This document shows, piece after piece, positions 1 through 61,171 of a stretch of 61,171 nucleotides of DNA. The DNA is taken from the NCBI GenBank assembly GCA_019313915.1, contig JAFDAJ010000025.1:1-61171 (forward strand). The letters are read 5' to 3'. Position 1 is the stretch's first letter, and each line of letters opens with the position of its first letter. The stretch is from Deltaproteobacteria bacterium (GTDB lineage Bacteria; Myxococcota_A; Polyangia; Polyangiales; Houyiibacteriaceae). The notes below the pieces were generated by a model. The model had not been told where the DNA came from and did no database searches. It was given only the letters and a program-made list of their open reading frames with translations. The translations under genes were made by a program, and so were the position numbers.

Positions 1-1677
1 CTTGCGGCGGACGAACCGATCGATCAAGGCGGCAATCGGGCCGCCCGCGAGAGCCGCAGGGAACAGGCGCAAGAGTGCGCTCCACGAAAGCATGAACCCG
101 GACAACAAAGGGAAGCCGCGTTTCAATAGGCAGACGGCGGCAACCGCCATGAAGAACCAAGGCACGCGCGCAAAGCTCCCGCCCGTCCAAAAATATGCCC
201 AGGGATACCCCGTCCCCCACACGAGCACCGCAAGTGCGGAAGAGCGCAATCCGAATGCCCATAGGATCATCAGGAACGCACCGGCGTAGAGCGCGAGGTC
301 GATCATCGTGTAGCGGAGAATCCGTTGCCGAAATTTCTTCAAGTCGTCTGGGGCCACTCGGCTCGACGAGACCAGAGGCACCTGATCGCGCCACCCGATG
401 TTCGTCAGGAAGGCCGCTACCATGTTGGAGATCGGGCTCGCGTTGTACCCGTGGTCCATCAACATGTCTTTCCACCAGCCCGACCCCATGACCGTGCGGA
501 ACGATCGGGTATCTTCGCGAAACGCCTCCCAGCGCTCGGGGGAGAAGTGCGCCGCGCAGGTCTCTTGGTGGCGAAGCACGTCGGCCTTGCTCACGAAGTG
601 CAGCCGGTTGTTGTCTAGATCGCGGATCTTTCGCTTCTCGAGGTCCGCGTCACCACGGTCTTCGTAGTCCACTGCAAGCACGCATTCGTAGAGTCGCTCG
701 TACTCATTTTCCTCGAAGTACTTCGAGCCGACGTAGTAGTGAAACGTATCCCAGTAGTGAACGATCCGGGAGCTGTGAAAGACGCCGAAGTTCACCCAGG
801 TGGTGGCGCAAGCCAGGATCACCCAGAGCAGCGCGCCCCGCTCCCACCACTGCCGGGCCTCCTGTTCCTGTCTAGCGAGCCATATCCCGCGTGCAGCCCA
901 AGCGACGACCAACACGCCGAGCGCGTAGACGCCCCAACTCGCGAACCAAGGCGCTAGCCTCGCGCCGTAGAGCCGGTACCCCGCGATCGCGAGCATCGCC
1001 ACCGAAAGTGCAGACGCTCCCCAGAGCGCCTTCTTGCTTTCTTCGACCCGAAAGAGCGCAATGAAGAAGAACAGGCCGAGCAACGCGACTGCGAGGCGGT
1101 ATCGATGGTCGCGTTTTTCGAGAATCTTTTTCCACCACCACTTGGTCGTGTTCTCCACTTTGACGGGAGGCGGCCACGCGGACGGCGTCTCGCAAAAGAC
1201 CTGCACCTCGCCCAGGCTATAGGCGCTGTCTCCAGCCCGCGCGCGCACGCGGATATATCGACCGGAGCCCTGCAGGCCGCGGGTACCACGCCGGCGCATC
1301 CCTTGCCCGGACACCGGATCGGCCACCCACAAGGTGGTGAAGGAATGGCGGTCCTCGGAGAGCTCGACGATGTAGTCATCGTTGTTGTCACCCTGCAGGT
1401 CGACCGCGGTGACGCGCATGCTGGTGCCGAGGTCGTAGAGGACGTGGCTCTCGGTGGCGTCCAGCACCGATGTCAGCTCGCTCTGCCATGGGTCGCCTTC
1501 CCCGGCCATGATCCCGTCGGTCAGGCGCTCGACGTGCGTGACGCCGGGCCGGGCGGTTGGGGACTTGCCGGCAAGCAGGTTGCCAGACGGACAGGCTTCA
1601 CCCTGAGCCGCCGCTGGTGCGGACGCGATCAGGCAAAGCAAGGAAAGGAGGGCGATTCGATTCACGATCGCGCGCAC
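1..1677 (-). CDS. Partial (runs off window start) membrane protein: signal peptide, F5/8 type C/discoidin-like domain, polytopic GT-C/DUF2029-like region
   Basis: Not in the ORF track (no stop inside window). Manual translation from GTG 1677 (or 1665) is open to base 1: signal NRIALLSLLCLIASAPAAAQ, discoidin-like ERLTDG..YDLG..DLQGDNNDDYIVELSED..GRYIRVR..SLGEVQVF, then HYWDTFHYYVGSKYF, DHGYNASP and several hydrophobic helices. Confidence 0.75.
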   Translation of the reverse strand, partial: MRAIVNRIALLSLLCLIASAPAAAQGEACPSGNLLAGKSPTARPGVTHVERLTDGIMAGEGDPWQSELTSVLDATESHVLYDLGTSMRVTAVDLQGDNNDDYIVELSEDRHSFTTLWVADPVSGQGMRRRGTRGLQGSGRYIRVRARAGDSAYSLGEVQVFCETPSAWPPPVKVENTTKWWWKKILEKRDHRYRLAVALLGLFFFIALFRVEESKKALWGASALSVAMLAIAGYRLYGARLAPWFASWGVYALGVLVVAWAARGIWLARQEQEARQWWERGALLWVILACATTWVNFGVFHSSRIVHYWDTFHYYVGSKYFEENEYERLYECVLAVDYEDRGDADLEKRKIRDLDNNRLHFVSKADVLRHQETCAAHFSPERWEAFREDTRSFRTVMGSGWWKDMLMDHGYNASPISNMVAAFLTNIGWRDQVPLVSSSRVAPDDLKKFRQRILRYTMIDLALYAGAFLMILWAFGLRSSALAVLVWGTGYPWAYFWTGGSFARVPWFFMAVAAVCLLKRGFPLLSGFMLSWSALLRLFPAALAGGPIAALIDRFVRRK

Positions 1678-1717
1678 CGTACGCAAGGGAGTCCTGACTG
1701 ACAAGTACCCAGCCGTT

Positions 1718-2761
1718 CTACTCGAAGGAGGTGAGATCAACCTTGAAAATTCGGAACGGCGGCGTTGGGTCGATACCGAGGAGGTTGCTGGTGATGTCGC
1801 TATAGATCGCGTACAGCACGCCCTCGGCGGGGCGCACGGTCGAGATTCCGGGAACCGGGGCTCCCGGCTCGGCCGCGACGATCACTACGGACGCGGTCGC
1901 CCAATCATCGTCGCTGGTGAGGCGGGCCACGTTGCCTGAGGCGACCATCGCAATGTAGAGATCGCCGTCGAGGAAGCTCATGCCGTCCGCAAAGCCCTCG
2001 AGTGCCGGTGTCGCGACGAGCTCACCGATACTTGAAGGGTCGTCGTGGGCAATACGGAGGAGACGTGGAGGCGCCCCAGTAGAAGTCTTCGAAACGATCA
2101 CGAAGCTGTCGTCCTCGGTCACCGCGATCCCGTTCCCGCCGAACGTTCCGCCTGAGTTCGGGCTGAGCAACGGGTCGTCGGCCCAGACCATCACCGTTTC
2201 GGCGCCCGCGTCGGCGCGATACACCCTCGGATTCCCGGAATCGCTGATGTAGGCCAGGCTGGCGCTGTCGACGGCGATGTCGTTGCAAGTCGAGTCCGCT
2301 GCGGCGTCTGCGAGATTCAATACGAGGTCGCGGTTCCCGCTGTCTAAATCGAACACCCAGATCTCGCTGGCGACCTCGTCCATCCGCTGTGCGCACACCC
2401 AGAGGCGGCGTGCCGCATCGTCGGCCGTCATGCCCAGGGTGCGCCACGTCTCCGACCCGGGCGGCGTGAACAAGATGCTCTCCGTCCCGTCGGCTTCGAC
2501 CCGCGTGATGTTGCCCCTCGTCGCACTGCCGACATAGAAACTCCGGCTGGTTGGATCGAAGGTGCCGCTTTCGGGGACGAGCTCTTGGTCGGACAGGACG
2601 TACTGGTCCTGCAAGGGCGCTTCGGCGCCACCTGCCCCACCAGTGCCACCGGCCCCCGCAGCGCCGCCGCCGCCGTCAGAGCTGCTTCCACATCCACTCA
2701 GCACGCCGACGAGAATCAACGCCCCTAAATCACGTAGTCCGATCACAGGCACCCCTTTCAC
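1718..2761 (-). CDS. SMP-30/gluconolactonase-like beta-propeller lipoprotein
   Basis: Lipobox LSGC, Gly-rich linker, PESG, CNDIAVD, GNGIAV and ADGM motifs; start uncertain. Confidence 0.75.
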   Translation of the reverse strand: MKGVPVIGLRDLGALILVGVLSGCGSSSDGGGGAAGAGGTGGAGGAEAPLQDQYVLSDQELVPESGTFDPTSRSFYVGSATRGNITRVEADGTESILFTPPGSETWRTLGMTADDAARRLWVCAQRMDEVASEIWVFDLDSGNRDLVLNLADAAADSTCNDIAVDSASLAYISDSGNPRVYRADAGAETVMVWADDPLLSPNSGGTFGGNGIAVTEDDSFVIVSKTSTGAPPRLLRIAHDDPSSIGELVATPALEGFADGMSFLDGDLYIAMVASGNVARLTSDDDWATASVVIVAAEPGAPVPGISTVRPAEGVLYAIYSDITSNLLGIDPTPPFRIFKVDLTSFE

Positions 2762-2864
2762 TGGGCGCCGACCCTACCAGACCCGGTCCCAGTGGATCCA
2801 GTCCGGGAATGGGCCGTGTTTAGACCCCTGGACTTCAGCGCGTCTCCGACTTACTCATGAATTG

Positions 2865-3206
2865 ATGGGTTCACAATCTTCCAATCAGGCTGCCCATGTC
2901 CAGCGTGCGAGCGACGTGGTGTTGGTCTACGGCAAGTCGGACGATGGCAAAGGGTACGACGTTCTTCGCCGGCGGGGAGAGGAGCTGCAGGCCGGAAAAT
3001 TGCGTCCCCTTGACGACGGGAAGCCCATTTACGGCCAAGTCGTGCGCCTGACGCCGCGTCAAGAATCGCCGGCCCTATTCGACGTCGACGTCCAGCACGA
3101 CGGGCGTGGCTCGACCGGCCGCCCCGCCAAGGTGGCCAGCGATCAGTACCGCGAAGGTTGGGACTCTATCTGGGCAAACGGCGCTCCCAATCGCGCGCTG
3201 AATTAA
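2865..3206 (+). CDS. Hypothetical protein (113 aa)
   Basis: C-terminal part of ORF 2562..3206 from ATG 2865; globular-looking, ends PAKVASDQYREGWDSIW..LN; the upstream part is antisense to the lipoprotein gene. Confidence 0.7.
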   Translation: MGSQSSNQAAHVQRASDVVLVYGKSDDGKGYDVLRRRGEELQAGKLRPLDDGKPIYGQVVRLTPRQESPALFDVDVQHDGRGSTGRPAKVASDQYREGWDSIWANGAPNRALN

Positions 3207-3208
3207 TA

Positions 3209-3236
3209 AAGGGTGCCGCCGTCTGGCGACACCCTT
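3209..3236 (-). terminator. Probable intrinsic terminator between convergent genes
   Basis: Minus strand AAGGGTGTCGCC-AGAC-GGCGGCACCCTT hairpin followed by TATTAATT. Confidence 0.55.
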
Positions 3237-3261
3237 CCCCCTGCTGTCCTTGGAGTGGCCC

Positions 3262-3789
3262 TTAGGTCACGTAGTCCTTGAGTCGCTCGACGTCGCGATA
3301 GTCCTGCAGCCGAGCGAGGCCGGCTGTCTCGACCTGACGGACACGCTCGCGGGTGAGGTTCATGATCTCTCCGACCTCTTCGAGCGTAATGCCCCCGCGG
3401 TCCGCTACATCGAGCGCACACGTCTCGGTCATCTCCCAAATCTCGATGTCCGGAAAGTTGAGCTTGATCGAGCCGCGTACTGGGTGGACGTCGATGTAAA
3501 GGTGGTACTTGCAGGAGACAAACGGGCACGGCCGCTCCATGTCCTTGCACTCCGTCCGACTCTTGGGCTTCCAGTAGTCGCTCTCCGGATACAGCTCTCG
3601 GCCGCGATTCAGCTCCGCCTTGCTCAAGCGGCGAATCGAGATCGTCCGTGCACGAGCGCGCGAGCGGCGTTTTCTGCGGCCTCTTCGCTCCTCGGTACCC
3701 GGCTCGTTGAGCGCGTCTACGAGTGATTCGCGTTCCTCTCCAGGGCTGGATTCCCTGTCGATAACCTCTGCGCTTGCTGCGTCCTTCAT
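3262..3789 (-). CDS. DNA-binding protein: Cys-rich domain plus sigma-70 region 4-like HTH
   Basis: C-terminal [20 protein letters not shown]; [21 protein letters not shown]; RBS GGGGAGAG upstream. Confidence 0.8.
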
Positions 3790-3811
3790 GTCTCTCTCCC
3801 CCTCAAATTTC

Positions 3812-4372
3812 TCAGACGGCCGCCCGCGCCATGCGGGCCCGCATCGTCAGGCGCCTCTCGATGGCCTCGAGCTTCTGAACGAGCTCCTTGCCGAGCTCGC
3901 GAACATCGTTGAGCGCGGCGCCGACGCCCGGGTCGTCGGCCCTTTCGCGCTGTTGCTCGTGCACCGCGACTTCGATCGCCTGGTACACGCGCTTGAGTTG
4001 CCGGCTCAGTGCATCGATGTCGCCACGAACGAAGAGGAACTCCTTCTGGATTTCCTTCATCGTGAACCCCTGATGCATCAGGCGGCGGATGTGATCGATC
4101 TGGCGAACGGCGGTCGCCGGGTAGAGGCCCTGGGAGCCCCGGTGCTTGCCCTTGCGGCCCACTCGCACGCTCCGCGGCAACAGACCGAGCTGCACATACT
4201 TGCGGAAGGTGGCCTCGCTGAGCCGGGAACCCCGGGCGGTGAAGGTCTCGACGATCTGCTGGACGCTCATCCCGTCGGCGTGCGCCTGCTCGATCGCTTC
4301 GAGCTCCTCGTCGGACCAGCTCCTGGCCTCCGATTCCCGATGTCTCCGCTGTTGTCCCCTAGGTAGAGTCAT
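3812..4372 (-). CDS. MerR-like HTH transcriptional regulator
   Basis: [40 protein letters not shown] followed by a coiled coil. Confidence 0.75.
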
Positions 4373-4419
4373 TTGAATAACTTATAGCGAATGTATTCTA
4401 TTCAAAATAATTAGGTCAA
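4372..4419 (-). promoter_or_regulatory. AT-rich promoter/operator upstream of the MerR-like gene
   Basis: Minus strand TTGACC-N18-TACATT; inverted repeat TTTGAATA (4372-4379) / TATTCAAA (4399-4406). Confidence 0.5.
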
Positions 4420-4550
4420 TGCTAAAAGGAACTAATTTATAACTATTTGTAATTATAGGAGTTATCCAAGTCTCATATCTCAACCTGGGTCAGTAAGGTC
4501 GTGACTTGGGATCGCTGGAAGAGCTTCTAGATCGTATTTCAGGGGGGAAA

Positions 4551-4579
4551 TTGACGGGACCGTCCGAACCCAGTACCTC
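4551..4579 (+). promoter_or_regulatory. Sigma-70-like promoter of the ABC operon
   Basis: TTGACG-N17-TACCTC, 11 nt before ATG 4591. Confidence 0.45.
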
Positions 4580-4590
4580 CCTCCAAGGGC

Positions 4591-5445
4591 ATGGATTCAC
4601 GGGCGTTTCGACGATTTCGGCGGAACAAGGGGGCTCTCGGAGGACTCGTCCTGGTCGTCGCGGTGACGGTATTGGGCCTCGCGGGCCCCTGGCTGGCCCC
4701 CTACGACCCAGTGGAGCAGTTCACGGACGCCCTACTCCTGCACAACGGCCTCCCCGCGGGGCCGGGCATCGAGCCGGGGCATTGGCTGGGTGGCGACGTC
4801 CTTGCCCGGGACGAGCTGAGCCGCCTCTTAAGCGGCGCTCGCGTCTCGATGCTGGTCGCCTATCTCGCGACGGCGCTCGCCGTGCTGATCGGCGTGACGC
4901 TCGGGCTGGTCTCGGGCTACGTCGGCGGACGGCTCGACACGTTCCTGATGCGGGTGGTCGACGTCGTGCTGTCGATGCCTTTTCTCCTGATCGCCATCGT
5001 CATGCAACGCGTGTGGGATGCGCCGGGCATCTGGACGATTTGCGTCGTGCTCGGTGTCCTGTCGTGGACGACGCTGGCCCGGATCACGCGCGCGAAGACC
5101 ATGGAGGCTCGCGAGCTGGACTATATCCAGGCGGCCCGCGCGCTCGGTCTACGCCATGTGCGAATTCTGGCACGACACGTTCTGCCCAACGTCATGGGTC
5201 CGATCATCGCCATCGCGACCATCCTGGTGGCGCGCATGATCATCGCGGAAAGCGCCTTGTCGTTCCTTGGGCTTGGCGTCCGTCCGCCCACCGCAAGCTG
5301 GGGCTCAATGCTCAACGACAGTCAGTCGCTGCTGCTAGGCGTGCCACGGCTGACGCTCTACCCGGCTGTCTTGATCAGCATGGCGGTGTTCGGATTCAAC
5401 CTCTTTGGGGAAGGACTGCGCGATGCGTTCGACCCCAAGGACTGA
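4591..5445 (+). CDS. Peptide/nickel ABC transporter permease, DppC/OppC type
   Basis: HWLGGDVLARDELSRLLSGARVSM, EAA-like DYIQAARALG, HVLPN, ESALSFLGLG. Confidence 0.93.
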   Translation: MDSRAFRRFRRNKGALGGLVLVVAVTVLGLAGPWLAPYDPVEQFTDALLLHNGLPAGPGIEPGHWLGGDVLARDELSRLLSGARVSMLVAYLATALAVLIGVTLGLVSGYVGGRLDTFLMRVVDVVLSMPFLLIAIVMQRVWDAPGIWTICVVLGVLSWTTLARITRAKTMEARELDYIQAARALGLRHVRILARHVLPNVMGPIIAIATILVARMIIAESALSFLGLGVRPPTASWGSMLNDSQSLLLGVPRLTLYPAVLISMAVFGFNLFGEGLRDAFDPKD

Positions 5446-7156
5446 GCGCCGGCGCCCTACCCGGTGGATGACCGGTGCCGCCGCCCTCGTCGCGGCTGCC
5501 CTCCTCCTCGGTTGGGTGATCGCTAACTTCCCAAGAGCGCCCATCGGCCCCCGTTACGTCGGCGCCGGGCACCAGACCCCTCGATCTGGCGGAACATTCA
5601 TCTTCGCGGCTGGGAGCAACATCCACACGCTCGACCCGCACTTCGCCTACGACACTCTGTCGACCGCGGCGTGCAGACTGCTTTACGACGGACTGCTCGA
5701 CTACGACTACGACGGAAACATGATTCCTGGTCTCGCGGCCGAGCTCCCCAAGATGTCCGACGGAGGCAGGAGTTTTCGCTTCACCCTGCGCAACGGCATC
5801 AAGTTCCACAACGGTCGTGAAATCACGGCTGAAGACATTTCGTGGTCGTTGCACCGCTTGCTGTCCGAGCGAATCGGATCGCCTGGCTATCCGTTTTTCA
5901 AATCGATCCAAGGGGCGCCGGCGTACCACAGAGGAGAAGCGGATCGCGTCGAGGGCATCGTCGTCCTCGATGAAAAGACAATCGAGTTCCATCTCGACGA
6001 AGCCGACCAAACATTTCTCAACGCGCTGGCGATGCCATTCTCGTACCCACTCGCCAAGGAGCACGTCGAGAAGCTCGAGCAAGCCGAGGGGCGCGACGCG
6101 GTCGGGCGCCACCCAGTCGGATCAGGGCCGTTTACTTTCTCACGCTGGGAGCGCGGCGTGCAAGTCGAGTTCGAGCGCTTTGAAGAGTACTGGGCACCGC
6201 AGGCACGCCCCGACCGAATGATCTTCCTCGAGAACATCTCGTCCGACGTCGCGAGCGCACGCTTTCGCAACGGCGACCTAGACGTCGTCTACCGCCCCAG
6301 TAAAGTAACCCGGTTGTTCCTGAGAGCGTCCGAGGCCTGGGCTCCCTATCGGGCCGAGTCACCGAGCGCCTCGGTGTTCGCGCTGGGCCTCAACTGCGAG
6401 CTACCCCCGTTTGACGACGTGCACGTCCGCCGCGCCGTGGCCTTTGCGCTCGACCGCTCAAAGCTAGAGCGGCTCGACCCGGGTCAGGTGATCGCCGCGA
6501 CTCAGATTCTGCCCCCAATGCTCGCGCCGCACGATCCCGAGCTGCCGACGCGACAGGGGTTCGACCTCGAGCGGGCCAAGGAAGAAATGCGCTTGGCCGG
6601 CTTCCCGGACGGGCTGATCGAGCCGGTCACTCTGTGGGTGAGAGGCGAAGGTGAGGTGCGTGCCGCGCAGCTGTTCCAACAGGACCTCAAGGCGATCGGC
6701 ATCGAGATCGAGCTCAAGATGGTCTCCTTCGCAACCTACCTGAAGGAGACCGGCCGGCCGCGAGTCGCCCAAGCTGCGTTCACGGGTTGGCACCAGGACT
6801 TCCCCGATCCGTCCAACTTCATGGACATCTTGTTCCACAGCCGCTCGATCCATCCCGAGAACTCCGAAAACCGCTCGTTCTACCGAAACCCGAAGCTCGA
6901 CGCGATCCTCGACCGCGCGCGCCCGGAGATCGACCGAGAGGCCCGGCTCGCGCTCTACGCGCAGGCCAATGCAATCCTGGCGGACGAGGCGCCCTGGGCG
7001 TTCCTCTACTACCCGATCGACATGTTTGCCTGGCAGCCATACGTGAAGGGCTTTCGCCCGCACCCCGTCTGGCTGAACGAATACCGCAACGTGTGGCTCG
7101 ATCTCCCCAGGGAGCGCGTCAGTCAGTCGATCTACGAACAGGAGACGGGCCCATGA
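5423..7156 (+). CDS. Peptide ABC transporter substrate-binding protein (SBP family 5)
   Basis: TLDP, LYDGLL, FTLRNGIKFHNG, PVGSGPF, PFDDVHVRRAV; start at ATG 5423 or 5468. Confidence 0.92.
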   Translation: MRSTPRTERRRPTRWMTGAAALVAAALLLGWVIANFPRAPIGPRYVGAGHQTPRSGGTFIFAAGSNIHTLDPHFAYDTLSTAACRLLYDGLLDYDYDGNMIPGLAAELPKMSDGGRSFRFTLRNGIKFHNGREITAEDISWSLHRLLSERIGSPGYPFFKSIQGAPAYHRGEADRVEGIVVLDEKTIEFHLDEADQTFLNALAMPFSYPLAKEHVEKLEQAEGRDAVGRHPVGSGPFTFSRWERGVQVEFERFEEYWAPQARPDRMIFLENISSDVASARFRNGDLDVVYRPSKVTRLFLRASEAWAPYRAESPSASVFALGLNCELPPFDDVHVRRAVAFALDRSKLERLDPGQVIAATQILPPMLAPHDPELPTRQGFDLERAKEEMRLAGFPDGLIEPVTLWVRGEGEVRAAQLFQQDLKAIGIEIELKMVSFATYLKETGRPRVAQAAFTGWHQDFPDPSNFMDILFHSRSIHPENSENRSFYRNPKLDAILDRARPEIDREARLALYAQANAILADEAPWAFLYYPIDMFAWQPYVKGFRPHPVWLNEYRNVWLDLPRERVSQSIYEQETGP

Positions 7157-8154
7157 TTCGTTTCATCTTGCTACGCGCCATGTGGGGCGTGCTGGTCATC
7201 ATGTCGGTCGTGACACTGGTCTTCTTCCTGATCTTCGTTGCGGGCGATCCCGCGGTAACCGTCCTCGGTCCACAAGCCAGAGCCGAGCAGATCGCGGACT
7301 TCAAGGCCAAGAAGGGATTGGACCAGCCCGTGCCCGCGCAGTTCCTGAGCTACCTCGGAGTCATGCCATGTGTCCGCAAAGATTCGCCAAAGTACGAGCG
7401 CGACGACGGCTCCCGCGGATTCTGCGGCATCCTTCAAGGGGACTTGGGCGAGTCGTACTCACACCACGAATCGGTGGCCGCCGTAATCGGGCACCGTCTG
7501 CCCCGCACACTGCTCCTCGCCTCGTTGGCGGTCCTTTTCGAGCTGATCATCGGGCTCAGCGCCGGGGTCATCGCTGCACTGCGTCGCAACCGTTGGTCTG
7601 ATACGTTGATCATGTTCGCCACCTTCGTCGGCATCAGCTTGCCCACGTACGTCACCGGCCCGATCTCGCTGCTGCTCTTTGCGTTTCTATTGGGCTGGTT
7701 TCCGTTTGGCGGCTACGGAGTCGACCCGCTCGATCACCTCTACCACGCGCTCTTGCCCTCGTTGATTCTGGCAGTCGCCGGAGCCGCGACGTATGCGCGC
7801 GTCATGCGCGGTGAGCTCATCGAGACGCTGCGACATGACCACGTCAGAACCGCGAAAGCCAAGGGCATGCCGATGAGTAGAGTCGTCATCAAGCACGCCA
7901 TTCGCAACGCCCTGCTTCCCATCGTCACCCTGATCGGATTGAGCCTGCCGTTTCTCGTCGGCGGCGCGATCATCACCGAAAAGATCTTCGCGTGGCCGGG
8001 CCTTGGGCTTCTGACGATTGAATCGATTGAATCGCTCGACGCCCCCGTGATCATGGCAGTCGTGCTGATGTTCGGCGTTGCCGTTCAAATGGGCAACCTG
8101 TTGGCGGACATCGCGGTCGCGGCGCTCGACCCGAGGATTCGGCTCGAGGACTAG
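7153..8154 (+). CDS. Peptide ABC transporter permease, DppB/OppB type
   Basis: MIRFILLR start with ATGA overlap; GLDQP, GDLGES, TAKAKG, HAIRNALLP, FAWPGLG, LDPRIR. Confidence 0.93.
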   Translation: MIRFILLRAMWGVLVIMSVVTLVFFLIFVAGDPAVTVLGPQARAEQIADFKAKKGLDQPVPAQFLSYLGVMPCVRKDSPKYERDDGSRGFCGILQGDLGESYSHHESVAAVIGHRLPRTLLLASLAVLFELIIGLSAGVIAALRRNRWSDTLIMFATFVGISLPTYVTGPISLLLFAFLLGWFPFGGYGVDPLDHLYHALLPSLILAVAGAATYARVMRGELIETLRHDHVRTAKAKGMPMSRVVIKHAIRNALLPIVTLIGLSLPFLVGGAIITEKIFAWPGLGLLTIESIESLDAPVIMAVVLMFGVAVQMGNLLADIAVAALDPRIRLED

Positions 8155-8936
8155 CCCTTTGGCTTGGGCCTCACCGGAAACACCCGGCGCTCTCCGTCAC
8201 TACGCGGCGCGAGCACCTGGAGCGCGTCGATCTTGATCTTCTTTCGGCGCGCGTCCGGGAGCTTGATGATGCAAACACCATCGCCCGTCAGCCCTTCGAT
8301 CTTGCAGAGTCCGAACTTGACGTGCTCGATCCAATCGCCCTTTTCTGGCTTGTACTCCAGGCTTGCAGCGGGCTCTGCGCGGGCGGAGAGCTCCGCTGCC
8401 ATCGCCCAGGTTGCCTCCGTGGGGACTCCCTCAGGAGCCGCGCCGGGAGCTGGCAGCACCTGCGGACCAGCAGCCTGTGCCTCGAGGTTGGCCCAGAGCT
8501 GGAGCCCCGTGGCATCGTCGTGGTCTCGCCGCAGCTCGAGCTCGTCGAAGCAGTCGATGCGAAACTCGAGCGCGAACACCGAACCGTCGACCACGTGGCC
8601 TCCATAGGTGACGTCACGTTCCCCTTCGCGCAGGGAAACCGTTGCGTGGAGATGCCAGAACGGCTCACCGTCACGCTCGGAGAGGTTGCCCTGCATCGAC
8701 AGAAGCTCACATCGCTCGAAACGATGCGCACCTTCGTAGCGTCGATCGGATTGATTGTATTCGGTGAGCTCGATCCATTCGAAGGCGCCGATTGCACTCA
8801 CCCAAGCGGTTCGAAGGCCGTGCTCGTCGACGAGATTGCGAAATGCTTCCTGCAAACCGCTCCCGTGAAAGACTCGACCCACGATGTGCCGCGACGCGCT
8901 CGCCTCCACCGACGACGTTCCCTTCGGCACAGTCAC
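8151..8936 (-). CDS. DUF296/PPC-domain protein with extra C-terminal Tudor-like domain
   Basis: SAIGA, ELLSMQGNL, HLH and GGH motifs of DUF296; C-terminal KGDWIEHVKFGLCKI. Confidence 0.75.
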   Translation of the reverse strand: MTVPKGTSSVEASASRHIVGRVFHGSGLQEAFRNLVDEHGLRTAWVSAIGAFEWIELTEYNQSDRRYEGAHRFERCELLSMQGNLSERDGEPFWHLHATVSLREGERDVTYGGHVVDGSVFALEFRIDCFDELELRRDHDDATGLQLWANLEAQAAGPQVLPAPGAAPEGVPTEATWAMAAELSARAEPAASLEYKPEKGDWIEHVKFGLCKIEGLTGDGVCIIKLPDARRKKIKIDALQVLAPRSDGERRVFPVRPKPKG

Positions 8937-9577
8937 GGCGTCGCTTGTGTCAGACGCTCTTCCTTCGCGTCGACCGCATCGACGAAGAGCTTGAAGTACT
9001 CACCGCCGCTCAACAAAGCCAAGGCTAGGCTAAAATAGAGAAGCACTAGCCCAACCTGCGCAAAATCGAACTCGGTTTGGTAGAACCCGAAGTAGATCGT
9101 GTACCGCTGATGCACGATGAGCATTAGTATCGCGACCATCTGCAAGGCGGTCTTGTCCTTGCCGGTCCGCATCGCGGCCATCACGACCCCTTCGCTCATC
9201 GCGATCGTCCGAAGCGCCGTGACGGCGAACTCTCGCGCGAGCATGATGATCACCGCGACGACACCGAGGAACGGCATGCGGCCGAGGTACGCGAGGAAGA
9301 TGAGCGTCGCCATCACGAGGAGCTTGTCCGCTAGTGGGTCGAGGAACTTTCCCAGCACGCTGATCTGGCCCCACTTGCGAGCGAGATAGCCATCTATGAG
9401 GTCGGTGAGCGCGGTCCCGATGTAGAGCATTGCTGCCCAGAAGTTCGCCCTAGGCGTGCCATCCCAGAGGAGCCACAGCACTCCAGGGATCAGCGCGATC
9501 CGGAGCATGGTCAACAAGTTGGGCAGATTGAGCGCGTCGTCCCGGATCGACGTTCGCTTGGGCGGGGCCTCTTCCAT
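8933..9577 (-). CDS. pgsA: CDP-diacylglycerol--glycerol-3-phosphate 3-phosphatidyltransferase
   Basis: NLPNLLTMLRI; TDLIDGYLARKWGQISVLGKFLDPLADK. Confidence 0.93.
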   Translation of the reverse strand: MEEAPPKRTSIRDDALNLPNLLTMLRIALIPGVLWLLWDGTPRANFWAAMLYIGTALTDLIDGYLARKWGQISVLGKFLDPLADKLLVMATLIFLAYLGRMPFLGVVAVIIMLAREFAVTALRTIAMSEGVVMAAMRTGKDKTALQMVAILMLIVHQRYTIYFGFYQTEFDFAQVGLVLLYFSLALALLSGGEYFKLFVDAVDAKEERLTQATP

Positions 9578-9632
9578 GGGGCGAGGTGTACCCCAGGTTG
9601 CCCCTCCCGTCTGCTACCGAAGCGACTCCGCC

Positions 9633-9863
9633 CTACGGGTGAATTTCAGGGGCGCCATCCATCTCGCGGATCTTGCGGCGAAGCCACCAGATGAAGCCGC
9701 CTATCATCATGAGAGGCACGATCGTCAAGAAGACCGTTGTGTCGACGAACGCCTGCCGGTTCTCCTCGAGCGGCGATGCGCACGACGGACACGCATAGGC
9801 CAAGTCGGCTGCCCAGGTTACAGCGACCACGGCGGCTGCGAGAGCCACTCGAGCCAAACGCAT
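9633..9863 (-). CDS. Small exported/membrane protein with CPSC motif (76 aa), last gene of the oxidase operon
   Basis: ATG overlaps the upstream stop (TGATG); signal peptide AYA|CPSC, one C-terminal TM helix. Confidence 0.75.
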   Translation of the reverse strand: MRLARVALAAAVVAVTWAADLAYACPSCASPLEENRQAFVDTTVFLTIVPLMMIGGFIWWLRRKIREMDGAPEIHP

Positions 9864-10453
9864 CACAGGTAGACCTGCCAGTAGAGAATGGGCCAAACAC
9901 CCACGACGAAGTACCAGAAGACCTGCGCCGGCCAGAACGTGAAGCGATCCAGGTCGTCGTGCAGCAGCTTGCGGTATGTGTAGAGCAGGATGATGAACCC
10001 GGCAACGACGTGAAGTGCGTGGGTTCCCACTAGGAGATAGAAGAAGCCACCCAACTGCCCTGAAGTAACCGTCAGACCCTCGCCGATGAGCGCGACCCAC
10101 TCAGCGCCCTGAAACACGACGAAGAAGCCACCGAGGACGATCGAAATCAACAAGAGCCGCTTGGTCTTGGCGTCCCCACGCTTGAAAGCCCGATTGGCAA
10201 AGTACAGCGCGACGCCGCTCGCGAGCAGAGCCGCCGTATTGAGGGCTGTCTCCTCGACCGGCAGACGCGGTTGTCCGGGCGGAGGCCAGCCTCCAATGGC
10301 GTTGCTCTTGCCGATGACGAAGGCGCTGATCAGGCCGGAGAAGAACATGATCTCCGTGGCCACGAAGATCAGCATACCGAGCACACCGTTCGGGAGGACT
10401 GGCTCGCGCCTGGCGGGCACGCTGTAAGGGAGACCTAGTGCATCATCAGGCAT
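9863..10453 (-). CDS. Heme-copper oxidase subunit III family protein (second copy)
   Basis: GMLIFVATEIMFFSGL, NTAALLASG, GTHALHV, FWYFV. Confidence 0.9.
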   Translation of the reverse strand: MPDDALGLPYSVPARREPVLPNGVLGMLIFVATEIMFFSGLISAFVIGKSNAIGGWPPPGQPRLPVEETALNTAALLASGVALYFANRAFKRGDAKTKRLLLISIVLGGFFVVFQGAEWVALIGEGLTVTSGQLGGFFYLLVGTHALHVVAGFIILLYTYRKLLHDDLDRFTFWPAQVFWYFVVGVWPILYWQVYL

Positions 10454-10471
10454 GGGCTATTCCTCCTTTCC

Positions 10472-10903
10472 TCAGTGCGCGGCGTCGTCGTGTCCCTCGG
10501 CGTGCTCGCCGTGTGGGTCCTTGCCCTCGGCCTCGAGCGCTCGCTCGACCTCGGCTGCGGCTGCGACGTTTTCCCAGTTCTGGCCCTTGTGCTCCATCAC
10601 ATCTGGGGCGGTACCTGCGAAAAACAGCAACATCAGCATCAACATCGTCGCCAGAAGATACGAGATGTACTTCTTTTCGACGTTGAGGTGCATGAAGTTC
10701 GCTGCAACCAGATACGCCTTGACGAGCGCTATGCCAAACGCGGTCATCAAGGTGATCATCCAGGCCTCGAGGAAGCCAAATGCCACGTGAGGCGCGATGA
10801 TCGGGCCTAGGACACTGAGAATGAGCAGCACGAGTAGAATCGCCCAGATCTTCACGTAGAAAGCCTGACCGTGGTCGCCTGCGTGGTCTTGATGTTCAGC
10901 CAT
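10472..10903 (-). CDS. Cytochrome c oxidase subunit IV family protein
   Basis: YVKIWAILLVL, ALVKAYLVAANFMHL. Confidence 0.88.
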   Translation of the reverse strand: MAEHQDHAGDHGQAFYVKIWAILLVLLILSVLGPIIAPHVAFGFLEAWMITLMTAFGIALVKAYLVAANFMHLNVEKKYISYLLATMLMLMLLFFAGTAPDVMEHKGQNWENVAAAAEVERALEAEGKDPHGEHAEGHDDAAH

Positions 10904-10915
10904 GATCGTCAGCCC

Positions 10916-11494
10916 TCACTTGGCGATGTAGAGCAGGGGGAAGAGGAAAATCCAGATGATGTCGACGAAGTGCCAGTAGATCCCGATCAACTCGACCCGG
11001 TGGAGCTCTTTGCCCTTCCGCGCGTCGTTGGCGATGATCAGCATGATGATGCAACCCGCAATGACGTGGAGCCCATGGAGCCCCGCAGCGGTGTAGTAGA
11101 AGTGCCAAAACCCGTTGGCGGTGATGGTGTAACCGTGCTGAATCTCGCCGGTCCATTCGACCGCCTTGACGCAGATGAAGACCAGGCCGCCGGCGCACGT
11201 GCCCAGCAGCCACTTGGCGGCCTTCTTGCCATCTCCTTGCTCGGCCGCGTGGTGCGCGAGCACTGCAAACAGCGATGAGGTCAGCAGCACGAACGTGTTG
11301 GTGGCGCCGAACCAGGTGTTGGTGTGCGAGGCGTACTCGGCCCACTCGGGGTGCCCTAGCCGGTGCATGACGTAGGAAGCGAGCAATCCGCCGAAAATCA
11401 CGATTTCCGAACCGATTACCCACCAAACGGCGAGCTTGCCGGTCGGGATGCCTGTGGCGCTTCTGGTAGTTGCTATGGGTCTAGTCGTGCTCAT
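10916..11494 (-). CDS. coxC: Cytochrome c oxidase subunit III
   Basis: From ATG 11494 (MSTTRP); WWVIGSEIVIFGGL, NTFVLLTSS, GLHGLHV, YWHFVDIIWIFLFPLLY. Confidence 0.92.
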   Translation of the reverse strand: MSTTRPIATTRSATGIPTGKLAVWWVIGSEIVIFGGLLASYVMHRLGHPEWAEYASHTNTWFGATNTFVLLTSSLFAVLAHHAAEQGDGKKAAKWLLGTCAGGLVFICVKAVEWTGEIQHGYTITANGFWHFYYTAAGLHGLHVIAGCIIMLIIANDARKGKELHRVELIGIYWHFVDIIWIFLFPLLYIAK

Positions 11495-11504
11495 CGGTGC
11501 CTCG

Positions 11505-13226
11505 TCATTCGGCGGGGGCTGTGTCCGGTGGGACGTCTTGCGGCCAGTAGTCCTCTTCGCGACCTGGCACGCTGTACTCGTAAGGACCTCGGTAGCAGTT
11601 GGGAAGCTCGGCCCAGTTGCCATGAGGCGGCGGCGAGGTCGTGGTCCATTCGAGGGTGTTCGCCTTCCACGGGTTCTTCCCGGCAGGCTTACCCTTGAAC
11701 ATACTGTAAAAGAAGTTGAACAGGAACACGGCCTGGAAGGCAAGCATCACCAAGAGGGCCGTCGTGGCGAACACGCGGAGGCCCTGCATGTCCGCTAGGT
11801 CTGGGAAGTTCTGATAGTTGTAGATTCGTCGGTGCTGACCCGCTGTGCCCAGGATGAACAGCGGAATGAAGATGCTGTTGAAGGCAGCGATCGTGCCCCA
11901 GAAGTGAATCTTCCCGAGGGTCTCGTTCATCATCCGTCCGAACATCTTCGGGAACCAATACGTGATCCCCGCCAAGAAGCCGATAATGGCGATTGGGAAG
12001 AACGTGTAGTGGAAGTGTGCGAGCACGAAGTACGTGTCGTGGAAATAGATGTCCGAGCCGCTCGCGCCGAGGAAGATGCCCGTGATGCCGCCAATCATGA
12101 ACTCAGCAATGAACGCCAGCGCCCAGAGCATCGGCGTGGTGAGCCGAATCGAGCCGCCATAGAGCGTCGCGATGTACAAGAAGATCATCTCAGCAATGGG
12201 AATCGAGATGATCAGCGTGGTGATCGTAAAGACGTTCGCCATACGCGGGTCGATGCCGGCGACGAACTGGTGGTGAGCCCACACGAAGAAGCTGATTATG
12301 GCCGTGGCGAATACCGTGTAGAGGATCAGCTTGTAGTTGAAGAGCTTCTTGCGCGAGAAGGTGCAGATGATCTCGGCCACGATGCCAATCGCAGGCAGGA
12401 ACACGACGTAGACCTCCGGGTGCCCGAAGAACCAGAAAAGGTGCTGCCACAGAATCGGGTCACCGCCGCGTCCGGGATCGAAATAGCCAGTGCCGACGAC
12501 CTGGTCCATGAAGAGCATCACGGCACCCGCAATGAGCGGACCGACGGACGCCATGAAGAGGACGCTGGCGACGACGATCATCCACAGCACCATCGGGATG
12601 TCGTACATCTTCATGCCGGGCGCGCGCGCGTTCATCAGCGTGGTGATGAAATTGATGCCACCGAGCAGGAAGGCCACGAACTCGAGCGCAACGGCGACGA
12701 GCCAAAGCGTCGAACCAAGCGGCGTGAGGCTGTACTCCGCGCTCGAGGAGAGAGGCGGATACGCGGTCCATGCGCCGCCAAAGCCGCCCCCGGGAACGAA
12801 CAGCGAGCCGATGAGCACGAGCGCACTGACCAGGAATATCTGATACGACAGCCGGTTGATGCGCGGGAACACCATGTCGTCAGCGCCTATCATCAACGGG
12901 ATCAGGTAGTTGCCGAACGCCGCGATCAACATGGGCATCGCCACCCAGAAGATCATGATCGTGCCGTGATTGGTGACCAGGGCGTTGTATTCACCCTGCG
13001 ACACGAGGCCATAACCCGGCACGCTTTGGCCCGGGAACGCCAGCTGCATTCGAAACGCATACGACATGTAGCCGCCGATCAGGGCCATCACGATGCCTGT
13101 GAACATGTACTGCATCGCGATCATCTTGTGATCGGTGGAGAAGATGTACTTGCTCCAGAAGCCCTGCTCGTGGTGTGCGTCGTGCGCGTGTGCGCCGTGT
13201 GTCTCTGCTGTGCCTGCTTCAGCCAT
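11505..13226 (-). CDS. coxA: Cytochrome c oxidase subunit I, A1-type motif, atypical K-channel
   Basis: STDHK, HGTIMIF, WFFGHPEVY, WAHH, HDTYFVLAHFHY, HRR; start ATG 13226. Confidence 0.97.
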   Translation of the reverse strand: MAEAGTAETHGAHAHDAHHEQGFWSKYIFSTDHKMIAMQYMFTGIVMALIGGYMSYAFRMQLAFPGQSVPGYGLVSQGEYNALVTNHGTIMIFWVAMPMLIAAFGNYLIPLMIGADDMVFPRINRLSYQIFLVSALVLIGSLFVPGGGFGGAWTAYPPLSSSAEYSLTPLGSTLWLVAVALEFVAFLLGGINFITTLMNARAPGMKMYDIPMVLWMIVVASVLFMASVGPLIAGAVMLFMDQVVGTGYFDPGRGGDPILWQHLFWFFGHPEVYVVFLPAIGIVAEIICTFSRKKLFNYKLILYTVFATAIISFFVWAHHQFVAGIDPRMANVFTITTLIISIPIAEMIFLYIATLYGGSIRLTTPMLWALAFIAEFMIGGITGIFLGASGSDIYFHDTYFVLAHFHYTFFPIAIIGFLAGITYWFPKMFGRMMNETLGKIHFWGTIAAFNSIFIPLFILGTAGQHRRIYNYQNFPDLADMQGLRVFATTALLVMLAFQAVFLFNFFYSMFKGKPAGKNPWKANTLEWTTTSPPPHGNWAELPNCYRGPYEYSVPGREEDYWPQDVPPDTAPAE

Positions 13227-13237
13227 GCCTATTCCGT

Positions 13238-13978
13238 TCAGCGGGAAGCGAGCTTGCCCGTGCTGCTCTGCGACATCCAAGCCGCGTGTTCTTCAGGGGT
13301 TTCGACGACGATGCGCGCGCCCATGATGCCGTGCCCAATCCCGCACATCTCAGCACACTGAATGTCGTACTCGCCGGCCCTCGTGGGCTTGAACCAACCC
13401 TTCATGATACGGCCCGGAATCGCGTCCTGCTTCAGACGGAACACCGGAACCGAGAAGTCGTGCAGGACGTCCTTGGAAAGGAGCTCGTAGTGGTAGGTCG
13501 TGCCCTCTTGGACGTGGAGTTCGTTGAACGTGATGATGTCGTCATCCGTGTCGAGCTCGTTGTCGGGACCGGGGTGAACGAAGTTCCATGCCCACTGCTG
13601 TGAGATGATGCGAATCGTGCTGTCCGCCTCGGGAAGACGTTGCTTGATGTTGTACCAAACCATGATCGCCATGAAGACGATGACCAAATCGCAGACGATG
13701 ATCGCCGCGTGCGGATAGGTAATCCATCGCTTGAGATTCTTCTCTTCACCCGTGACGTACTTCGCCTTCTTTCCCTTCTTCTCGCGGAAGCGGAAGATTA
13801 GGAAGAAAAACGCGGCATAGGCGAGAAGGGCCCAAAAGCCAACCATGACAGCGATGAGCGCAATGAGCGCATCGATGTCGCCGGCAAACGAAGAGCCCAC
13901 CGGCAAGGCTGAACCGACCAGGTAGTCACCCAGCGGCTCGAAGATTCCCTTGATGAAGTCGTAGATTCCTTGGAGCAT
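13238..13978 (-). CDS. coxB: Cytochrome c oxidase subunit II (CuA), no fused cytochrome c
   Basis: QWAW, DVLHDF, CAEMCGIGHGIM; two TM helices. Confidence 0.95.
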   Translation of the reverse strand: MLQGIYDFIKGIFEPLGDYLVGSALPVGSSFAGDIDALIALIAVMVGFWALLAYAAFFFLIFRFREKKGKKAKYVTGEEKNLKRWITYPHAAIIVCDLVIVFMAIMVWYNIKQRLPEADSTIRIISQQWAWNFVHPGPDNELDTDDDIITFNELHVQEGTTYHYELLSKDVLHDFSVPVFRLKQDAIPGRIMKGWFKPTRAGEYDIQCAEMCGIGHGIMGARIVVETPEEHAAWMSQSSTGKLASR

Positions 13979-13994
13979 TCGACCCTCTACCCAG

Positions 13995-14105
13995 TCAGTT
14001 CAGAATGAAAGCAAAGACGACACCGGCATAGACGAGAACGCTAATCATGGTCCACTTCCACCAAAAAAAGGCCTCGCTGTCGGGATCCCGTGTTTTACCA
14101 GCCAT
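13995..14105 (-). CDS. Small single-TM protein (36 aa) MAGKTRDPDSEAFFWWKWTMISVLVYAGVVFAFILN
   Basis: Manually translated; fills the gap in the operon; GAGGG RBS upstream. Confidence 0.7.
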   Translation of the reverse strand: MAGKTRDPDSEAFFWWKWTMISVLVYAGVVFAFILN

Positions 14106-14123
14106 CTCTCAAACCCTCGCAAA

Positions 14124-14780
14124 CTATTCAGATAACGTGCCAATGTAGGCGATGACGTCTTTCATCGCCTGTTCGGTGGGCAACGTCATGGAGAACGGTC
14201 GCATCTTCGCCCCCGTGATGTCGTCCGCATGTGTGCCTCGCACGCCGGCCTTGAAGTTCTGGAGCTGCGTGAGCAGGTACCAGTCGCTCGCGCCGGCCAA
14301 TGGCGGACCAAACTCATCGATGTTCCCGCGCGCGTCGGCTCCGTGGCATTGCACGCAGGTAGCAAAGTAGATCTTGCCCGTCTGGGGATTGCCGCCCTCG
14401 AGAGTGGGCGCTGGGTTCGTGCGCGGTAGACTGGCTACGTAGGCCGCAATGATGTCGACTTTCTCGTCCGTGTCCATCGTCATGGCCATCGGCAGCATTC
14501 GCTTGCCGGCCATGTCGTCCAGGTGCCAGCCGCGCTGGCTCTTCTTGAACTTACGGAGCTGTGCCTTGATGTACCAACGCTCGAGGCCACCAATCGCAGG
14601 CGCAGCGAGGTCTTGATTGCCTTCGCCGTTCTCGCCGTGACACTGCACGCAGCCGTCATAGAGGTCCACGCTATACTTCAGGCTGGCTTTGTCCGGGCTC
14701 GGGTCCTCGCACGCCGTCAGCAGAAACGACAGTGTCAACACGAGGCCCATCACCGCACCGGTGCGTACGTCGGTCATCAT
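14124..14780 (-). CDS. Diheme cytochrome c4-like lipoprotein
   Basis: Lipobox LTAC; two CVQCH motifs, internal repeat (YIKAQL/YLLTQL), Met ligands; AGGAG RBS before ATG 14780. Confidence 0.9.
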   Translation of the reverse strand: MMTDVRTGAVMGLVLTLSFLLTACEDPSPDKASLKYSVDLYDGCVQCHGENGEGNQDLAAPAIGGLERWYIKAQLRKFKKSQRGWHLDDMAGKRMLPMAMTMDTDEKVDIIAAYVASLPRTNPAPTLEGGNPQTGKIYFATCVQCHGADARGNIDEFGPPLAGASDWYLLTQLQNFKAGVRGTHADDITGAKMRPFSMTLPTEQAMKDVIAYIGTLSE

Positions 14781-14782
14781 CG

Positions 14783-15424
14783 TCACTCTCCTAGCGACTT
14801 AAGGTAGGCAATCAGTGCTTCTACCTCCTGCTCGGGGAAATTGTAAGGGGGCATCGTCTTGCCGTAGCCCTGAACGACTTGGTCCCAAGAGTTCTTGATC
14901 GAGTCGGCGAGGTACGCTTCGTCAGCGACGACCGTCTCGCCGCTGACCAAGAGGCGGTCCGTACCAAAGATACCCTTCCAGTTCGGACATGGCTGCTGCT
15001 TCTCTCCGTCGACCGAGTGACAGGCCATGCACCCCTTGCTGTTGCTGAGCTTCTGTCCCCAGCAAGCCATCGGGTCCGCAGCGCCTGTGCACTCGGGCGG
15101 CATCGTGACCTCACCAGGCGCCACCGGTGCCGCACCCTTGAACGACCAACCGTTCACCGCGGATTCGTCGTCGGAAGGCCGTGGGGCGAGAGCTGGAAAG
15201 TCCGCGCGCGGCTTTGCCGTGTACTCCGCCATCGCCTGCCCGATCGGAATCGTGCCGCCTTCGAGCGCCGCTTCTTGCTCCCTCAAAATGATATCGCGCT
15301 CGTCGTCGGGAGACGGCGCTCTTGCCGAGTCTGCTTGGCCGCAGCCCACCCCGAAAGCCATCAAGACCGTGAAGGCCACCAGGACTCGGAGGGGTGCAAA
15401 TCGTGTGTTCTGCTTCGTACTCAT
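14783..15424 (-). CDS. ActG-like lipoprotein fused to a monoheme cytochrome c
   Basis: Lipobox GVGC; IPIGQAM segment; CMACH..VVADEAYLADSI..VVQGY..MPPY. Confidence 0.8.
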   Translation of the reverse strand: MSTKQNTRFAPLRVLVAFTVLMAFGVGCGQADSARAPSPDDERDIILREQEAALEGGTIPIGQAMAEYTAKPRADFPALAPRPSDDESAVNGWSFKGAAPVAPGEVTMPPECTGAADPMACWGQKLSNSKGCMACHSVDGEKQQPCPNWKGIFGTDRLLVSGETVVADEAYLADSIKNSWDQVVQGYGKTMPPYNFPEQEVEALIAYLKSLGE

Positions 15425-15434
15425 CCGTGCACGC

Positions 15435-16814
15435 TCAGTATATTTGGTGGAGGTGAAGGCTCCGCTGAAGCCGTGGATCGCCGACGGGCAACAACGGGAC
15501 CCTCCCGAGCTGCCAAAAGACATACGCAAAGAAGACGCCGCCAACGAACAGCAACGCGCCTACGTCCGCAAGCTGAACCTGGAAGCCTCCCGCCTGCGGC
15601 ATGATGAACCAGTAGATGTCCACGATGTGCATGAAGATTACCCAGAAGCACATCACCTGGAGCCAACGAAGCGCCCGTTTCTGTACGCGCGAAATCAGCA
15701 GGAGGAAGGGCGCGACGAAGTGGCCGAAGACCAGCAGGTAAGAGACGAACATCCAGCCCCCCTCCCAGCGCTTGTGGAACCAAGTGGCCTCTTCTGGAAT
15801 GCCCGCGTACCAAATCAGCATCCACTGCGAGAACTGGACGTAGCTCCAGAAGCAGACGAAGCCAAACATGAGCCTGCTGAGATCGTGGAAGTGCTCGATG
15901 TTGATGGCGTCGCCGACCAGGCCACGCTTGTAGAGGCTCAGGCCGATGAGAATCGTCAGGGCCAGGATCGCTACGGCTGATCCTGCAAAGATGATCACAC
16001 CGAAGATCGTCGAGAACCACGCCGCCTCGAGCGACATCAGCCAATCGAACGCGGCAAAGGTGAGCGAGAGCGCAAAGAGGATCAGCGCCGGCGCTGCCAA
16101 TCTTTGCATCCGCAACGTATGCTTGGGGTCGCGATCGTCGTCCTGGCGCCTGGACCAGCCGAAGTACGCAAGGGCGATCAGGCACCAGATGATGAGGTAG
16201 CCGATGCCGCGAGCGGCCCAACCATTGGTGTTCAGGTATCCGGTCTTCTCGCTGATAATCTGGTGGTGGAGCGCAACTTCCTGCGACGTATGGGCATGCT
16301 CTTCTTCGTGGGCTGTCTCGTCGGCGCCGGCGTCGCTGCCGTGGTCTTGCGCATACGCGACGCTTGCGCCCATCTCCAACGTGCCGTGCTCGTCGGACGG
16401 AGAGTCTGACTCAGACGCGGAGTCCCCGTGATCGTCGCCGTGCTCGCCGTGGGCAGCAGCGCTCTGCCACTCGTCGTAGATGTTGATCTTACCGAGCGCC
16501 ACGCCCCCGATGAACGGAAGCGCCAACAGAGCGACGACTGGCGCACCGGACATGACAACCTCGACGATGCGTCGCGACGACACGCCCCAGTACGAAGCTG
16601 TCAGGAACTGAACCAGCACCAGGAAGAGTCCGCCGAGCATGAAGGTAGCCGTCGTGAATAGGCCGAACAGGTACGCGTAGCCCAGCCTGTCCGCGTCGGC
16701 GGTCAAGATCGCAACCAGGCCGCCGGCAATGGCAAGCACGAGAGGCGCGACCCAGGCGCGCGACCAGAAGGCGTCGTTTCCGACCCGATAATCCTTTTTG
16801 TTCGCTTCCGTCAC
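15435..16814 (-). CDS. actF: Alternative complex III subunit ActF
   Basis: GTG overlaps actE stop; AFDWLMSL..WFSTIFG, HFHDLSRLMFGF, FSQWMLIWYAGIPEE; His-rich insert. Confidence 0.9.
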   Translation of the reverse strand: MTEANKKDYRVGNDAFWSRAWVAPLVLAIAGGLVAILTADADRLGYAYLFGLFTTATFMLGGLFLVLVQFLTASYWGVSSRRIVEVVMSGAPVVALLALPFIGGVALGKINIYDEWQSAAAHGEHGDDHGDSASESDSPSDEHGTLEMGASVAYAQDHGSDAGADETAHEEEHAHTSQEVALHHQIISEKTGYLNTNGWAARGIGYLIIWCLIALAYFGWSRRQDDDRDPKHTLRMQRLAAPALILFALSLTFAAFDWLMSLEAAWFSTIFGVIIFAGSAVAILALTILIGLSLYKRGLVGDAINIEHFHDLSRLMFGFVCFWSYVQFSQWMLIWYAGIPEEATWFHKRWEGGWMFVSYLLVFGHFVAPFLLLISRVQKRALRWLQVMCFWVIFMHIVDIYWFIMPQAGGFQVQLADVGALLFVGGVFFAYVFWQLGRVPLLPVGDPRLQRSLHLHQIY

Positions 16815-17431
16815 TGGGGTTGCTCCGTGTTCCCGGCCACGCTTGCTGGTGCTTGACTCAGCTGCAGCGCGCGGACGTACTGAACGATGGCCCATCGGTC
16901 GTCGACAGGGAGGTTGTGGGCGTACGACGGCATGTTGCGCACGCCGTTGGTAATGGTCGCGAAAATCTGACCGTCGGGAACGTGGCGCAAGCGATCGTCG
17001 TGAAAGGTCGGAGCGACCATACCGGGTGCTCCCAACTGTGCCGCGCGACGCGACACCATGCCCTTGCCATCGCCAGAATAGGAATGGCAGGGAGCACAGA
17101 AAATGTCGTAACGATCCCGCCCGCGCTCGAGGAAGGCCCCGTTGCCGCCGTGCGCCGCGATGAGCCTAGGTGGCACTTCCAACACGTACCCTTCGTCTGC
17201 TGCGCGCCCAGTGGCCCACGTTAGCGAACGTTCCATCTCCCTCGAAACCGTTCCCTCGACCCCCGGCCGCATCGAGCGCTGGTCCGCAAAGAACGGCTGC
17301 CGCTCCTGCGTGTCGTACCGGGGCTGGTTGTACATGTTGCGGATGCCGACGACCGGCGGCTCGCCACTCTCGGCTCCGATGCATCCGGTGGCCAACGTCG
17401 CAAAAGCCAGTGTGATGAGAAGAGCCCGCAT
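16811..17431 (-). CDS. actE: Alternative complex III monoheme cytochrome c lipoprotein ActE
   Basis: Lipobox ATGC; MYNQPRY, FFADQRSMR, YDIFCAPCH, DRWAIVQYVRALQ. Confidence 0.92.
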   Translation of the reverse strand: MRALLITLAFATLATGCIGAESGEPPVVGIRNMYNQPRYDTQERQPFFADQRSMRPGVEGTVSREMERSLTWATGRAADEGYVLEVPPRLIAAHGGNGAFLERGRDRYDIFCAPCHSYSGDGKGMVSRRAAQLGAPGMVAPTFHDDRLRHVPDGQIFATITNGVRNMPSYAHNLPVDDRWAIVQYVRALQLSQAPASVAGNTEQPQ

Positions 17432-18009
17432 CACCGCACCTCCTCCTCGATGAGCTCGAGAGAGATCGGGTCGGTCGCCTCCAGAAGCGCCTTGGTGCCG
17501 TCGAGGTTGAACTTCTGGTCGCCTACTTCGATCGAGATGAAGAACCTGTCGTCCGATGCCGCTTCGAATCGCTCTGACTCGAAGATCGGGTGGTTGTGCC
17601 GTGGCAACTTGATGATAGCCAGCAAGCCAAAGAAGGTCGAAAGGCCGCACAGGAGAATGCCGAGCTCGAATATGATGGGCACCATCGAAGGGAACGCTCC
17701 GGGTGGCTTGCCACCAACGACGAGCGGATAGCCCGCGCCGATGTTCAGCAAGTTGAACGAGAACGCGTTCGTGTAGTTCATCATGAACACCGCGGTCGCG
17801 AGACCGATCATGCCGAAGATGAACGAGATGTAGCCGATTCGAGTCGGCTTGAGCCCCATTGCTTCGTCCATGCCGTGCATGGCGTACGGGGTGTGGCAGT
17901 CCCATTTCTGGTAGCCCGCGTCGCGCACCCTCATCGCGGCCCGCGCGATTGCATTCGGCGTACCGTATTCGGCCAGGTAAAGAGCAGGCTTTTTTGTTTC
18001 GTTAGCCAT
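17431..18009 (-). CDS. actD: Alternative complex III subunit ActD (DUF3341)
   Basis: DAGYQKWDCHTPYAMHGMDEAMG, YPLVVGGKP, PIIFELGIL, DDRFFISI. Confidence 0.92.
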   Translation of the reverse strand: MANETKKPALYLAEYGTPNAIARAAMRVRDAGYQKWDCHTPYAMHGMDEAMGLKPTRIGYISFIFGMIGLATAVFMMNYTNAFSFNLLNIGAGYPLVVGGKPPGAFPSMVPIIFELGILLCGLSTFFGLLAIIKLPRHNHPIFESERFEAASDDRFFISIEVGDQKFNLDGTKALLEATDPISLELIEEEVR

Positions 18010-18017
18010 GATTCGCC

Positions 18018-19489
<1,472 letters not shown>

Positions 19490-19495
19490 TGGTTC

Positions 19496-22400
19496 TTACC
19501 CATTTCCCTTCAGCTTGGGGTTTGGGTTTCGGATGCGCGCAAGGAACGAGGTTCGGGGTCGTGTGCCGATTTCGGCAAGGAGCTTGTAGTTGCGGTTGAC
19601 TGCCAACCACCTGGCCACCGTGCTCTTCGGGTCATTGAGGTCGCCAAACGCGATCGCCCCCGTCGGGCAGGCTTGCTGGCACGCGCTCTTGATATCGCCG
19701 TCCTTGAGCTTGCGGCCTTCCCGCTTGACGGCGATCTTCCCTTCTTCGATGCGCTGTACGCAGTACGTGCACTTCTCCATCACGCCGCGCATGCGGACGG
19801 TGACATTGGGGTTGAACTGAAGCTTCCTGGACTCGGGGAACTCTTCGAACCAGCCGAACTCGTCGTCCAAGTGGCCGTGCCAGTCGAGGTAGTTGTAGCG
19901 GCGAACCTTGTACGGGCAGTTGTTCGCGCAGTAACGAGTGCCGACACACCGGTTGTAGGCCATGTCGTTGAGGCCCTCGGGTGTGTGTGTCGTCGCGTTG
20001 ACCGGGCACACGTTCTCACACGGCGCTTCCTCGCACTGCTGGCACGTGACCGGCTGCACTGCGACATCAGGATTGTTTGGGTCGTCCCCGACGAAGTAGC
20101 GGTCGATGCGAAGCCAGTGCATCTCGCGACCGCGCTCCACCTCGAACTTGCCGACCGCGGGGATGTTGTTCTCCGACTGGCATGCAATGACACAAGCGTT
20201 ACAGCCTGTGCACCCGTTGAGGTCGATCGCCATGCCCCACTTGTAGCCCTCGCTGTAGTCCTGCTGCTTCCACAGCGGAGGCGTGCTCACGGGGTCGACC
20301 GACCGGTAGGAAGCGAAGTCGGGCTCCTTCTTGTACTCGTCGAGCGTCGCGTCGATGGCGATCGGGCGACCTTCCATGCGATCGTGCGTCTGCGTCTGAA
20401 CCAGGGTGTACGCCTCGCCAAGCACCTCGATGGTCACGCCGTCCGTGAAGTCCATGCCATCGCTGGTGCGAAGCGGATTGACGTCGAAGCCCTTGCCATT
20501 GCCGTAGCGTCCCGCGGCGGTGCGCCCCCAACCGAGCGTCAGCGTCACGCAGTAGTCGGCGTGTCCGGGGACGATCCACGCCGGGACTTCGACCTTGGCG
20601 TCGCCCTTGGTGAGGCGAAGCATTTGGCCCTTCTTCACGCCGAGCGCCTCGCTGGTTGCAGGCGAGATGAGTGCCGCATTGTCCCAAACCAGCTTCGTCA
20701 TCGGGCTAGGCAGCTCGAGCGCCCACAGGTTGTTCGCATGCGCGCCGTCCCATAGGGCCGGATCCGGCTCGAAGCTCACCTCGAGGTTGTCCTTGCTAAC
20801 CGTCTGTCGAGTCCGGAGGAGGAGGAGCGTTTCGACAAGCTTGGCGAAACTCATCGGCGGCTTGCTCTGCGAGGGGTTCAGCAGAACACCGGTGTGAAGG
20901 GCGCGTCGCCAGATGGCATCAGCGTTCAGATCCGCGGGCGAAACTCCAAAGTCGAGCAGCGCCTTCGTATCCTTGCTGATCTGGGAAGCTTGGGTCTCCC
21001 GAACGATGTCATGGCCGCTGGTAGTCTTGTCGCCAGCCAGAGCTGCTAGGAACTCTATCTCGCTTCGGCCCCCATAGAGAGGCGCGATCAGCGGCTGCTG
21101 GATCGCGACCGAGCCGTCCAGTGACTGTTGATCTCCCCAGGTCTCGAACTCGTGCGTGAGTGGCGCGTGCCAAGAGCAGAGCTCCGAGGTCTCGTTGCGA
21201 TGGGTCGAAAGATGGACCGATGTGAGTCCTTCTCGGCCGAGGAGGTCGGCAAACTTCACGTCCGCAGGCGCGTCGTACGCGGGGTTGCCGCCCAGCATGA
21301 CGAGCGACGAGATCGCCTCGGCATCTTTCGCCAACTCCGTGATGCCCGCACGACTGGTAGAGTCGTCGGTATCGATGGCGGAGCCGAAGAACGTGGTCGC
21401 GCCGAAGTTGCCAAGCGCGCCGTTGATGACGGTCGCGAGCGCGTGGACGTAGGCGGGCTGACCTGCGCCGGCAATCACCATCGAGCGGCCCGCGTTTTGC
21501 AGCAGGTCGTCGGCGAGCGGGGTTAGCCATGTCAGATCCAACCCCTCCAAATCCGCGCTACCACTGCCTCTTTGGACGATGTCGGCGACCTGTTTGAGGC
21601 TGTCGACTCCGCGTGCCGCAAGAACGAACATCAATACCCGCGCGAACCAGCCAATATCAGCCTGAGGCATGCGCAGCCGGTGGTCGGCCATGGTTCCCGT
21701 CACCGTGAGATTCGACTCGACAACGTAGAGTCGGCTCATGGGCGCATCTGGGGACACTATGCCACGCGTCTGGGCGAATCGGCGCCCCGCGGCCACAGCG
21801 CCCGGCTCGGAGCCCAGGAAATCCGCCCCCAGTGAGAGAGTCACCATCGATCTCGAATGATCGTAGAACGGAACGCTCGGCACTCCCTGCATCAGCATCC
21901 GAGCGCCTTCGCGCGCGTTGTCATCGTTGATCGGGCTGTACGTGTGGAAGCGCGCCTTGGGGAACTTCTCGACCACCTTGCCGCGCATCCGCCGGAATGA
22001 TGGGCTGTTCGAAATCGGCGCAAGGAAGCGAAGACCAGCGCCCTCGTCCCCCTTGTGCTTTGTGACCAGCGCCTTCAGCGCTTTGTCGAAATCCGCGTCG
22101 GTGACGTTCGCAAGTGCGTTGCCGCGACGCTGCGCGGGCGATTGAGAACGGTCCGGGTCGTACAGATCCCAGATGTAGGCCTGCGCCCGAACGTCTGTAC
22201 CGCCAAGGCTCCTCGTGTGCTGCTCGTTGCCCTCGACCTTGGTCGGGCGACCGTCGTGATTCGTCACCACGACTCCGAGTGAATCGCGACCACGCGAAGT
22301 CACCGTCGCGAAGTGCGAGGGGACGCCGGGAACCAAGTACTCCGGGGCCTTGCTGTAAGGCAGGATCTCATTTTCGGGACGGCGAACACAGCCCTGAAGG

Positions 22401-22612
22401 CCTGCGGCCAGCGCAGCTATCGATGAGCCCTGCACGAACGAACGACGTGAGACGAGCGCTTTCGGGCTCAAGAGGTCGGTGAGGAAGCCGCCTGGCTGCT
22501 CTTCCTCTGCGAGCTGCTGAAGCTCTCGCGGATCGGCATTCTTGTCCTCGAGCATCCGCCACATCGACCGACCTTTACCCGGACTCAGCTCATATGGTTT
22601 TCTGCGGGTCAT
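19496..22612 (-). CDS. actB: Alternative complex III subunit ActB (molybdopterin-fold plus Fe-S domains)
   Basis: Tat motif SRRSFVQ; GRPTKVEGN; [44 protein letters not shown]. Confidence 0.95.
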
Positions 22613-23247
22613 CGGTGGCACCCCGAACAATGCTCAGGTGGATTGAGGGCGGCGGCGATTTCGGCGCGCTGAGCGACCCAAGCCTCGTCGGCTTCCCACT
22701 TCATATTGGTGACCTCACTCTTTGGTCGAATGTGTGGCTCCGGATTGCGGTGACACTCCAAGCACCACTGCATCGCGAGCGGCGCGACGACCCCAACGAC
22801 CTCCATCTGGTCGACACGGCCGTGGCAAGAGGCGCAGCCCACACCTGCTCTGACATGGGCGCTGTGATTGAAAAACGCGTGGTCCGGAAGCTGGTGGACG
22901 CGAACCCACGCAAGCGACTCGTCGGTCTCCCAGCTCTCCCGTACCGGCGCCAGCTTCTCCGACTCGGCGTGCACGACCGCGTGGCAGCCCATGCATGTCT
23001 GCGTCGGCGGCACCATCGCTTCGTGCGAGCGCTCTACCTGGGAGTGGCAATAGCGACAGTCCATGCCGAGCTCGCCGGCATGCAAACGGTGGCTGTAGTC
23101 AACGGGCTGCTTCGGCGTGTAGCCAACCTGGAGGTTGGGCGGGGTGAAGTAGACCCAAAACAAAAGGAACACGCCTCCTCCGAGTCCGCCGGCCACGACG
23201 GCCAGCGCGAGGGGCAAGGAGTTCAACTCGCGGGGGAAAATCTGCAT
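22609..23247 (-). CDS. actA: Alternative complex III pentaheme cytochrome ActA
   Basis: Five CxxCH motifs (CRYCH, CMGCH, CASCH, CLECH, CSGCH); QPVDYSHRLHAG; one N-terminal TM. Confidence 0.95.
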   Translation of the reverse strand: MQIFPRELNSLPLALAVVAGGLGGGVFLLFWVYFTPPNLQVGYTPKQPVDYSHRLHAGELGMDCRYCHSQVERSHEAMVPPTQTCMGCHAVVHAESEKLAPVRESWETDESLAWVRVHQLPDHAFFNHSAHVRAGVGCASCHGRVDQMEVVGVVAPLAMQWCLECHRNPEPHIRPKSEVTNMKWEADEAWVAQRAEIAAALNPPEHCSGCHR

Positions 23248-23399
23248 GCTGCGTTTTCTCTTGAGTCCTCTAAACGACCGGCCGCCATTTAGGCGAAGCA
23301 CGGGGGTCGGACAAGCCAGTTCGTCATTTTTTGACGAACAACATCCAGGCGGCGTTCGCGCAGCAGCACTGCACTCGACTTCTTCTTCTCCCTGCGGGC

Positions 23400-23488
23400 C
23401 CGTTAGGGCCGCTCCTAGAGCCGGTCAAGCCCGGAACGGTCCCACACGCGGAAGCCTATATCGCTGGACAAGCCGAAATGGTCAAGCC
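23400..23488 (-). promoter_or_regulatory. Candidate tandem promoters for the act-cox operon
   Basis: Two GGCTTGACC elements on the minus strand (23423-23431, 23480-23488): TTGACC-N17-TAACGG and TTGACC-N19-TATAGG. Confidence 0.35.
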
Positions 23489-23620
23489 TCCGGAATGATT
23501 TGTGGGGTGGCATACCGATGAGCGGCCCAGGAAGCTGGCAACTCATCGAATTCTCCGCATTTCCGTGAACTTCATTGCCCTAATATCGATATTTTCCGTT
23601 GGGACCGTTACAATCCAGAT

Positions 23621-25618
23621 GTGCCAAGACCGTCTTCACCGCCGCCGGCGCCGCCGCCGAATACACCGTTGGGCGATTATACGTTGGTCGACCGCATTGC
23701 GGTCGGAGGGATGGCGGAAGTGTTTCGCGCACTCGAGCCGCGTGCGGTCGGTGAGCCGCGAGTCGTGGTGTTGAAGCGAATGCTCCCGCACATCGCGGAC
23801 GAGTCCAACGCTCAACGAATGTTCGCCGAGGAGGCGCGACTCGCAGGTCATGTCAGTCATCCAAACGTCGTTCACGTGCTCGGCCATGGTGAGATCGAAG
23901 GTCAGCCTTACCTCACGCTCGAGTACGTCCCAGGTTGCGACCTCTGGCGTCTCAATCGGCGCCTCACACTCGAAAGTAAGAAGCTCGAACACGATCTCGT
24001 CGTCTATCTGGTGCGCCAGATCTTGAGCGGTCTGGACGCCGTGCACGCCGCGACCGACCACGACGGGGGCGCTCTAGGGATCGTACATCGGGATATCAGC
24101 CCATCTAACGTGCTGATCTCGATCCACGGCGATGTGAAGATTGCCGACTTTGGGATCGCGCGGGCCGACGTCAATGCATTCGAAGCCGACACCCTAGCGC
24201 GCGCTAACGGTAAGCTCGGCTACCTCGCCCCGGAGCAAGTCTCGGGCGGAAATGTCGACCAACGCGCCGATCTGTTTTCGACCGGCGTCATCGCCGCGGA
24301 GCTCTTCATGCGGCGGCCGTTGTTCGCGGGAGGCAGCGAGCTCGCGGTGCTGCTCGCGATTCGCGACGCGGAGGTTCACCCGTTCGTCGAGTTCCTTCCG
24401 CAGCTTCCAGAGGGGCTTGGCGGAGTGATCCTCAAGGCCCTCTCGGCAAACGTCGAGGAACGCCCCCCGACGGCGCGCGCGTTTTGGGCGGCGCTCGAGC
24501 CGTGGCAGAGCCGGCCCGAAGAAGTGTTGCGTGCGGAGCTGGCGAAGATCGTCGCATCGATCGCGAGCAAAACCCGCACGCGCAAGACCTCGGCCGATAC
24601 CGTGCCGAAGGCGACGATGCCGCCCACTCCAATGGTGCTCGCGAACGAACACCCCATCACGACGAATGTCACGCCGCTCGAATACAAGATCCGAAAGCCG
24701 AACGGTGCAACCGTGGGACCTCTGGCGTACGCGAAGATCGTCGAGTCGGTCGCCACGGGGCAGATCGACGGCAACGACCACATCAGCATCGCGGGCGGCG
24801 AGTTCCAACCGTTATCGTCCGTCAAAGATCTATACCGTCACGTTCCCGCGTCGTGCATGACGCCAACGACGGCACGCGTCGAATCCGCGGCGGCCGCCGA
24901 CCGGAGCATGGACTTCGAGGATGGCGGGTTCGTGAGTGCACTGGTTCGCACCCTGGTCACGCGCCGCACGGGCCTCTGGCTGTGCGAACAAGGCGGGGTC
25001 CGCAAGGAGGTCTACACGAAGGACGGCGTCCCGGCTTTCGTGACCAGCAACCTCGCCGGCGAGCTACTCGGCGAGCACCTCGTCAAGGAGCAAGTCATCA
25101 AGCGCAGCGAGCTCGACATGGCGTTGGCTGTCATGCCGCGTTTCGAAGGCAAGCTCGGCGATACCCTCGTCGCGCTCGGTCTCGTCGAGCCACTAGATCT
25201 CTTTCAGCACATTGCTGAGCAAGTCCGCGAGAAGCTTTTGGACTTGTTCACGTGGACCTCCGGGACCGCAACCTTCTACGAAGGGGTAGACCCCCCCAGC
25301 AGCGGCTTTCCACTGCGCCTCGACGCTTGGGAGATCCTCGACCGTGGTCTGCAGCGGCGTATCGCCGCCGGCTTCGAGAGCGCGCTCATCCTAGAGCGGG
25401 GACAAGATTCCGTCGTCCAGGTGGACCGAGTCGATACTGCGGTGGCGATCGCTGCCCTTCCCGAGGACCTCCGCGCTGCGCTTCGGCTCTGCAAGACGCC
25501 GCACTCCGTCGAGGAAGTCGCCCAATTCGTGACCCAGCAGCCCGGGAACACCGACCCTCAACGGGGATACCGAGTCGTGGCCATCCTGCTGAGCCTGGGC
25601 GCCATTCACTGGATGTGA
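23621..25618 (+). CDS. Hanks-type Ser/Thr protein kinase with GYF_2-like and DUF4388-like C-terminal domains
   Basis: GGMAEVF, VLKR, HRDISPSN, DFG, YLAPE, DLFSTG; C-terminal RRTGLW..KEVYTKDG..LGEHLV. Confidence 0.92.
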   Translation: MPRPSSPPPAPPPNTPLGDYTLVDRIAVGGMAEVFRALEPRAVGEPRVVVLKRMLPHIADESNAQRMFAEEARLAGHVSHPNVVHVLGHGEIEGQPYLTLEYVPGCDLWRLNRRLTLESKKLEHDLVVYLVRQILSGLDAVHAATDHDGGALGIVHRDISPSNVLISIHGDVKIADFGIARADVNAFEADTLARANGKLGYLAPEQVSGGNVDQRADLFSTGVIAAELFMRRPLFAGGSELAVLLAIRDAEVHPFVEFLPQLPEGLGGVILKALSANVEERPPTARAFWAALEPWQSRPEEVLRAELAKIVASIASKTRTRKTSADTVPKATMPPTPMVLANEHPITTNVTPLEYKIRKPNGATVGPLAYAKIVESVATGQIDGNDHISIAGGEFQPLSSVKDLYRHVPASCMTPTTARVESAAAADRSMDFEDGGFVSALVRTLVTRRTGLWLCEQGGVRKEVYTKDGVPAFVTSNLAGELLGEHLVKEQVIKRSELDMALAVMPRFEGKLGDTLVALGLVEPLDLFQHIAEQVREKLLDLFTWTSGTATFYEGVDPPSSGFPLRLDAWEILDRGLQRRIAAGFESALILERGQDSVVQVDRVDTAVAIAALPEDLRAALRLCKTPHSVEEVAQFVTQQPGNTDPQRGYRVVAILLSLGAIHWM

Positions 25619-25636
25619 CCTGGGAGCCCTCCCTCC

Positions 25637-25665
25637 TTGACCCCTCCATGAGCTGCTGCTAGCTC
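25637..25665 (+). promoter_or_regulatory. Sigma-70-like promoter of serA-hisZ-purA
   Basis: TTGACC-N17-TAGCTC with extended TG. Confidence 0.5.
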
Positions 25666-25705
25666 TGCGCCCGGCTTTTTGGGGCCGAATTCCATAGGAG
25701 TAGCC

Positions 25706-27295
25706 ATGTCCAACGTACGTGTTCTCGTGTCTGACAAACTCGCCGAGGCGGGTCTCAGGGTCCTGCGCGAGGCCCCGGGTGTCGAGCTCGAGTTTCGCCC
25801 CGGCATGAGTGAAGATGAGCTGTGTAGTGTCATCGGAGAGTACGACGGACTCATCATTCGTTCGGCAACGCAGGTCACTCCTCGGGTCGTCGAGGAAGCG
25901 CACAAGCTGAGGGTCGTCGGCCGCGCGGGCATCGGGGTCGATAACGTCGACATCCCGGCTGCAAGCCGTCGCGGCATCGTCGTGATGAACACCCCGACGG
26001 GCAACTCGGTGACGACCGCCGAGCACGCGTTGGCTCTCCTTGCTTCACTGGCGAGGAAGATTCCTCAAGCCGTTGCTTCGATGCGCACTGGCAAGTGGGA
26101 GAAGAGCAAGTTCCAAGGCCGCGAGATCGCTTACAAGACACTGGGCATCATCGGTCTAGGCAACATTGGGCGCATCGTCGCCGACCGCGCCCAAGGCCTC
26201 AAGATGAAGGTCATCGGCGTGGATCCGGTGATGAGTAGCGATCGCGCTGCCGAGCTCGGCATCGAGCTGGTCGAGTTCGATGAGCTGCTGAAGCGAGTGG
26301 ACTTCTTGACCATTCACGCGCCGCTCACGCCCGAGACGAAGAACATGATCAACGACGCGGCGTTCGACAAAATGAAGAGCGGCGCCCTGCTCGTCAACGC
26401 AGCCCGAGGGGGCATCGTCGACGAAGAGGCCCTGGCTCGCGCGATCACCGAAGGCAAGATCGCCGGCGCCGCCCTCGATGTGTTCGCCCAAGAGCCGATC
26501 GACCCCGACCACCCGCTGCTTGGGCTCGACAACGTATTGTGCACGCCGCACCTGGGAGCTTCCACTTCGGAGGCGCAGGAGCGCGTTGCGGTCGAAATCG
26601 CGGAGCAAGCGGTGAGCTACCTCCAGCAGGGGATCGTGAAGAACGCGGTCAACGTGCCCGCGCTTCCACAGGAAATCGCGGAACGGCTCACGCCGTACGT
26701 GGACGTCGCCAAGGCCCTCGGCAGCCTGATCGGTCAGCTCGATCCGATCGACGTGCGCGAGCTGAGGGTGACCTGCACCGGCGAGGCAGGCGAGCTTGGC
26801 GTGACACCGATCGCGCGCGCTGCGCTTGCCGGCTTCCTCGAACAGCACCTCGAGGAGCCCGTCAATCCAATCAGCGCGCCGTACGAGGCACAGGAGCGCG
26901 GCATTCGGCTAGCCGAAGTCAAAGAGGCGAGTGACCGGTACGCCACGACGATACGCGTGACCGTCACCGGCGAAAAAGGCATCCACACGGCAACCGGTAC
27001 GCCGGGCCGCAAGGGTGAGCCGCGTCTCGTCGGTCTGGAAGGCTACGAGATCGACGCCGTGATGGAAGGCTCGATCCTCATCATGCGCAACCAGGACCGC
27101 CCCGGCGTCATCGGGTCGGTCGGCACCCTGCTCGGCAGCCGAGGGATCAACGTCTCCCGGATGCAGGTGGGGCTCGACGAAAAGAGAGGCCAAGCCTTGG
27201 CGCTCTGGAACGTCGATACAACAGTCGGCAACGATGTTCTCGATGATCTTCGCGGCCTCGATCACGTCAGCAGTGTGCATACCCTGAGGCTCTGA
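25706..27295 (+). CDS. serA: D-3-phosphoglycerate dehydrogenase
   Basis: GRAGIGVDNVD, GLGNIG, NAARGGIVDE, TPHLGAST, C-terminal ACT domain DRPGVIG; AGGAG RBS. Confidence 0.97.
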   Translation: MSNVRVLVSDKLAEAGLRVLREAPGVELEFRPGMSEDELCSVIGEYDGLIIRSATQVTPRVVEEAHKLRVVGRAGIGVDNVDIPAASRRGIVVMNTPTGNSVTTAEHALALLASLARKIPQAVASMRTGKWEKSKFQGREIAYKTLGIIGLGNIGRIVADRAQGLKMKVIGVDPVMSSDRAAELGIELVEFDELLKRVDFLTIHAPLTPETKNMINDAAFDKMKSGALLVNAARGGIVDEEALARAITEGKIAGAALDVFAQEPIDPDHPLLGLDNVLCTPHLGASTSEAQERVAVEIAEQAVSYLQQGIVKNAVNVPALPQEIAERLTPYVDVAKALGSLIGQLDPIDVRELRVTCTGEAGELGVTPIARAALAGFLEQHLEEPVNPISAPYEAQERGIRLAEVKEASDRYATTIRVTVTGEKGIHTATGTPGRKGEPRLVGLEGYEIDAVMEGSILIMRNQDRPGVIGSVGTLLGSRGINVSRMQVGLDEKRGQALALWNVDTTVGNDVLDDLRGLDHVSSVHTLRL

Positions 27296-27296
27296 G

Positions 27297-28637
27297 ATGT
27301 CCCCATCGGCGCGAAAGCGACGTCGGAACGCGGCGCGGCTCGGAAGCTCGACTCCCGGGCTGCCGATGACTCCGCCCGGCGGAATGCGCGACCTGCTGCC
27401 ACCTGCGTCCATGACGCGGACTCTGCTTTGGCAGCGGCTGATGGAGACGTTCGACCTCTACGGCTACCAGCGAGTGACGACCCCGCCGGTAGAGTACGCC
27501 GAAGTCATCGAACGCGGGCTCGGAACGGTCGACCGGCGGGACCTGGTGCGCTTCGTCGAACCCGAGTCGGGGGAAGTTGCGCTCTTGCGTCCAGACATCA
27601 CGCCGCAGATCGCCCGCATCGTGGCGACCCGACTGCAGGATCGGCCTGCACCCTGGCGCCTCTCCTACGAAGGCACGATCGTGCGACGGCGACGCGGCCG
27701 CGCGCGCAAGCAGCGCCAAGTTCTGCAGTGCGGTATCGAATGCGTTGGGCTGAAGGGCCCCGAGGCGGACGCCGAAGTGATTGAAGTGGCCGTGCGCGCA
27801 TGTGAGCGCGTGGGCCTACAGGATTTCTTGGTCGAGCTCGCGCAGGTGAAGATCGGCACCGAGGTGCTCGACCACGTGCCCGAAGACGCGCGCCTAGCGG
27901 TTGTCGAAACGCTCGCGGCCAAGGACGCCACCAACCTCGAGAAGCTCCTCAAAGACTCTGGCGTCGTCGCTGCCGAGCGCAAACGGCTGCTGATGCTTTG
28001 TGATCTCTATGGCGACCGATCGGTGCTCGCCGATGCACGCCGCCGACTTCGGAACGCGGCCGCGAAGCGCGCGCTCGACGAGCTCGAGCGCGTGGTGGAT
28101 CGTCTCGAAGCGGCCGGACTGGGCAACCGCATCGCTATCGACCTCAGCGATCTGCGCCGCCACAGCTACTACACAGGCGTGAGCATGACGCTTCTGGCCG
28201 CCGGGCCGGGGGAGCCGCTCGGGATGGGCGGACGGTACGACGATCTTCTCAGTCGGTACGACGCGCCGGCGCCGGCGACGGGGTTTGCCTTCGAGGTAGA
28301 CAACGTCCTGTGGGCGCTCTCTGATGCGGGCGTCTCGCTCAGGGGCGATCTGCCCCTGCGAGTCGTGGTGGCTGGAGGCAGTTATGCTCGGCGTGGCAAG
28401 ACGGCGGGGCTCTGGCGGAACCGCGGCGCGCGCGTTGCGGTCATCCCGGCCAAAAGCGAGGTCGAGGCCAAACAGTATGCTCAGGCGTGGGGTTACGATC
28501 TATTGATCTGGCAACAACGGAGCAACGCGCGTCTGACGCGCGTGCAGGACGGACGCTCGCGCGCGCTCAAAGGTGAGCCCGGCGACGAGCTGTTCGACGA
28601 ATTGTCTTCTTGGGCACGAGTTGGGAACGAATCATGA
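27297..28637 (+). CDS. hisZ: ATP phosphoribosyltransferase regulatory subunit
   Basis: PGGMRDLLP, LRPDITPQIAR, YYTG, GGRYD; lies between serA and purA; start uncertain. Confidence 0.88.
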   Translation: MSPSARKRRRNAARLGSSTPGLPMTPPGGMRDLLPPASMTRTLLWQRLMETFDLYGYQRVTTPPVEYAEVIERGLGTVDRRDLVRFVEPESGEVALLRPDITPQIARIVATRLQDRPAPWRLSYEGTIVRRRRGRARKQRQVLQCGIECVGLKGPEADAEVIEVAVRACERVGLQDFLVELAQVKIGTEVLDHVPEDARLAVVETLAAKDATNLEKLLKDSGVVAAERKRLLMLCDLYGDRSVLADARRRLRNAAAKRALDELERVVDRLEAAGLGNRIAIDLSDLRRHSYYTGVSMTLLAAGPGEPLGMGGRYDDLLSRYDAPAPATGFAFEVDNVLWALSDAGVSLRGDLPLRVVVAGGSYARRGKTAGLWRNRGARVAVIPAKSEVEAKQYAQAWGYDLLIWQQRSNARLTRVQDGRSRALKGEPGDELFDELSSWARVGNES

Positions 28638-29914
28638 GTGCATTGGTGGTGGTAGGAGCCCAGTGGGGGGACGAGGGCAAGGGTAAGGTCGTCGACCTCT
28701 ACGCTCCGTACGCCGATCTCGTCGTTCGATACGCCGGCGGCGCAAACGCGGGGCACACACTGGTGGTGGACGGTGAGAAACAAATTCTCCATCTGATCCC
28801 CTCCGGCATCCTTCACGAGCAGACCAGGTGCGTGGTCGGCCAGGGCACCGTCATCGACCCGGCGGTGTTCCTGAAGGAGATCGAGACACTGAATGAGCGA
28901 GGCGTCGGAACCGAGGGCCGGCTTCTGGTGAGTCAGCGTGCGCATGTCGTGCTGCCGCATCACAAATTGATCGACGAGCTCCGCGAAAAGAAGTCGGGCA
29001 ACGCAATCGGAACGACCAAGCGGGGCATCGGCCCGTGCTATGAAGACAAAGTTGCGCGGAGAGGTGTTCGCATGGGCGACTTGCTCGATCCCGAGCGACT
29101 GCGCGGGAAGCTCGTGGCAAACCTCGACTGCTGGCGTCCGGTTACGGAAGACCTCGGTGGCGCCCTTCCGAGCGCCGACGAGATCGCCGCGCAGTACGCG
29201 GAGCTCGGCCAAGCGCTCCGGGCGTACATCGGCGACGCCGCGGAGATCGTTCGCACATCGATTCAGGCCGACGAGAAGATTCTTCTCGAGGGCGCACAGG
29301 GCACGATGCTCGACATCGACAATGGAACCTACCCCTTCGTCACGAGCTCGAACGCGGTTGCGGGCGGCGCGTGCGCGGGCGCGGGGATTGGCCCGACACA
29401 CATCCGGCGAGCCGTCGGGATTGCGAAAGCATACACGACCCGCGTCGGCGGTGGACCCTTCCCGACCGAGCTCGAAAACGTGACCGGCCAACGCCTCCGA
29501 GATGCGGGCGCCGAGTACGGCTCAACGACTGGGCGCCCCCGGCGCTGCGGGTGGCTCGATCTGGTCGCACTTCGTCACGCCGTCGCGGTCAACGGTCTGA
29601 ACGAGCTGGCTATCACGAAGCTCGACGTGCTGTCAGCACTGCCGGAACTCGAGGTCTGCGTGGCGTACGAGCTCGACGGCGAGCGCCTCGCCTACCCTCC
29701 ATACGAGCGCGTCGAGGACGTTCAACCCATCTACGAGACGCTCGAAGGCTGGAACGAAGATCTCACGTCGTGCCGCACCCGGGACGATCTTCCCCTCGCC
29801 GCCCAGCGGTACCTCGCGCGGATCGAGCAGGAAGTCGGGTGCCCCGTGGGCGTGGTCAGCGTAGGCCCCGACCGCGAAGACACCGCCGACCTGCGCGATC
29901 CCTTCAGCGCCTAG
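28634..29914 (+). CDS. purA: Adenylosuccinate synthetase
   Basis: GAQWGDEGKGK, GANAGHT, IGTTKRGIGP, EGAQG, TTGRPRRCGWLD. Confidence 0.98.
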   Translation: MSALVVVGAQWGDEGKGKVVDLYAPYADLVVRYAGGANAGHTLVVDGEKQILHLIPSGILHEQTRCVVGQGTVIDPAVFLKEIETLNERGVGTEGRLLVSQRAHVVLPHHKLIDELREKKSGNAIGTTKRGIGPCYEDKVARRGVRMGDLLDPERLRGKLVANLDCWRPVTEDLGGALPSADEIAAQYAELGQALRAYIGDAAEIVRTSIQADEKILLEGAQGTMLDIDNGTYPFVTSSNAVAGGACAGAGIGPTHIRRAVGIAKAYTTRVGGGPFPTELENVTGQRLRDAGAEYGSTTGRPRRCGWLDLVALRHAVAVNGLNELAITKLDVLSALPELEVCVAYELDGERLAYPPYERVEDVQPIYETLEGWNEDLTSCRTRDDLPLAAQRYLARIEQEVGCPVGVVSVGPDREDTADLRDPFSA

Positions 29915-29917
29915 GGT

Positions 29918-30310
29918 CTAGCCTTCGATCCTCGCGGTGAAGTCGATTTCGACCCTTGCTCCCTTCGGTAGCGCAGCAACCTGCACGGTCGCACGCGCCG
30001 GCGGAACGAGCCCCTCGAAGAACGCTGCATAAACCTGATTCATTGTCGAGAATTCACTCATATCCGCTAGATAGACAGTAGCTTTCACGACATCGCCTCG
30101 ATTCACTCCTGCTTTCTCGAGGACCGCGTCCAGGTTCTTCAACACCTGCCGTGTCTCAGCTTCGATATCTCCGTCACCGACCAGTTGGGCCTCGTCTGGG
30201 TCGAGGGCGATCTGCCCTGAACAGTAGACCCACTGCCCGACGGCGACCGCCTGGCAGTATGGGCCGATGGCGGCGGGCGCCCCATGAGTCTCGATTCGCT
30301 TCTTCGTCAT
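29918..30310 (-). CDS. ridA: RidA/YjgF/UK114 family enamine deaminase
   Basis: APAAIGPY, SGQI, PPARATVQVAALPKGARVEI. Confidence 0.92.
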   Translation of the reverse strand: MTKKRIETHGAPAAIGPYCQAVAVGQWVYCSGQIALDPDEAQLVGDGDIEAETRQVLKNLDAVLEKAGVNRGDVVKATVYLADMSEFSTMNQVYAAFFEGLVPPARATVQVAALPKGARVEIDFTARIEG

Positions 30311-30334
30311 GATTCCATGCTAGTTCATACTGGC

Positions 30335-31105
30335 ATGAAGGTCGCCACGTGGAACGTAAACTCGATCCGGGCGCGCCGGCAGCACGTAATCGACTGGCTC
30401 GATGCGGCACAGCCCGACGTCCTGTGTCTGCAGGAGCTGAAGGTGACCGACGCGGACTTCCCGTACGACGAAATTCAGGAGTGCGGGTACCAGGCCGTAG
30501 TCTCGGGGCAGAAGACCTACAACGGAGTGGCCATCATCAGCCGGCACCCCGTCGCGAACGTCGTTGAGGGCCTTGGTGACGACGAAGACGACCCTCAGGC
30601 TCGGTTGATCAGCGGCGAGGTCGACGGTGTGACGATCCTCAGCGCCTACTTCCCGAACGGAGGCGAGGTGGGCTCCGACAAGTTCGAATACAAGCTTCGA
30701 TGGATGTCGCGGCTCCGCCAGGCGCTCGCCAAACGATTCGATCCGGAGACCGACCAGGTCGCCCTCTGCGGAGACTTCAACGTGGCGCCGTGGGACGACG
30801 ATATCGGAAGGCTTGCCGACTGGCGCTCATCCGTGCTCGCGTGCGATGCGGTGAGGGAGGCGTTAAACGACATTGCCTCCTTCGGGCTTCACGACGTGGT
30901 ACGCCCGTTTCACCCGACCGGTGGCGTATTTTCCTGGTGGGACTACCGCGGAAGGGGCTTCGAGCGGGGCAACGGGCTTCGTATCGACCACATCTACAGC
31001 ACGCCCAAGCTTGCCGAGCGCGCGATTGGCGCAGTGGTCGACCGCGACGAGCGCGCGCGGAAGTCGCCCTCGGACCACGCCCCTGTGGTGGTGGAGTTCG
31101 CATGA
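30335..31105 (+). CDS. xth: Exodeoxyribonuclease III
   Basis: MKVATWNVNS, LQELK, YNGVAI, GDFNVAP, FSWWDYR, GLRIDH, SDHAPV. Confidence 0.96.
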   Translation: MKVATWNVNSIRARRQHVIDWLDAAQPDVLCLQELKVTDADFPYDEIQECGYQAVVSGQKTYNGVAIISRHPVANVVEGLGDDEDDPQARLISGEVDGVTILSAYFPNGGEVGSDKFEYKLRWMSRLRQALAKRFDPETDQVALCGDFNVAPWDDDIGRLADWRSSVLACDAVREALNDIASFGLHDVVRPFHPTGGVFSWWDYRGRGFERGNGLRIDHIYSTPKLAERAIGAVVDRDERARKSPSDHAPVVVEFA

Positions 31106-32172
31106 CCTCGTTGGTCGTCTTGGGAGCATGCGCCCTCATCCCCTGGACGCTCTGCGCGGGGTCGCGAGCTTTATTGACGGTCGGAGAATCGGCGCCACCG
31201 GCAATGCGTGAACGAGCACTCCGACACTATCGGCGCGCGACGCTTTTTGGGGCCATCTTGGTGCTTCCGACCTCGGCCGTTGCAGGCGCGCTGCTCGTCG
31301 ACCCGTCATTATCGACACGCTGGCCGGTGACGGGCTCCTGGTTCTTCGCGTCGGTGAGCGCAATGACGGCGTCGGTGAGCCTCGCGCTGTCGCGACGCAC
31401 CCCTGAAGAGGCCGCGGCCATGTCGCATCTCGAAACCGCTGGACGCGCCGTACAAATGTCCACCTTCCCCGTCTTGGCCGTTGGGCTCTCGTTGCTTGTC
31501 GGTGCGGGGATCGAAGCACTGCTTCCGTTGGGTCCTATCGCCCATGCGCTCGCGACCGCGCTGCTTAGCGTCGCCGTGGTGATCTTCGTCAGCCTTTGGC
31601 TCGTGATGAAGCTGGGCGTGTGGCCCGTGTTCCCGTATCGCATCGAAGCCGATGGTGTGTCCTGGCGACTCGCCCACCTTCCAGCGCCGACCCCTTTTCT
31701 TACGCACACCGCCGCATTGCCTTGGCTTCGGACGGCCTTGGTGAGCGACGGCCTATTCACCCGGGCCCCCGAGCAGCAGTGGCAGACCTTGGTCCGGTAC
31801 GAGGTGGGCGGCGCGTTGAGCTCCCGGCGCGATCGTGCGGCGGGATGGGCCATCGCGATTCCATTGTCGCTCATCGTTTTCATCGCGGCTGGTGCCGTGG
31901 GAGCTGACAGTCCGCACAAGCTCGTCGCAGCGACTGCCTTGGCGGTGTTCTTCACGGCAACCGCCAGCTGGTTCGCCAACCGGCAACCGGCGTCGAAGGT
32001 CGCGATCGGTGCGGAAGGTCCATCGATGCAGGAGCTCGCCCAAACACTTCGCACCCTCCCACCGTGCCTTGGGCAAGCGCTGCCGCGCACGTCACACAAA
32101 CCCTTGGGGTCGGCTCTGTACGATCGCTTGTTCGCGCTGGGCCACGATCCTGGAAGAAGACCGCACACATGA
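31102..32172 (+). CDS. Membrane protein resembling a degenerate M48 peptidase
   Basis: ATGA overlaps on both sides; several TMs; LVSDGLF..WQTLVRYEVGG in place of HExxH. Confidence 0.65.
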   Translation: MTSLVVLGACALIPWTLCAGSRALLTVGESAPPAMRERALRHYRRATLFGAILVLPTSAVAGALLVDPSLSTRWPVTGSWFFASVSAMTASVSLALSRRTPEEAAAMSHLETAGRAVQMSTFPVLAVGLSLLVGAGIEALLPLGPIAHALATALLSVAVVIFVSLWLVMKLGVWPVFPYRIEADGVSWRLAHLPAPTPFLTHTAALPWLRTALVSDGLFTRAPEQQWQTLVRYEVGGALSSRRDRAAGWAIAIPLSLIVFIAAGAVGADSPHKLVAATALAVFFTATASWFANRQPASKVAIGAEGPSMQELAQTLRTLPPCLGQALPRTSHKPLGSALYDRLFALGHDPGRRPHT

Positions 32173-34859
32173 ACGTGATCCCCGCGCGCGCCGCCCTCTC
32201 CGTTTCTTTCCTGTGCGTGGCGCTGGCCGCGTGCGGAGGCACACGGGACACAAGCGAGACGACGCCGAGCGTGTCGTACGCTCCCGAAGGCCGGCTTCCC
32301 GAAGGGGTTCGTCCGACCAGCTATCGCTTGAGCCTCACCATCATTCCGGACCAGGAAGTCTTCTCTGGAACGGCGGTGATCGGGATCGAGCTCGACGAGC
32401 CTTCCGCCACGATATGGATGCACGGCCAGGGCTTGAACGTCACGGCGATGCATGCGGCTCACGCGACGACTCGGATCCCAGCTACCTGGGAGCAGAGAAC
32501 ATCCGATGGAGTGGTGCGCGTCGAGCTGCAGGAAGCATTGCCCGCGGGCAGAAGCACCCTGCAGATCGAGTACACCGCCGCTTTCGATACGCCCCTACGA
32601 GGCCTCTACCGCGTGGAGTCTGGCGGCTATGCCTATGCCTTCACCCAGTTCGAATCGATCAGCGCGCGGTTGGCGTTTCCGTGTTTCGACGAGCCGCGCT
32701 TCAAGACGCCGTTCGACGTGACCCTCACGGTTCCGGCCAGCCAAGTTGCCGCGGCGAATACCCCGGTCGACCGCGCCATCAAGCTCCCCGACGGGCTTCA
32801 ACGGATCAGTTTCGTGCCGACCACGCCTCTGCCCACCTATCTCGTCGCGTGGGCAGTCGGCCCCTTGGACGTCGTCACCGGGCCGACTATTCCTCCCAGT
32901 GAAGGACGCCCCTTCCCGGTTCCGCTTCGCGGTATCGCGGCCAACGGCCATGGGGAGCAACTCCGCTACGCGCTCGAGCGCACGGGCGAGTTTGTGAAGG
33001 TGCTCGAAGACTATTTCGGCATCCCCTACCCGTACCGAAAGCTCGACTTAGTCGCGGTTCCCGACTTCTCGGCGGGCGCGATGGAGAACGTCGGTCTGAT
33101 CACGTTTCGCGAGTGGCTTCTATTGCTCGACGCAGAGCGCGCGACCGAGAACCAACGCCGCGCGTTCGCCTATGTGCTGGCACACGAGCTTGCGCATCAG
33201 TGGTTTGGAAATCTAGTGACGATGCCGTGGTGGGACGACATCTGGCTCAACGAGGCTTTCGCGACCTGGATGGGCAACAAGGTCGTGCAGACACTGCACC
33301 CCGAATACCGTTCGGACCTCGGGAGCCTCGCCTCCGCGCATCGCGCGATGGGGTTGGACAGCCTCACAAGCGCACGCGCCATCCAACAACCGGTCGAGAG
33401 CAGTCACGACATCAAGAACGCCTTCAGCCCGATCACTTATGAGAAAGGCGGGGCGGTCCTCGCAATGTTTGAGCGTTGGATGGGCGCCGACACGTTCCGC
33501 GAAGCCATCAGGCTCTACCTTCGCCGGCACCAAGGAAGCACTGCAACATCGGGCGACCTTCTCGCTGCGCTCGACGAGGTCAGCGCCGAGGACATCACAC
33601 CGCCCTTTCTCACTTTTCTAACCCAGCCCGGTGTGCCCCTGGTCTCAGGAGCTGCACAAGCGTGTGCAGGTGGCTCGCGCAAAGTTCGGCTTGCGCAAGA
33701 ACGATACTTTCCAATCGGCTCGAGCGGCGACACGGAACACGTCTGGCAGATCCCGCTTTGCGTTCGGCATGATGCAGGAACCACATGCGGTGCCCTCGAG
33801 GGTGCCAACGGGCACATCGACCTCCCGGGTTGCCCGACCTGGTGGATGCCCAACGAGAACGGCGCCGGCTACTTCCGCTTCTCGATGTCCCCAGCGGATT
33901 GGACGAGTCTAAGAACGAAGGGGTTCGCCCAGCTCTCGGACCGCGGGCGAATGGCTGTCGCCGACAGCGTGCAGGCTGCATTTGACCGTGGGGCAATGGA
34001 CGTGGAGGGCCTGCTTCCCTGGTTGCCGGCATTCGTTGCCAGTCCATTGAGACAGGTTGCGGGCGCGCCGATGGTGTCCCTCCGTTTCATGATCCGCGAC
34101 GCCGCGCCGCCGGAGGTGCGAGGCAACGTCACATCCTATGCAAGCCGGCTCTACCGGAGGCGCTACAAGAAGCTCGGCTGGCGCGCACGCCCCGGCGACT
34201 CGAGTGACACGAAGCTTCTTCGAGAAGCTGTGATCCGCTTCATGGTCATGGATGTCCGCGATCGGGAGGCCCGCGCGCGGGCAGCTCGTCTGGGCAGGGC
34301 CTACGCGGGCTATCGAACCAAGGAGAAGCGGGCCGTCGTCGATCCTCAGCTCGCCGGGCTCGTGCTTGCTACTGCGGTTCAAGAGAGCGGCGAAGGATTC
34401 TTCGAGCATCTGCTCGATCTCCTCGATTCGAACACCGACGCGACGAAGCGCAACCGCATCCTTTCGGCGCTCGGACATGCGGAAAGCCAAACGCTCGCCG
34501 CACGCGCACTCGACTTGTCCCTGGACCCGCGACTTCGCGTCAACGAAATCGCGCGCCTGATGCGGGCACAGTTCCATAATCCGCACACCCGCGATCGCGC
34601 GTGGGAATGGTTCACGGAGCACTTCGACGAGCTCACCGCCCGATTCGGCCCGTCGCGAGGCGGAGGGATGCCCTGGTACGCTGCCTCATTCTGCAGCGAG
34701 GAAGCCGCCGAGGAGGTGCAACGATTCTTCGAACCTAGAGTGGCGGAGCTGACCGGCGGTCCGCACAATCTGGCGGGCGCTGTCGAGGCGATTTCGTTAT
34801 GCGCCGAAAGGGCGCGCACTTACAGACCAGGCGTGAAGCGGGCGTTTGCCTTACGCTAG
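32169..34859 (+). CDS. M1 family aminopeptidase, lipoprotein
   Basis: Lipobox LAAC; AFPCFDEP, GAMEN, HELAHQWFGN..WLNEAFA, YEKG, ERAP1-like C-terminus. Confidence 0.95.
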   Translation: MNVIPARAALSVSFLCVALAACGGTRDTSETTPSVSYAPEGRLPEGVRPTSYRLSLTIIPDQEVFSGTAVIGIELDEPSATIWMHGQGLNVTAMHAAHATTRIPATWEQRTSDGVVRVELQEALPAGRSTLQIEYTAAFDTPLRGLYRVESGGYAYAFTQFESISARLAFPCFDEPRFKTPFDVTLTVPASQVAAANTPVDRAIKLPDGLQRISFVPTTPLPTYLVAWAVGPLDVVTGPTIPPSEGRPFPVPLRGIAANGHGEQLRYALERTGEFVKVLEDYFGIPYPYRKLDLVAVPDFSAGAMENVGLITFREWLLLLDAERATENQRRAFAYVLAHELAHQWFGNLVTMPWWDDIWLNEAFATWMGNKVVQTLHPEYRSDLGSLASAHRAMGLDSLTSARAIQQPVESSHDIKNAFSPITYEKGGAVLAMFERWMGADTFREAIRLYLRRHQGSTATSGDLLAALDEVSAEDITPPFLTFLTQPGVPLVSGAAQACAGGSRKVRLAQERYFPIGSSGDTEHVWQIPLCVRHDAGTTCGALEGANGHIDLPGCPTWWMPNENGAGYFRFSMSPADWTSLRTKGFAQLSDRGRMAVADSVQAAFDRGAMDVEGLLPWLPAFVASPLRQVAGAPMVSLRFMIRDAAPPEVRGNVTSYASRLYRRRYKKLGWRARPGDSSDTKLLREAVIRFMVMDVRDREARARAARLGRAYAGYRTKEKRAVVDPQLAGLVLATAVQESGEGFFEHLLDLLDSNTDATKRNRILSALGHAESQTLAARALDLSLDPRLRVNEIARLMRAQFHNPHTRDRAWEWFTEHFDELTARFGPSRGGGMPWYAASFCSEEAAEEVQRFFEPRVAELTGGPHNLAGAVEAISLCAERARTYRPGVKRAFALR

Positions 34860-34868
34860 CGAGCGCTC

Positions 34869-35645
34869 CTAGGCGCCCTTGAACGTAGGCGTTCTCTTCT
34901 CGAGGAAAGCGCCCATGCCCTCGCTCTGATCTTCCGTCCCAAAAGCTTCGCCGAAAGCGGCCTGCTCCAACCGATTCGCTTCGGGGAGCGGCAGGTCCAC
35001 ACCGTCCCGAATCAACCGCTTCGCCGCAGCCACAGCCAAGGGCCCCTTGCTTGCGATCTCCGCAGCGGCTTTGGTGGCCGCTCCGAGCAACTCGTCGGGC
35101 TCGAAGACCGCGTTCGCCAACCCAAGCCGAAGGGCCTCTTGCGCATTGATCATCTTCCCTGTGTAGATGAGCTCGCGCGCAGCCGCCGACCCAACCCGCC
35201 GCGGGAGCCGCTGTGTGCCACCGAAACCGGGGATGATCCCAAGATTGACCTCGGGCTGGCCGAACTTGGCCTTGCTCGACGCATAGATGAAATCGCACGC
35301 TAGCGCGAGCTCGCAGCCGCCTCCGAGTGCGAAGCCGTTGACTGCAGCGATGACGGGACACCGCAAGTTCGCGATTGCGGCGAACACCCCGTGTCCGAGC
35401 GCGCCGAACTCGCGCCCTTCGGCCTCGGTCAGGCCCTTCATGGCGGCGATGTCGGCGCCGGCGACAAAGGCCTTTCCCGTCCCCGTGATCACCGCCGCCC
35501 ATACCTCGTCGTTCGCGGATAGGGTTTCTATCGCAGCGCTCAGATCAGTGAGCACTTCCTGACTGAGCGCGTTGAGCTTGTCAGGGCGGTTGATGATCAA
35601 TGTTGCGACGTGGCCGTCGAGCGTCAGTTCCACAAACGAGGTCAT
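34869..35645 (-). CDS. Enoyl-CoA hydratase/crotonase
   Basis: [51 protein letters not shown]. Confidence 0.94.
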
Positions 35646-35698
35646 GGCGCTGACTCTAGCCCAAGGCGTCTGAGCCGCCATGAGGCGGGCAACGGCAA

Positions 35699-36727
35699 CT
35701 ACGACTCGGGTTCGTCGCCGATCGCGCCCCGCACGAGAGCCTCGGCGCCCGAGTACGGATCGACCCGTCCATCGACGACGTCCTGAAGCTTCTCGCTGAC
35801 CTGAGCCGCGAAGCGCGCGTCGACTTCGTCGAGCAATGCTTGATAGAGAATCGCTTGGAACTCGGAGACCCGCCGTTGCTCTTGGATGCCCCTGCCGGCT
35901 TCGGTCCCGGTGAGGAACTCGTGATGCTTGGCGAAAGCCTCGACGAGCTCGTGCAGCCCCTCCTGACGGTGAGCCACCGTCTTGAGGATGGGCGGCACCC
36001 ATTCACCAGCCTCGGCTTCGGGTCCTTTTTGAAGCGTTGACACCGCGGTGTGTCCTTGCATCTTGCTTGCGCCCTGCGGTGCGCGCCGAAGCGAGAGCAT
36101 CTGCTGGAGGTCTTGCACCGTCGCGTCCGCGCCGACGCGATCCGCCTTGTTCACCGCAAACACGTCAGCCACCTCGAGAATGCCAGCCTTGATCGCTTGA
36201 ATGTCGTCGCCTAGCCCCGGCGCCATTACCACGAGTGTCGTGTCCGCCAGCCGTGTCACTTCGAGCTCGTCCTGGCCGACGCCCACCGTTTCCAGCAGAA
36301 CCACGTCGAATCTTGCGGCGTGCAAGACGTGGAGCACGTCGCCTGTCGAACGAGACAACCCGCCGAGATGACCGCGCGTCGCAATCGAGCGGATGAACAC
36401 GCCCTCATCGGTGAAATGCTGCTGCATTCGAATGCGGTCACCGAGAATCGCCCCGCCCGAGTACGGACTCGTCGGATCGATGGCAAGCACCGCAACACGC
36501 TTATCCTGCGCGCGGTAGAGCCGAATCAACCCGTCGACCAACGTGCTCTTGCCGGCCCCCGGCGTCCCCGTCACGCCGACCACATACGCGTGCCCGTCAT
36601 GCTCAAAAATCTGCTTGAGCAGCTCGAACGCCCGCGGGTCTCGCTCGTCGATCAGCCGGCACGCTCGCGCCAGTGCTCGCATGTCCCCGGTTCGAATTCC
36701 CTGGACCAGCGTCGACAGGTCAGCCAA
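35699..36727 (-). CDS. meaB: Methylmalonyl-CoA mutase-associated GTPase MeaB/ArgK
   Basis: GTPGAGKST, DPTSPYSGGAILGDRIRM, ETVGVGQ, NKAD. Confidence 0.93.
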   Translation of the reverse strand: MADLSTLVQGIRTGDMRALARACRLIDERDPRAFELLKQIFEHDGHAYVVGVTGTPGAGKSTLVDGLIRLYRAQDKRVAVLAIDPTSPYSGGAILGDRIRMQQHFTDEGVFIRSIATRGHLGGLSRSTGDVLHVLHAARFDVVLLETVGVGQDELEVTRLADTTLVVMAPGLGDDIQAIKAGILEVADVFAVNKADRVGADATVQDLQQMLSLRRAPQGASKMQGHTAVSTLQKGPEAEAGEWVPPILKTVAHRQEGLHELVEAFAKHHEFLTGTEAGRGIQEQRRVSEFQAILYQALLDEVDARFAAQVSEKLQDVVDGRVDPYSGAEALVRGAIGDEPES

Positions 36728-36795
36728 GGGCGTCTCCTTTAGCTAGCTCTTGGGCGGCCCCAACGGACCGCCTGCAAGAGGCGATGGGTTATCGG

Positions 36796-36867
36796 TGGGC
36801 GATGCTGGATTTGAACCAGCGACTTATTCCGTGTGAAGAAATCACTCTACCCCTGAGTTAATCGCCC
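36796..36867 (-). tRNA. tRNA-Val(CAC)
   Basis: GGGCGAT/ATCGCCC acceptor stem, ACTC/GAGT D-stem, ATTTC-TTCACAC-GGAAT anticodon arm, GCTGG-TTCAAAT-CCAGC T arm; followed by CCG, so CCA is not encoded. Confidence 0.95.
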
Positions 36868-36879
36868 GAAAGAGCCGGC

Positions 36880-36908
36880 GTTATAGCCGCGGCAACGGAG
36901 GGTGGCAA
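36880..36908 (-). promoter_or_regulatory. Promoter of tRNA-Val
   Basis: TTGCCA-N17-TATAAC, 12 nt before the tRNA. Confidence 0.6.
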
Positions 36909-36978
36909 CCGACAGCGACTCTTGAGCCGCGAGTCGTAGGCCTTGAGGCCCGAGACCCGAGTAGAACTGTCCCGGTGG

Positions 36979-39390
36979 TCAGTCCGAACCGCCGCCCAGC
37001 TTCGCCTTGAGCAAGTCGCCGAACGTTCCGAGTCCCTGCTTGGCGGACTCCTTGCGGTACTCCCGGACAGCCTTCCGCTCGTCGTCGAGCAACCGCGCTC
37101 GGATCGAGCAACGTAGTGTGCCGTCGCGCTCCGTCCCGATGACCTTCACCTCGATAGTGTCGCCCTGGGACACGCCTTTGCGTTTGTCGTCGCGCAAATC
37201 CTGAAGCTCGCGGCTGGGAATGAACCCGCGGCCGCGCTTTCCGAGCATTCCAGCGACCTGGACCTGAACGCCAGTGTGATCGACGCGCTTCACGATCACG
37301 GGCACCATTGTGCCCTGCTTGAGTGAGCGTGGGGCCTTGCCGACCTCAACCTCTCCTGCCTCGATCGCAGCAGCGTCGGCCTCGGTGAGCCTCGAGAGCG
37401 AGATGCGCCGTTGCTGGCGATCGACCCGCTCGATGACGACGTGAATCTCATCGCCTTCGGACACCGCCTGCTTGGCATGCGTGAGCTCTCTGCTCCCGCC
37501 CAGCTCCGAAATGTGCAGAAGGCCCTCGATGTCGTCCTGGAGCTGGATGAACGCGCCGAAATCCGTCGTCCGAACGACCTTGCCCTTAATCGGCATTCCA
37601 GGCCGGATGGTGTCCTTGGCGGCCTCTAACGGATCAGGCTGGCACGCGCGCATCGACAGCGACACGCGGCCGAAGCGATCCTTGCGCGAGGCCTGCTGAA
37701 CTTTCAACACCTCGACGTTGACCTCGTCGCCCACTTTGGCGGCGTCCTGCGGCCTCACGCCTCGGCTCCACGAAACCTCACTCATATGAACGAGGCCATC
37801 GAGCCCGTCGCCCAGATCGACGAGCACGCCGTAGTCCCGGACTTCGAGCACCTTACCCTCGAGCTTCGTGCCAACCTCGAGAGCCGCCATGCGTTCGCGA
37901 GCCTTCTTCCGCGATTCCTTTTCGAGGATATTCCGCCGGCTGACGATGATGCTCTTCTTGCCGCCCTTGTCCTGCGGCAATGAGAACTCGCACCGCTGAC
38001 CCACGAGTGCGTTGGGATCGTCAATGTGCGTCAGCGACATCGCACTCGCCGGGCAGAACGCCCGCACGCCGCCCACGAGCACGTCGAACCCGCCGCGATT
38101 GTAGCCGTACACGACACCTTCGACGCGGTGGTGAAGATCGCGCGCCGCACGCAATGCCTTGCGAACCGCTCCTTTGTCGATAACCCGGTTGACGATCGCG
38201 ATGTGCCCACTCTCGGCAACCGCCCCAATCCGCCCGCGGAAAATGGCGCCTACCTGAGGAACCTCGAGCTCGGGAAGCGGATCGAGCACCGTGAGGTCAG
38301 CCTCAGCAGGATCCTCCGCCGCCAAAGCCCCAGTCTCCGTCTCCGACGCTGCACCTGTCTCTGTAGCTGCCTCTGCCGCTGTAGCTGCCTCTGTAGCTGC
38401 CACTGCCTCAATCGTGGGCGGCTCGGTAACCGCCAGCTGGGCCTCAGCCGTACTCGTCGGGTCAAACGCCTGCGCACCAACCACGGTGTCGGCTTCGCCA
38501 ATCTCCTCGTCGGGGACGTCGGTGACTTCCGTAGGCGAGAACTCCCACGCGGAAGTGTCGCCCTGCACGAGCTTGGCCATTTCTGGCGTCGGAGCTTCGA
38601 TAACCGGCGTCAGAATGGCCGCCGGCGATGGCACGACGGGGGTGTGCATAGGCGCCCTGGCCTCCGGGACAGCCGGCTCTGCGGGCGCCTCGGACTCCAC
38701 CACGTCGGACGCGGCGGCTTCCGCAGCCTGCCCTTCCGCCTCACGCACGATGTGCGGAATCTCGCGCGGCTCATCGACGTTGACCACCGCGGTGGCTTTG
38801 CCAAACAAGTCGACGAGAATGGTTCCGTGCTCGACGCGCTCGACGCGTCCAGCGATCTCCTCGCCGACCGAAAACGCGTGCTTCCGCGTCACCCCGCCAG
38901 AGAACAGATGCAGGAACGGCGCATGATGCTGCGTCGACTTTGCATCCGGCGGCGCATCACTCGCACCTGCCTGCGCGCCCTTCTTCTTGCGGCGCCGGCG
39001 ACGCTTCTTCTTGCCCGCCCCCTCTGCCTCTACGTCGCCCGCGGAGCTCTCGGTGCTTACGTCGGGAGCGGCGTCTCCGGCCTCCGTGTCAGCCTGCGCC
39101 TCGGCCGCCGCAACATCACCACTAACCGTCTCCGCCTCGCCAACAGACCCTGCCGTCACCGACTCTAGCTCTGATGCTGGCTCTGCCGCCGACTCTGACG
39201 CTGTCTCTGCCGCCGACTCTGACGCTGTCTCTGCCACTGGCTCTGCCGCCGACTCTGACGCTGACTCTGTCACCGCCGGGGCCGCCGACCCGTTTTCAAA
39301 GGTTTCATTGGACGAAGTGGGGGCTTGTGATTCCACAGGCGTCACCTCCTTCGTCGAGGTCTCACTTGTGTTGGAATCGGTATCAGTCAT
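36979..39390 (-). CDS. S1 RNA-binding domain protein (RpsA-like) with long acidic low-complexity regions
   Basis: S1 repeats: NRGGFDV..AFCP, DYGVLVDL..DGLVHMSE, DFGAFIQL..EGLLHISE; C-terminal LGTFGDLLK. Confidence 0.88.
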   Translation of the reverse strand: MTDTDSNTSETSTKEVTPVESQAPTSSNETFENGSAAPAVTESASESAAEPVAETASESAAETASESAAEPASELESVTAGSVGEAETVSGDVAAAEAQADTEAGDAAPDVSTESSAGDVEAEGAGKKKRRRRRKKKGAQAGASDAPPDAKSTQHHAPFLHLFSGGVTRKHAFSVGEEIAGRVERVEHGTILVDLFGKATAVVNVDEPREIPHIVREAEGQAAEAAASDVVESEAPAEPAVPEARAPMHTPVVPSPAAILTPVIEAPTPEMAKLVQGDTSAWEFSPTEVTDVPDEEIGEADTVVGAQAFDPTSTAEAQLAVTEPPTIEAVAATEAATAAEAATETGAASETETGALAAEDPAEADLTVLDPLPELEVPQVGAIFRGRIGAVAESGHIAIVNRVIDKGAVRKALRAARDLHHRVEGVVYGYNRGGFDVLVGGVRAFCPASAMSLTHIDDPNALVGQRCEFSLPQDKGGKKSIIVSRRNILEKESRKKARERMAALEVGTKLEGKVLEVRDYGVLVDLGDGLDGLVHMSEVSWSRGVRPQDAAKVGDEVNVEVLKVQQASRKDRFGRVSLSMRACQPDPLEAAKDTIRPGMPIKGKVVRTTDFGAFIQLQDDIEGLLHISELGGSRELTHAKQAVSEGDEIHVVIERVDRQQRRISLSRLTEADAAAIEAGEVEVGKAPRSLKQGTMVPVIVKRVDHTGVQVQVAGMLGKRGRGFIPSRELQDLRDDKRKGVSQGDTIEVKVIGTERDGTLRCSIRARLLDDERKAVREYRKESAKQGLGTFGDLLKAKLGGGSD
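39181..39264. repeat. Coding 24-bp tandem repeat (about 3 copies plus a partial) encoding AETASESA-like units
   Basis: CTCTGCCGCCGACTCTGACGCTG at 39181, 39205 and 39241. Confidence 0.85.
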
Positions 39391-39455
39391 GCGCAATCCT
39401 CGCGCGAAAGACGCTCAACGCAGAAGCGGAACGTCCGGGTTAATAAGGGTCTCGT

Positions 39456-39484
39456 AGAGTAGGCAGTGGCTGTTTCGACGTCAA
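39456..39484 (-). promoter_or_regulatory. Promoter of the S1-domain gene
   Basis: TTGACG-N17-TACTCT. Confidence 0.55.
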
Positions 39485-39537
39485 GCGACCGTGTTGTTGC
39501 CGCTCGCTCCGAGGGCCCCTAGGCTCCTTCCTGGGGC

Positions 39538-39957
39538 ATGTCTGAGGGAGGTCGAGAGCGTCGAGAATCTGGCCGGGCGGCGCTTGAATTGCCGGTTGAA
39601 TATGACCGCCTCAACGCCCTCCTGTCGGACTACACACACAACCTCAGTCGAGGTGGGACATTCATCAGGACAGATCGCCCGCTCGACGTCGGAACTGTGC
39701 TCTCCTTCACCATTCGGGCGCCCGGGCTTGGCAAGCCGATCGTGCTTCGCGGGGTCGTTCGGTGGGTCGTCGAGCCGGGCGAGGCCAGCTCAGGCGGCCC
39801 CTCAGGGATGGGCATTGCTTTCGTTTATGGGTCTCCGGCTCATCAAGAAGCGCTCGCGGCGCGCCTGGACCGTCTGATGGTCCAATCGCTCGGTCCTGCC
39901 GCCTTCGAGCAGATCATGGGCAAACCCGCTCCCGAGGAGCTGCCCGATGACGCCTAG
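39538..39957 (+). CDS. PilZ-domain protein (myxobacterial TIGR02266-like)
   Basis: RRESGR (RxxxR), NLSRGG, GVVRWV, GMGIAF. Confidence 0.88.
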   Translation: MSEGGRERRESGRAALELPVEYDRLNALLSDYTHNLSRGGTFIRTDRPLDVGTVLSFTIRAPGLGKPIVLRGVVRWVVEPGEASSGGPSGMGIAFVYGSPAHQEALAARLDRLMVQSLGPAAFEQIMGKPAPEELPDDA

Positions 39958-40459
39958 GCTCCACATCCTCCGGGGCGACCTGACCACGGAAGCAGCGGAC
40001 GCCATCGTCAACGCCGCCAACCAGAAGATGCTCGGCGGCGGGGGCGTCGACGGCGCCATTCATCGCGCGGCGGGTCCCGGACTCTTAGAAGCTTGCCGCA
40101 CCGTCCCCGAAGTCCGCTCAGGGGTGCGTTGTCCCACGGGCGAGGCGCGTATCACCTCCGGGTTCGATCTGCCCGCCCGGTACGTCGTTCATACGGTCGG
40201 CCCCATCTACAGGGGAGCCAGCGGCGACGCCTTGCTGCTCGCGTCCGCGTTTCGCTCGTCGATCGAGCTCGCCATTGAGCACGGCGTCCGAACACTCGCC
40301 TTCCCAGCCATCTCGTGCGGTGTCTATGGCTACCCGATCCGGGACGCAGCCCGGATTTCGGCACAGGTCGTCCGAGAGCGGGCGTGGGACCTCGATGAGA
40401 TCCGCTTTGTGTTGTTTTCGCAAGACGTCTTCACGGCGTGGACCGCCGCTTTCGCGTAA
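39947..40459 (+). CDS. Macro-domain protein (O-acetyl-ADP-ribose deacetylase, YmdB-like)
   Basis: GDLT, AIVNAAN, GGGGVDGAIHRAAG, HTVGP, AFPAISCGVYGYP. Confidence 0.94.
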   Translation: MTPRLHILRGDLTTEAADAIVNAANQKMLGGGGVDGAIHRAAGPGLLEACRTVPEVRSGVRCPTGEARITSGFDLPARYVVHTVGPIYRGASGDALLLASAFRSSIELAIEHGVRTLAFPAISCGVYGYPIRDAARISAQVVRERAWDLDEIRFVLFSQDVFTAWTAAFA

Positions 40460-41534
40460 GGCTCTCGAGCTTGAGTACGCCGCGCGGACACATGTGCGCG
40501 CACATCCCGCACCCAACGCATGAGGCACGCGTGAAGCTCTCGTCGGTCTGCGCATACGAGCGAACATCGATGCCCATCTCGCAATACGTGCTGCAGTTGC
40601 CGCACGAGATGCACATGCCGGGCTTCACCTTGATGCGATAGCCGCCCAGCTTTTGCACCAAGCCAAGCACCGCCGCCATCGGGCAGAAGTTGCGGCACCA
40701 CACGCGAGGCCCGAACACCGGATAGAGGCCGGTCCCGATCACCCCGGCCAGAATCGCACCGACGGCAAAGCCGTAGAAGCTCTTGATCGACCAGTCTTGC
40801 CAATGGTCGCCCGCGACGATTCGGTGGAAGAGAGGATGATCCTGGCCGATCTTCCAATCGAGGCCGATGAGGACCGTCGTCGCGATGGCGATGAACAAGA
40901 CCACATGAATGCTCACCTGCTCGAAGCGCCAGGACTTGGTCGACTTGCTAGTCAGGTGTCGCCACGGGTCACCGAATGTGTTGGCCAAGCCGCCGCAGCC
41001 GCAAACCCACGAGCAATACCAGCGTTTCCCATAGAGCACGGCAAGCACCGGCGCGGCGAGGAGCGAACCCACGACGGTGTACAGCGCAAAATACAACGGC
41101 AAGTCCACGAGCGTTTGCGGATACAGATAGTCGTACTTGAGCGGCCAGAAGTACGAGAAGTACAGCTCCTGGCCGCCAAAGAGCGGCATGATGAAAGGCA
41201 GCGTGAACCCGAGCGCGACTTGAATCGCGACGTTCACCGTGATGCGAAACCGATTGTAGCGGCTGTTGCCGTGTCGCTTGAGATAATAGATGCCGCCCGC
41301 GACCATCGCGATCGAGTAGAGGAACCCATAGAGGTACCAGCGATTGCGTAGGCCGGCGGCCTCTGAAAGTGCGGTGAGCGGCGCGACTCCGAAGTGCTCT
41401 TGCACTTTGTGTTCCCAATAGAGAACCACGTAAAACGAGACCAGCAACGCTGACATCGCAAGGCCCACGACGCTGCGGTTGCGCCATCCCTCGCGGTAGG
41501 TCGTCAGCAGCCCGTTTTGTCCCTGCTGATCCAC
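40431..41534 (-). CDS. Membrane-bound 4Fe-4S binding protein (NapH/YccM-like)
   Basis: GKRWYCSWVC, WCRNFCP, CISCGNCSTYC, CVGCGMCAHMCP; multiple TMs. Confidence 0.9.
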   Translation of the reverse strand: MDQQGQNGLLTTYREGWRNRSVVGLAMSALLVSFYVVLYWEHKVQEHFGVAPLTALSEAAGLRNRWYLYGFLYSIAMVAGGIYYLKRHGNSRYNRFRITVNVAIQVALGFTLPFIMPLFGGQELYFSYFWPLKYDYLYPQTLVDLPLYFALYTVVGSLLAAPVLAVLYGKRWYCSWVCGCGGLANTFGDPWRHLTSKSTKSWRFEQVSIHVVLFIAIATTVLIGLDWKIGQDHPLFHRIVAGDHWQDWSIKSFYGFAVGAILAGVIGTGLYPVFGPRVWCRNFCPMAAVLGLVQKLGGYRIKVKPGMCISCGNCSTYCEMGIDVRSYAQTDESFTRASCVGCGMCAHMCPRGVLKLESLTRKRRSTP

Positions 41535-41535
41535 C

Positions 41536-42891
41536 CTATGCCCCCGGAACCTTCAGCCGAGGGACGAGCTCCGTGTCGAACGCGGCGTCGTTCAAGTGAC
41601 CGAGGACCCATCCGAGGCTTCGCTTCTCCTCGATCCAGCGCACGAGCACAGTGTGGTCCCACCGCCGCCCCAACATGTTGAACCCTGCGACATGGTCATC
41701 TTGAACCACGACTCGCGTCGTACTGGATACGCTTCCCTTTTCCTCGAAGAACCAGTCTGTCTCGCGCTCGAGCTCCCAGTTCACCAGGCCTACGGTGGTG
41801 TACTCGATATCCATGAGCTTGGCCGAGTTGTACCAAGTGCCCCGTTGGTACCGCGGCATCTCACCCAACAAGCGCCCGCCCGCGACGCGGCCCTGATCGC
41901 GCGCCGTGTACCAAAGCTGCTCGGGCCGCCGGGTCCCGTCGAACCAGCGCACCGAAGCGCAGTCCCCAGCCGCAAACACGTTAGGTGCGCTCGTATGCAG
42001 GCCCTCGTCGACCACGATACCGCCGCGCTCATCGAGCTCAATCGCCGTATCGGCCAGCCACCCTGTATTGGGCGTCACGCCGATCCCAACCACCACGCAA
42101 TCGCTTTCGTAGCGTCCCACATTGGTTCGCACCGCTGACACATTTCCGTCGGCATCGGTTTCGAGCGCTTCGATCTCATGCTCGAGGTGGACTTCGACAC
42201 CGTGCTGCGCCATGCGTTCACTGATCCAGCTCGATTCCCTCCGATCGAGCGCGATCGGCCAGAACCACTCCTCACGGATGAAGAAATGGGGCCGGAGGCC
42301 GGCTGTGACGGCAACCTCTATGGCTTCGATCCCGATGAGACCCCCGCCGATCACCGCGGGCTTCCGCGCCAGCTGACCGCGACGCTCCGCGGCGACCTCC
42401 CGGAAACGATAAGGCGAGTCGCTGGTGCTTGCGTTCGCATGAGCCCGCGGCCTCGGTGGCCCGCCAGCACGGGATGCGCCGCCGTGTATCTCGCGCTCGT
42501 ACCAATCCAGGTCTTGCAGCGTGACGAAGTGGCCGACCCCGCGCGCCTCGCTTCCGGGCCAGGGCCCCTGACGCGGTCTCGAGCCGGACGCGATCAGCAG
42601 TCGGTCGTACGAAACCGGTTCGTGACCTCCGGCGAACGAGACGCGCCGACTCACGATGTCGATACCCGTCGCCCGTGCACGCACCCGCCGAAAGCTCAGC
42701 CTCTGGTACGCGTCCCGCTCGAGAGGCTCGATGTCGCGGTGGCTCATTTGTCCGCTGAAGACCCACATCAGCGCGGTCCGGGAAAAGAAGTGGTCGCTCT
42801 CCTCCGAAATGAGCGTGATCTCCCAGCTCGGCTCCCGCTTCCGCACGGCGAGCGCAGCCTCCATCCCCGCTACAGCCTCCTTGAAGTCCAC
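41536..42891 (-). CDS. FAD-dependent pyridine nucleotide-disulfide oxidoreductase, N-terminally truncated (possible pseudogene)
   Basis: YDRLLIASG, VIGGGLIGIE, GVTPN, TSAPNVFAAGDC; begins at VAGMEAAL without the preceding xIGxG. Confidence 0.75.
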   Translation of the reverse strand: MDFKEAVAGMEAALAVRKREPSWEITLISEESDHFFSRTALMWVFSGQMSHRDIEPLERDAYQRLSFRRVRARATGIDIVSRRVSFAGGHEPVSYDRLLIASGSRPRQGPWPGSEARGVGHFVTLQDLDWYEREIHGGASRAGGPPRPRAHANASTSDSPYRFREVAAERRGQLARKPAVIGGGLIGIEAIEVAVTAGLRPHFFIREEWFWPIALDRRESSWISERMAQHGVEVHLEHEIEALETDADGNVSAVRTNVGRYESDCVVVGIGVTPNTGWLADTAIELDERGGIVVDEGLHTSAPNVFAAGDCASVRWFDGTRRPEQLWYTARDQGRVAGGRLLGEMPRYQRGTWYNSAKLMDIEYTTVGLVNWELERETDWFFEEKGSVSSTTRVVVQDDHVAGFNMLGRRWDHTVLVRWIEEKRSLGWVLGHLNDAAFDTELVPRLKVPGA

Positions 42892-42946
42892 ACCCCATCT
42901 TTGGCAAATATGGCATTACTGGATTTAATCACTTAGATTGAAAGCC

Positions 42947-44243
42947 ATGCACGAGAATGCAACCAATGCCTTCGTGGCTGGGGTGCTGGTGGGGAAGCCC
43001 ATCTTCCGCGCGCCCGGCATCGTCGTACACGGGGGACTGGACCGCGAAGACCGGGAAGTGGCGGTGATCGTCCTCCAGGCAGTGACGACCGACGGGCAGA
43101 AGCTGAACTTCGAAAACATCGCTCGTTACGCTGACGCCTCCGGCATCGAGATCATCAAGGAAGAGCCCCACGTCATTCTCGCCACGCCGGAACCGAAAGG
43201 GATCTTTCGCGACCTGCCGTGGAGCTCGTGGCGCCTCGAGGAGCGCATCCGGCATTTTCACGAGGTGGCGATCATCGTCCAGCGGTTCCACGCGACCGAC
43301 GTCCCGGTAGGCACGCTCTCCCCGAAGTACATCGCGGTCGACGAAGAGCTCAAGCCGTTCTTCCTAGGTCCGCGCATCGCGCCTCGCAGCGGCGCCTACG
43401 TCCCACCGGAAACCGCGAGCGAACGACGCATCGATCTGCGCTCGGACGTCTACTCGCTTGGGAGGCTTCTCTACTTCGTGGTCGCCGGCGAGGAGCCACC
43501 GCGTGAGGCGCGGGACATCCCCATGCTCGAAGAGCTAGGAGGCTACCCGGCCGGCCTCGTACGGATCATTCGCAAAGCGACGTGCCAAAAGCCTGACGAT
43601 CGATACCGGTACGTCGACGAGCTCCTGACGGACCTCGATCGGTACCGGGAACACGCCGATGTCGGCATGTTGCACCCCGAAGTGGACGATCGAAACACGG
43701 GCATCCTGAGCGTTGTTCCCGATGCCCCGAAAGAACCGGAGCCAAAGGCCGCACCCGAAACCGTAGTCCCCACAAAACAACAGGCAAAGGCAACCTTCAC
43801 GGCGAGTCCGTTGAAGCTGCAGTGGCTGTTCCGCGGGATAGGGCTAGCGATAGCGTTCGCCGGCATCGCGTTTCTCGTCAGCGACTATCTCGATGCGCAA
43901 GCAAGCTTGCGGGCGCTAACGCCTCAGGAGTCGGGCGAGCTCTCGAGCTTCGTGAGCGAAGCCTCCGTGTCCGATGGGTATCCCCCTGCGTTGTTCGCCC
44001 AGGTCGACGAGTCCTGGGAGCTCTTGTCCACCGAACGCCGGCAGGAAGAGGCCGAGGCCCTGTTCGAGTCGGCTAGTGCCCGTCTAGGAACGCAGGACGG
44101 ATTCATCCATCGTGGCAGGGCACTCGTGGCCCAGCGGTGGCAAAACGAGGTGACCGTGTTCGGCAGCCTTCAGGGCACTCGTGGCCCAGCGGTGGCAAAA
44201 CGAGGTGACCGTGTTCGGCAGCCTTCACGGAGATACAGAATGA
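42947..44243 (+). CDS. Membrane-anchored Ser/Thr pseudokinase; natural stop bypassed by a 55-bp duplication
   Basis: Kinase C-lobe [24 protein letters not shown]; no HRD or DFG; [17 protein letters not shown]; with one repeat copy removed it ends FGSLHGDTE* at TGA 44241-44243. Confidence 0.75.
44116..44225. repeat. Exact 55-bp tandem duplication
   Basis: CAGGGCACTCGTGGCCCAGCGGTGGCAAAACGAGGTGACCGTGTTCGGCAGCCTT at 44116-44170 and 44171-44225. Confidence 0.95.
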
Positions 44244-44650
44244 ACATCAAAGCTCAGGCCTCGAGACAGCGCCAGCGCCGAGATGGCTACACGCTCGTGG
44301 ACATGATGATCGTCATTCTGATCATGGGCATCCTCGGAAGCGTCGGGCTCAATCAGTACAACAAGTACATCGCCCGGGCGAAGCGGCCCGAGACGATCAT
44401 GGCCTTCCGTGCGATCGCCGCCTCTCAGCGAGAGTACCTGCTCACACATGGCAGATATGCCGGCACCTTCGCGGAGCTTGGATTCAACATGGAAAGCGGC
44501 GCGAAGGTCTCGCCGACCGAAATCCAGGGGTACACCTACAACTATCGAATCCTCCAGGACGACGGGCCTCGGTCTTGGTATGTGGTCGCAACCGGGAATA
44601 TCGACGGGGATGGGTTCCCGGACATCATTGCTGCGAGCAATCCCCGATAA
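44240..44650 (+). CDS. Type IV pilin-like protein (136 aa) with non-canonical G|YTLVD prepilin site
   Basis: Basic leader [16 protein letters not shown], then [32 protein letters not shown]; ATGA overlap. Confidence 0.85.
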
Positions 44651-44676
44651 ACTGAACGGTTGGTAAGGTACCCCAC

Positions 44677-44704
44677 TTGAGGACTGTAAATTTATTCCTA
44701 TACT
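44677..44704 (+). promoter_or_regulatory. Promoter of the secreted GN-rich protein
   Basis: TTGAGG-N16-TATACT in an AT-rich spacer; AAGGGG RBS before ATG 44728. Confidence 0.5.
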
Positions 44705-44727
44705 GAAACTTGAAAGGGGCATCTGAA

Positions 44728-45144
<417 letters not shown>

Positions 45145-45167
45145 CGTCGTCGCTGGCTGAAACAACA

Positions 45168-45194
45168 GGAAGGGCGCCCTGCGGGGCGCCTTCT
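45168..45194. terminator. Hairpin between convergent genes
   Basis: GAAGG(G)CGCCC..GGGCGCCTTC GC-rich stem with one bulge. Confidence 0.45.
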
Positions 45195-45198
45195 CCGT

Positions 45199-46815
45199 TT
45201 AAGGGGCGGGGTCGATGAGCACGCCGGGGTTCATCACGGCACCTGGGTCGAGCGCGCCCTTGACCGCGCGGAGCGCGTCCCCGAACAACGCCGGGCGTTG
45301 CTTCTCGTACCACGGACGATGGACCCGGCCGACCGCGTGGTGATGGGTGATGGTGCCGCCGTGGCTGATTACCGCGTCGGAAGCGGCCTGCTTGATCGTC
45401 ATCCATTGATCGAGCTCTGCGCCGTGCCGCCCGGGCGCGATGAACGTGAAGTACGGCGCCGGCCCATCGGGATACACGTGCGTGAAACGGCAGCTGATGA
45501 AGCCCTTGCCGCACGCGTCCTTCATCGCTTGGCGCACGTCGCGGACGACGCCCGTGTGCAAGCGTTCGAAGTTGTCCCAGGTGCATGCGGTCTCGAAGGT
45601 GTCCACGATGATGCCCATGCTCGCCATGATGTTCAGGAGATAGGGCGCCTCGAGGAAGGCATCGCGCCATACCCCGGCGCCGTCGCTGTCCCCGCTACGC
45701 TCGCCGCCCTCCCGATACACGGGCCCTTTGGGACACGTGCCGCCATGGTCGGCGACGAGCTCGAGCGCTCGCTCCATCCACACCTGGACCGAATGATCGG
45801 CAGACTCGAACGCCACCACCAGCACGTGCGTCCCGTCCATCGTCACTGCGTTGAGAGCGGCCTCGCGCTTGTCGAGGAGCCGGCAATTGCTCGGATAGAG
45901 CCCGGACTGCGAGAGCGCTCTAACCGCTTCGACGGCCGCCCCGTAGTCGGTGAAGTGCGCGGTCGCCGTCGCGCGAAACACCGGCCGGGGGCGCACCCGC
46001 ATCCAGGCTTCGGTGATGACACCGAAAATCCCCTCGGAGCCCACCATGAGCCGATCCGGGCTCGGTCCTGCTCCAGACCCTGGGAGCCGTCGCGACTCCC
46101 ACACGCCCTTCGGAGTGATCGCCCGCGTCGACTGAACCAGGTCGTCGATGTGCGTGTACACGGTCGCAAAATGGCCGCCCGCGCGCGTCGCAACCCAACC
46201 GCCGAGGGTCGAGAACTCGAAGGACTGCGGGAAGTGGCGAAGGGTGAGCCCCTGCTCGGCAAGCTGCGCTTCCAATCCGGGCCCGGTCGCACCCGCTTGG
46301 ATGCGAGCGGACAAGGAGCTCCGTTCGACTTCGACGACCCGATCGAGACGCCCCAGATCTAGGCTCAGCACGGCGCGGTAGCGATCATCCACATCGCCCT
46401 CGACGCCGCCGACCACACTGGTTCCGCCGCCAAACGGAATAACCGCGACCTTCGCATCGCTCGCCCAGTCGAGTATGGCGGTGATCTCCGCTTCGCTTCC
46501 CGGCGTCGCGACCAGATCGGGCGCGGGGGAAAAATCCCCACGAAAACCACGGACGATGTCGCGATAGCTCTTGCCGTACGTACGCCGGACCCGTGCCTCG
46601 TGCTCGTTGTTCACGAAGCCCGCTAGGACCGAAGGCGCGCTCACGCGGGGCGCGCGGAGCTCGATCGACTCGAGCGATGGAGGCTCGTCGCACCGCTCGG
46701 GAGCGAAGCCCACCATCAACTGGGCATGCTTCCCAGTGGCCTTCCGGGTCGTCGCGTCAGGGAACTTGTCCGCCCAGCCCCATCCCCAGAAGCTCCGCTT
46801 TCGTGTGTCGTTCAT
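45199..46815 (-). CDS. FAD-linked oxidase, alkyl-DHAP synthase-like
   Basis: FWGWG, PFGGGTSVVGG, HFPQSFEFSTLGGW, GSEGIFG, THVYPDG, HHHAVG. Confidence 0.88.
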   Translation of the reverse strand: MNDTRKRSFWGWGWADKFPDATTRKATGKHAQLMVGFAPERCDEPPSLESIELRAPRVSAPSVLAGFVNNEHEARVRRTYGKSYRDIVRGFRGDFSPAPDLVATPGSEAEITAILDWASDAKVAVIPFGGGTSVVGGVEGDVDDRYRAVLSLDLGRLDRVVEVERSSLSARIQAGATGPGLEAQLAEQGLTLRHFPQSFEFSTLGGWVATRAGGHFATVYTHIDDLVQSTRAITPKGVWESRRLPGSGAGPSPDRLMVGSEGIFGVITEAWMRVRPRPVFRATATAHFTDYGAAVEAVRALSQSGLYPSNCRLLDKREAALNAVTMDGTHVLVVAFESADHSVQVWMERALELVADHGGTCPKGPVYREGGERSGDSDGAGVWRDAFLEAPYLLNIMASMGIIVDTFETACTWDNFERLHTGVVRDVRQAMKDACGKGFISCRFTHVYPDGPAPYFTFIAPGRHGAELDQWMTIKQAASDAVISHGGTITHHHAVGRVHRPWYEKQRPALFGDALRAVKGALDPGAVMNPGVLIDPAP

Positions 46816-46892
46816 CGGGGGGCACCGTTCGCCATGGCGCCACCCTCTGCAAGCGGCTTGACGGACCCTCCGATCGGGGCTTCCCTCCGCGC

Positions 46893-47720
46893 ATGTCTTT
46901 CCCGCAACCGCTTCGCGCGGTCGTCACCGGAGCCGGCAGTGGTTTGGGCCGCGCATTGGCACTCGACCTCGCGCGGCGCGGCGCCTCGCTGATCATCTCT
47001 GATATCGACCCCTCCTCCGCAGAGCAGACCGCGGAGCTGGTTCGAGGGCGGCAAGCGCAGGCCGAGGTCATCCCGTGCGACGTCACCGACCGCGATGCGG
47101 TATTCGCGCTCATCGAGGAGACCGAAAAGCGTCTGGGTGGCATCGACCTCATCGCCAACAACGCCGGCGTCGCGGTCGGCGGACCCTTCGACGAGATCTC
47201 GATCGAGGACTGGCGCTGGGCGGTCGACATCAATCTCTGGGGTGTGATCTACGGCTGTCAGGCGGCGGTTCCCAAGATGCGGGCGCAAGGCCGCGGCTAC
47301 ATCCTCAACGTCGCGTCGGCTGCGGGCCTCTTGGCTCCTCCAAGCATGTCTGCCTACAACGTGACCAAGGCAGGCGTCGTGTCCCTGAGTGAGACACTAT
47401 TCGCCGAATACAAATCCGAAGGCATTCGGGTGGCGGTGCTTTGCCCGACGTTCTTCCGTACGAACATCGTCGAAGCGGGGCGAGGCGCTAGCACGGACAA
47501 GGAGGACGCCCAGATCATCCGATGGATGGAACGCTCCAAAGTGCAAGCACCTGATGTAGCCAAGGGCGCCATCGACTCGGTGCGGGACGGCAAGCTCTAC
47601 GCGCAACCGATGCGAGACGGGCGGATGGCGTGGCGCCTCAAGCGAACCTCCCCTCAACGTTTCTACGAGTCGATGAGCAGGGCGCACCAAAAATTCCTAA
47701 AAGGTCGCAACAAGCACTAA
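46893..47720 (+). CDS. Short-chain dehydrogenase/reductase
   Basis: TGAGSGLG, NNAG, S..YNVTK. Confidence 0.92.
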   Translation: MSFPQPLRAVVTGAGSGLGRALALDLARRGASLIISDIDPSSAEQTAELVRGRQAQAEVIPCDVTDRDAVFALIEETEKRLGGIDLIANNAGVAVGGPFDEISIEDWRWAVDINLWGVIYGCQAAVPKMRAQGRGYILNVASAAGLLAPPSMSAYNVTKAGVVSLSETLFAEYKSEGIRVAVLCPTFFRTNIVEAGRGASTDKEDAQIIRWMERSKVQAPDVAKGAIDSVRDGKLYAQPMRDGRMAWRLKRTSPQRFYESMSRAHQKFLKGRNKH

Positions 47721-47762
47721 TTGACCAAGGAAGCTCGACGCTGCTATCCCCCGCCGACGCCC

Positions 47763-48599
47763 ATGCGACCCACCTCCACCTGGCTTCTGACACTCACGCT
47801 GCTCTGGGCAGCTGCGCCCACGACCCCGGCAAGCGCTGAGGACGCCATCACCGACGTTTCAGAGACTGCCGAGGTCGAAGCGCCGGTGGCCGCCGCAGTG
47901 ATCCAGGAAGAGCCCGATGTCGGCAGCCGCGATGCGCTCGTCTACAACGCCGAAATCCTAGACGAGCTGCTGGAGCGATCGACGAAAGAGACGATCAAGG
48001 AGCAGAAGTTCGCTGCCGCCGCCGGCATCTTAGGGGGCGGGATCCTGCTCGGCGTCGGTAGCTGGCGTCTCATTGAAAATGAACCCGATAGCCAATATTC
48101 GCGGGGCCTTGGCGTGATGTTCATGACGCTCGGCATGGTCGATCTCACCGCGGGCGTTTTCGCGATGACTCGCGTCGCGCACGAGAAGCGTCGGCTCGAT
48201 CGCTGGGAGCGAGTGCGCGAGGACGGCATCACCGAGCTCGAGCTAGCGCACTTTGAAGGCGAGCTGCAGGCCGCCCATGAAACTCGCGAGGGCGAGCGCC
48301 TGTTGGTGCGCTGGGTCAGCTTCACCCATGCGCTGGCTGGCCTCTTGGTCCTCGCGTACACCCCTATTCCCGACGGCACGACCCAAAACGACCGCGTGTC
48401 GGGCTACGTCATCGGCGCGATTTTCACCGTGGCAGGCACCGCCACCTTTGCGGCCTCGTTTCGCAAGACCCCAAGCGAAAAGGCTTGGGAGCAGTACAAC
48501 ATGCGCAAGATTCCAACGCCCGGGCACGAGTTCACCTGGGGAGTCGCCCCGTCGATTTCCAGGCGGGGTGCCGGCCTTTCGTTTGGCGGCACGTTCTAG
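47763..48599 (+). CDS. Hypothetical exported membrane protein
   Basis: Signal peptide, about four hydrophobic segments, C-terminal GLSFGGTF; TTGACC-N18-TATCCC upstream. Confidence 0.7.
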   Translation: MRPTSTWLLTLTLLWAAAPTTPASAEDAITDVSETAEVEAPVAAAVIQEEPDVGSRDALVYNAEILDELLERSTKETIKEQKFAAAAGILGGGILLGVGSWRLIENEPDSQYSRGLGVMFMTLGMVDLTAGVFAMTRVAHEKRRLDRWERVREDGITELELAHFEGELQAAHETREGERLLVRWVSFTHALAGLLVLAYTPIPDGTTQNDRVSGYVIGAIFTVAGTATFAASFRKTPSEKAWEQYNMRKIPTPGHEFTWGVAPSISRRGAGLSFGGTF

Positions 48600-48647
48600 C
48601 CGCAACCGGCTTGCACGGCGGCCCGCACAGCGAGTAGGAAGCCCCCT

Positions 48648-49391
48648 ATGGAGCTCGACCAACTCAAAGTCATCATCACTGGCGGTGCCTCCGGGCTCGG
48701 AGAGCACTTCGCCAAACAGCTTCTCGCCGCAGGCGCTCAAGTCGCCGTGGGCGATGTCAACGAAGAAGGCCTCGCCGCCCTTCCCGAGGGCATTCACCGT
48801 CGCAAGCTCAACGTCGCCGATCAAGACGACATCGCGAGCTTCGTTCCGTGGGCCGCCGAGCAAATGGGCGGTCTCAACGGGCTCATCAACAACGCCGGCA
48901 TCATCCGCGACGGCCTGTGGGTCGGCAAGAGCCGCAAGACCGGCGAGATCCGGCGGATGTCCCGTGAGGATTGGGACCTGGTCATCGCGATCAATCTCAC
49001 GGGCGCCGTCCTGATGGTGCAAGAGGTCGTCGCGCACATGATCGAGAACGGCGCGCCGGGCGTCATCGTGAACATCTCGTCGGTCGCGCGTCACGGCAAC
49101 CGAGGTCAAACCAACTACGTCGCGGCAAAGGCCGCCCTCGCCGCCAACACGCGCACCTGGATGAAGGAGTTCGCTCCATACGGCATCCGGGTCGCCGCGG
49201 TGGCTCCGGGCGCCACCGAAACCTCGATGACGGCCGGAATGAACCAGAAGGCGCTCGACATGATCCGCGCGTCGATTCCGCTCGGCCGCATGGGACAGCC
49301 CGAGGACATCTGGCGCGCAGTGAAGTTCATCTTCGAGTGCGACTACTTCACCGGCGAAACGATCGACGTGGCCGGCGGCGCCACGCTCTGA
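48648..49391 (+). CDS. FabG-like short-chain dehydrogenase
   Basis: TGGASGLG, NNAGIIRDG, GQTNYVAAK, IPLGRMG. Confidence 0.9.
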   Translation: MELDQLKVIITGGASGLGEHFAKQLLAAGAQVAVGDVNEEGLAALPEGIHRRKLNVADQDDIASFVPWAAEQMGGLNGLINNAGIIRDGLWVGKSRKTGEIRRMSREDWDLVIAINLTGAVLMVQEVVAHMIENGAPGVIVNISSVARHGNRGQTNYVAAKAALAANTRTWMKEFAPYGIRVAAVAPGATETSMTAGMNQKALDMIRASIPLGRMGQPEDIWRAVKFIFECDYFTGETIDVAGGATL

Positions 49392-49724
49392 TCAGCCGAG
49401 CATCCGCATGATGGCGCGATGCGCGAAATAGCCAACCGGCAACAACGCGCATCCCAATGCATACGCGCCCCAAAACGAAAAGCGGTCGCGCATCAGAAAC
49501 GGGATGAAGAACAAGATCGTGATCGGGAGCGCCACCAGGATGCTGCGGGCCATCTGGAATGCGCTGTCGGCGTCCCTGTGCTGCAGGTACGCAAGCGGAA
49601 GCACGAGCAGCGTCGCCAAAGGCAGCGCGATCACGAAACCGGCGGTGACAGGATATCGTCGCGAAAGCCACGCTGCGACGCCGATGGCGAGCGCCGACAC
49701 GAGCGTGTTCAGGACGATGAGCAT
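49392..49724 (-). CDS. Small four-TM membrane protein (DUF3147-like)
   Basis: LSRRYPVTAGFVIALPL; hydrophobic throughout. Confidence 0.7.
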   Translation of the reverse strand: MLIVLNTLVSALAIGVAAWLSRRYPVTAGFVIALPLATLLVLPLAYLQHRDADSAFQMARSILVALPITILFFIPFLMRDRFSFWGAYALGCALLPVGYFAHRAIMRMLG

Positions 49725-49743
49725 GTTGTCCTGCCCGCGTTGA

Positions 49744-50676
49744 TCACTCGCTGAGGTCGCTGAAGAAGTACTCGATCTGGTCGAGGTATCGCGCTGCGCG
49801 ACGCCGGGCGATGGCGTTCGACAAGCGCGCCTCGGGGAGCACGTCGCCCGCGTCGATCACCTCTTGCAGCAGCTCCCTGAAGAGCTTGTGGTCACCGATG
49901 TTCACCGCGTAGTAGCGCGCCATGCTCGTCTGAACCATCAGGTTCCGGCGTTCGGTCTTCTCGAGCACGTCGTCGAGAATCAGCTTTGCAGCGTCCATGT
50001 CGGGCGGAAACTCCGAGGCCGCGAGCACGCCCATGGTCATCTTGCCGATCATGAACATGAAGTCGGGATCGAGCGCGACGGAACGATTGAGGATCACTTT
50101 GGCGAGCGGGAGGTCCGCGACGGTGTCCATGTCCTCCATGCCCATGTTGATCCGGGCGCCGAGGGACGCACCTGCCCAGAGCAGGATGGCCGCGTCCTTC
50201 TTTTCGACGAGCACGGTGTCGACCCAGGCCTGCAGGGTGTCGACGCCGCCCTTGAGGGCATCATCAAAACCCGCGTCCCGGTTGCGCAAGAAGTGCTTCG
50301 AGAGCTCCCATGCCCGCGTGTACATGACCAGCGCCCTGCGCCGCAGGTGCTCGGCCTCTTCCCAGTCATCTTCGATGTCAGCGACCTCGACGCGGTCCTC
50401 GATCCAGCCGGTGCCGTACCCGACGTACGCGCCGACGAGCGACATCCCTATCACCTCGTTGTCCGGAACGACCCGCAGTATGCCTTCCAACTGAATGATG
50501 CTGGCCGGAAAAGACTTCCCGACGAGCACATAGTCCCAGTGCTGCTCGATCCCGGGCGCCGCCCGCCCGAACAGCTCAGCAGTCGAATCGGCAGCCAACT
50601 TCGCCGTGTCGCAGCCGCCAAGCATCAAGAGCCCTGCTGCCAGAACACCGATCCCGAAACCTCTCCAGTGCCACAT
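49744..50676 (-). CDS. TRAP transporter T-component (TatT-like) lipoprotein
   Basis: Lipobox LGGC; PASIIQLEGIL..PDN, RSVALDPDF, SNAIARRRAARYL. Confidence 0.75.
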   Translation of the reverse strand: MWHWRGFGIGVLAAGLLMLGGCDTAKLAADSTAELFGRAAPGIEQHWDYVLVGKSFPASIIQLEGILRVVPDNEVIGMSLVGAYVGYGTGWIEDRVEVADIEDDWEEAEHLRRRALVMYTRAWELSKHFLRNRDAGFDDALKGGVDTLQAWVDTVLVEKKDAAILLWAGASLGARINMGMEDMDTVADLPLAKVILNRSVALDPDFMFMIGKMTMGVLAASEFPPDMDAAKLILDDVLEKTERRNLMVQTSMARYYAVNIGDHKLFRELLQEVIDAGDVLPEARLSNAIARRRAARYLDQIEYFFSDLSE

Positions 50677-50717
50677 AGCGCGAAAGTGAACCGGAATCCG
50701 CCCCCCAACACAAGCCA

Positions 50718-50740
50718 AAAAAGGGGACAGTCCCCTTTTT
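50718..50740. repeat. Perfect palindrome AAAAAGGGGAC-A-GTCCCCTTTTT (REP-like)
   Basis: 11-bp arms with a 1-nt centre, between divergent genes. Confidence 0.8.
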
Positions 50741-50776
50741 GAAGGCGTTAAGTCGCGGACACTGCCCCTGGCGAGA

Positions 50777-50805
50777 TTGACATGGGGGGGGTGGCGCGGT
50801 AGGTC
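50777..50805 (+). promoter_or_regulatory. prfB promoter with a G8 tract in the spacer
   Basis: TTGACA-N17-TAGGTC. Confidence 0.55.
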
Positions 50806-50818
50806 GGCGCGGAGAGCG

Positions 50819-51965
50819 ATGACACCAGGGGAATGCCGCGAAAAACTTCAAGACCTCGTACAGCGCATGCAAGCGCTGGGGAGGTATCTTTGACCTCGAT
50901 GGCCTTCGCCACAACGTCGACCGGCTAACCAACCTGAGCCTGAGCGAGGGGTTCTGGGACGACCAACAGAGGGCCCAGAAGATGATGCGCGAACGCGCGT
51001 CCGCTGAGGAAACACTCAAGGAATTCGAGCGAGTAGAGGACGAAGCTAAGGACTTGCTCGAATTACTCGAGCTGGCGGCGAGCGAAAGTGACGAGGGCGT
51101 GGTGGCCGACGTGGCGGAACAGATCCCCTCCCTGGAGGCCGAGGTTCGGAGCCTGGAGCTCAAGCGGATGCTCACCCCGGATGACGATACCGACGCGATC
51201 GTCACCATCAACCCAGGCGCCGGGGGAACCGAGGCACAGGACTGGGCAGACATCCTTTTGCGCATGTACCTCCGCTGGTGCGAGCGTCGCGGGTTCAAGA
51301 CCGAGCTCCTCAGCAAGCAGGCCGGCGACGAAGCCGGGATCAAAGACGCCACCTTCGTGGCCCGCGGGGCCAACGCCTACGGATATCTTCGTGCCGAGAA
51401 CGGGGTGCACCGGCTCATCAGGATCAGCCCATTTGACGCCAACAAGCGACGGCACACCTCATTCGCGGGCGTGAGCGTCGTGCCGGACCTTGGCGACGAG
51501 CTCACCGAGGGCGAGATCGAAATCCGGGACGAAGACCTCGAGGTCAGCACGATGCGTTCCGGCGGTGCGGGCGGCCAGCACGTCAACCGGACCGAGTCCG
51601 CCGTCCGCATGAAGCACATTCCCTCCGGCTTCACCGTCCGGTGCGAGGCGGAGCGGTCACAACACCAGAATCGCGACACTGCGCTCAAGATGTTGCGCGG
51701 GCTGCTCTTCGAGAAGGCCCGCCGCGAGCGGGAGCAAGCCTTCGAAGAAGCCTTCCTCAACGACAGGGCCGACATTGCGTTTGGCTCCCAAGTGCGAACG
51801 TATACATTGCAGCCATACACGATGGTCAAGGACGAGCGCACCGACCACAAGATCAGCAACGCGGACGCTGTGCTCGACGGCGACCTCGACGAGTTCATCG
51901 AGACCTACCTCCTGATGAACGCAGAAAAGAAAAAGAAGAAGGCGGGCGAAGCCCACGAGGACTAG
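50819..51965 (+). CDS. prfB: Peptide chain release factor 2 with programmed +1 frameshift
   Basis: ATG 50819, 24 codons to CTT-TGA-C, then GAC at 50892 in frame with ORF 50982; SPF and GGQ motifs. Confidence 0.97.
50878..50894 (+). promoter_or_regulatory. prfB +1 frameshift site
   Basis: Internal SD GGGGAGG-TAT-CTT-TGA-C. Confidence 0.95.
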
Positions 51966-51968
51966 CAA

Positions 51969-53576
51969 GTGGCCACCGAAGACGAGCTACGACAGACAAG
52001 GTTGAACAAGGCAGAGCGCCTGCGCGAGTTGGGTGTGTTGCCCTACCCGAACACCTGGCGCACCAGCCCGGATCTCGAAGACAAGCGCCGACGATTGGTC
52101 CTACTTGCCAATGACGAGGAAGCCTGCGCCAAGCTCCCGCTCGAAGAGGATCTCACCGACGACGCGCCTCACCTCCCGCTCTTCGGCCGCGTGGTCGCCA
52201 AGCGCGGGCCGTTCCTGGTGATCCGTACCCCACACGGCGATGCCCAGTCGCTAGTCCGGCCGGACAGCCTCAGCGAGCGCGACGCGGCCGTGCTCAAGCT
52301 CCTCGACCTCGCAGACCACGTGCTCGTCGAAGGCCCCGCCATCCGCACCAAGACCGGCGCACTCGCAGTGAGCGCCCGTCGCTACGAGCATCTCGGCAAG
52401 GCCCTTCTACCGCCCCCCGCCAAGTGGCACGGCCTCAAAGACGTCGAGAAGCGCTATCGCGAGCGCTACGTCGACCTCTTCGCGAACCCGGCCGTCGCCG
52501 AGGTCTTCCGCGCGCGCACACTCATCATCCAGTCGCTTCGCCGTTTCCTCGACGGCCTCGACTTTCTCGAAGTCGAGACCCCCTTGCTCCACGCCATCCG
52601 TGGTGGCGCGACGGCCAAGCCCTTCGATACGCACCACAACGCCCTCGACCTAGAGTTGATCCTGCGCATCGCCCCGGAACTCTATCTCAAGCGGCTGCTC
52701 GTCGGTGGTTTCGACCGCGTGTATGAAATCGGGCGCACGTTCCGCAACGAGGGCATCAGCACCAAACACAACCCCGAGTTCACCATCCTCGAGTTCTACA
52801 TGGCGTACGCCACTCACGAGGACTTGATGGATCTCGTGGTCGACATGCTTCGCGCGGTCGACGCGGATGTGCGCGCGCGATTTGCCGGCCTCACCACCGA
52901 TCGGACGTTCGACCTTCAAGCGGACTGGAAACGGGTGCGCATGCGAGAGGCTATCGCAGAACGTCTCGAGCAAGCCGGCCACGGCGAAGTCCCGCAAAGC
53001 CCGTGGACCGAAGCGCTATCGCGCGACGCCATCTACGACGAGGAGGCTTTTGCGACCGCATGCGCCGCGGTGGCCCCGAAGCTCGACCCGGCAGCGCAGA
53101 AACAGCTCTCCCATTGCGAGACGCACGGCGAACGGGTGTTCGCCGTGTTCGAGCTCCTAGCCGAACCCGACCTCGCCGCGATGTACCGCACCCCAAACGG
53201 CGCTCAATCGGTGCCGGTATTCATCACCGAGTTCCCCTGGGAGGTGTCTCCCCTGGCAAGGCGGAGCGATGACGATCCCGCATACGTCGATCGCTTCGAG
53301 CTCTTCATCGACGGGCGCGAGCTGAGCAATGCCTTCAGCGAGCTCAACGATTCCGACGATCAAGCGGAGCGCTTCGAGTCCCAACTTCGCAACCGCGAAC
53401 GCGGAGACGACGAGGCGATGGACTTCGACGCGGACTACATCCGCGCGCTCTCGCACGGCATGCCCCCTGCCGCCGGCTTTGGGCTCGGCGTGGACCGACT
53501 CGTGATGGTCCTCTGCAACCAGCCGTCGATCCGCGACGTGCTCCTCTTCCCGCTACTCCGCCCGGAGGCCGAGTGA
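51969..53576 (+). CDS. lysS: Lysine--tRNA ligase (class II)
   Basis: [58 protein letters not shown]. Confidence 0.96.
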
Positions 53577-55624
53577 GCCAAACGCGGTCGCTTGGTTTCT
53601 GGACGGCGGTACTCTGTGTTTTTGGGGTCCTGCACGCCGCGGCGGTACTAGTGTTTGGCGGCACGAGCACCCAGTGGTTCCAGGCATCGATCGGCAACGA
53701 CCTGCTGTCGGTGCGTCTCGCCATCGCCTGGACGACCATGCAACTGACCTTGGCGCTGCTCAGCGTGGCCGTCCTGCAGCGCGGCGCCCGCCTTCCCCGA
53801 GGCGCACGCGGACGCGCCCGCACCGTCGGCTTGGCGGTGACCACAGGTCTGCACGCGATCATCACTACGGCGTCTGTCGGCATCCTCTTGTGGGCAGCGC
53901 GGGTCTCGGTCGGCCACGTTCTCGGCGGCACTGTCGCAAGTCTGCTTTTCGGCCTGACTCACCTCGCATACTCCGACGTCGATCTCTCATGGGTGCCGAC
54001 GCTCTATCACACGGCGACCACACTACAGGGCGTCAGCGCTGCACTAATCGCTACGCTCAGCATGTCCTGCTGGTTCCTGGTGCCCGCCAAACGTCGCGAA
54101 CGCTTCTGGTGGGGCTTTGACGCCGCACTCGTGGTCGCATTCGTGGCGGTCAGTTTCCTGTTCCCGCTGTCACCCATCGACGGGGACGACGCAAGCTTGG
54201 TTCGCGCGGTCGTCCGTGTGGGCGTCACGACGACCTTCGCGGTCCGGCTCGTCCTGCGCATGGTCGGCCCCCTCCTCACGGCATTCGAACGGATCGGTTT
54301 CCGCTCGATGGTGGCGGCGCGCCACCTGCGCGCCAAGAAGACCGGCTTCCTGGCCGCAAGCGGTACCTTGTCGATCCTCGCCGTCGCAGTTTCGTCCTGC
54401 ATGCTCGTCTCGGTGCTCAGCGTCATGGGCGGCTTCCGAGCCGACCTCACGAAGAAGATCCTCGGCAACCACGCGCACATCGTGGTCGACCAAGCGTTCC
54501 AAGAGCTCGACGACTGGCAATCCCTCCTCCAGCAAACCCGCGACACCGAAGGCGTCGTTGGCGCCACCCCCTTCCTTCAGGTCGAAGTCATGGTGTCGAG
54601 CCTCTCGAATCGCGCAGGCGCGATCCTTCGCGGCATCGATCCGAAAACCGTCTCGGATGTCACCGACCTCGCCCACAACCTCACGCACGGCAAGCTCGAG
54701 TACTTGCAGCACCCGGAGCGAATCCTCGATTCGTCGATCAGCACCACGCTCGCCGGCCCGCTCGATGCGATGATTCACGACGCCGAACGCGCGGCAGCCA
54801 AGGGACTCCCCGCCAAGTCCAAAGAGGATGCGATGCCGGGCCTCATCGTCGGACAAGAACTCGCGAGGGCACTACGGCTCGTCGTCGGCGATCGCGTCAC
54901 CGTCGTCTCCCCGCGGGGCGACCTCGGCCCCACCGGCCCCATTCCCAAGACCCGACCCTTCCGAATCGCCGGGATCTTCTACAGCGGGATGTACGAGTAC
55001 GACATGAAGCACGCGTACGTCGACCTGGGCGTGGCGCAGAGGTTTCTGCGGTCGGAGGGCCGCATCAGTGGCATCGAGGTCAAAGTCCAGGACGTGGAGC
55101 GCGCCCCCGTCCTAGCCGCTGAGCTGGCATCGACGATCGGCCAGGACGGGCTCCGGGTGCGTGACTGGAAGATGATGAACCAGCAGCTCTTCGGCGCCCT
55201 CGCCCTCGAGAAGCTCGCGATGTTCATCACCCTCGGGATTGCGGTCCTGATTGCCGGCTTCTCGGTGTTCGGCACCCTAACCCTCCTCGTTCAGGAGAAA
55301 CGCCGCGAGGTGGGCATCCTCAAGGCCATGGGGACCTCGGCTCGTGGTGTAATCCGGATCTTCATCATCGAGGGCCTCCTGATCGGAGCAGCCGGCGGCC
55401 TCATGGGGCTCGGGCTCGGCTTCGTCCTGACATTCGCAGCCGAACACTTTGGAATCCGAATGAATCCCGAGGTCTATTACATCGACAAGCTACCGGTACA
55501 TCTCGATCCAACGGAGTTCGCCCTGGTTGGCGCCGCAACCGTGGTGGTATGCCTGGCGGCAACCCTCTTTCCCGCGTATCAAGCGAGTCGCGTCCGCCCC
55601 GTGGATGCGCTCCGTTACGACTGA
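53573..55624 (+). CDS. lolE: Lipoprotein-releasing ABC permease LolC/E with N-terminal multi-TM extension
   Basis: [52 protein letters not shown]. Confidence 0.88.
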
Positions 55625-55654
55625 CACCCTTACAACTGACCTCTCGCGTTTTCG

Positions 55655-56371
55655 ATGCCCGACCCTCTCGTCACCGTGCAAAACGTGACCAAAACCTTCG
55701 AGCACGAAGGCCGGTCACTCGAAGTCCTCAAGGGCATCGATCTGGAGATCGGGGCCGGCGAGATGGTTACGATCGTTGGTCCGTCAGGGGCCGGGAAGAG
55801 CACCCTGCTCCATTTGATAGGCACGCTGGATCTGCCCACCGAGGGTCGCATCCTCTACGAGGGCCAGGATGTCACCACTCTCGGAAGCTCCGACCTGGCA
55901 GAGTTTCGAAATCGAAGTATCGGTTTTGTCTTCCAATTTCATCATCTGCTACCGGAGTTTACCGCGCTGGAGAACGTGATGATGCCTGGGCTGATTCGGG
56001 GCGGTCATCGGTTCGAGGATCGGGCTCGGGAGCTGCTCGAGGAGGTCGGGCTCGCCGAGAGGCTAACCCATCGGCCCGGCGAACTTTCTGGCGGCGAGCA
56101 GCAACGGGTCGCCCTGGCGCGGGCGCTCCTCATGAAACCCAAGCTCGTGCTCGCCGACGAACCCACCGGCAATCTCGACAGTCAGACCAGCGACTCCGTT
56201 CAGTCGCTCATCTTCGATTTGAATCGACGGCACGGGATCACCTTTCTGATCGTGACCCACAGCCGCGACTTCGCCGCGATGATGCCGAGACAGGTTTCGA
56301 TGAAAGACGGACGCATCGATTCCGACGAACGCCGCCCTCAACCCCTTGAAAACCAAGGAAAACCAGCTTGA
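55655..56371 (+). CDS. lolD: Lipoprotein-releasing ABC ATPase
   Basis: [40 protein letters not shown]. Confidence 0.92.
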
Positions 56372-56396
56372 CCCCCTCGTAGGGCACGGCTATAGC
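56368..56396 (+). promoter_or_regulatory. bamA promoter
   Basis: TTGACC-N17-TATAGC. Confidence 0.55.
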
Positions 56397-56419
56397 CGCC
56401 CGGATCGTTACGCCTTGCA

Positions 56420-59017
56420 ATGCGACCTTTCGCCCCAGCCATAGCCCTGATGCTCGCAGGGCTCGCTTCCGTGGCGGGCGCTCAGAGCGAGGAGAACATG
56501 CCGGAGCCGTCAGCACCGGCAATGCTGCCGGTGCGGATGTCCCCACAGCCAAAGCCGCCACCTCAACCGATCGGTGAGGAAGCGGACCCAGAGGGCGAAG
56601 GTGACGACTACGAACCGGTCGAAGACCCGAACGCCGGCATCCAAGTCCCGCGCACGAGCTGTCACGGCAAAGAGATTCGCCGCGTCGTGGTCGTCGGCGC
56701 GCGCCGGGTCGATCCCGACGACGTGAGGGCCACGATGAAGCTCCGCCGGGGATCTACGTGTACGGACCCGGCGGTCACCCGGGATGCGAAAGCGCTCTGG
56801 AATATGGCGTACTTCGACGACCTCCAAATCGAGTCCGACCCGATCGGCGCTGGCATCAAGCTCACGATTCGCCTCGTCGAACGCCCCGCAATTCGCAAAG
56901 TCGTCTACAACGGCAACGACGAAGTCGACAAGGATGACATCGATGAGACGGTGTCGCTCGAGCCCGGCACGATCCTGTCGGTGCCCGACGTCGAGTCACA
57001 GGCCGACGCGATGCGGCAGCTCTATTCCGAAGAGGGCTTCTTTCTCGCCGACGTCGAGTACGAGCTGAGGCGCGTCCCTGGAGACAGCAATCAGGTCGAC
57101 GTGATCTTCAAGATCGACGAGGGAGCGGAGGTCGAGGTCCGGCGCATTACCTTCGTCGGCAACCAGGAGATCGCGGCTCCAGTGTTGCTGAAGATCATGC
57201 AGACGAACGAGACCGGAATGTTCTCGTTCCTGAGCGATCGCAACAAGTTCAGCCGGTCAGCGTTCGACGAAGACCTGACTCGAGTTCAGGCCTGGTACTA
57301 CGACCAGGGTTACCTGATGATGCGCCCGGGGCGTCCGACGGTTGAGCTGACGGCCGACCGCGCCTACGTCGACATCACGATTCCGGTCGAGGAGGGCCCA
57401 CGCTTCCGCATTCGCGAGTTCGACATCATGGAAACCGACGGTGCGGGCAACGAAGTCGAGACCATCGCGCCCAAACCCCAACTCCGCAAAATGGTGAAGC
57501 TCAAGCCGGGCGATTGGTTCAGCCGCAGCAAGATCGCCGAAGGCATCGAGGGAATTAGTCGGACCTACCGTGACTCTGGTTACGCGCTGGTCGAAATGGT
57601 GCCCGGCACCGACCTCGACCAGGCGAACCACCTGGTCGACGTGACCATCAACATTCTTCGAGGCCCGCTCGTCTACATCGAGCGCATCCACGTCCGCGGC
57701 AACACCAAGACTCGGGACGCGGTGATCCGGCGAGAGTTCCGTCTCAGCGAAGGCGACACCTACAACCAGAGCAAGCTCGAAGACGGCCGCGCACTGGTGA
57801 ATCAGCTCGGCTACTTCGAGCGAGTCGATGTCTCGGAGCAGGAGGGAACCGCCCGCAACCAGATGGTGATCAACGTCGAGGTCGCCGAAAAGCCGACCGG
57901 CACGTTTCAGGTCGGCGCTGGCTTCTCGTCGCTCGAAAGCTTCATCATCACGGCGCAAGTCCAGCAGCAAAACCTCTTTGGCCGCGGGCAAACGTTGGGT
58001 TTGAACCTGCAGCTGTCGGGCATTCGCCAACAGATCGACCTGAACTTCATCGAGCCCTGGTTCCTCGGCTCCGAATGGAGCCTCGGCTTCGGCTTGTTCA
58101 AACGCATCCGTGACTTCAGTGACTTCCGTCAGGACTCGACGGGCGCGAGCATCACGACCGGACATCCCCTCTTCAATCCGCGCTTCCGCATTTTCCTCCG
58201 GTATGAGTTCGAGAACGTCAACATCTCCCAACCCAGAGGAAGCCTCCTCGGCGTTGGCGGTGACCTTGCAAACACCTTCTCCAACATCTTCATCGCCAAC
58301 GCGTTCCGCGACGGCATCACCAGCTCGCTCAGGTTCACCCTCAACTGGGACAGCCGCGATAACCGAATTTCGACGACGGGCGGCATCTTTGCGAACTACG
58401 CGGTCCAATTCGCCGATCAATACCTGGGCTCCGACAACACCTTCGTGCGGCAAACCGCATTCGCTCGCTTCTACAAGAAGGCGTTCGGTCCGGTGGTGTT
58501 CAAGGTCAACACCGAGATGGGGCTCCTCACGTCCCGCGACATAGTCCCCGTCTTCGAGCGGTTCTACCTCGGCGGCATCTTCACGATTCGAGGCTACGAC
58601 TTGCAGTCGGTTGGCCCGCAAGCCGGTATCTCCGCGGCGGGCGATCCAAACCTCCCGATCATCGCGCGGGGCCGCCCCATCGGTGGCGACTTTCAGGCCT
58701 TCTACAATATCGAGCTCGAGTTCCCGATCATCGAGGCCGTTGGCATCAAGGGCGTCATCTTCACGGACGGTGGCAATGCCTGGAATCTCTTCGCGTTCCG
58801 GGATCAGTTTGGCAACTGCCAGGCGCCAGTCGCACCCGACTCCGACCGCTCGTCCGCGCCCTGCGGGATAAACGGCTTCCTCCGATACTCGGTGGGCTTC
58901 GGTCTTCGATGGTTTTCCCCGCTCGGGCCGCTCCGCTTCGAATGGGGCATTCCCATCAATCGACGGCTACAGGACAGTCCAGTCCGCTTCGAGTTCACCA
59001 TTGGGCAGTCGTTCTGA
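56420..59017 (+). CDS. bamA: Outer membrane protein assembly factor BamA
   Basis: POTRA repeats (GNTKTRDAVIRRE), NLFGRG, IRGY, SPLGPLRFEWG, C-terminal F. Confidence 0.97.
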   Translation: MRPFAPAIALMLAGLASVAGAQSEENMPEPSAPAMLPVRMSPQPKPPPQPIGEEADPEGEGDDYEPVEDPNAGIQVPRTSCHGKEIRRVVVVGARRVDPDDVRATMKLRRGSTCTDPAVTRDAKALWNMAYFDDLQIESDPIGAGIKLTIRLVERPAIRKVVYNGNDEVDKDDIDETVSLEPGTILSVPDVESQADAMRQLYSEEGFFLADVEYELRRVPGDSNQVDVIFKIDEGAEVEVRRITFVGNQEIAAPVLLKIMQTNETGMFSFLSDRNKFSRSAFDEDLTRVQAWYYDQGYLMMRPGRPTVELTADRAYVDITIPVEEGPRFRIREFDIMETDGAGNEVETIAPKPQLRKMVKLKPGDWFSRSKIAEGIEGISRTYRDSGYALVEMVPGTDLDQANHLVDVTINILRGPLVYIERIHVRGNTKTRDAVIRREFRLSEGDTYNQSKLEDGRALVNQLGYFERVDVSEQEGTARNQMVINVEVAEKPTGTFQVGAGFSSLESFIITAQVQQQNLFGRGQTLGLNLQLSGIRQQIDLNFIEPWFLGSEWSLGFGLFKRIRDFSDFRQDSTGASITTGHPLFNPRFRIFLRYEFENVNISQPRGSLLGVGGDLANTFSNIFIANAFRDGITSSLRFTLNWDSRDNRISTTGGIFANYAVQFADQYLGSDNTFVRQTAFARFYKKAFGPVVFKVNTEMGLLTSRDIVPVFERFYLGGIFTIRGYDLQSVGPQAGISAAGDPNLPIIARGRPIGGDFQAFYNIELEFPIIEAVGIKGVIFTDGGNAWNLFAFRDQFGNCQAPVAPDSDRSSAPCGINGFLRYSVGFGLRWFSPLGPLRFEWGIPINRRLQDSPVRFEFTIGQSF

Positions 59018-59057
59018 TCGAATCAAAGCGCCCACCCAAGCGTACAACCCCTGCGGC

Positions 59058-59086
59058 TTGACCGGATCCCGGCAAACGGCTAGCTA
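59058..59086 (+). promoter_or_regulatory. skp promoter
   Basis: TTGACC-N17-TAGCTA. Confidence 0.5.
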
Positions 59087-59110
59087 CGCCGGGCCTGAAA
59101 GGATGCTCTA

Positions 59111-59659
59111 ATGCGCTTTTGCAGAATCGTTACTATCGCTTTGGCCACCGTCATTCTCGCCGGATCGGCATCCACCGTGGACGCGCAGGTAAAAATCGGC
59201 GTTGTCGACCTCCAGCGCGCCATCAACGAAACCGAGGACGGCCGACAGGCCAAGCGACGACTGAAGAAAGTCTTCGACGAGCGACAGAAATCTCTCAACG
59301 TCAAGCAGGAGAGCCTCAAAGCTCAGAAAGAGAGCCTCGAGCGGCAGCAGGACGTCCTCAATCAGGACGCGTTCAAGAAGAAGGTCGAGAAGTACCAGAC
59401 CGACTTGATGGATCTGCAGAACGAGTACGTGCAGTACCAGCAGGAGCTTTCGACCAAGGAAGCCGAGCTCACCCAGAAGATCCTGGAGAAGATGCAAGCC
59501 ATTCTCCGTCGCATCGGGCAGACCGATGGCTACACCATAATCATCGAAGCCAACGAAGGCGGTGTCGTCTGGGTCCCTGGGAACCTCGATCTCACCGATG
59601 TGCTCATCCAGCGCTACAACAAGCAGGCCAAACAGGGCGGCGGCAAGAAGGCCAAGTAA
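59111..59659 (+). CDS. skp: OmpH/Skp periplasmic chaperone
   Basis: KIGVVDLQRA, coiled coil, DLTDVLI; follows bamA. Confidence 0.93.
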   Translation: MRFCRIVTIALATVILAGSASTVDAQVKIGVVDLQRAINETEDGRQAKRRLKKVFDERQKSLNVKQESLKAQKESLERQQDVLNQDAFKKKVEKYQTDLMDLQNEYVQYQQELSTKEAELTQKILEKMQAILRRIGQTDGYTIIIEANEGGVVWVPGNLDLTDVLIQRYNKQAKQGGGKKAK

Positions 59660-59704
59660 GCACGCATTCGTGGCCCAACCGGTCGTTTCCAGGTACAAAA
59701 GCCC

Positions 59705-61126
59705 ATGGTCAGGTTCTGGGCGCTAGCGATCGTGACGCTGACGATGCTCAGCATCGCGGCGCACGTAATCGCCGAGGAGGCGCCCCCGAGCGGGGCGGCG
59801 CCTGCAGCCGAAGAGCCGCCGATCGGCCGCGTCTACCACGTCGATGAATATACGCAGGCGGCAATCCTCCGCTATCCGGGCCTGAGCGCAGCCGAGGCCG
59901 ACATCGACGCCGCGCAAGCTCGCCTCAGGGAAGCAAGGCTCTCGCCTTTCATGCAGTTCCAAGGGCAAGCGCGATTCTTCGTGGCACCAGGGGCTCGCGG
60001 AACCGCAACCTTCAGCCCCGACCCTCAAATCCCTTGGAGCAACAGCTGGGGCCCGGGCGGCGAGGTCAGCATCGAGGGTGCGATTCCGATTTACACGTTC
60101 GGCAAGTACCGGGCTGGCAAGAAGGCAGCAAGCGCGGGCATCACGGCGGCCGAGTTCGAACGAGACCGTACGCTGACCCGGGTGGTGTTCGACGTGCGCC
60201 GCGCCTACTTCGGCACGCAGCTCTCCCTCGACCTGCAGGCGATGATCTCCGAAGGTAAGAACAAGCTCCGCAAGGCGGTCGACAAGCTCGATGCGCGACT
60301 CAAGGCCGACGACCCGCGTGTGAAGCAAACCGACTTCTGGCGCCTCGTGTCGGCCCTATCCGAGATCGAGTCGCGCGAGTCGGAGGCATTGCGATTGGAA
60401 GCGTCGGCCCGTGCCGCTCTCGAAATCCTCTCGGGCCTCAAACCCGCTATCGTTCCCGAATGTGCACTCGAGGCGGTGCAAAGCGAGGTGATCGAGCTCG
60501 CAGACCACGTGGACCGAGCCCTCGCGAATCGACCGGAGGTCCATCAGCTCGAAGCCGCGCATGCTGCCAAGGACGCCAACCTCACGGTCAAGCGAGCCGG
60601 CTACCTCCCCGACATCCTCCTCGCCCTACGCGCGAGCTTCGCGAGAACGCCCGGCATCACCGACATTCAGAACCCGTTCATCATCGACCGAGGCAACTTC
60701 GCCGGGGCATTCGCCGGTTTGGTTGCACGATGGAAGCTCGACTTCGGGGGAACCCACGCGCGGGTCAAAGCTGCCAAAGCCGAGATCGAATCGTTGAAGG
60801 CCAAGACCGCAGAAGCCGAACAAGGCATCGAGATCGAAGTGACCGCCCTCTTCGAGCACCTTCAGGACGCCAAGCGGCGGCTCGCAAGCTGGACGCGTTC
60901 GGAGAAAGAAACCCGCAAGTGGTTCGTATCGGCGGGACAGGGTTACGAGATTGGAACGACCACTGCCATGGAGCTGGTCGACGCGATCGAAGCGTACTTC
61001 AGCGCCCGTTCCAAGCGGCTCATGGCCACTGCCGAATACAACCTCGCGATTGCAGGGCTCGAAAAAGCCACCAACATGCCACTGGTCTCGCAAAAGGGCT
61101 GGCGCCCGGCGAACTGCGAAGAATAA
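59705..61126 (+). CDS. TolC family outer membrane protein
   Basis: Signal peptide; PIYTFGK, VRRAYF, ALANRPE, GYEIG, EYNLAIAGLEKA. Confidence 0.88.
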   Translation: MVRFWALAIVTLTMLSIAAHVIAEEAPPSGAAPAAEEPPIGRVYHVDEYTQAAILRYPGLSAAEADIDAAQARLREARLSPFMQFQGQARFFVAPGARGTATFSPDPQIPWSNSWGPGGEVSIEGAIPIYTFGKYRAGKKAASAGITAAEFERDRTLTRVVFDVRRAYFGTQLSLDLQAMISEGKNKLRKAVDKLDARLKADDPRVKQTDFWRLVSALSEIESRESEALRLEASARAALEILSGLKPAIVPECALEAVQSEVIELADHVDRALANRPEVHQLEAAHAAKDANLTVKRAGYLPDILLALRASFARTPGITDIQNPFIIDRGNFAGAFAGLVARWKLDFGGTHARVKAAKAEIESLKAKTAEAEQGIEIEVTALFEHLQDAKRRLASWTRSEKETRKWFVSAGQGYEIGTTTAMELVDAIEAYFSARSKRLMATAEYNLAIAGLEKATNMPLVSQKGWRPANCEE

Positions 61127-61171
61127 TCCCCCTCTCAGGGTCGTCTACAGGGAACATATGACTCGTTTATC

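Follow-up and report, generated by a model that had tools for sequence, protein, structure and literature searches.

In our judgement the chances are about even that the stretch of DNA analysed here (61,171 nucleotides, referred to as the window) encodes a haem A-type cytochrome c oxidase (subunits I and II) that reduces O2, sits behind alternative complex III and takes up protons by a relocated route without Lys. Current A-type models of proton uptake during reduction of the catalytic site give the K-pathway Lys a central part, and the K362M change leaves the R. sphaeroides enzyme with almost no turnover. A natural and strongly conserved oxidase that has neither this Lys nor any other canonical K-pathway residue except the Tyr could reveal how such an enzyme works K-free. 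As the candidate replacements are defined and mutable, two questions become testable: whether the charge of the Lys is needed, and whether one channel can serve in place of two.

The oxidase genes and the alternative complex III genes are arranged as follows:

9863..10453, (-) strand: Cox3b, a second short subunit III-like protein (PF00510)
10472..10903, (-) strand: CoxIV (PF03626, TIGR02229)
10916..11743, (-) strand: Cox3a, a short subunit III-like protein (PF00510, NF050119), with its start probably near ORF residue 85
11505..13280, (-) strand: CoxI, haem-copper oxidase subunit I, A-family with HPEVY (A1-like; PF00115, E = 1e-131), with ATG at 13226 as its likely true start
13238..13978, (-) strand: CoxII, the CuA subunit, with no cytochrome c domain (PF00116; 1M56_B, E = 1.5e-27)
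14124..14786, (-) strand: dihaem c4-like cytochrome c with a lipoprotein-type signal (PF00034 in two stretches; lipobox read by eye)
14783..15544, (-) strand: monohaem cytochrome c (PF00034), with a start probably later than the ORF start
15435..23301, (-) strand: alternative complex III, ActA to ActF
15435-16895, (-) strand: ActF, named by position and conservation in related loci, with no family match found
within 16811-17905, (-) strand: ActE, named by position and conservation in related loci
17431-18021, (-) strand: ActD (PF11821)
18018-19610, (-) strand: ActC (NrfD match)
19496-22630, (-) strand: ActB (molybdopterin-like and 4Fe-4S match)
22609-23301, (-) strand: ActA (multihaem c match)

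The prevailing module in the clade of this oxidase consists of the dihaem cytochrome c, CoxII, CoxI, Cox3, CoxIV and Cox3'. Across 80 related loci, the dihaem cytochrome c lies upstream of coxII in 69, Cox3a downstream of coxI in 79 and Cox3b after coxIV in 73, and CoxIV is present in 79; the monohaem cytochrome c occurs only in the 7 closest loci (L007, L008, L010-L012 and L084 among them). The dihaem protein is the likely electron donor to CuA. Elsewhere the genome carries the haem A synthase CtaA/Cox15 (345.9 bits), a cbb3 oxidase and a separate NorCB locus. The window CoxI is the sole A-family oxidase found in its genome, and the clade oxidase is the only A-family match in 9 of the 12 carrier genomes of the genus; more widely, it is often the only aa3-type oxidase of its genome.

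CoxI scores 583.6 bits against TIGR02891 (CtaD), under the family cut-off of 670.75, and aligns with R. sphaeroides 1M56_A (phmmer, E = 2e-124) ungapped across helices IV, VI and VIII. Residue columns are taken from this HMMER alignment, with codons checked, and R. sphaeroides numbers are marked Rs. The AF2 model of CoxI (pLDDT 89.6) matches the R. sphaeroides and P. denitrificans aa3 structures with Foldseek TM values of 0.81-0.93. The His ligands for the low-spin and high-spin haems and for CuB, six in all, are present (H105, H287, H336, H337, H422 and H424, equivalent to Rs H102, H284, H333, H334, H419 and H421) and invariant in the CoxI alignment, and a putative cross-link Tyr, Y291, lies on helix VI within HPEVY; the earlier note had read the metal ligands and this Tyr as kept, and the alignment bears it out. 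Rs R481/R482 and the HD pair of the Mg site are also retained. In CoxII (AF2 pLDDT 92.1) the CuA site is complete (Cys-x-Glu-x-Cys-Gly-x-x-His-x-x-Met and an upstream His), with C208, C212, H216 and M219 invariant in the clade. The retention of all of these features (ligands, Tyr, R481/R482, HD pair and CuA) supports an O2-reducing oxidase: CoxI probably belongs to the O2-reducing branch of the haem-copper oxidase superfamily, and the complete CuA site marks a cytochrome c oxidase rather than a quinol oxidase. CoxI finds its best counterparts in PDB and NCBIfam among A-type proteins throughout and nests beside Lys-bearing A-family clades, which places it in the A-family by descent; haem A is its putative haem type, as the genome encodes CtaA/Cox15 and no second A-family oxidase was found in it.

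The departures from canonical A-type enzymes lie in five segments, placed by alignment, with codons checked for helices IV, VI and VIII and for CoxII helix 2:

12102..12104, (-) strand: helix IX, E393 (Rs L390), in 177 of 200 clade sequences
12186..12197, (-) strand: helix VIII, I362-A363-E364-M365 replacing Rs T359-G360-I361-K362
12372..12377, (-) strand: helix VI, A302-E303 replacing Rs S299-H300
12669..12683, (-) strand: helix IV, E200-F201-V202-A203-F204 replacing Rs S197-G198-A199-S200-S201
13688..13735, (-) strand: CoxII helix 2, columns L82 (Rs E101), H90 (Rs I109) and D97 (Rs G116)

In helix VIII the Lys is gone, a new Glu (E364) stands at Rs I361 and Rs S365 is replaced by L368. The canonical K-pathway positions are hydrophobic in both subunits (A302, I362, M365 and L368 in subunit I, L82 in subunit II), and only the Tyr of the A1 K-channel set (P. 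denitrificans (Pd) K354, T351, S291 and Y280, with the subunit II entry Glu) is present. The ungapped alignment agrees with the changes proposed in the earlier note, namely S299A, T359I, K362M and S365L with a Glu just before the Lys position, and places no Lys or Thr at the K-channel positions, where I362 and M365 stand; the predicted absence of E101 from subunit II is confirmed by L82 in that column of CoxII. Position 365 is M in about 90% of the clade and L in 8%, A302 is found in 94%, and E is present at 364 in 119 of 121 close homologues and 195 of 200 clade sequences. The recurrence of the same states in homologues shows that the substitutions are neither chance nor sequencing error. We also considered E303 (Rs H300) as a special feature and ruled it out; E or D is common at this position in Lys-bearing oxidases, so E303 is not clade-specific. 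The premise that K-channel residues are near-invariant in the A-family did not survive: 52 of the 138 scorable representatives most similar to the window CoxI have no Lys.

The oxidase defines a clade that occurs in at least 597 species genomes from many phyla, with at least 70% identity across phyla (80 loci retained out of 597 relatives), and that, judging by its sequences, is under strong purifying selection. About 62 of 201 sampled Myxococcota genomes carry it, roughly three in ten (our own count, at 69% identity or more). Phylogenetic reconstruction with A-family sequences (midpoint rooted, with no B- or C-family outgroup) separates the clade well, with SH-like support of 0.92 for the crown and 1.0 once the closest K-less sisters are included; among Lys-bearing representatives the nearest reach about 46% identity, and a Lys-bearing, CoxN-like clade is its sister group (support 1.0). 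The proposal of a distinct subfamily is thus upheld. None of the clade members was found in the plasmid collection, where all 1063 matching records were under 60% identity, although these included the annotated CoxN-like cluster of Ralstonia. By record titles, the clade loci come from groundwater, soil-type and marine samples and show no link with alkaline or high-salt settings; the window organism was traced to metagenomes of marine sediment, seeps and vents, all of them DNA data sets, with none of RNA listed for positions 9863-14786.

Conservation across the clade extends to five buried ionisable residues, three of subunit I (E200, E364 and E393) and two of subunit II (H90 and D97). H90 is found in 76 and D97 in all 77 of the clade CoxII sequences (78 rows minus one canonical CoxII), and position 82 is variable (L in 26, E in 21, Q in 15, H in 8). 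Both H90 and D97 fall on the conserved arc of helix 2 (residues 80-113 of the model), opposite its variable face, in a helical-wheel reading; the sister CoxII keeps D97 but not H90. E393 lies inside the helix formed by residues 382-405 of the AF2 model, and the 23 clade sequences without it have T, A, S or D. Five of the 200 sequences, one of them from the cultured Puniceicoccaceae strain K14 (locus L083), a natural E364I variant, are without E364, as are the nearest K-less sisters, P0124 and L181, of which P0124 is also without E393. None of the 200 is without both, and a strictly coupled E364/E393 pair was ruled out, as each residue is lost singly in some members. Rough counts from the AF2 helix ends, at 1.5 Å per residue, give depths from the N side of about 7 Å for H90, 13 Å for E364, 16 Å for E393 and 18 Å for D97, and the lost S365, K362 and T359 span a similar range of about 7-16 Å. 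By these counts the four conserved residues other than E200 lie as deep in the membrane as the K-pathway residues that were lost. The clade alignments of CoxI and CoxII contain no new buried basic partner.

We infer that a pathway without Lys has been rebuilt where subunits I and II meet, in which the new residues would face one another and conduct protons. Protons for haem a3-CuB reduction would pass along helix 2 of subunit II (H90, D97) and helices VIII (E364) and IX (E393) of subunit I, with the new Thr and Ser residues T322, T326 and S359 on helices VII and VIII as further candidate parts; the D-pathway would keep its entrance and E289, with its upper part rebuilt around a second Glu, E200. 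The earlier note had left the choice between use of the D-pathway only and a rebuilt Glu-based pathway, and the evidence leans towards the latter and towards a pathway wider than the single Glu then proposed, with E364 joined by E393 and by H90 and D97 of subunit II. Private buried carboxylates in other K-less clades support a rebuilt pathway. E364 and E393 are each dispensable in nature and the invariance of E200 fits a D-pathway-only enzyme equally, observations that count against it. We hold the more specific proposal at somewhat short of even confidence: proton delivery would be re-routed through a trans-subunit relay of D97 and H90 (subunit II) and E364 and E393 (subunit I) with the Lys pathway sealed, and a private buried carboxylate, within the old K-region or next to it, would have evolved repeatedly upon loss of the Lys in family A. 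If this is true, the A-family mechanism can do without the positive charge of the K-pathway Lys. E200, as a second Glu beside E286, would likewise signify a D-channel design of its own.

The roles of both proton pathways have been described (PMC8361435). Seven of the eight residues in the A1 D-channel list of Sousa et al. (Pd D124, N199, N113, N131, Y35, S134, S193 and E278; PMC3084760) are kept in CoxI, with F204 in place of Pd S193 (Rs S201) and a Glu added at Rs 197. The retained D-channel residues are E289 (Rs E286), D135, N124, N142, N210, S145 and Y58. An intact D-channel had been claimed; this holds for the entrance and E286 but not for the upper part, where Rs S197, S200 and S201 read E, A and F. 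By alignment, the upper D-channel is remodelled, with E200 as its new Glu. E200 is present in all 200 clade sequences and is older than E364 in the tree, as the sisters P0124 and L181 have E200 without E364. More broadly, an acidic residue occurs in this helix IV segment in 20 of the 52 K-less representatives and 1 of the 86 Lys-bearing ones, a pattern that traces to about four lineages and hence to few independent events.

These observations bear on an alternative that we consider rather unlikely, in which all substrate and pumped protons pass through the D-channel with E200 as a second relay Glu, the K-region is closed, and E364, E393, H90 and D97 serve in structure, assembly or regulation. 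It accords with E200 being the sole invariant new ionisable residue of subunit I and predating E364, and with the enrichment of helix IV acids in K-less oxidases. D-channel-only function has also been proposed for other K-less oxidases by Degli Esposti et al. (bioRxiv 10.1101/2020.03.01.968255). However, it leaves four more intramembrane ionisable residues, at K-pathway depth and beside the old channel, unexplained, and F201 and F204, where the upper D-channel is otherwise lined by Gly and Ser, look like narrowing rather than widening. In canonical enzymes, moreover, the K362M work indicates that D-channel protons are no substitute for the K-pathway in the reductive phase.

It is improbable that this oxidase is anything but a functional O2 reductase that pumps protons, whether the gene is decaying or the product reduces NO or scavenges without pumping, even though K362M is so damaging in R. 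sphaeroides and the cbb3 oxidase of this genome could carry aerobic respiration. The hallmarks of NO reductases, loss of the cross-link Tyr or altered CuB/FeB ligands, are absent from CoxI, where the Tyr and the three CuB His are retained, unlike in the NOR families described in PMC11214002. The genome has NorCB separately and retains haem A synthase, and both the very high conservation over hundreds of genomes and the conserved, complete five-gene module also count against this alternative.

Membrane-embedded carboxylate clusters without basic partners are typical of cation sites, but a cation-coupled or cation-regulated oxidase, in which the Glu/Asp/His cluster would bind or conduct an ion such as Na+, is very improbable: it would suit buried carboxylates that have no basic partner and an organism from marine sediment, seep and vent metagenomes, but by record titles the clade is not tied to alkaline or high-salt samples, CoxI retains the D-channel entrance and E289 as a proton pump does, we know of no A-family Na+ pump, and the Na+-related pathway allowed for in the earlier note gained nothing from what we observed.

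Compared with the R. sphaeroides and P. denitrificans aa3 oxidases (A1; 1M56, 1AR1), the window enzyme shares the 12-helix fold of subunit I (rmsd about 2 Å, 37-39% identity) and has all the same metal ligands, with the CuA site and the HPEVY Tyr as well as E286 and the entrance of the D-channel. It differs in being without S299, T359, K362, S365 and E101 of subunit II, in having E, A and F for S197, S200 and S201, and in adding buried E364 and E393 (subunit I) and H90 and D97 (subunit II); its subunit III is represented by two short paralogues, and it has a separate dihaem cytochrome c gene. Closer relatives are the CoxN-like aa3 oxidases (coxMNOP-type; ctaD of the Ralstonia solanacearum megaplasmid and the ACIII-linked oxidases of Bacteroidota), which are about 45% identical and have a matching C-terminal extension, two subunit III-like genes and subunit IV; the Bacteroidota loci likewise have ACIII genes, there directly upstream. 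In the CoxN-like proteins, however, S299, T359 (or S), K362 and the Glu of subunit II are retained, and neither helix IV nor CoxII helix 2 contains an acid; their genes run in the order II-I-III-III'-IV, with the cytochrome c of Ralstonia fused to subunit II. By the features of the CoxMNOP type, taken from the Ralstonia cluster only, the window has the two COX3-like genes but neither a normal K-channel nor a cytochrome c domain on CoxII.

Loss of the K-channel in family A has been published for other lineages, the acidophilic Fe(II) oxidisers and their relatives (Degli Esposti et al., bioRxiv 10.1101/2020.03.01.968255; PMC8239418). As described there, these enzymes likewise have a hydrophobic residue for the Lys, have lost the subunit II entry Glu and largely keep the D-channel, and the Gemmatimonadetes and soil-MAG clusters with a c4-type cytochrome and duplicated COX3 (bioRxiv 10.1101/2020.03.01.968255) resemble the window module. 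They are classed there as A2, the deepest branch of family A, whereas the window clade has E286 (A1-like) and stands beside Lys-bearing CoxN-like oxidases. When genomes were scanned with P0262, a representative that has a Glu at Rs 197 but no K-channel Lys, the relatives found were at most 46% identical and included no named acidophile. In our literature searches, K-less family A oxidases appeared in the Degli Esposti papers only, and the carboxylate signature in no paper; the main text of bioRxiv 10.1101/2020.03.01.968255 says nothing of E197, E361, E390 or the His and Asp of subunit II, and its supplements may list the clade. Defining 'type A' by the K-channel misdescribes a large group of environmental aerobes.

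Other K-less oxidases carry carboxylates of their own. An Acidimicrobiia/Chloroflexota clade elsewhere in the tree has a different Glu, four residues before the helix VIII Pro. All 8 loci of an independent Verrucomicrobiota/Acidobacteriota clade have a mid-membrane Glu in CoxII helix 2, no more than one residue away from D97, and three Lys-bearing relatives have no such Glu. The CoxII acid is not a general feature, as one K-less clade has no acid in this helix. A precedent for a rebuilt pathway comes from the B- and C-families, whose analogues of the K-channel operate without Lys (PMC3084760). The B-family enzyme of Thermus thermophilus (ba3) has a proton pathway in the K-region without Lys and no D-channel, and reuses positions of helices VI and VIII with Thr, Ser and Tyr (PMC3084760), whereas the window enzyme has hydrophobic residues there, places its new polar residues at other positions, partly in subunit II, and keeps the D-channel entrance.

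In A-type oxidases, the K-pathway supplies the protons taken up during reduction of the catalytic site, from a subunit II Glu via a helix VI Ser and a Lys (PMC8361435); all three positions are hydrophobic in the window enzyme. We aligned CoxI by phmmer to R. sphaeroides (Rs) subunit I (1M56_A; E = 2e-124) and checked the codons in the DNA. Helices IV, VI and VIII align without gaps, and the K-pathway columns hold A302 (Rs S299), I362 (T359), M365 (K362) and L368 (S365), with a new Glu, E364, at Rs 361; in CoxII, L82 fills the column of Rs E101. The earlier note had thus placed the K-pathway positions correctly by eye. Its description of the D-channel as intact applies to part of that pathway: E286, D132, N121, N139, N207, S142 and Y33 (Rs numbering) are kept, as are the metal ligands and the HPEVY Tyr, but in helix IV E200/F201/A203/F204 replace Rs S197/G198/S200/S201, so that the upper D-channel is remodelled and gains a second Glu.

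The oxidase genes lie within a single long row of respiratory genes on the minus strand of the window:

Start of the row, minus strand: alternative complex III (ACIII), comprising ActA (multihaem c), ActB (molybdopterin-like plus 4Fe-4S), ActC (NrfD), ActD (PF11821), then ActE and ActF
After the ACIII genes, minus strand: monohaem cytochrome c, then dihaem cytochrome c
13238–13978, minus strand: CoxII, after the dihaem cytochrome c
11505–13280, minus strand: CoxI (PF00115, E = 1e-131)
After CoxI, minus strand: short subunit III-like gene (Cox3a), CoxIV, second short subunit III-like gene (Cox3b)

Against the NCBI model for canonical CtaD, CoxI scores 583.6 bits, under the 670.75-bit cut-off. 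Directly downstream of Cox3b, a small open reading frame (9633–9860, minus strand) encodes a protein with a signal-like N terminus, a single membrane helix at its C terminus and the motif Cys-Pro-Ser-Cys; Pfam gave no match, and the product may be an oxidase assembly or copper-handling factor.

An A-type oxidase that lacks the K-pathway Lys (K-less) is, as such, already known. Family A oxidases of acidophilic Fe(II) oxidisers and of their relatives are described as having lost both this Lys and the subunit II Glu, and the same preprint mentions comparable clusters, with a c4 cytochrome and duplicated COX3, in Gemmatimonadetes metagenome-assembled genomes (MAGs) (bioRxiv 10.1101/2020.03.01.968255); repeated K-channel losses are described for archaeal family A oxidases (PMC8239418). 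In the preprint, the enzymes of the acidophiles and relatives are called A2 and deep-branching, whereas the clade considered here, which carries a conserved signature (E200, E364 and E393 of CoxI; H90 and D97 of CoxII), is A1-like and sister to Lys-bearing CoxN-like enzymes. The signature residues are not named in the text consulted of the bioRxiv preprint, the supplements of which may list the clade, and our literature search found nothing on the signature. What appears to be new is how large the clade is, that it is A1-like and sister to Lys-bearing CoxN-like enzymes, and that it conserves these five residues.

In a FastTree phylogeny (LG+gamma, midpoint rooted, B-family outgroup absent), the crown clade has a support of 0.92. 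Together with two K-less sisters (P0124 and L181), which have E200/A/F without E364, it forms a group (support 1.0) that is sister to the Lys-bearing CoxN-like oxidases (support 1.0), among them the Ralstonia megaplasmid ctaD (II-I-III-III'-IV cluster) and ACIII-linked oxidases of Bacteroidota. On this midpoint-rooted topology, loss of the Lys is derived, with E200 arising alongside it and E364 either appearing later or being lost in the sisters. Among the K-less sisters, the nearest type (locus L275, G023 contig C244, 5733–9671) shares 54% identity and reads Phe-Ser-Ile-Thr at Rs 359–362, where Thr takes the place of the Lys, as it does in B-type oxidases; its CoxII keeps the Asp equivalent to D97 and lacks the His equivalent to H90.

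The set against which we compared 200 clade CoxI sequences comprised Lys-bearing representatives, 62 of type A1 and 15 of type A2.

Conservation among the 200 clade CoxI sequences (two sources, not de-duplicated)
E200 (Rs 197): 200/200
F201, A203, F204: 98–100%
A302 (Rs 299): 94%
I362 (Rs 359): 94%
E364 (Rs 361): 195/200
M365 (Rs 362): about 90%; Leu in 8%
E393 (Rs 390): 177/200
T322, T326 (helix VII): 96% each
S359 (helix VIII): 100%
Q338, adjoining the CuB His pair: 100%
H483, adjoining two haem-propionate Arg: 96%

No new buried basic residue occurs among the clade-specific CoxI positions in this comparison. Of 77 clade CoxII sequences, all have D97 and 76 have H90; the E101-equivalent column varies. 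The AlphaFold2 (AF2) models are confident (pLDDT 89.6 for CoxI, 92.1 for CoxII), the CoxI model matches solved aa3 oxidases (TM 0.81–0.93), and E200, E364, E393, H90(II) and D97(II) all lie within transmembrane helices. Thr, Asn or Gln occupies Rs 390 in several clades, which suggests that this position faces a polar cavity; one Lys-bearing representative, P0147, also has Glu there, in helix IX. At 13880–13978 (minus strand), CoxII has a confident additional N-terminal helix (residues 2–20) ahead of helix 1 in the AF2 model, and helix 1 itself opens with an invariant Asp, D36.

Among the 138 scorable representatives nearest to the window CoxI, 52 lack the Lys, and these fall in several separate regions of the tree. 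An acid occurs in the helix IV window of 20 of the 52, compared with 1 of the 86 Lys-bearing representatives; with only about four lineages behind these acids, the number of independent events is small. A K-less clade of Verrucomicrobiota, Acidobacteriota and Planctomycetota has no acid on helix VIII; its CoxII helix 2 bears a Glu at mid-membrane depth, at most one residue from D97, in 8/8 loci (0/3 Lys-bearing relatives). Loci L085–L131 (for example L131, Rubritalea marina DSM 17716) form a second large K-less A-family clade, mostly with Ala ahead of HPEVY and with hydrophobic residues at all helix VIII K positions; a Glu is conserved at mid-membrane in helix 2 of its CoxII, and in its Acidobacteriota loci the oxidase genes directly follow those of ACIII. 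A third, from Acidimicrobiia and Chloroflexota MAGs (L276–L284, L288, L301, L315), is probably the deep-branching group of the Degli Esposti preprint; a Glu is conserved four positions ahead of its helix VIII Pro, and its CoxII lacks both the entry Glu and any mid-membrane acid in helix 2. In a further K-less group, Rs 360 is acidic (Asp or Glu). In a clade among representatives P0154–P0260, Gln (sometimes His) replaces the Lys, and helix IV has Glu at Rs 198 and at Rs 207, the latter in place of a D-channel Asn.

The window enzyme type is under strong selection, and the clade oxidase is often the sole aa3-type oxidase of its genome. In A-type oxidases, haem a3 and the K-channel lie in the pore formed by helices VII–X, with subunit II packed against helices VIII and IX. 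Rough depths from the N side, taken from helix ends of the AF2 models at 1.5 Å per residue, are about 7 Å for H90(II), 13 Å for E364, 16 Å for E393 and 18 Å for D97(II), the range also spanned by the lost S365, K362 and T359. From the conservation table, H90 and D97 would share the conserved arc of CoxII helix 2 rather than point to its variable side. The best reading, to which we give an even chance, is that the proton pathway has been relocated to the subunit I/II interface and does not use Lys. Its main rival, an enzyme that uses the D-channel only, with E200, seems to us rather unlikely; in its favour, E200 is the only invariant new Glu and natural variants without E364 exist. A role other than as an oxidase finds little support and is improbable, and Na+ coupling, likewise with little support, is more improbable still.

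The best 120 database homologues of CoxI are 77–97% identical, and position 364 is Glu in 119 and Gln in 2 of these and the query. When genomes were scanned at one per species, at least 597 relatives emerged, of which we kept 80 loci (identity ≥ 69%); the groups given in the record titles of these loci include Myxococcota, Gemmatimonadota, Acidobacteriota, Verrucomicrobiota, SAR324 and Bdellovibrionota. In the kept loci, coxII lies upstream of coxI in 79/80, Cox3a and CoxIV lie downstream in 79/80 each, Cox3b follows CoxIV in 73/80 and a dihaem cytochrome c gene lies upstream in 69/80; the whole module is present in 64/80, with several loci ending at a contig edge. ACIII genes are directly upstream in only six, all close relatives, and ActA/B are near in three others. 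Matches at ≥ 69% identity place the clade oxidase in about 62 of 201 sampled genomes of the phylum. Within the genus, 12 of 16 genomes carry it (one by score only), and in 9 of these 12 it is the sole A-family match. In the window's genome, the clade member is the one A-type oxidase, alongside one cbb3 oxidase, one NorCB and haem A synthase. Elsewhere in that genome, on contig C333 (locus L003, 1369–2788), the norB of the cNOR lies between an upstream norC and a downstream MoxR/NorQ-like gene; its frame is split, with a frame change and one TGA within the match, for which either faulty assembly or a broken gene could account.

Follow-up and report, generated by a model that had tools for sequence, protein, structure and literature searches.

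A lipoprotein encoded behind actF in a genus of the Polyangiales is an apparent chimera of an ActG-like segment and the heme c domain of a caa3-type oxidase subunit II

The gene that follows actF in the window (the whole 61,171-nt stretch of contig JAFDAJ010000025.1 analysed here) appears to be a chimera of two genes that are set apart in the ancestral alternative complex III (ACIII)-caa3 cluster of its family. The gene, at positions 14783-15424 on the minus strand, encodes a lipoprotein of 213 amino acids. Judging from profile matches and alignments, the N-terminal half of this protein corresponds to the periplasmic motifs of a small membrane protein whose gene follows actF in related clusters, a lipoprotein signal taking the place of its transmembrane helix, and the C-terminal half corresponds to the linker and heme c domain that are located at the C-terminus of CoxB in sister genera. 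Among the genera sampled, the fusion was found only in that of the window. The best explanation of the locus as a whole, which is partly a reconstruction and which we regard as probable, is that an in-frame loss of ~2 kb in the ancestor of the genus fused the actG-like gene with the part of coxB that encodes the heme domain, that the old oxidase genes were replaced by an A1-type aa3 cassette, and that the resultant protein would now serve in a membrane-anchored electron relay. An initial annotation had arrived at a similar picture; its observation was confirmed, its interpretation is largely supported, and each of its testable elements was borne out.

The ATG codon of the fusion gene lies 10 nt past the stop codon of actF, as read from the sequence at the junction, and its own stop codon overlaps by 4 nt with the GTG start codon of the adjacent c4 gene; a scan of positions 13800-15600 for promoters and terminators revealed no site within the intergenic gaps. 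Bacterial lipoproteins are recognised by a lipobox with an invariant cysteine after a hydrophobic signal peptide, and this pattern is present in residues 1-28 (15341..15424, minus strand), which comprise a signal peptide and the lipobox FGVG-C28, Cys28 being the putative acylation site. Residues 40-95 (15140..15307, minus strand) hold the ActG-like periplasmic motif region LxxGxxPIxQAM...R...PSxDxSAxxGWSF, with IPIGQAM at residues 59-65, whereas residues 108-213 and the stop codon (14783..15103, minus strand) represent a two-cysteine linker (MPPEC112...AC121WG) and a class I heme c domain with the heme site C132MAC135H136, CMACH occupying residues 132-136, and Met191. The segments VVADEAYLADSI, VVQGY and TMPP are located C-terminal of CMACH, and the lipobox, IPIGQAM and CMACH that the initial annotation had reported in the gene after actF are all present as described. 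Residues 96-107 (KGAAPVAPGEVT; 15104..15139, minus strand) are placed by alignment at the junction of the two parental parts and are predicted to be disordered; they are bounded by GWSF, the last column held in common with the ActG-like proteins, and by MPPEC, the first held in common with CoxB, and in the predicted model pLDDT falls below 50 at residues 86-100. No COX2 domain was detected in the protein with Pfam, CoxB of the window being a separate protein of 246 amino acids.

It is scarcely credible that the gene represents a decaying remnant of a deletion, devoid of present function. The reading frame is intact in all 48 fusion loci examined (55-100% identity), start and stop codons are tightly coupled with those of the neighbouring genes, and the heme ligands, the lipobox cysteine and the ActG-like motif are retained across the 24 aligned members of the family. 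Indeed, Cys28, Cys132, Cys135 and His136 are invariant in these proteins, Met191 and Gly27 of the lipobox are nearly so, and A64, R73, S84, D86, S88, G92 and W93 are invariant across 24 fusions with overall identities extending down to 37%.

The proposal that the N-terminal half is ActG-like was borne out by a profile constructed from 28 stand-alone proteins encoded at the ActG position, with no fusion included. When the ORFs of at least 60 amino acids in the whole genome were searched, the profile matched exactly residues 40-95 of the fusion protein (E 3.4e-13), which was the only significant match among 42,188 ORFs, the next ORF having an E value of 0.065. The motif that typifies the ActG-position proteins of Polyangiales, L-x2-G-x2-PI-x-x-AM...GR...P-x-PS-x-D-x-x-A-x-x-GW, is present in the N-terminal half, and two helices are predicted within it at residues 42-55 and 61-70, albeit with middling confidence (pLDDT 74-82). 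The stand-alone relatives have a transmembrane helix where the fusion has a lipoprotein signal peptide, and both this N-terminal helix and the F-x-S-Y-F motif of the Polyangiales family were absent from all of the aligned fusions. A profile of 18 stand-alone ActG-like proteins returned only chance-level matches, on the transmembrane helix, when compared with solved structures and Pfam; searching a protein atlas with ActG-like proteins yielded only clusters of 'hypothetical protein', and no recognisable actF-actG pair was found in the Chloroflexota clusters examined. According to PMC5928083, ActG is the seventh, non-essential ACIII subunit of Rhodothermus marinus and Chloroflexus, with one transmembrane helix and no cofactor. 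Compared on the basis of that description, the window protein resembles ActG in being small, encoded directly after actF (46 of 48 loci have actF upstream, and the remaining two start at a contig edge) and absent from some clusters, but differs in that a lipoprotein signal stands in place of the cofactor-free helix and that a heme domain is present.

For the C-terminal half, the best match among solved structures was 1W2L, which is the subunit II heme domain of the R. marinus caa3 oxidase (E 5e-17, 41% identity; next match 4e-4), and the same structure was the sole Foldseek match at E <= 0.001 when the predicted model was used as the query (E 2.3e-6, TM 0.83, rmsd 2.0). Together with detection of Pfam PF00034 (E 1.4e-11) and the presence of both CxxCH and a distal Met ligand, as expected of a class I cytochrome c, these data uphold the resemblance of the CMACH domain to that of caa3 subunit II proposed in the initial annotation. 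A heme domain of this kind could conceivably have been recruited from a stand-alone lipid- or helix-anchored cytochrome c instead of CoxB. Such proteins are common, many of them having 120-250 amino acids, a lipobox and a low-complexity tether, and their identity to the C-terminal half (44-50%) is about as high as that of CoxB heme domains. However, when a tree was built from 103 heme domains (105 columns; SH-aLRT support without bootstrap, moderate for the placement), all but one of the 19 fusion domains clustered together (89), in a group nested among the CoxB heme domains of the same family and two neighbouring families (88 and 89). The remaining domain, from the distant fusion P0145, is placed elsewhere in the tree, although a single clade of all 19 was not rejected (AU p 0.46). 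The linker pattern C-x(5-10)-CWG, moreover, was present in 37/37 fusions, 18/20 CoxB proteins of the family and 2/4 CoxB proteins of other families, as opposed to 0/61 other heme domains; it occurred in none of the stand-alone cytochromes inspected, and short matches that did contain the linker proved to be N-truncated CoxB fragments (P0146, P0160 and P0195). Recruitment from a stand-alone cytochrome is accordingly disfavoured and strikes us as quite improbable: the initial annotation had named grouping with such proteins as the outcome contrary to its reading, and the domain groups instead with CoxB of the family (88-89). The protein may also be compared with the membrane-tethered cytochromes c (c_y, Paracoccus c552 and lipoprotein types with low-complexity tethers), examples of which among the matches are P0230, P0225, P0250 and P0252. 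These share with it an N-terminal anchor, a flexible linker and a class I heme domain, but their tether is of low complexity, whereas that of the window protein is a conserved structured motif derived from another protein family.

The act genes of the window lie on the minus strand in the order actA (22609-23301), actB (19496-22630), actC (18018-about 19300), actD (17431-18021), actE (16811-17440), in which a lipobox is present, and actF (15435-16895), the last core gene of ACIII. No Pfam model matched actF in a scan of the window, and the gene was assigned from its order and from 36-68% identity to related ActF proteins. Of the 20 loci sampled in sister genera, which represent 14 genera of the family besides that of the window, 18 have the order actB to actF, actG-like gene, sco, coxB with heme c, A2-type coxA, cox3 and coxIV, in keeping with the order that the initial annotation had given as usual for myxobacteria (act genes, sco, coxB with cytochrome c, A2-type coxA). 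The same separate-gene ACIII-caa3 order is found in four other families and in Archangium (class Myxococcia). The locus of the window genus is without sco, without those stretches of the old coxB that encode its membrane and CuA portions, and without the A2-type coxA-coxC-coxIV genes; the reported absence of sco holds, since no SCO1/SenC match was found in the window and the single match in the genome is on another contig (C386). In a tree of ActC and ActF the genus is nested inside its family (support 100), within a clade (95) that includes two genomes with the ancestral arrangement.

These distributions bear on whether the fusion might be the older state, with the separate actG-like gene and CoxB-heme c arising by fission. 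The trees are unrooted, and the most distant fusions, P0127 (44% identity; on an ENA contig of 51.9 kb) and P0145 (37%; NCBI MEZ4288829.1, on a contig of 19.8 kb), show that the fusion family is older than the sampled diversity of the genus. However, the nesting of the fusion genus in a family with separate genes in 18 of 20 loci, and the recurrence of the separate arrangement in the additional families and in a second class, render a fission origin disfavoured and, in our estimation, very improbable. In a search of 301 genomes of the order, all 45 of the listed matches that covered both halves came from the window genome and 42 of the 54 other genomes of its genus, and the best match outside the genus, among the matches listed, extended over residues 109-212 only. 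Scans of genome and metagenome contigs with an alignment led by P0145 likewise recovered only the genus of the window (32-41% identity to P0145). Wherever flanking sequence extends far enough the order actF-fusion-c4-coxB is kept (48 of 48 fusion loci, with one exception downstream), the c4 gene being directly upstream of coxB in 47 of 48. The ancestral arrangement was found in none of five fusion-less genomes of the genus that were checked; among these genomes actF is missing from G053, G122 and G158 and is cut by a contig end in G002 and G200. No arrangement intermediate between the separate genes and the fusion was found.

The space between the fusion gene and a conserved downstream flank is filled by an A1-type aa3 cassette, with the order c4 lipoprotein, coxB without heme, coxA, cox3, coxIV, second cox3 and small CPSC protein, all encoded on the minus strand. 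The first gene (14124..14786) encodes a 220-amino acid lipoprotein with the lipobox LTAC and two CVQCH motifs, a match to 1ETP (E 2e-12) and Pfam Cytochrom_C (PF00034) in two stretches; it thereby displays the pair of class I heme c domains, with one CxxCH apiece, that characterises cytochrome c4. Cytochrome c4 is known as an electron donor to cbb3 oxidases. The window protein shares its two class I heme domains with the Pseudomonas stutzeri c4 (1ETP), but is a lipoprotein as opposed to a soluble protein and is the fixed first gene of an aa3 cassette: c4 directly precedes coxB in all 20 cassette loci outside the genus, and a strict lipobox pattern is present in 71 of 76 orthologues, the other five having LMAC, GGC, GAC, AAC and MAC. 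The coxB gene (13238-13978) encodes a protein with a CuA site (CAEMCGIGHGIM) but without a heme domain, COX2 being its only Pfam domain (also TIGR02866), and this 246-amino acid product shares 24-29% identity with CoxB-heme c proteins from sister genera. A1-type heme-copper oxidases are distinguished by GHPEV, with its glutamate, in helix VI, and subunit I of the window (coxA, 11505-13280) contains WFFGHPEVY, as do 40/40 cassette orthologues, versus WFYSHPAVY in 22/22 proteins of the ancestral arrangement. It shares 74-80% identity with the cassette orthologues of other families and 36-38% with the ancestral A2-type CoxA. Three features that had been singled out initially, namely a diheme c4-like lipoprotein between the fusion gene and coxB, a coxB lacking a heme domain, and a different oxidase equipped with its own c4, were all recovered. 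The remaining genes, identified with Pfam and NCBIfam as a first COX3-like gene (10916-about 11500), a caa3-type subunit IV gene (10472-10903) and a second COX3-like gene (9863-10453), and followed by a gene (9633-9860) whose product is a small membrane protein containing a CPSC motif, occur between 9633 and 11500 in an order identical to that in cassette loci of other families. The flanking gene (8933..9577, minus strand; 51-84% identity across loci), which from the look of its sequence we take to be CDP-alcohol phosphatidyltransferase-like, is located downstream of the oxidase in fusion loci, ACIII-caa3 loci and ACIII-linked aa3 cassette loci alike.

In the CoxA tree, the cassette protein of the genus falls with those of other families (SH-aLRT 90-91) and not with the one other cassette of its own family, a placement for which a post hoc AU test gave p 0.045. 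With the act genes inside the family (100 and 95), the act and cox phylogenies are incongruent in the manner anticipated by the initial annotation. The CoxA grouping also raises the possibility that the N-terminal half was acquired together with the aa3 cassette, from a donor that had an ACIII-linked cassette, the resident CoxB heme domain being joined to it later and displacing the membrane cytochrome c of the donor. ACIII-linked cassettes of other families do have a membrane-anchored cytochrome c between the actG-like gene and c4, and families f3 and f19, with which the CoxA of the genus groups (90-91), carry the actG-like gene and membrane cytochrome c upstream of their cassettes. In four loci, moreover, an actG-like gene, cytochrome c and aa3 cassette stand together with no act genes in view, so that the unit may move as a block and the ActG-like protein may belong equally to the oxidase side and to ACIII. 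Mean identity of the N-terminal core is likewise somewhat greater to the ActG-like proteins of these cassettes (32.8%) than to those of its own family (29.1%). Conversely, the best single match to the core is in the own family (41-48%), and in a core tree, itself weak, 15 of the 16 fusions adjoin the ActG-like proteins of their own family (84), with those of f3 and f19 forming a separate group (81). The donor route would also take more steps than a deletion among the resident genes; we consider it unlikely and favour loss within the resident cluster as the source of both halves.

Under a deletion and oxidase replacement of this kind, the fusion protein would be acylated at Cys28 and docked at ACIII by means of the retained ActG-like motif. 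Its heme c could take electrons from the exit heme of ACIII, on the lipoprotein ActE, and pass them to the c4 lipoprotein, which in turn would reduce CuA of the new oxidase. In favour of such a role, the heme ligands of the fusion are conserved, and the corresponding position in ACIII-linked cassettes of other families, ahead of c4, is occupied by a membrane-anchored cytochrome c. Lipoboxes are present in ActE, the fusion protein and c4, and all carriers between quinol oxidation and oxygen reduction would thus be anchored to the membrane, in a tethered relay that would run from ActE through the fusion protein and c4 to the oxidase. Because the lineage is uncultured, these functional claims remain predictions.

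Comparison with characterised systems provides some context for the proposed relay. In R. marinus, the mobile heme c domain that bridges ActE and the oxidase is part of CoxB, and the 1W2L domain is the proposed acceptor of ActE electrons, according to PMC5928083. The likeness to the window extends to the fold and to the closest sequence among solved structures, to the location of the oxidase genes after the act genes, and to this proposed role; however, the window domain is not on CoxB but lipid-anchored and fused to an ActG-like segment, and the window oxidase has no heme c of its own, a c4 being interposed. In Flavobacterium johnsoniae, as described in PMC8552683, the mobile domain is on ActA, ActE is a lipoprotein, and an aa3 oxidase without heme c is fed by the heme c of an ACIII-cluster protein, in each of the last two respects resembling the window. 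The carrier there is a core subunit, whereas in the window it is the ActG-position protein, and the domain is said there to reduce the oxidase directly, whereas a c4 lipoprotein is encoded between the two in the window. One tentative reading, which we hold as possible though short of an even chance, treats the fusion as a 'Rosetta stone': in the ancestral ACIII-caa3 clusters the uncharacterised ActG-position protein would act as a periplasmic adaptor, keeping the mobile heme c of the oxidase at the ACIII exit, and it would have become welded to the heme domain when the oxidase was exchanged.

A full-text literature search, the scope of which left out most subscription journals, returned no paper on the fusion or on a c4-led aa3 cassette behind ACIII. 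The site of the bridging heme c varies among ACIII-oxidase supercomplexes, from subunit II in Rhodothermus to ActA in Flavobacterium, and the window locus would represent a third solution with a readable history, in which the bridging domain is carried on the ActG-position protein. This domain appears to have survived a change of oxidase in an uncultured group of myxobacteria, which would make the locus a clear case from nature of a respiratory chain that was rewired in modules; the locus also draws attention to a conserved aa3 cassette consistently accompanied by a c4 lipoprotein of its own, and provides a testable hint as to the role of ActG-type proteins. Should the adaptor reading prove true, ACIII in these bacteria would have kept its own exit relay and would plug into a foreign aa3 oxidase via the c4 of the latter, ActG would gain a first function, and electrons would pass from quinol to oxygen without a freely diffusing carrier.

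The act genes of alternative complex III (ACIII) open a tightly packed gene row encoded wholly on the minus strand of the window, in the order actA (22609-23301), actB (19496-22630), actC (18018-about 19300), actD (17431-18021; Pfam ActD, E 1e-55), actE (16811-17440; lipobox LATGC and one CxxCH) and actF (15435-16895). The stop of actF is followed after 10 nt by the gene for a 213-aa lipoprotein (14783-15424), referred to here as the fusion, the stop of which is overlapped by 4 nt by the GTG start of a gene for a 220-aa protein (14124-14786). Behind these lie coxB (13238-13978), coxA (11505-13280), a COX3-like gene, the gene for a caa3-type subunit IV, a second COX3-like gene and a gene for a small membrane protein that ends the oxidase cassette (9633-9860), and then a CDP-alcohol phosphatidyltransferase-like gene (8933-9577). 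A pattern scan between 13800 and 15600 detected no terminator-like sites in the intergenic gaps. On inspection of the sequence, the locus proved to be as the initial annotation had described it in every respect: the 220-aa protein encoded between the fusion and coxB is a c4-like diheme lipoprotein, CoxB has a COX2 domain and CuA motif and lacks a heme domain, and sco is missing, the single SCO1/SenC match of the genome being on another contig (C386:2087-2494). The small protein at the end of the cassette combines a signal peptide with a CPSC motif and a membrane helix at its C-terminus, and most cassette loci retain it behind the second cox3; no family match was found in Pfam and NCBIfam, and any part in thiol or copper handling would be a guess. 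Besides this oxidase, the genome has two further COX1-family matches (G000:C49:562-1851 and G000:C333:2799-4068), one of them with a TGA inside the match.

The signal peptide of the fusion ends at FGVG-C28, and the other elements previously read in it, namely IPIGQAM (residues 59-65), CMACH (132-136) and, in the C-terminal half, VVADEAYLADSI, VVQGY and TMPP, were all located. The C-terminal half is a Pfam Cytochrom_C match, and its best match among all solved structures is 1W2L (E 5e-17; next 4e-4), the heme c domain from caa3 subunit II in R. marinus. An AlphaFold model of the fusion (24 relatives; mean pLDDT 66.8) predicts helices at 42-55 and 61-70, disorder at 82-100 and, from 110 to 213, a cytochrome fold; Foldseek returned 1W2L as the sole match of the model at E <= 0.001 (TM 0.83, rmsd 2.0). 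By sequence and fold the heme domain belongs to the caa3 subunit II type but, unlike that type, it sits outside any subunit II. The heme ligands, the lipobox cysteine and both linker cysteines are invariant in 24 fusion members with identities down to 37%, as are seven residues of the ActG-like block; both parts of the protein are thus under constraint.

The N-terminal half was examined by comparison with related clusters, in which a small gene after actF encodes 126-230 residues. These stand-alone proteins begin with a transmembrane helix and F-x-S-Y-F; a variable stretch then leads to a conserved block (L..G..PI..AM..LA..GR....AP.PS.D..A..GW), behind which the tail is of low complexity. A profile of 28 of them, with fusions excluded, was run on every stop-to-stop ORF of 60 aa or more in the window's genome (42,188 in all). 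Its sole significant match was the frame of the fusion (E 3.4e-13; next ORF 0.065), spanning exactly the conserved block; the likeness to ActG-like proteins proposed at the outset is thus borne out, and among these ORFs there is no separate ActG-like copy. The family has no Pfam model or solved relative in profile searches against Pfam and solved structures. Judged by sequence, the N-terminal half belongs to an unnamed family holding the ActG position in Polyangiales, the name ActG resting on gene position. It departs from ActG as described in the published account, with one helix and no cofactor (PMC5928083), and its anchor is a lipobox, whereas the stand-alone proteins have a transmembrane helix. 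Since ActG-like proteins from ACIII-linked cassettes of other families are, on average, slightly more identical to it than are those of its own, descent from a donor with such a cassette, rather than from the resident actG-like gene, is a minor rival; the core nevertheless groups, weakly, with ActG-like proteins of its own family (62 columns, support 84), where the best single match is also found (41-48% identity).

In Archangium gephyra (Myxococcia), a small one-helix protein encoded after actF (L147:8545-9345 and L133:8553-9269) carries G-W ... IPIERAIE, which by eye resembles the Polyangiales PIE-x-AM block with the order relative to GW reversed. Two proteins of unknown lineage, P0218 (222 aa) and P0210 (221 aa), combine an N-terminal transmembrane helix and PI-x-EAM-like or IPVAVAKEM segments with a similar heme domain in which the two-cysteine linker is absent, and may represent independent ActG-like-heme fusions.

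For residues 107-213, the best matches in other genera are the C-termini of 320-490-aa CoxB-heme c frames. In a tree of 103 heme domains (105 columns; SH-aLRT support only), 18 of 19 fusion domains formed one group (89), nested among CoxB domains of their own family and two neighbouring families (88 and 89). The remaining domain, from the distant P0145, was placed elsewhere with weak support, and constraining all 19 together was not rejected (AU p 0.46). A discrete character agrees with the tree: the linker just before the heme domain, MPPEC...ACWG, counted as C-x(5-10)-CWG, is present in 37/37 fusions, 18/20 CoxB of the family (the other two being shifted variants) and 2/4 CoxB of other families, versus 0/61 heme domains of other lineages. 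Stand-alone lipoprotein cytochromes, considered as a source, have similar identity (44-50%) but the linker is missing; short database matches with the linker are N-truncated CoxB fragments. The tree and linker together indicate that the C-terminal half comes from CoxB, as had been supposed, and from that of the same family.

The distribution of the fusion was examined in 301 genomes of the order, 260 of which had some match; one of the 301, G143, is unpublished, and no claim is made on it alone. Among the matches listed, at least 45 cover both halves, all in the window's genome and in 42 of 54 further genomes from its genus (at 55-88% identity), and the best match outside the genus spans only residues 109-212. 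Of five genus genomes without a fusion match, three have no actF and two have actF cut at a contig end. The three without actF (G053, G122 and G158) are 94-100% complete by marker genes and have no match to fusion or cassette CoxA either; the entire ACIII-aa3 locus may be gone from some members of the genus. Across genome and metagenome collections, the full-length gene was found at 48 loci, titled as Sandaracinaceae, Polyangiales or Myxococcales MAGs, where ActF precedes it in 46 (two loci start at a contig edge) and c4 follows it in 47. The exception is a metagenome contig (L174:5875-6792) in which a reverse-strand 305-aa ORF, IS200/REP-associated transposase-like by eye, replaces c4, and which could reflect a rearrangement or an assembly join.

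Loci surrounding the best matches to the C-terminal half, 20 in all, were compared in 20 genomes from 14 further genera of the family. The order given in the initial annotation as usual was recovered in 18, as actB-C-D-E-F, actG-like, sco, coxB-heme c, A2-type coxA, cox3 and coxIV, with the phosphatidyltransferase gene further downstream in several; the remaining two are lone coxB-heme c genes. The actG-like gene reached E <= 1e-4 in 16 of these 18 loci, whose other two gave 6e-4 and 3e-3. The same order extends to four other families and to Archangium (class Myxococcia). An ActC+ActF tree (925 columns) nests the genus within its family (100) and joins it (95) to two genomes of this order; separate actG-like and coxB-heme c genes are therefore the older state and the fusion is derived.

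The oxidase, by contrast with the act genes, does not follow the family, since ActC and ActF nest within it and CoxA groups elsewhere. CoxA of the window is only 36-38% identical to the ACIII-following CoxA of sister genera, and WFFGHPEVY, which we take to mark the A1 type, occurs in it and in 40/40 orthologues, versus WFYSHPAVY, presumably A2, in 22/22 CoxA of the older arrangement. Its orthologues (74-80% identity) have a patchy distribution across the order (family f3, 10/15 genomes; f22, 6/32; f17, 9/91; few others), and in the window's family they occur in 38/54 genomes of the genus and one other, G211. The CoxA tree joins the genus (100) to f3, f19 and a single f22 genome (90-91) and leaves G211 outside; constraining the genus with G211 cost 41 log-likelihood units (AU p 0.045), which is only suggestive, the test having been framed after the tree was seen. 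Recruitment of a different oxidase and incongruence between act and cox, both anticipated, are supported. G211 carries the older cluster and a separate cassette, and the two can therefore coexist in the family.

Outside the genus, c4, coxB, coxA, cox3 and coxIV are present in 20/20 cassette loci, behind which a second cox3 and the gene of the small protein usually lie, and c4 directly precedes coxB in all 20, in line with the proposal of an oxidase with its own c4. It lies behind a full act cluster, with actG-like and membrane-anchored cytochrome c genes between, in four loci; has those two genes upstream with no act genes in the visible 6-9.5 kb in four; has actE, actG-like and the membrane-anchored cytochrome c on the opposite strand in one; directly follows actF in two; and stands alone in nine. 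In the four that have those two genes but no visible act genes (L041, L043, L046 and L048; genus g42 of f3), the ActG-like protein thus travels with the oxidase too, not only with ACIII. In G028, of another family, one contig (L056, C118) ends actA-D, actF, actE, actG-like, membrane cytochrome c, c4, coxB, coxA, cox3, coxIV, and another (L011, C1) opens on the second cox3 and the gene of the small protein, followed by actE, actF, actG-like, sco, coxB-heme c and A2-type coxA. Both oxidase modules seem to stand in a row behind ACIII, spread over the two contigs; contiguity would mean a duplicated actE-actF-actG-like set.

The simplest path to the fusion would be an in-frame loss of ~2 kb, from the actG-like tail through sco to the end of the coxB CuA domain, with the cassette taking the place of the old coxA-cox3-coxIV, between the heme domain and the conserved flank downstream, and the anchor changed from transmembrane helix to lipobox. 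No intermediate arrangement was found among the loci examined.

Functionally, the fusion is likely to be the retained exit relay of ACIII, passing electrons from ActE through its heme to c4 and CuA. This reading is based on the lipoboxes of ActE, the fusion and c4 (the last in 71/76 orthologues by strict pattern, the other five having LMAC, GGC, GAC, AAC or MAC); on the ACIII-linked cassettes of other families, where a helix-anchored cytochrome c fills the slot between actG-like and c4, so that the fusion heme domain occupies the usual tethered-cytochrome position; and on published mobile hemes c between ActE and oxidase. That heme is placed on CoxB in R. marinus (PMC5928083) and on ActA in F. 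johnsoniae (PMC8552683), whereas in the window's genus it would be on the ActG-position protein. That the ActG-like block docks the fusion to ACIII is a guess. In a Chloroflexota genome (G320), a lipoprotein with a low-complexity tether and the same type of heme c is encoded directly after actE (L229:7646-8269), in an act cluster without recognisable actF and with coxB-heme c and coxA further on; tethered cytochromes beside act genes thus recur in other phyla.

Placement of the bridging heme c domain on different subunits in different ACIII-oxidase pairs is a known theme, of which the fusion is a well-supported new version; a literature search found no account in print of the host protein, its traceable CoxB origin or its link to oxidase exchange. 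The finding is chiefly of evolutionary value, and it offers a testable hint at the role of ActG-type proteins.
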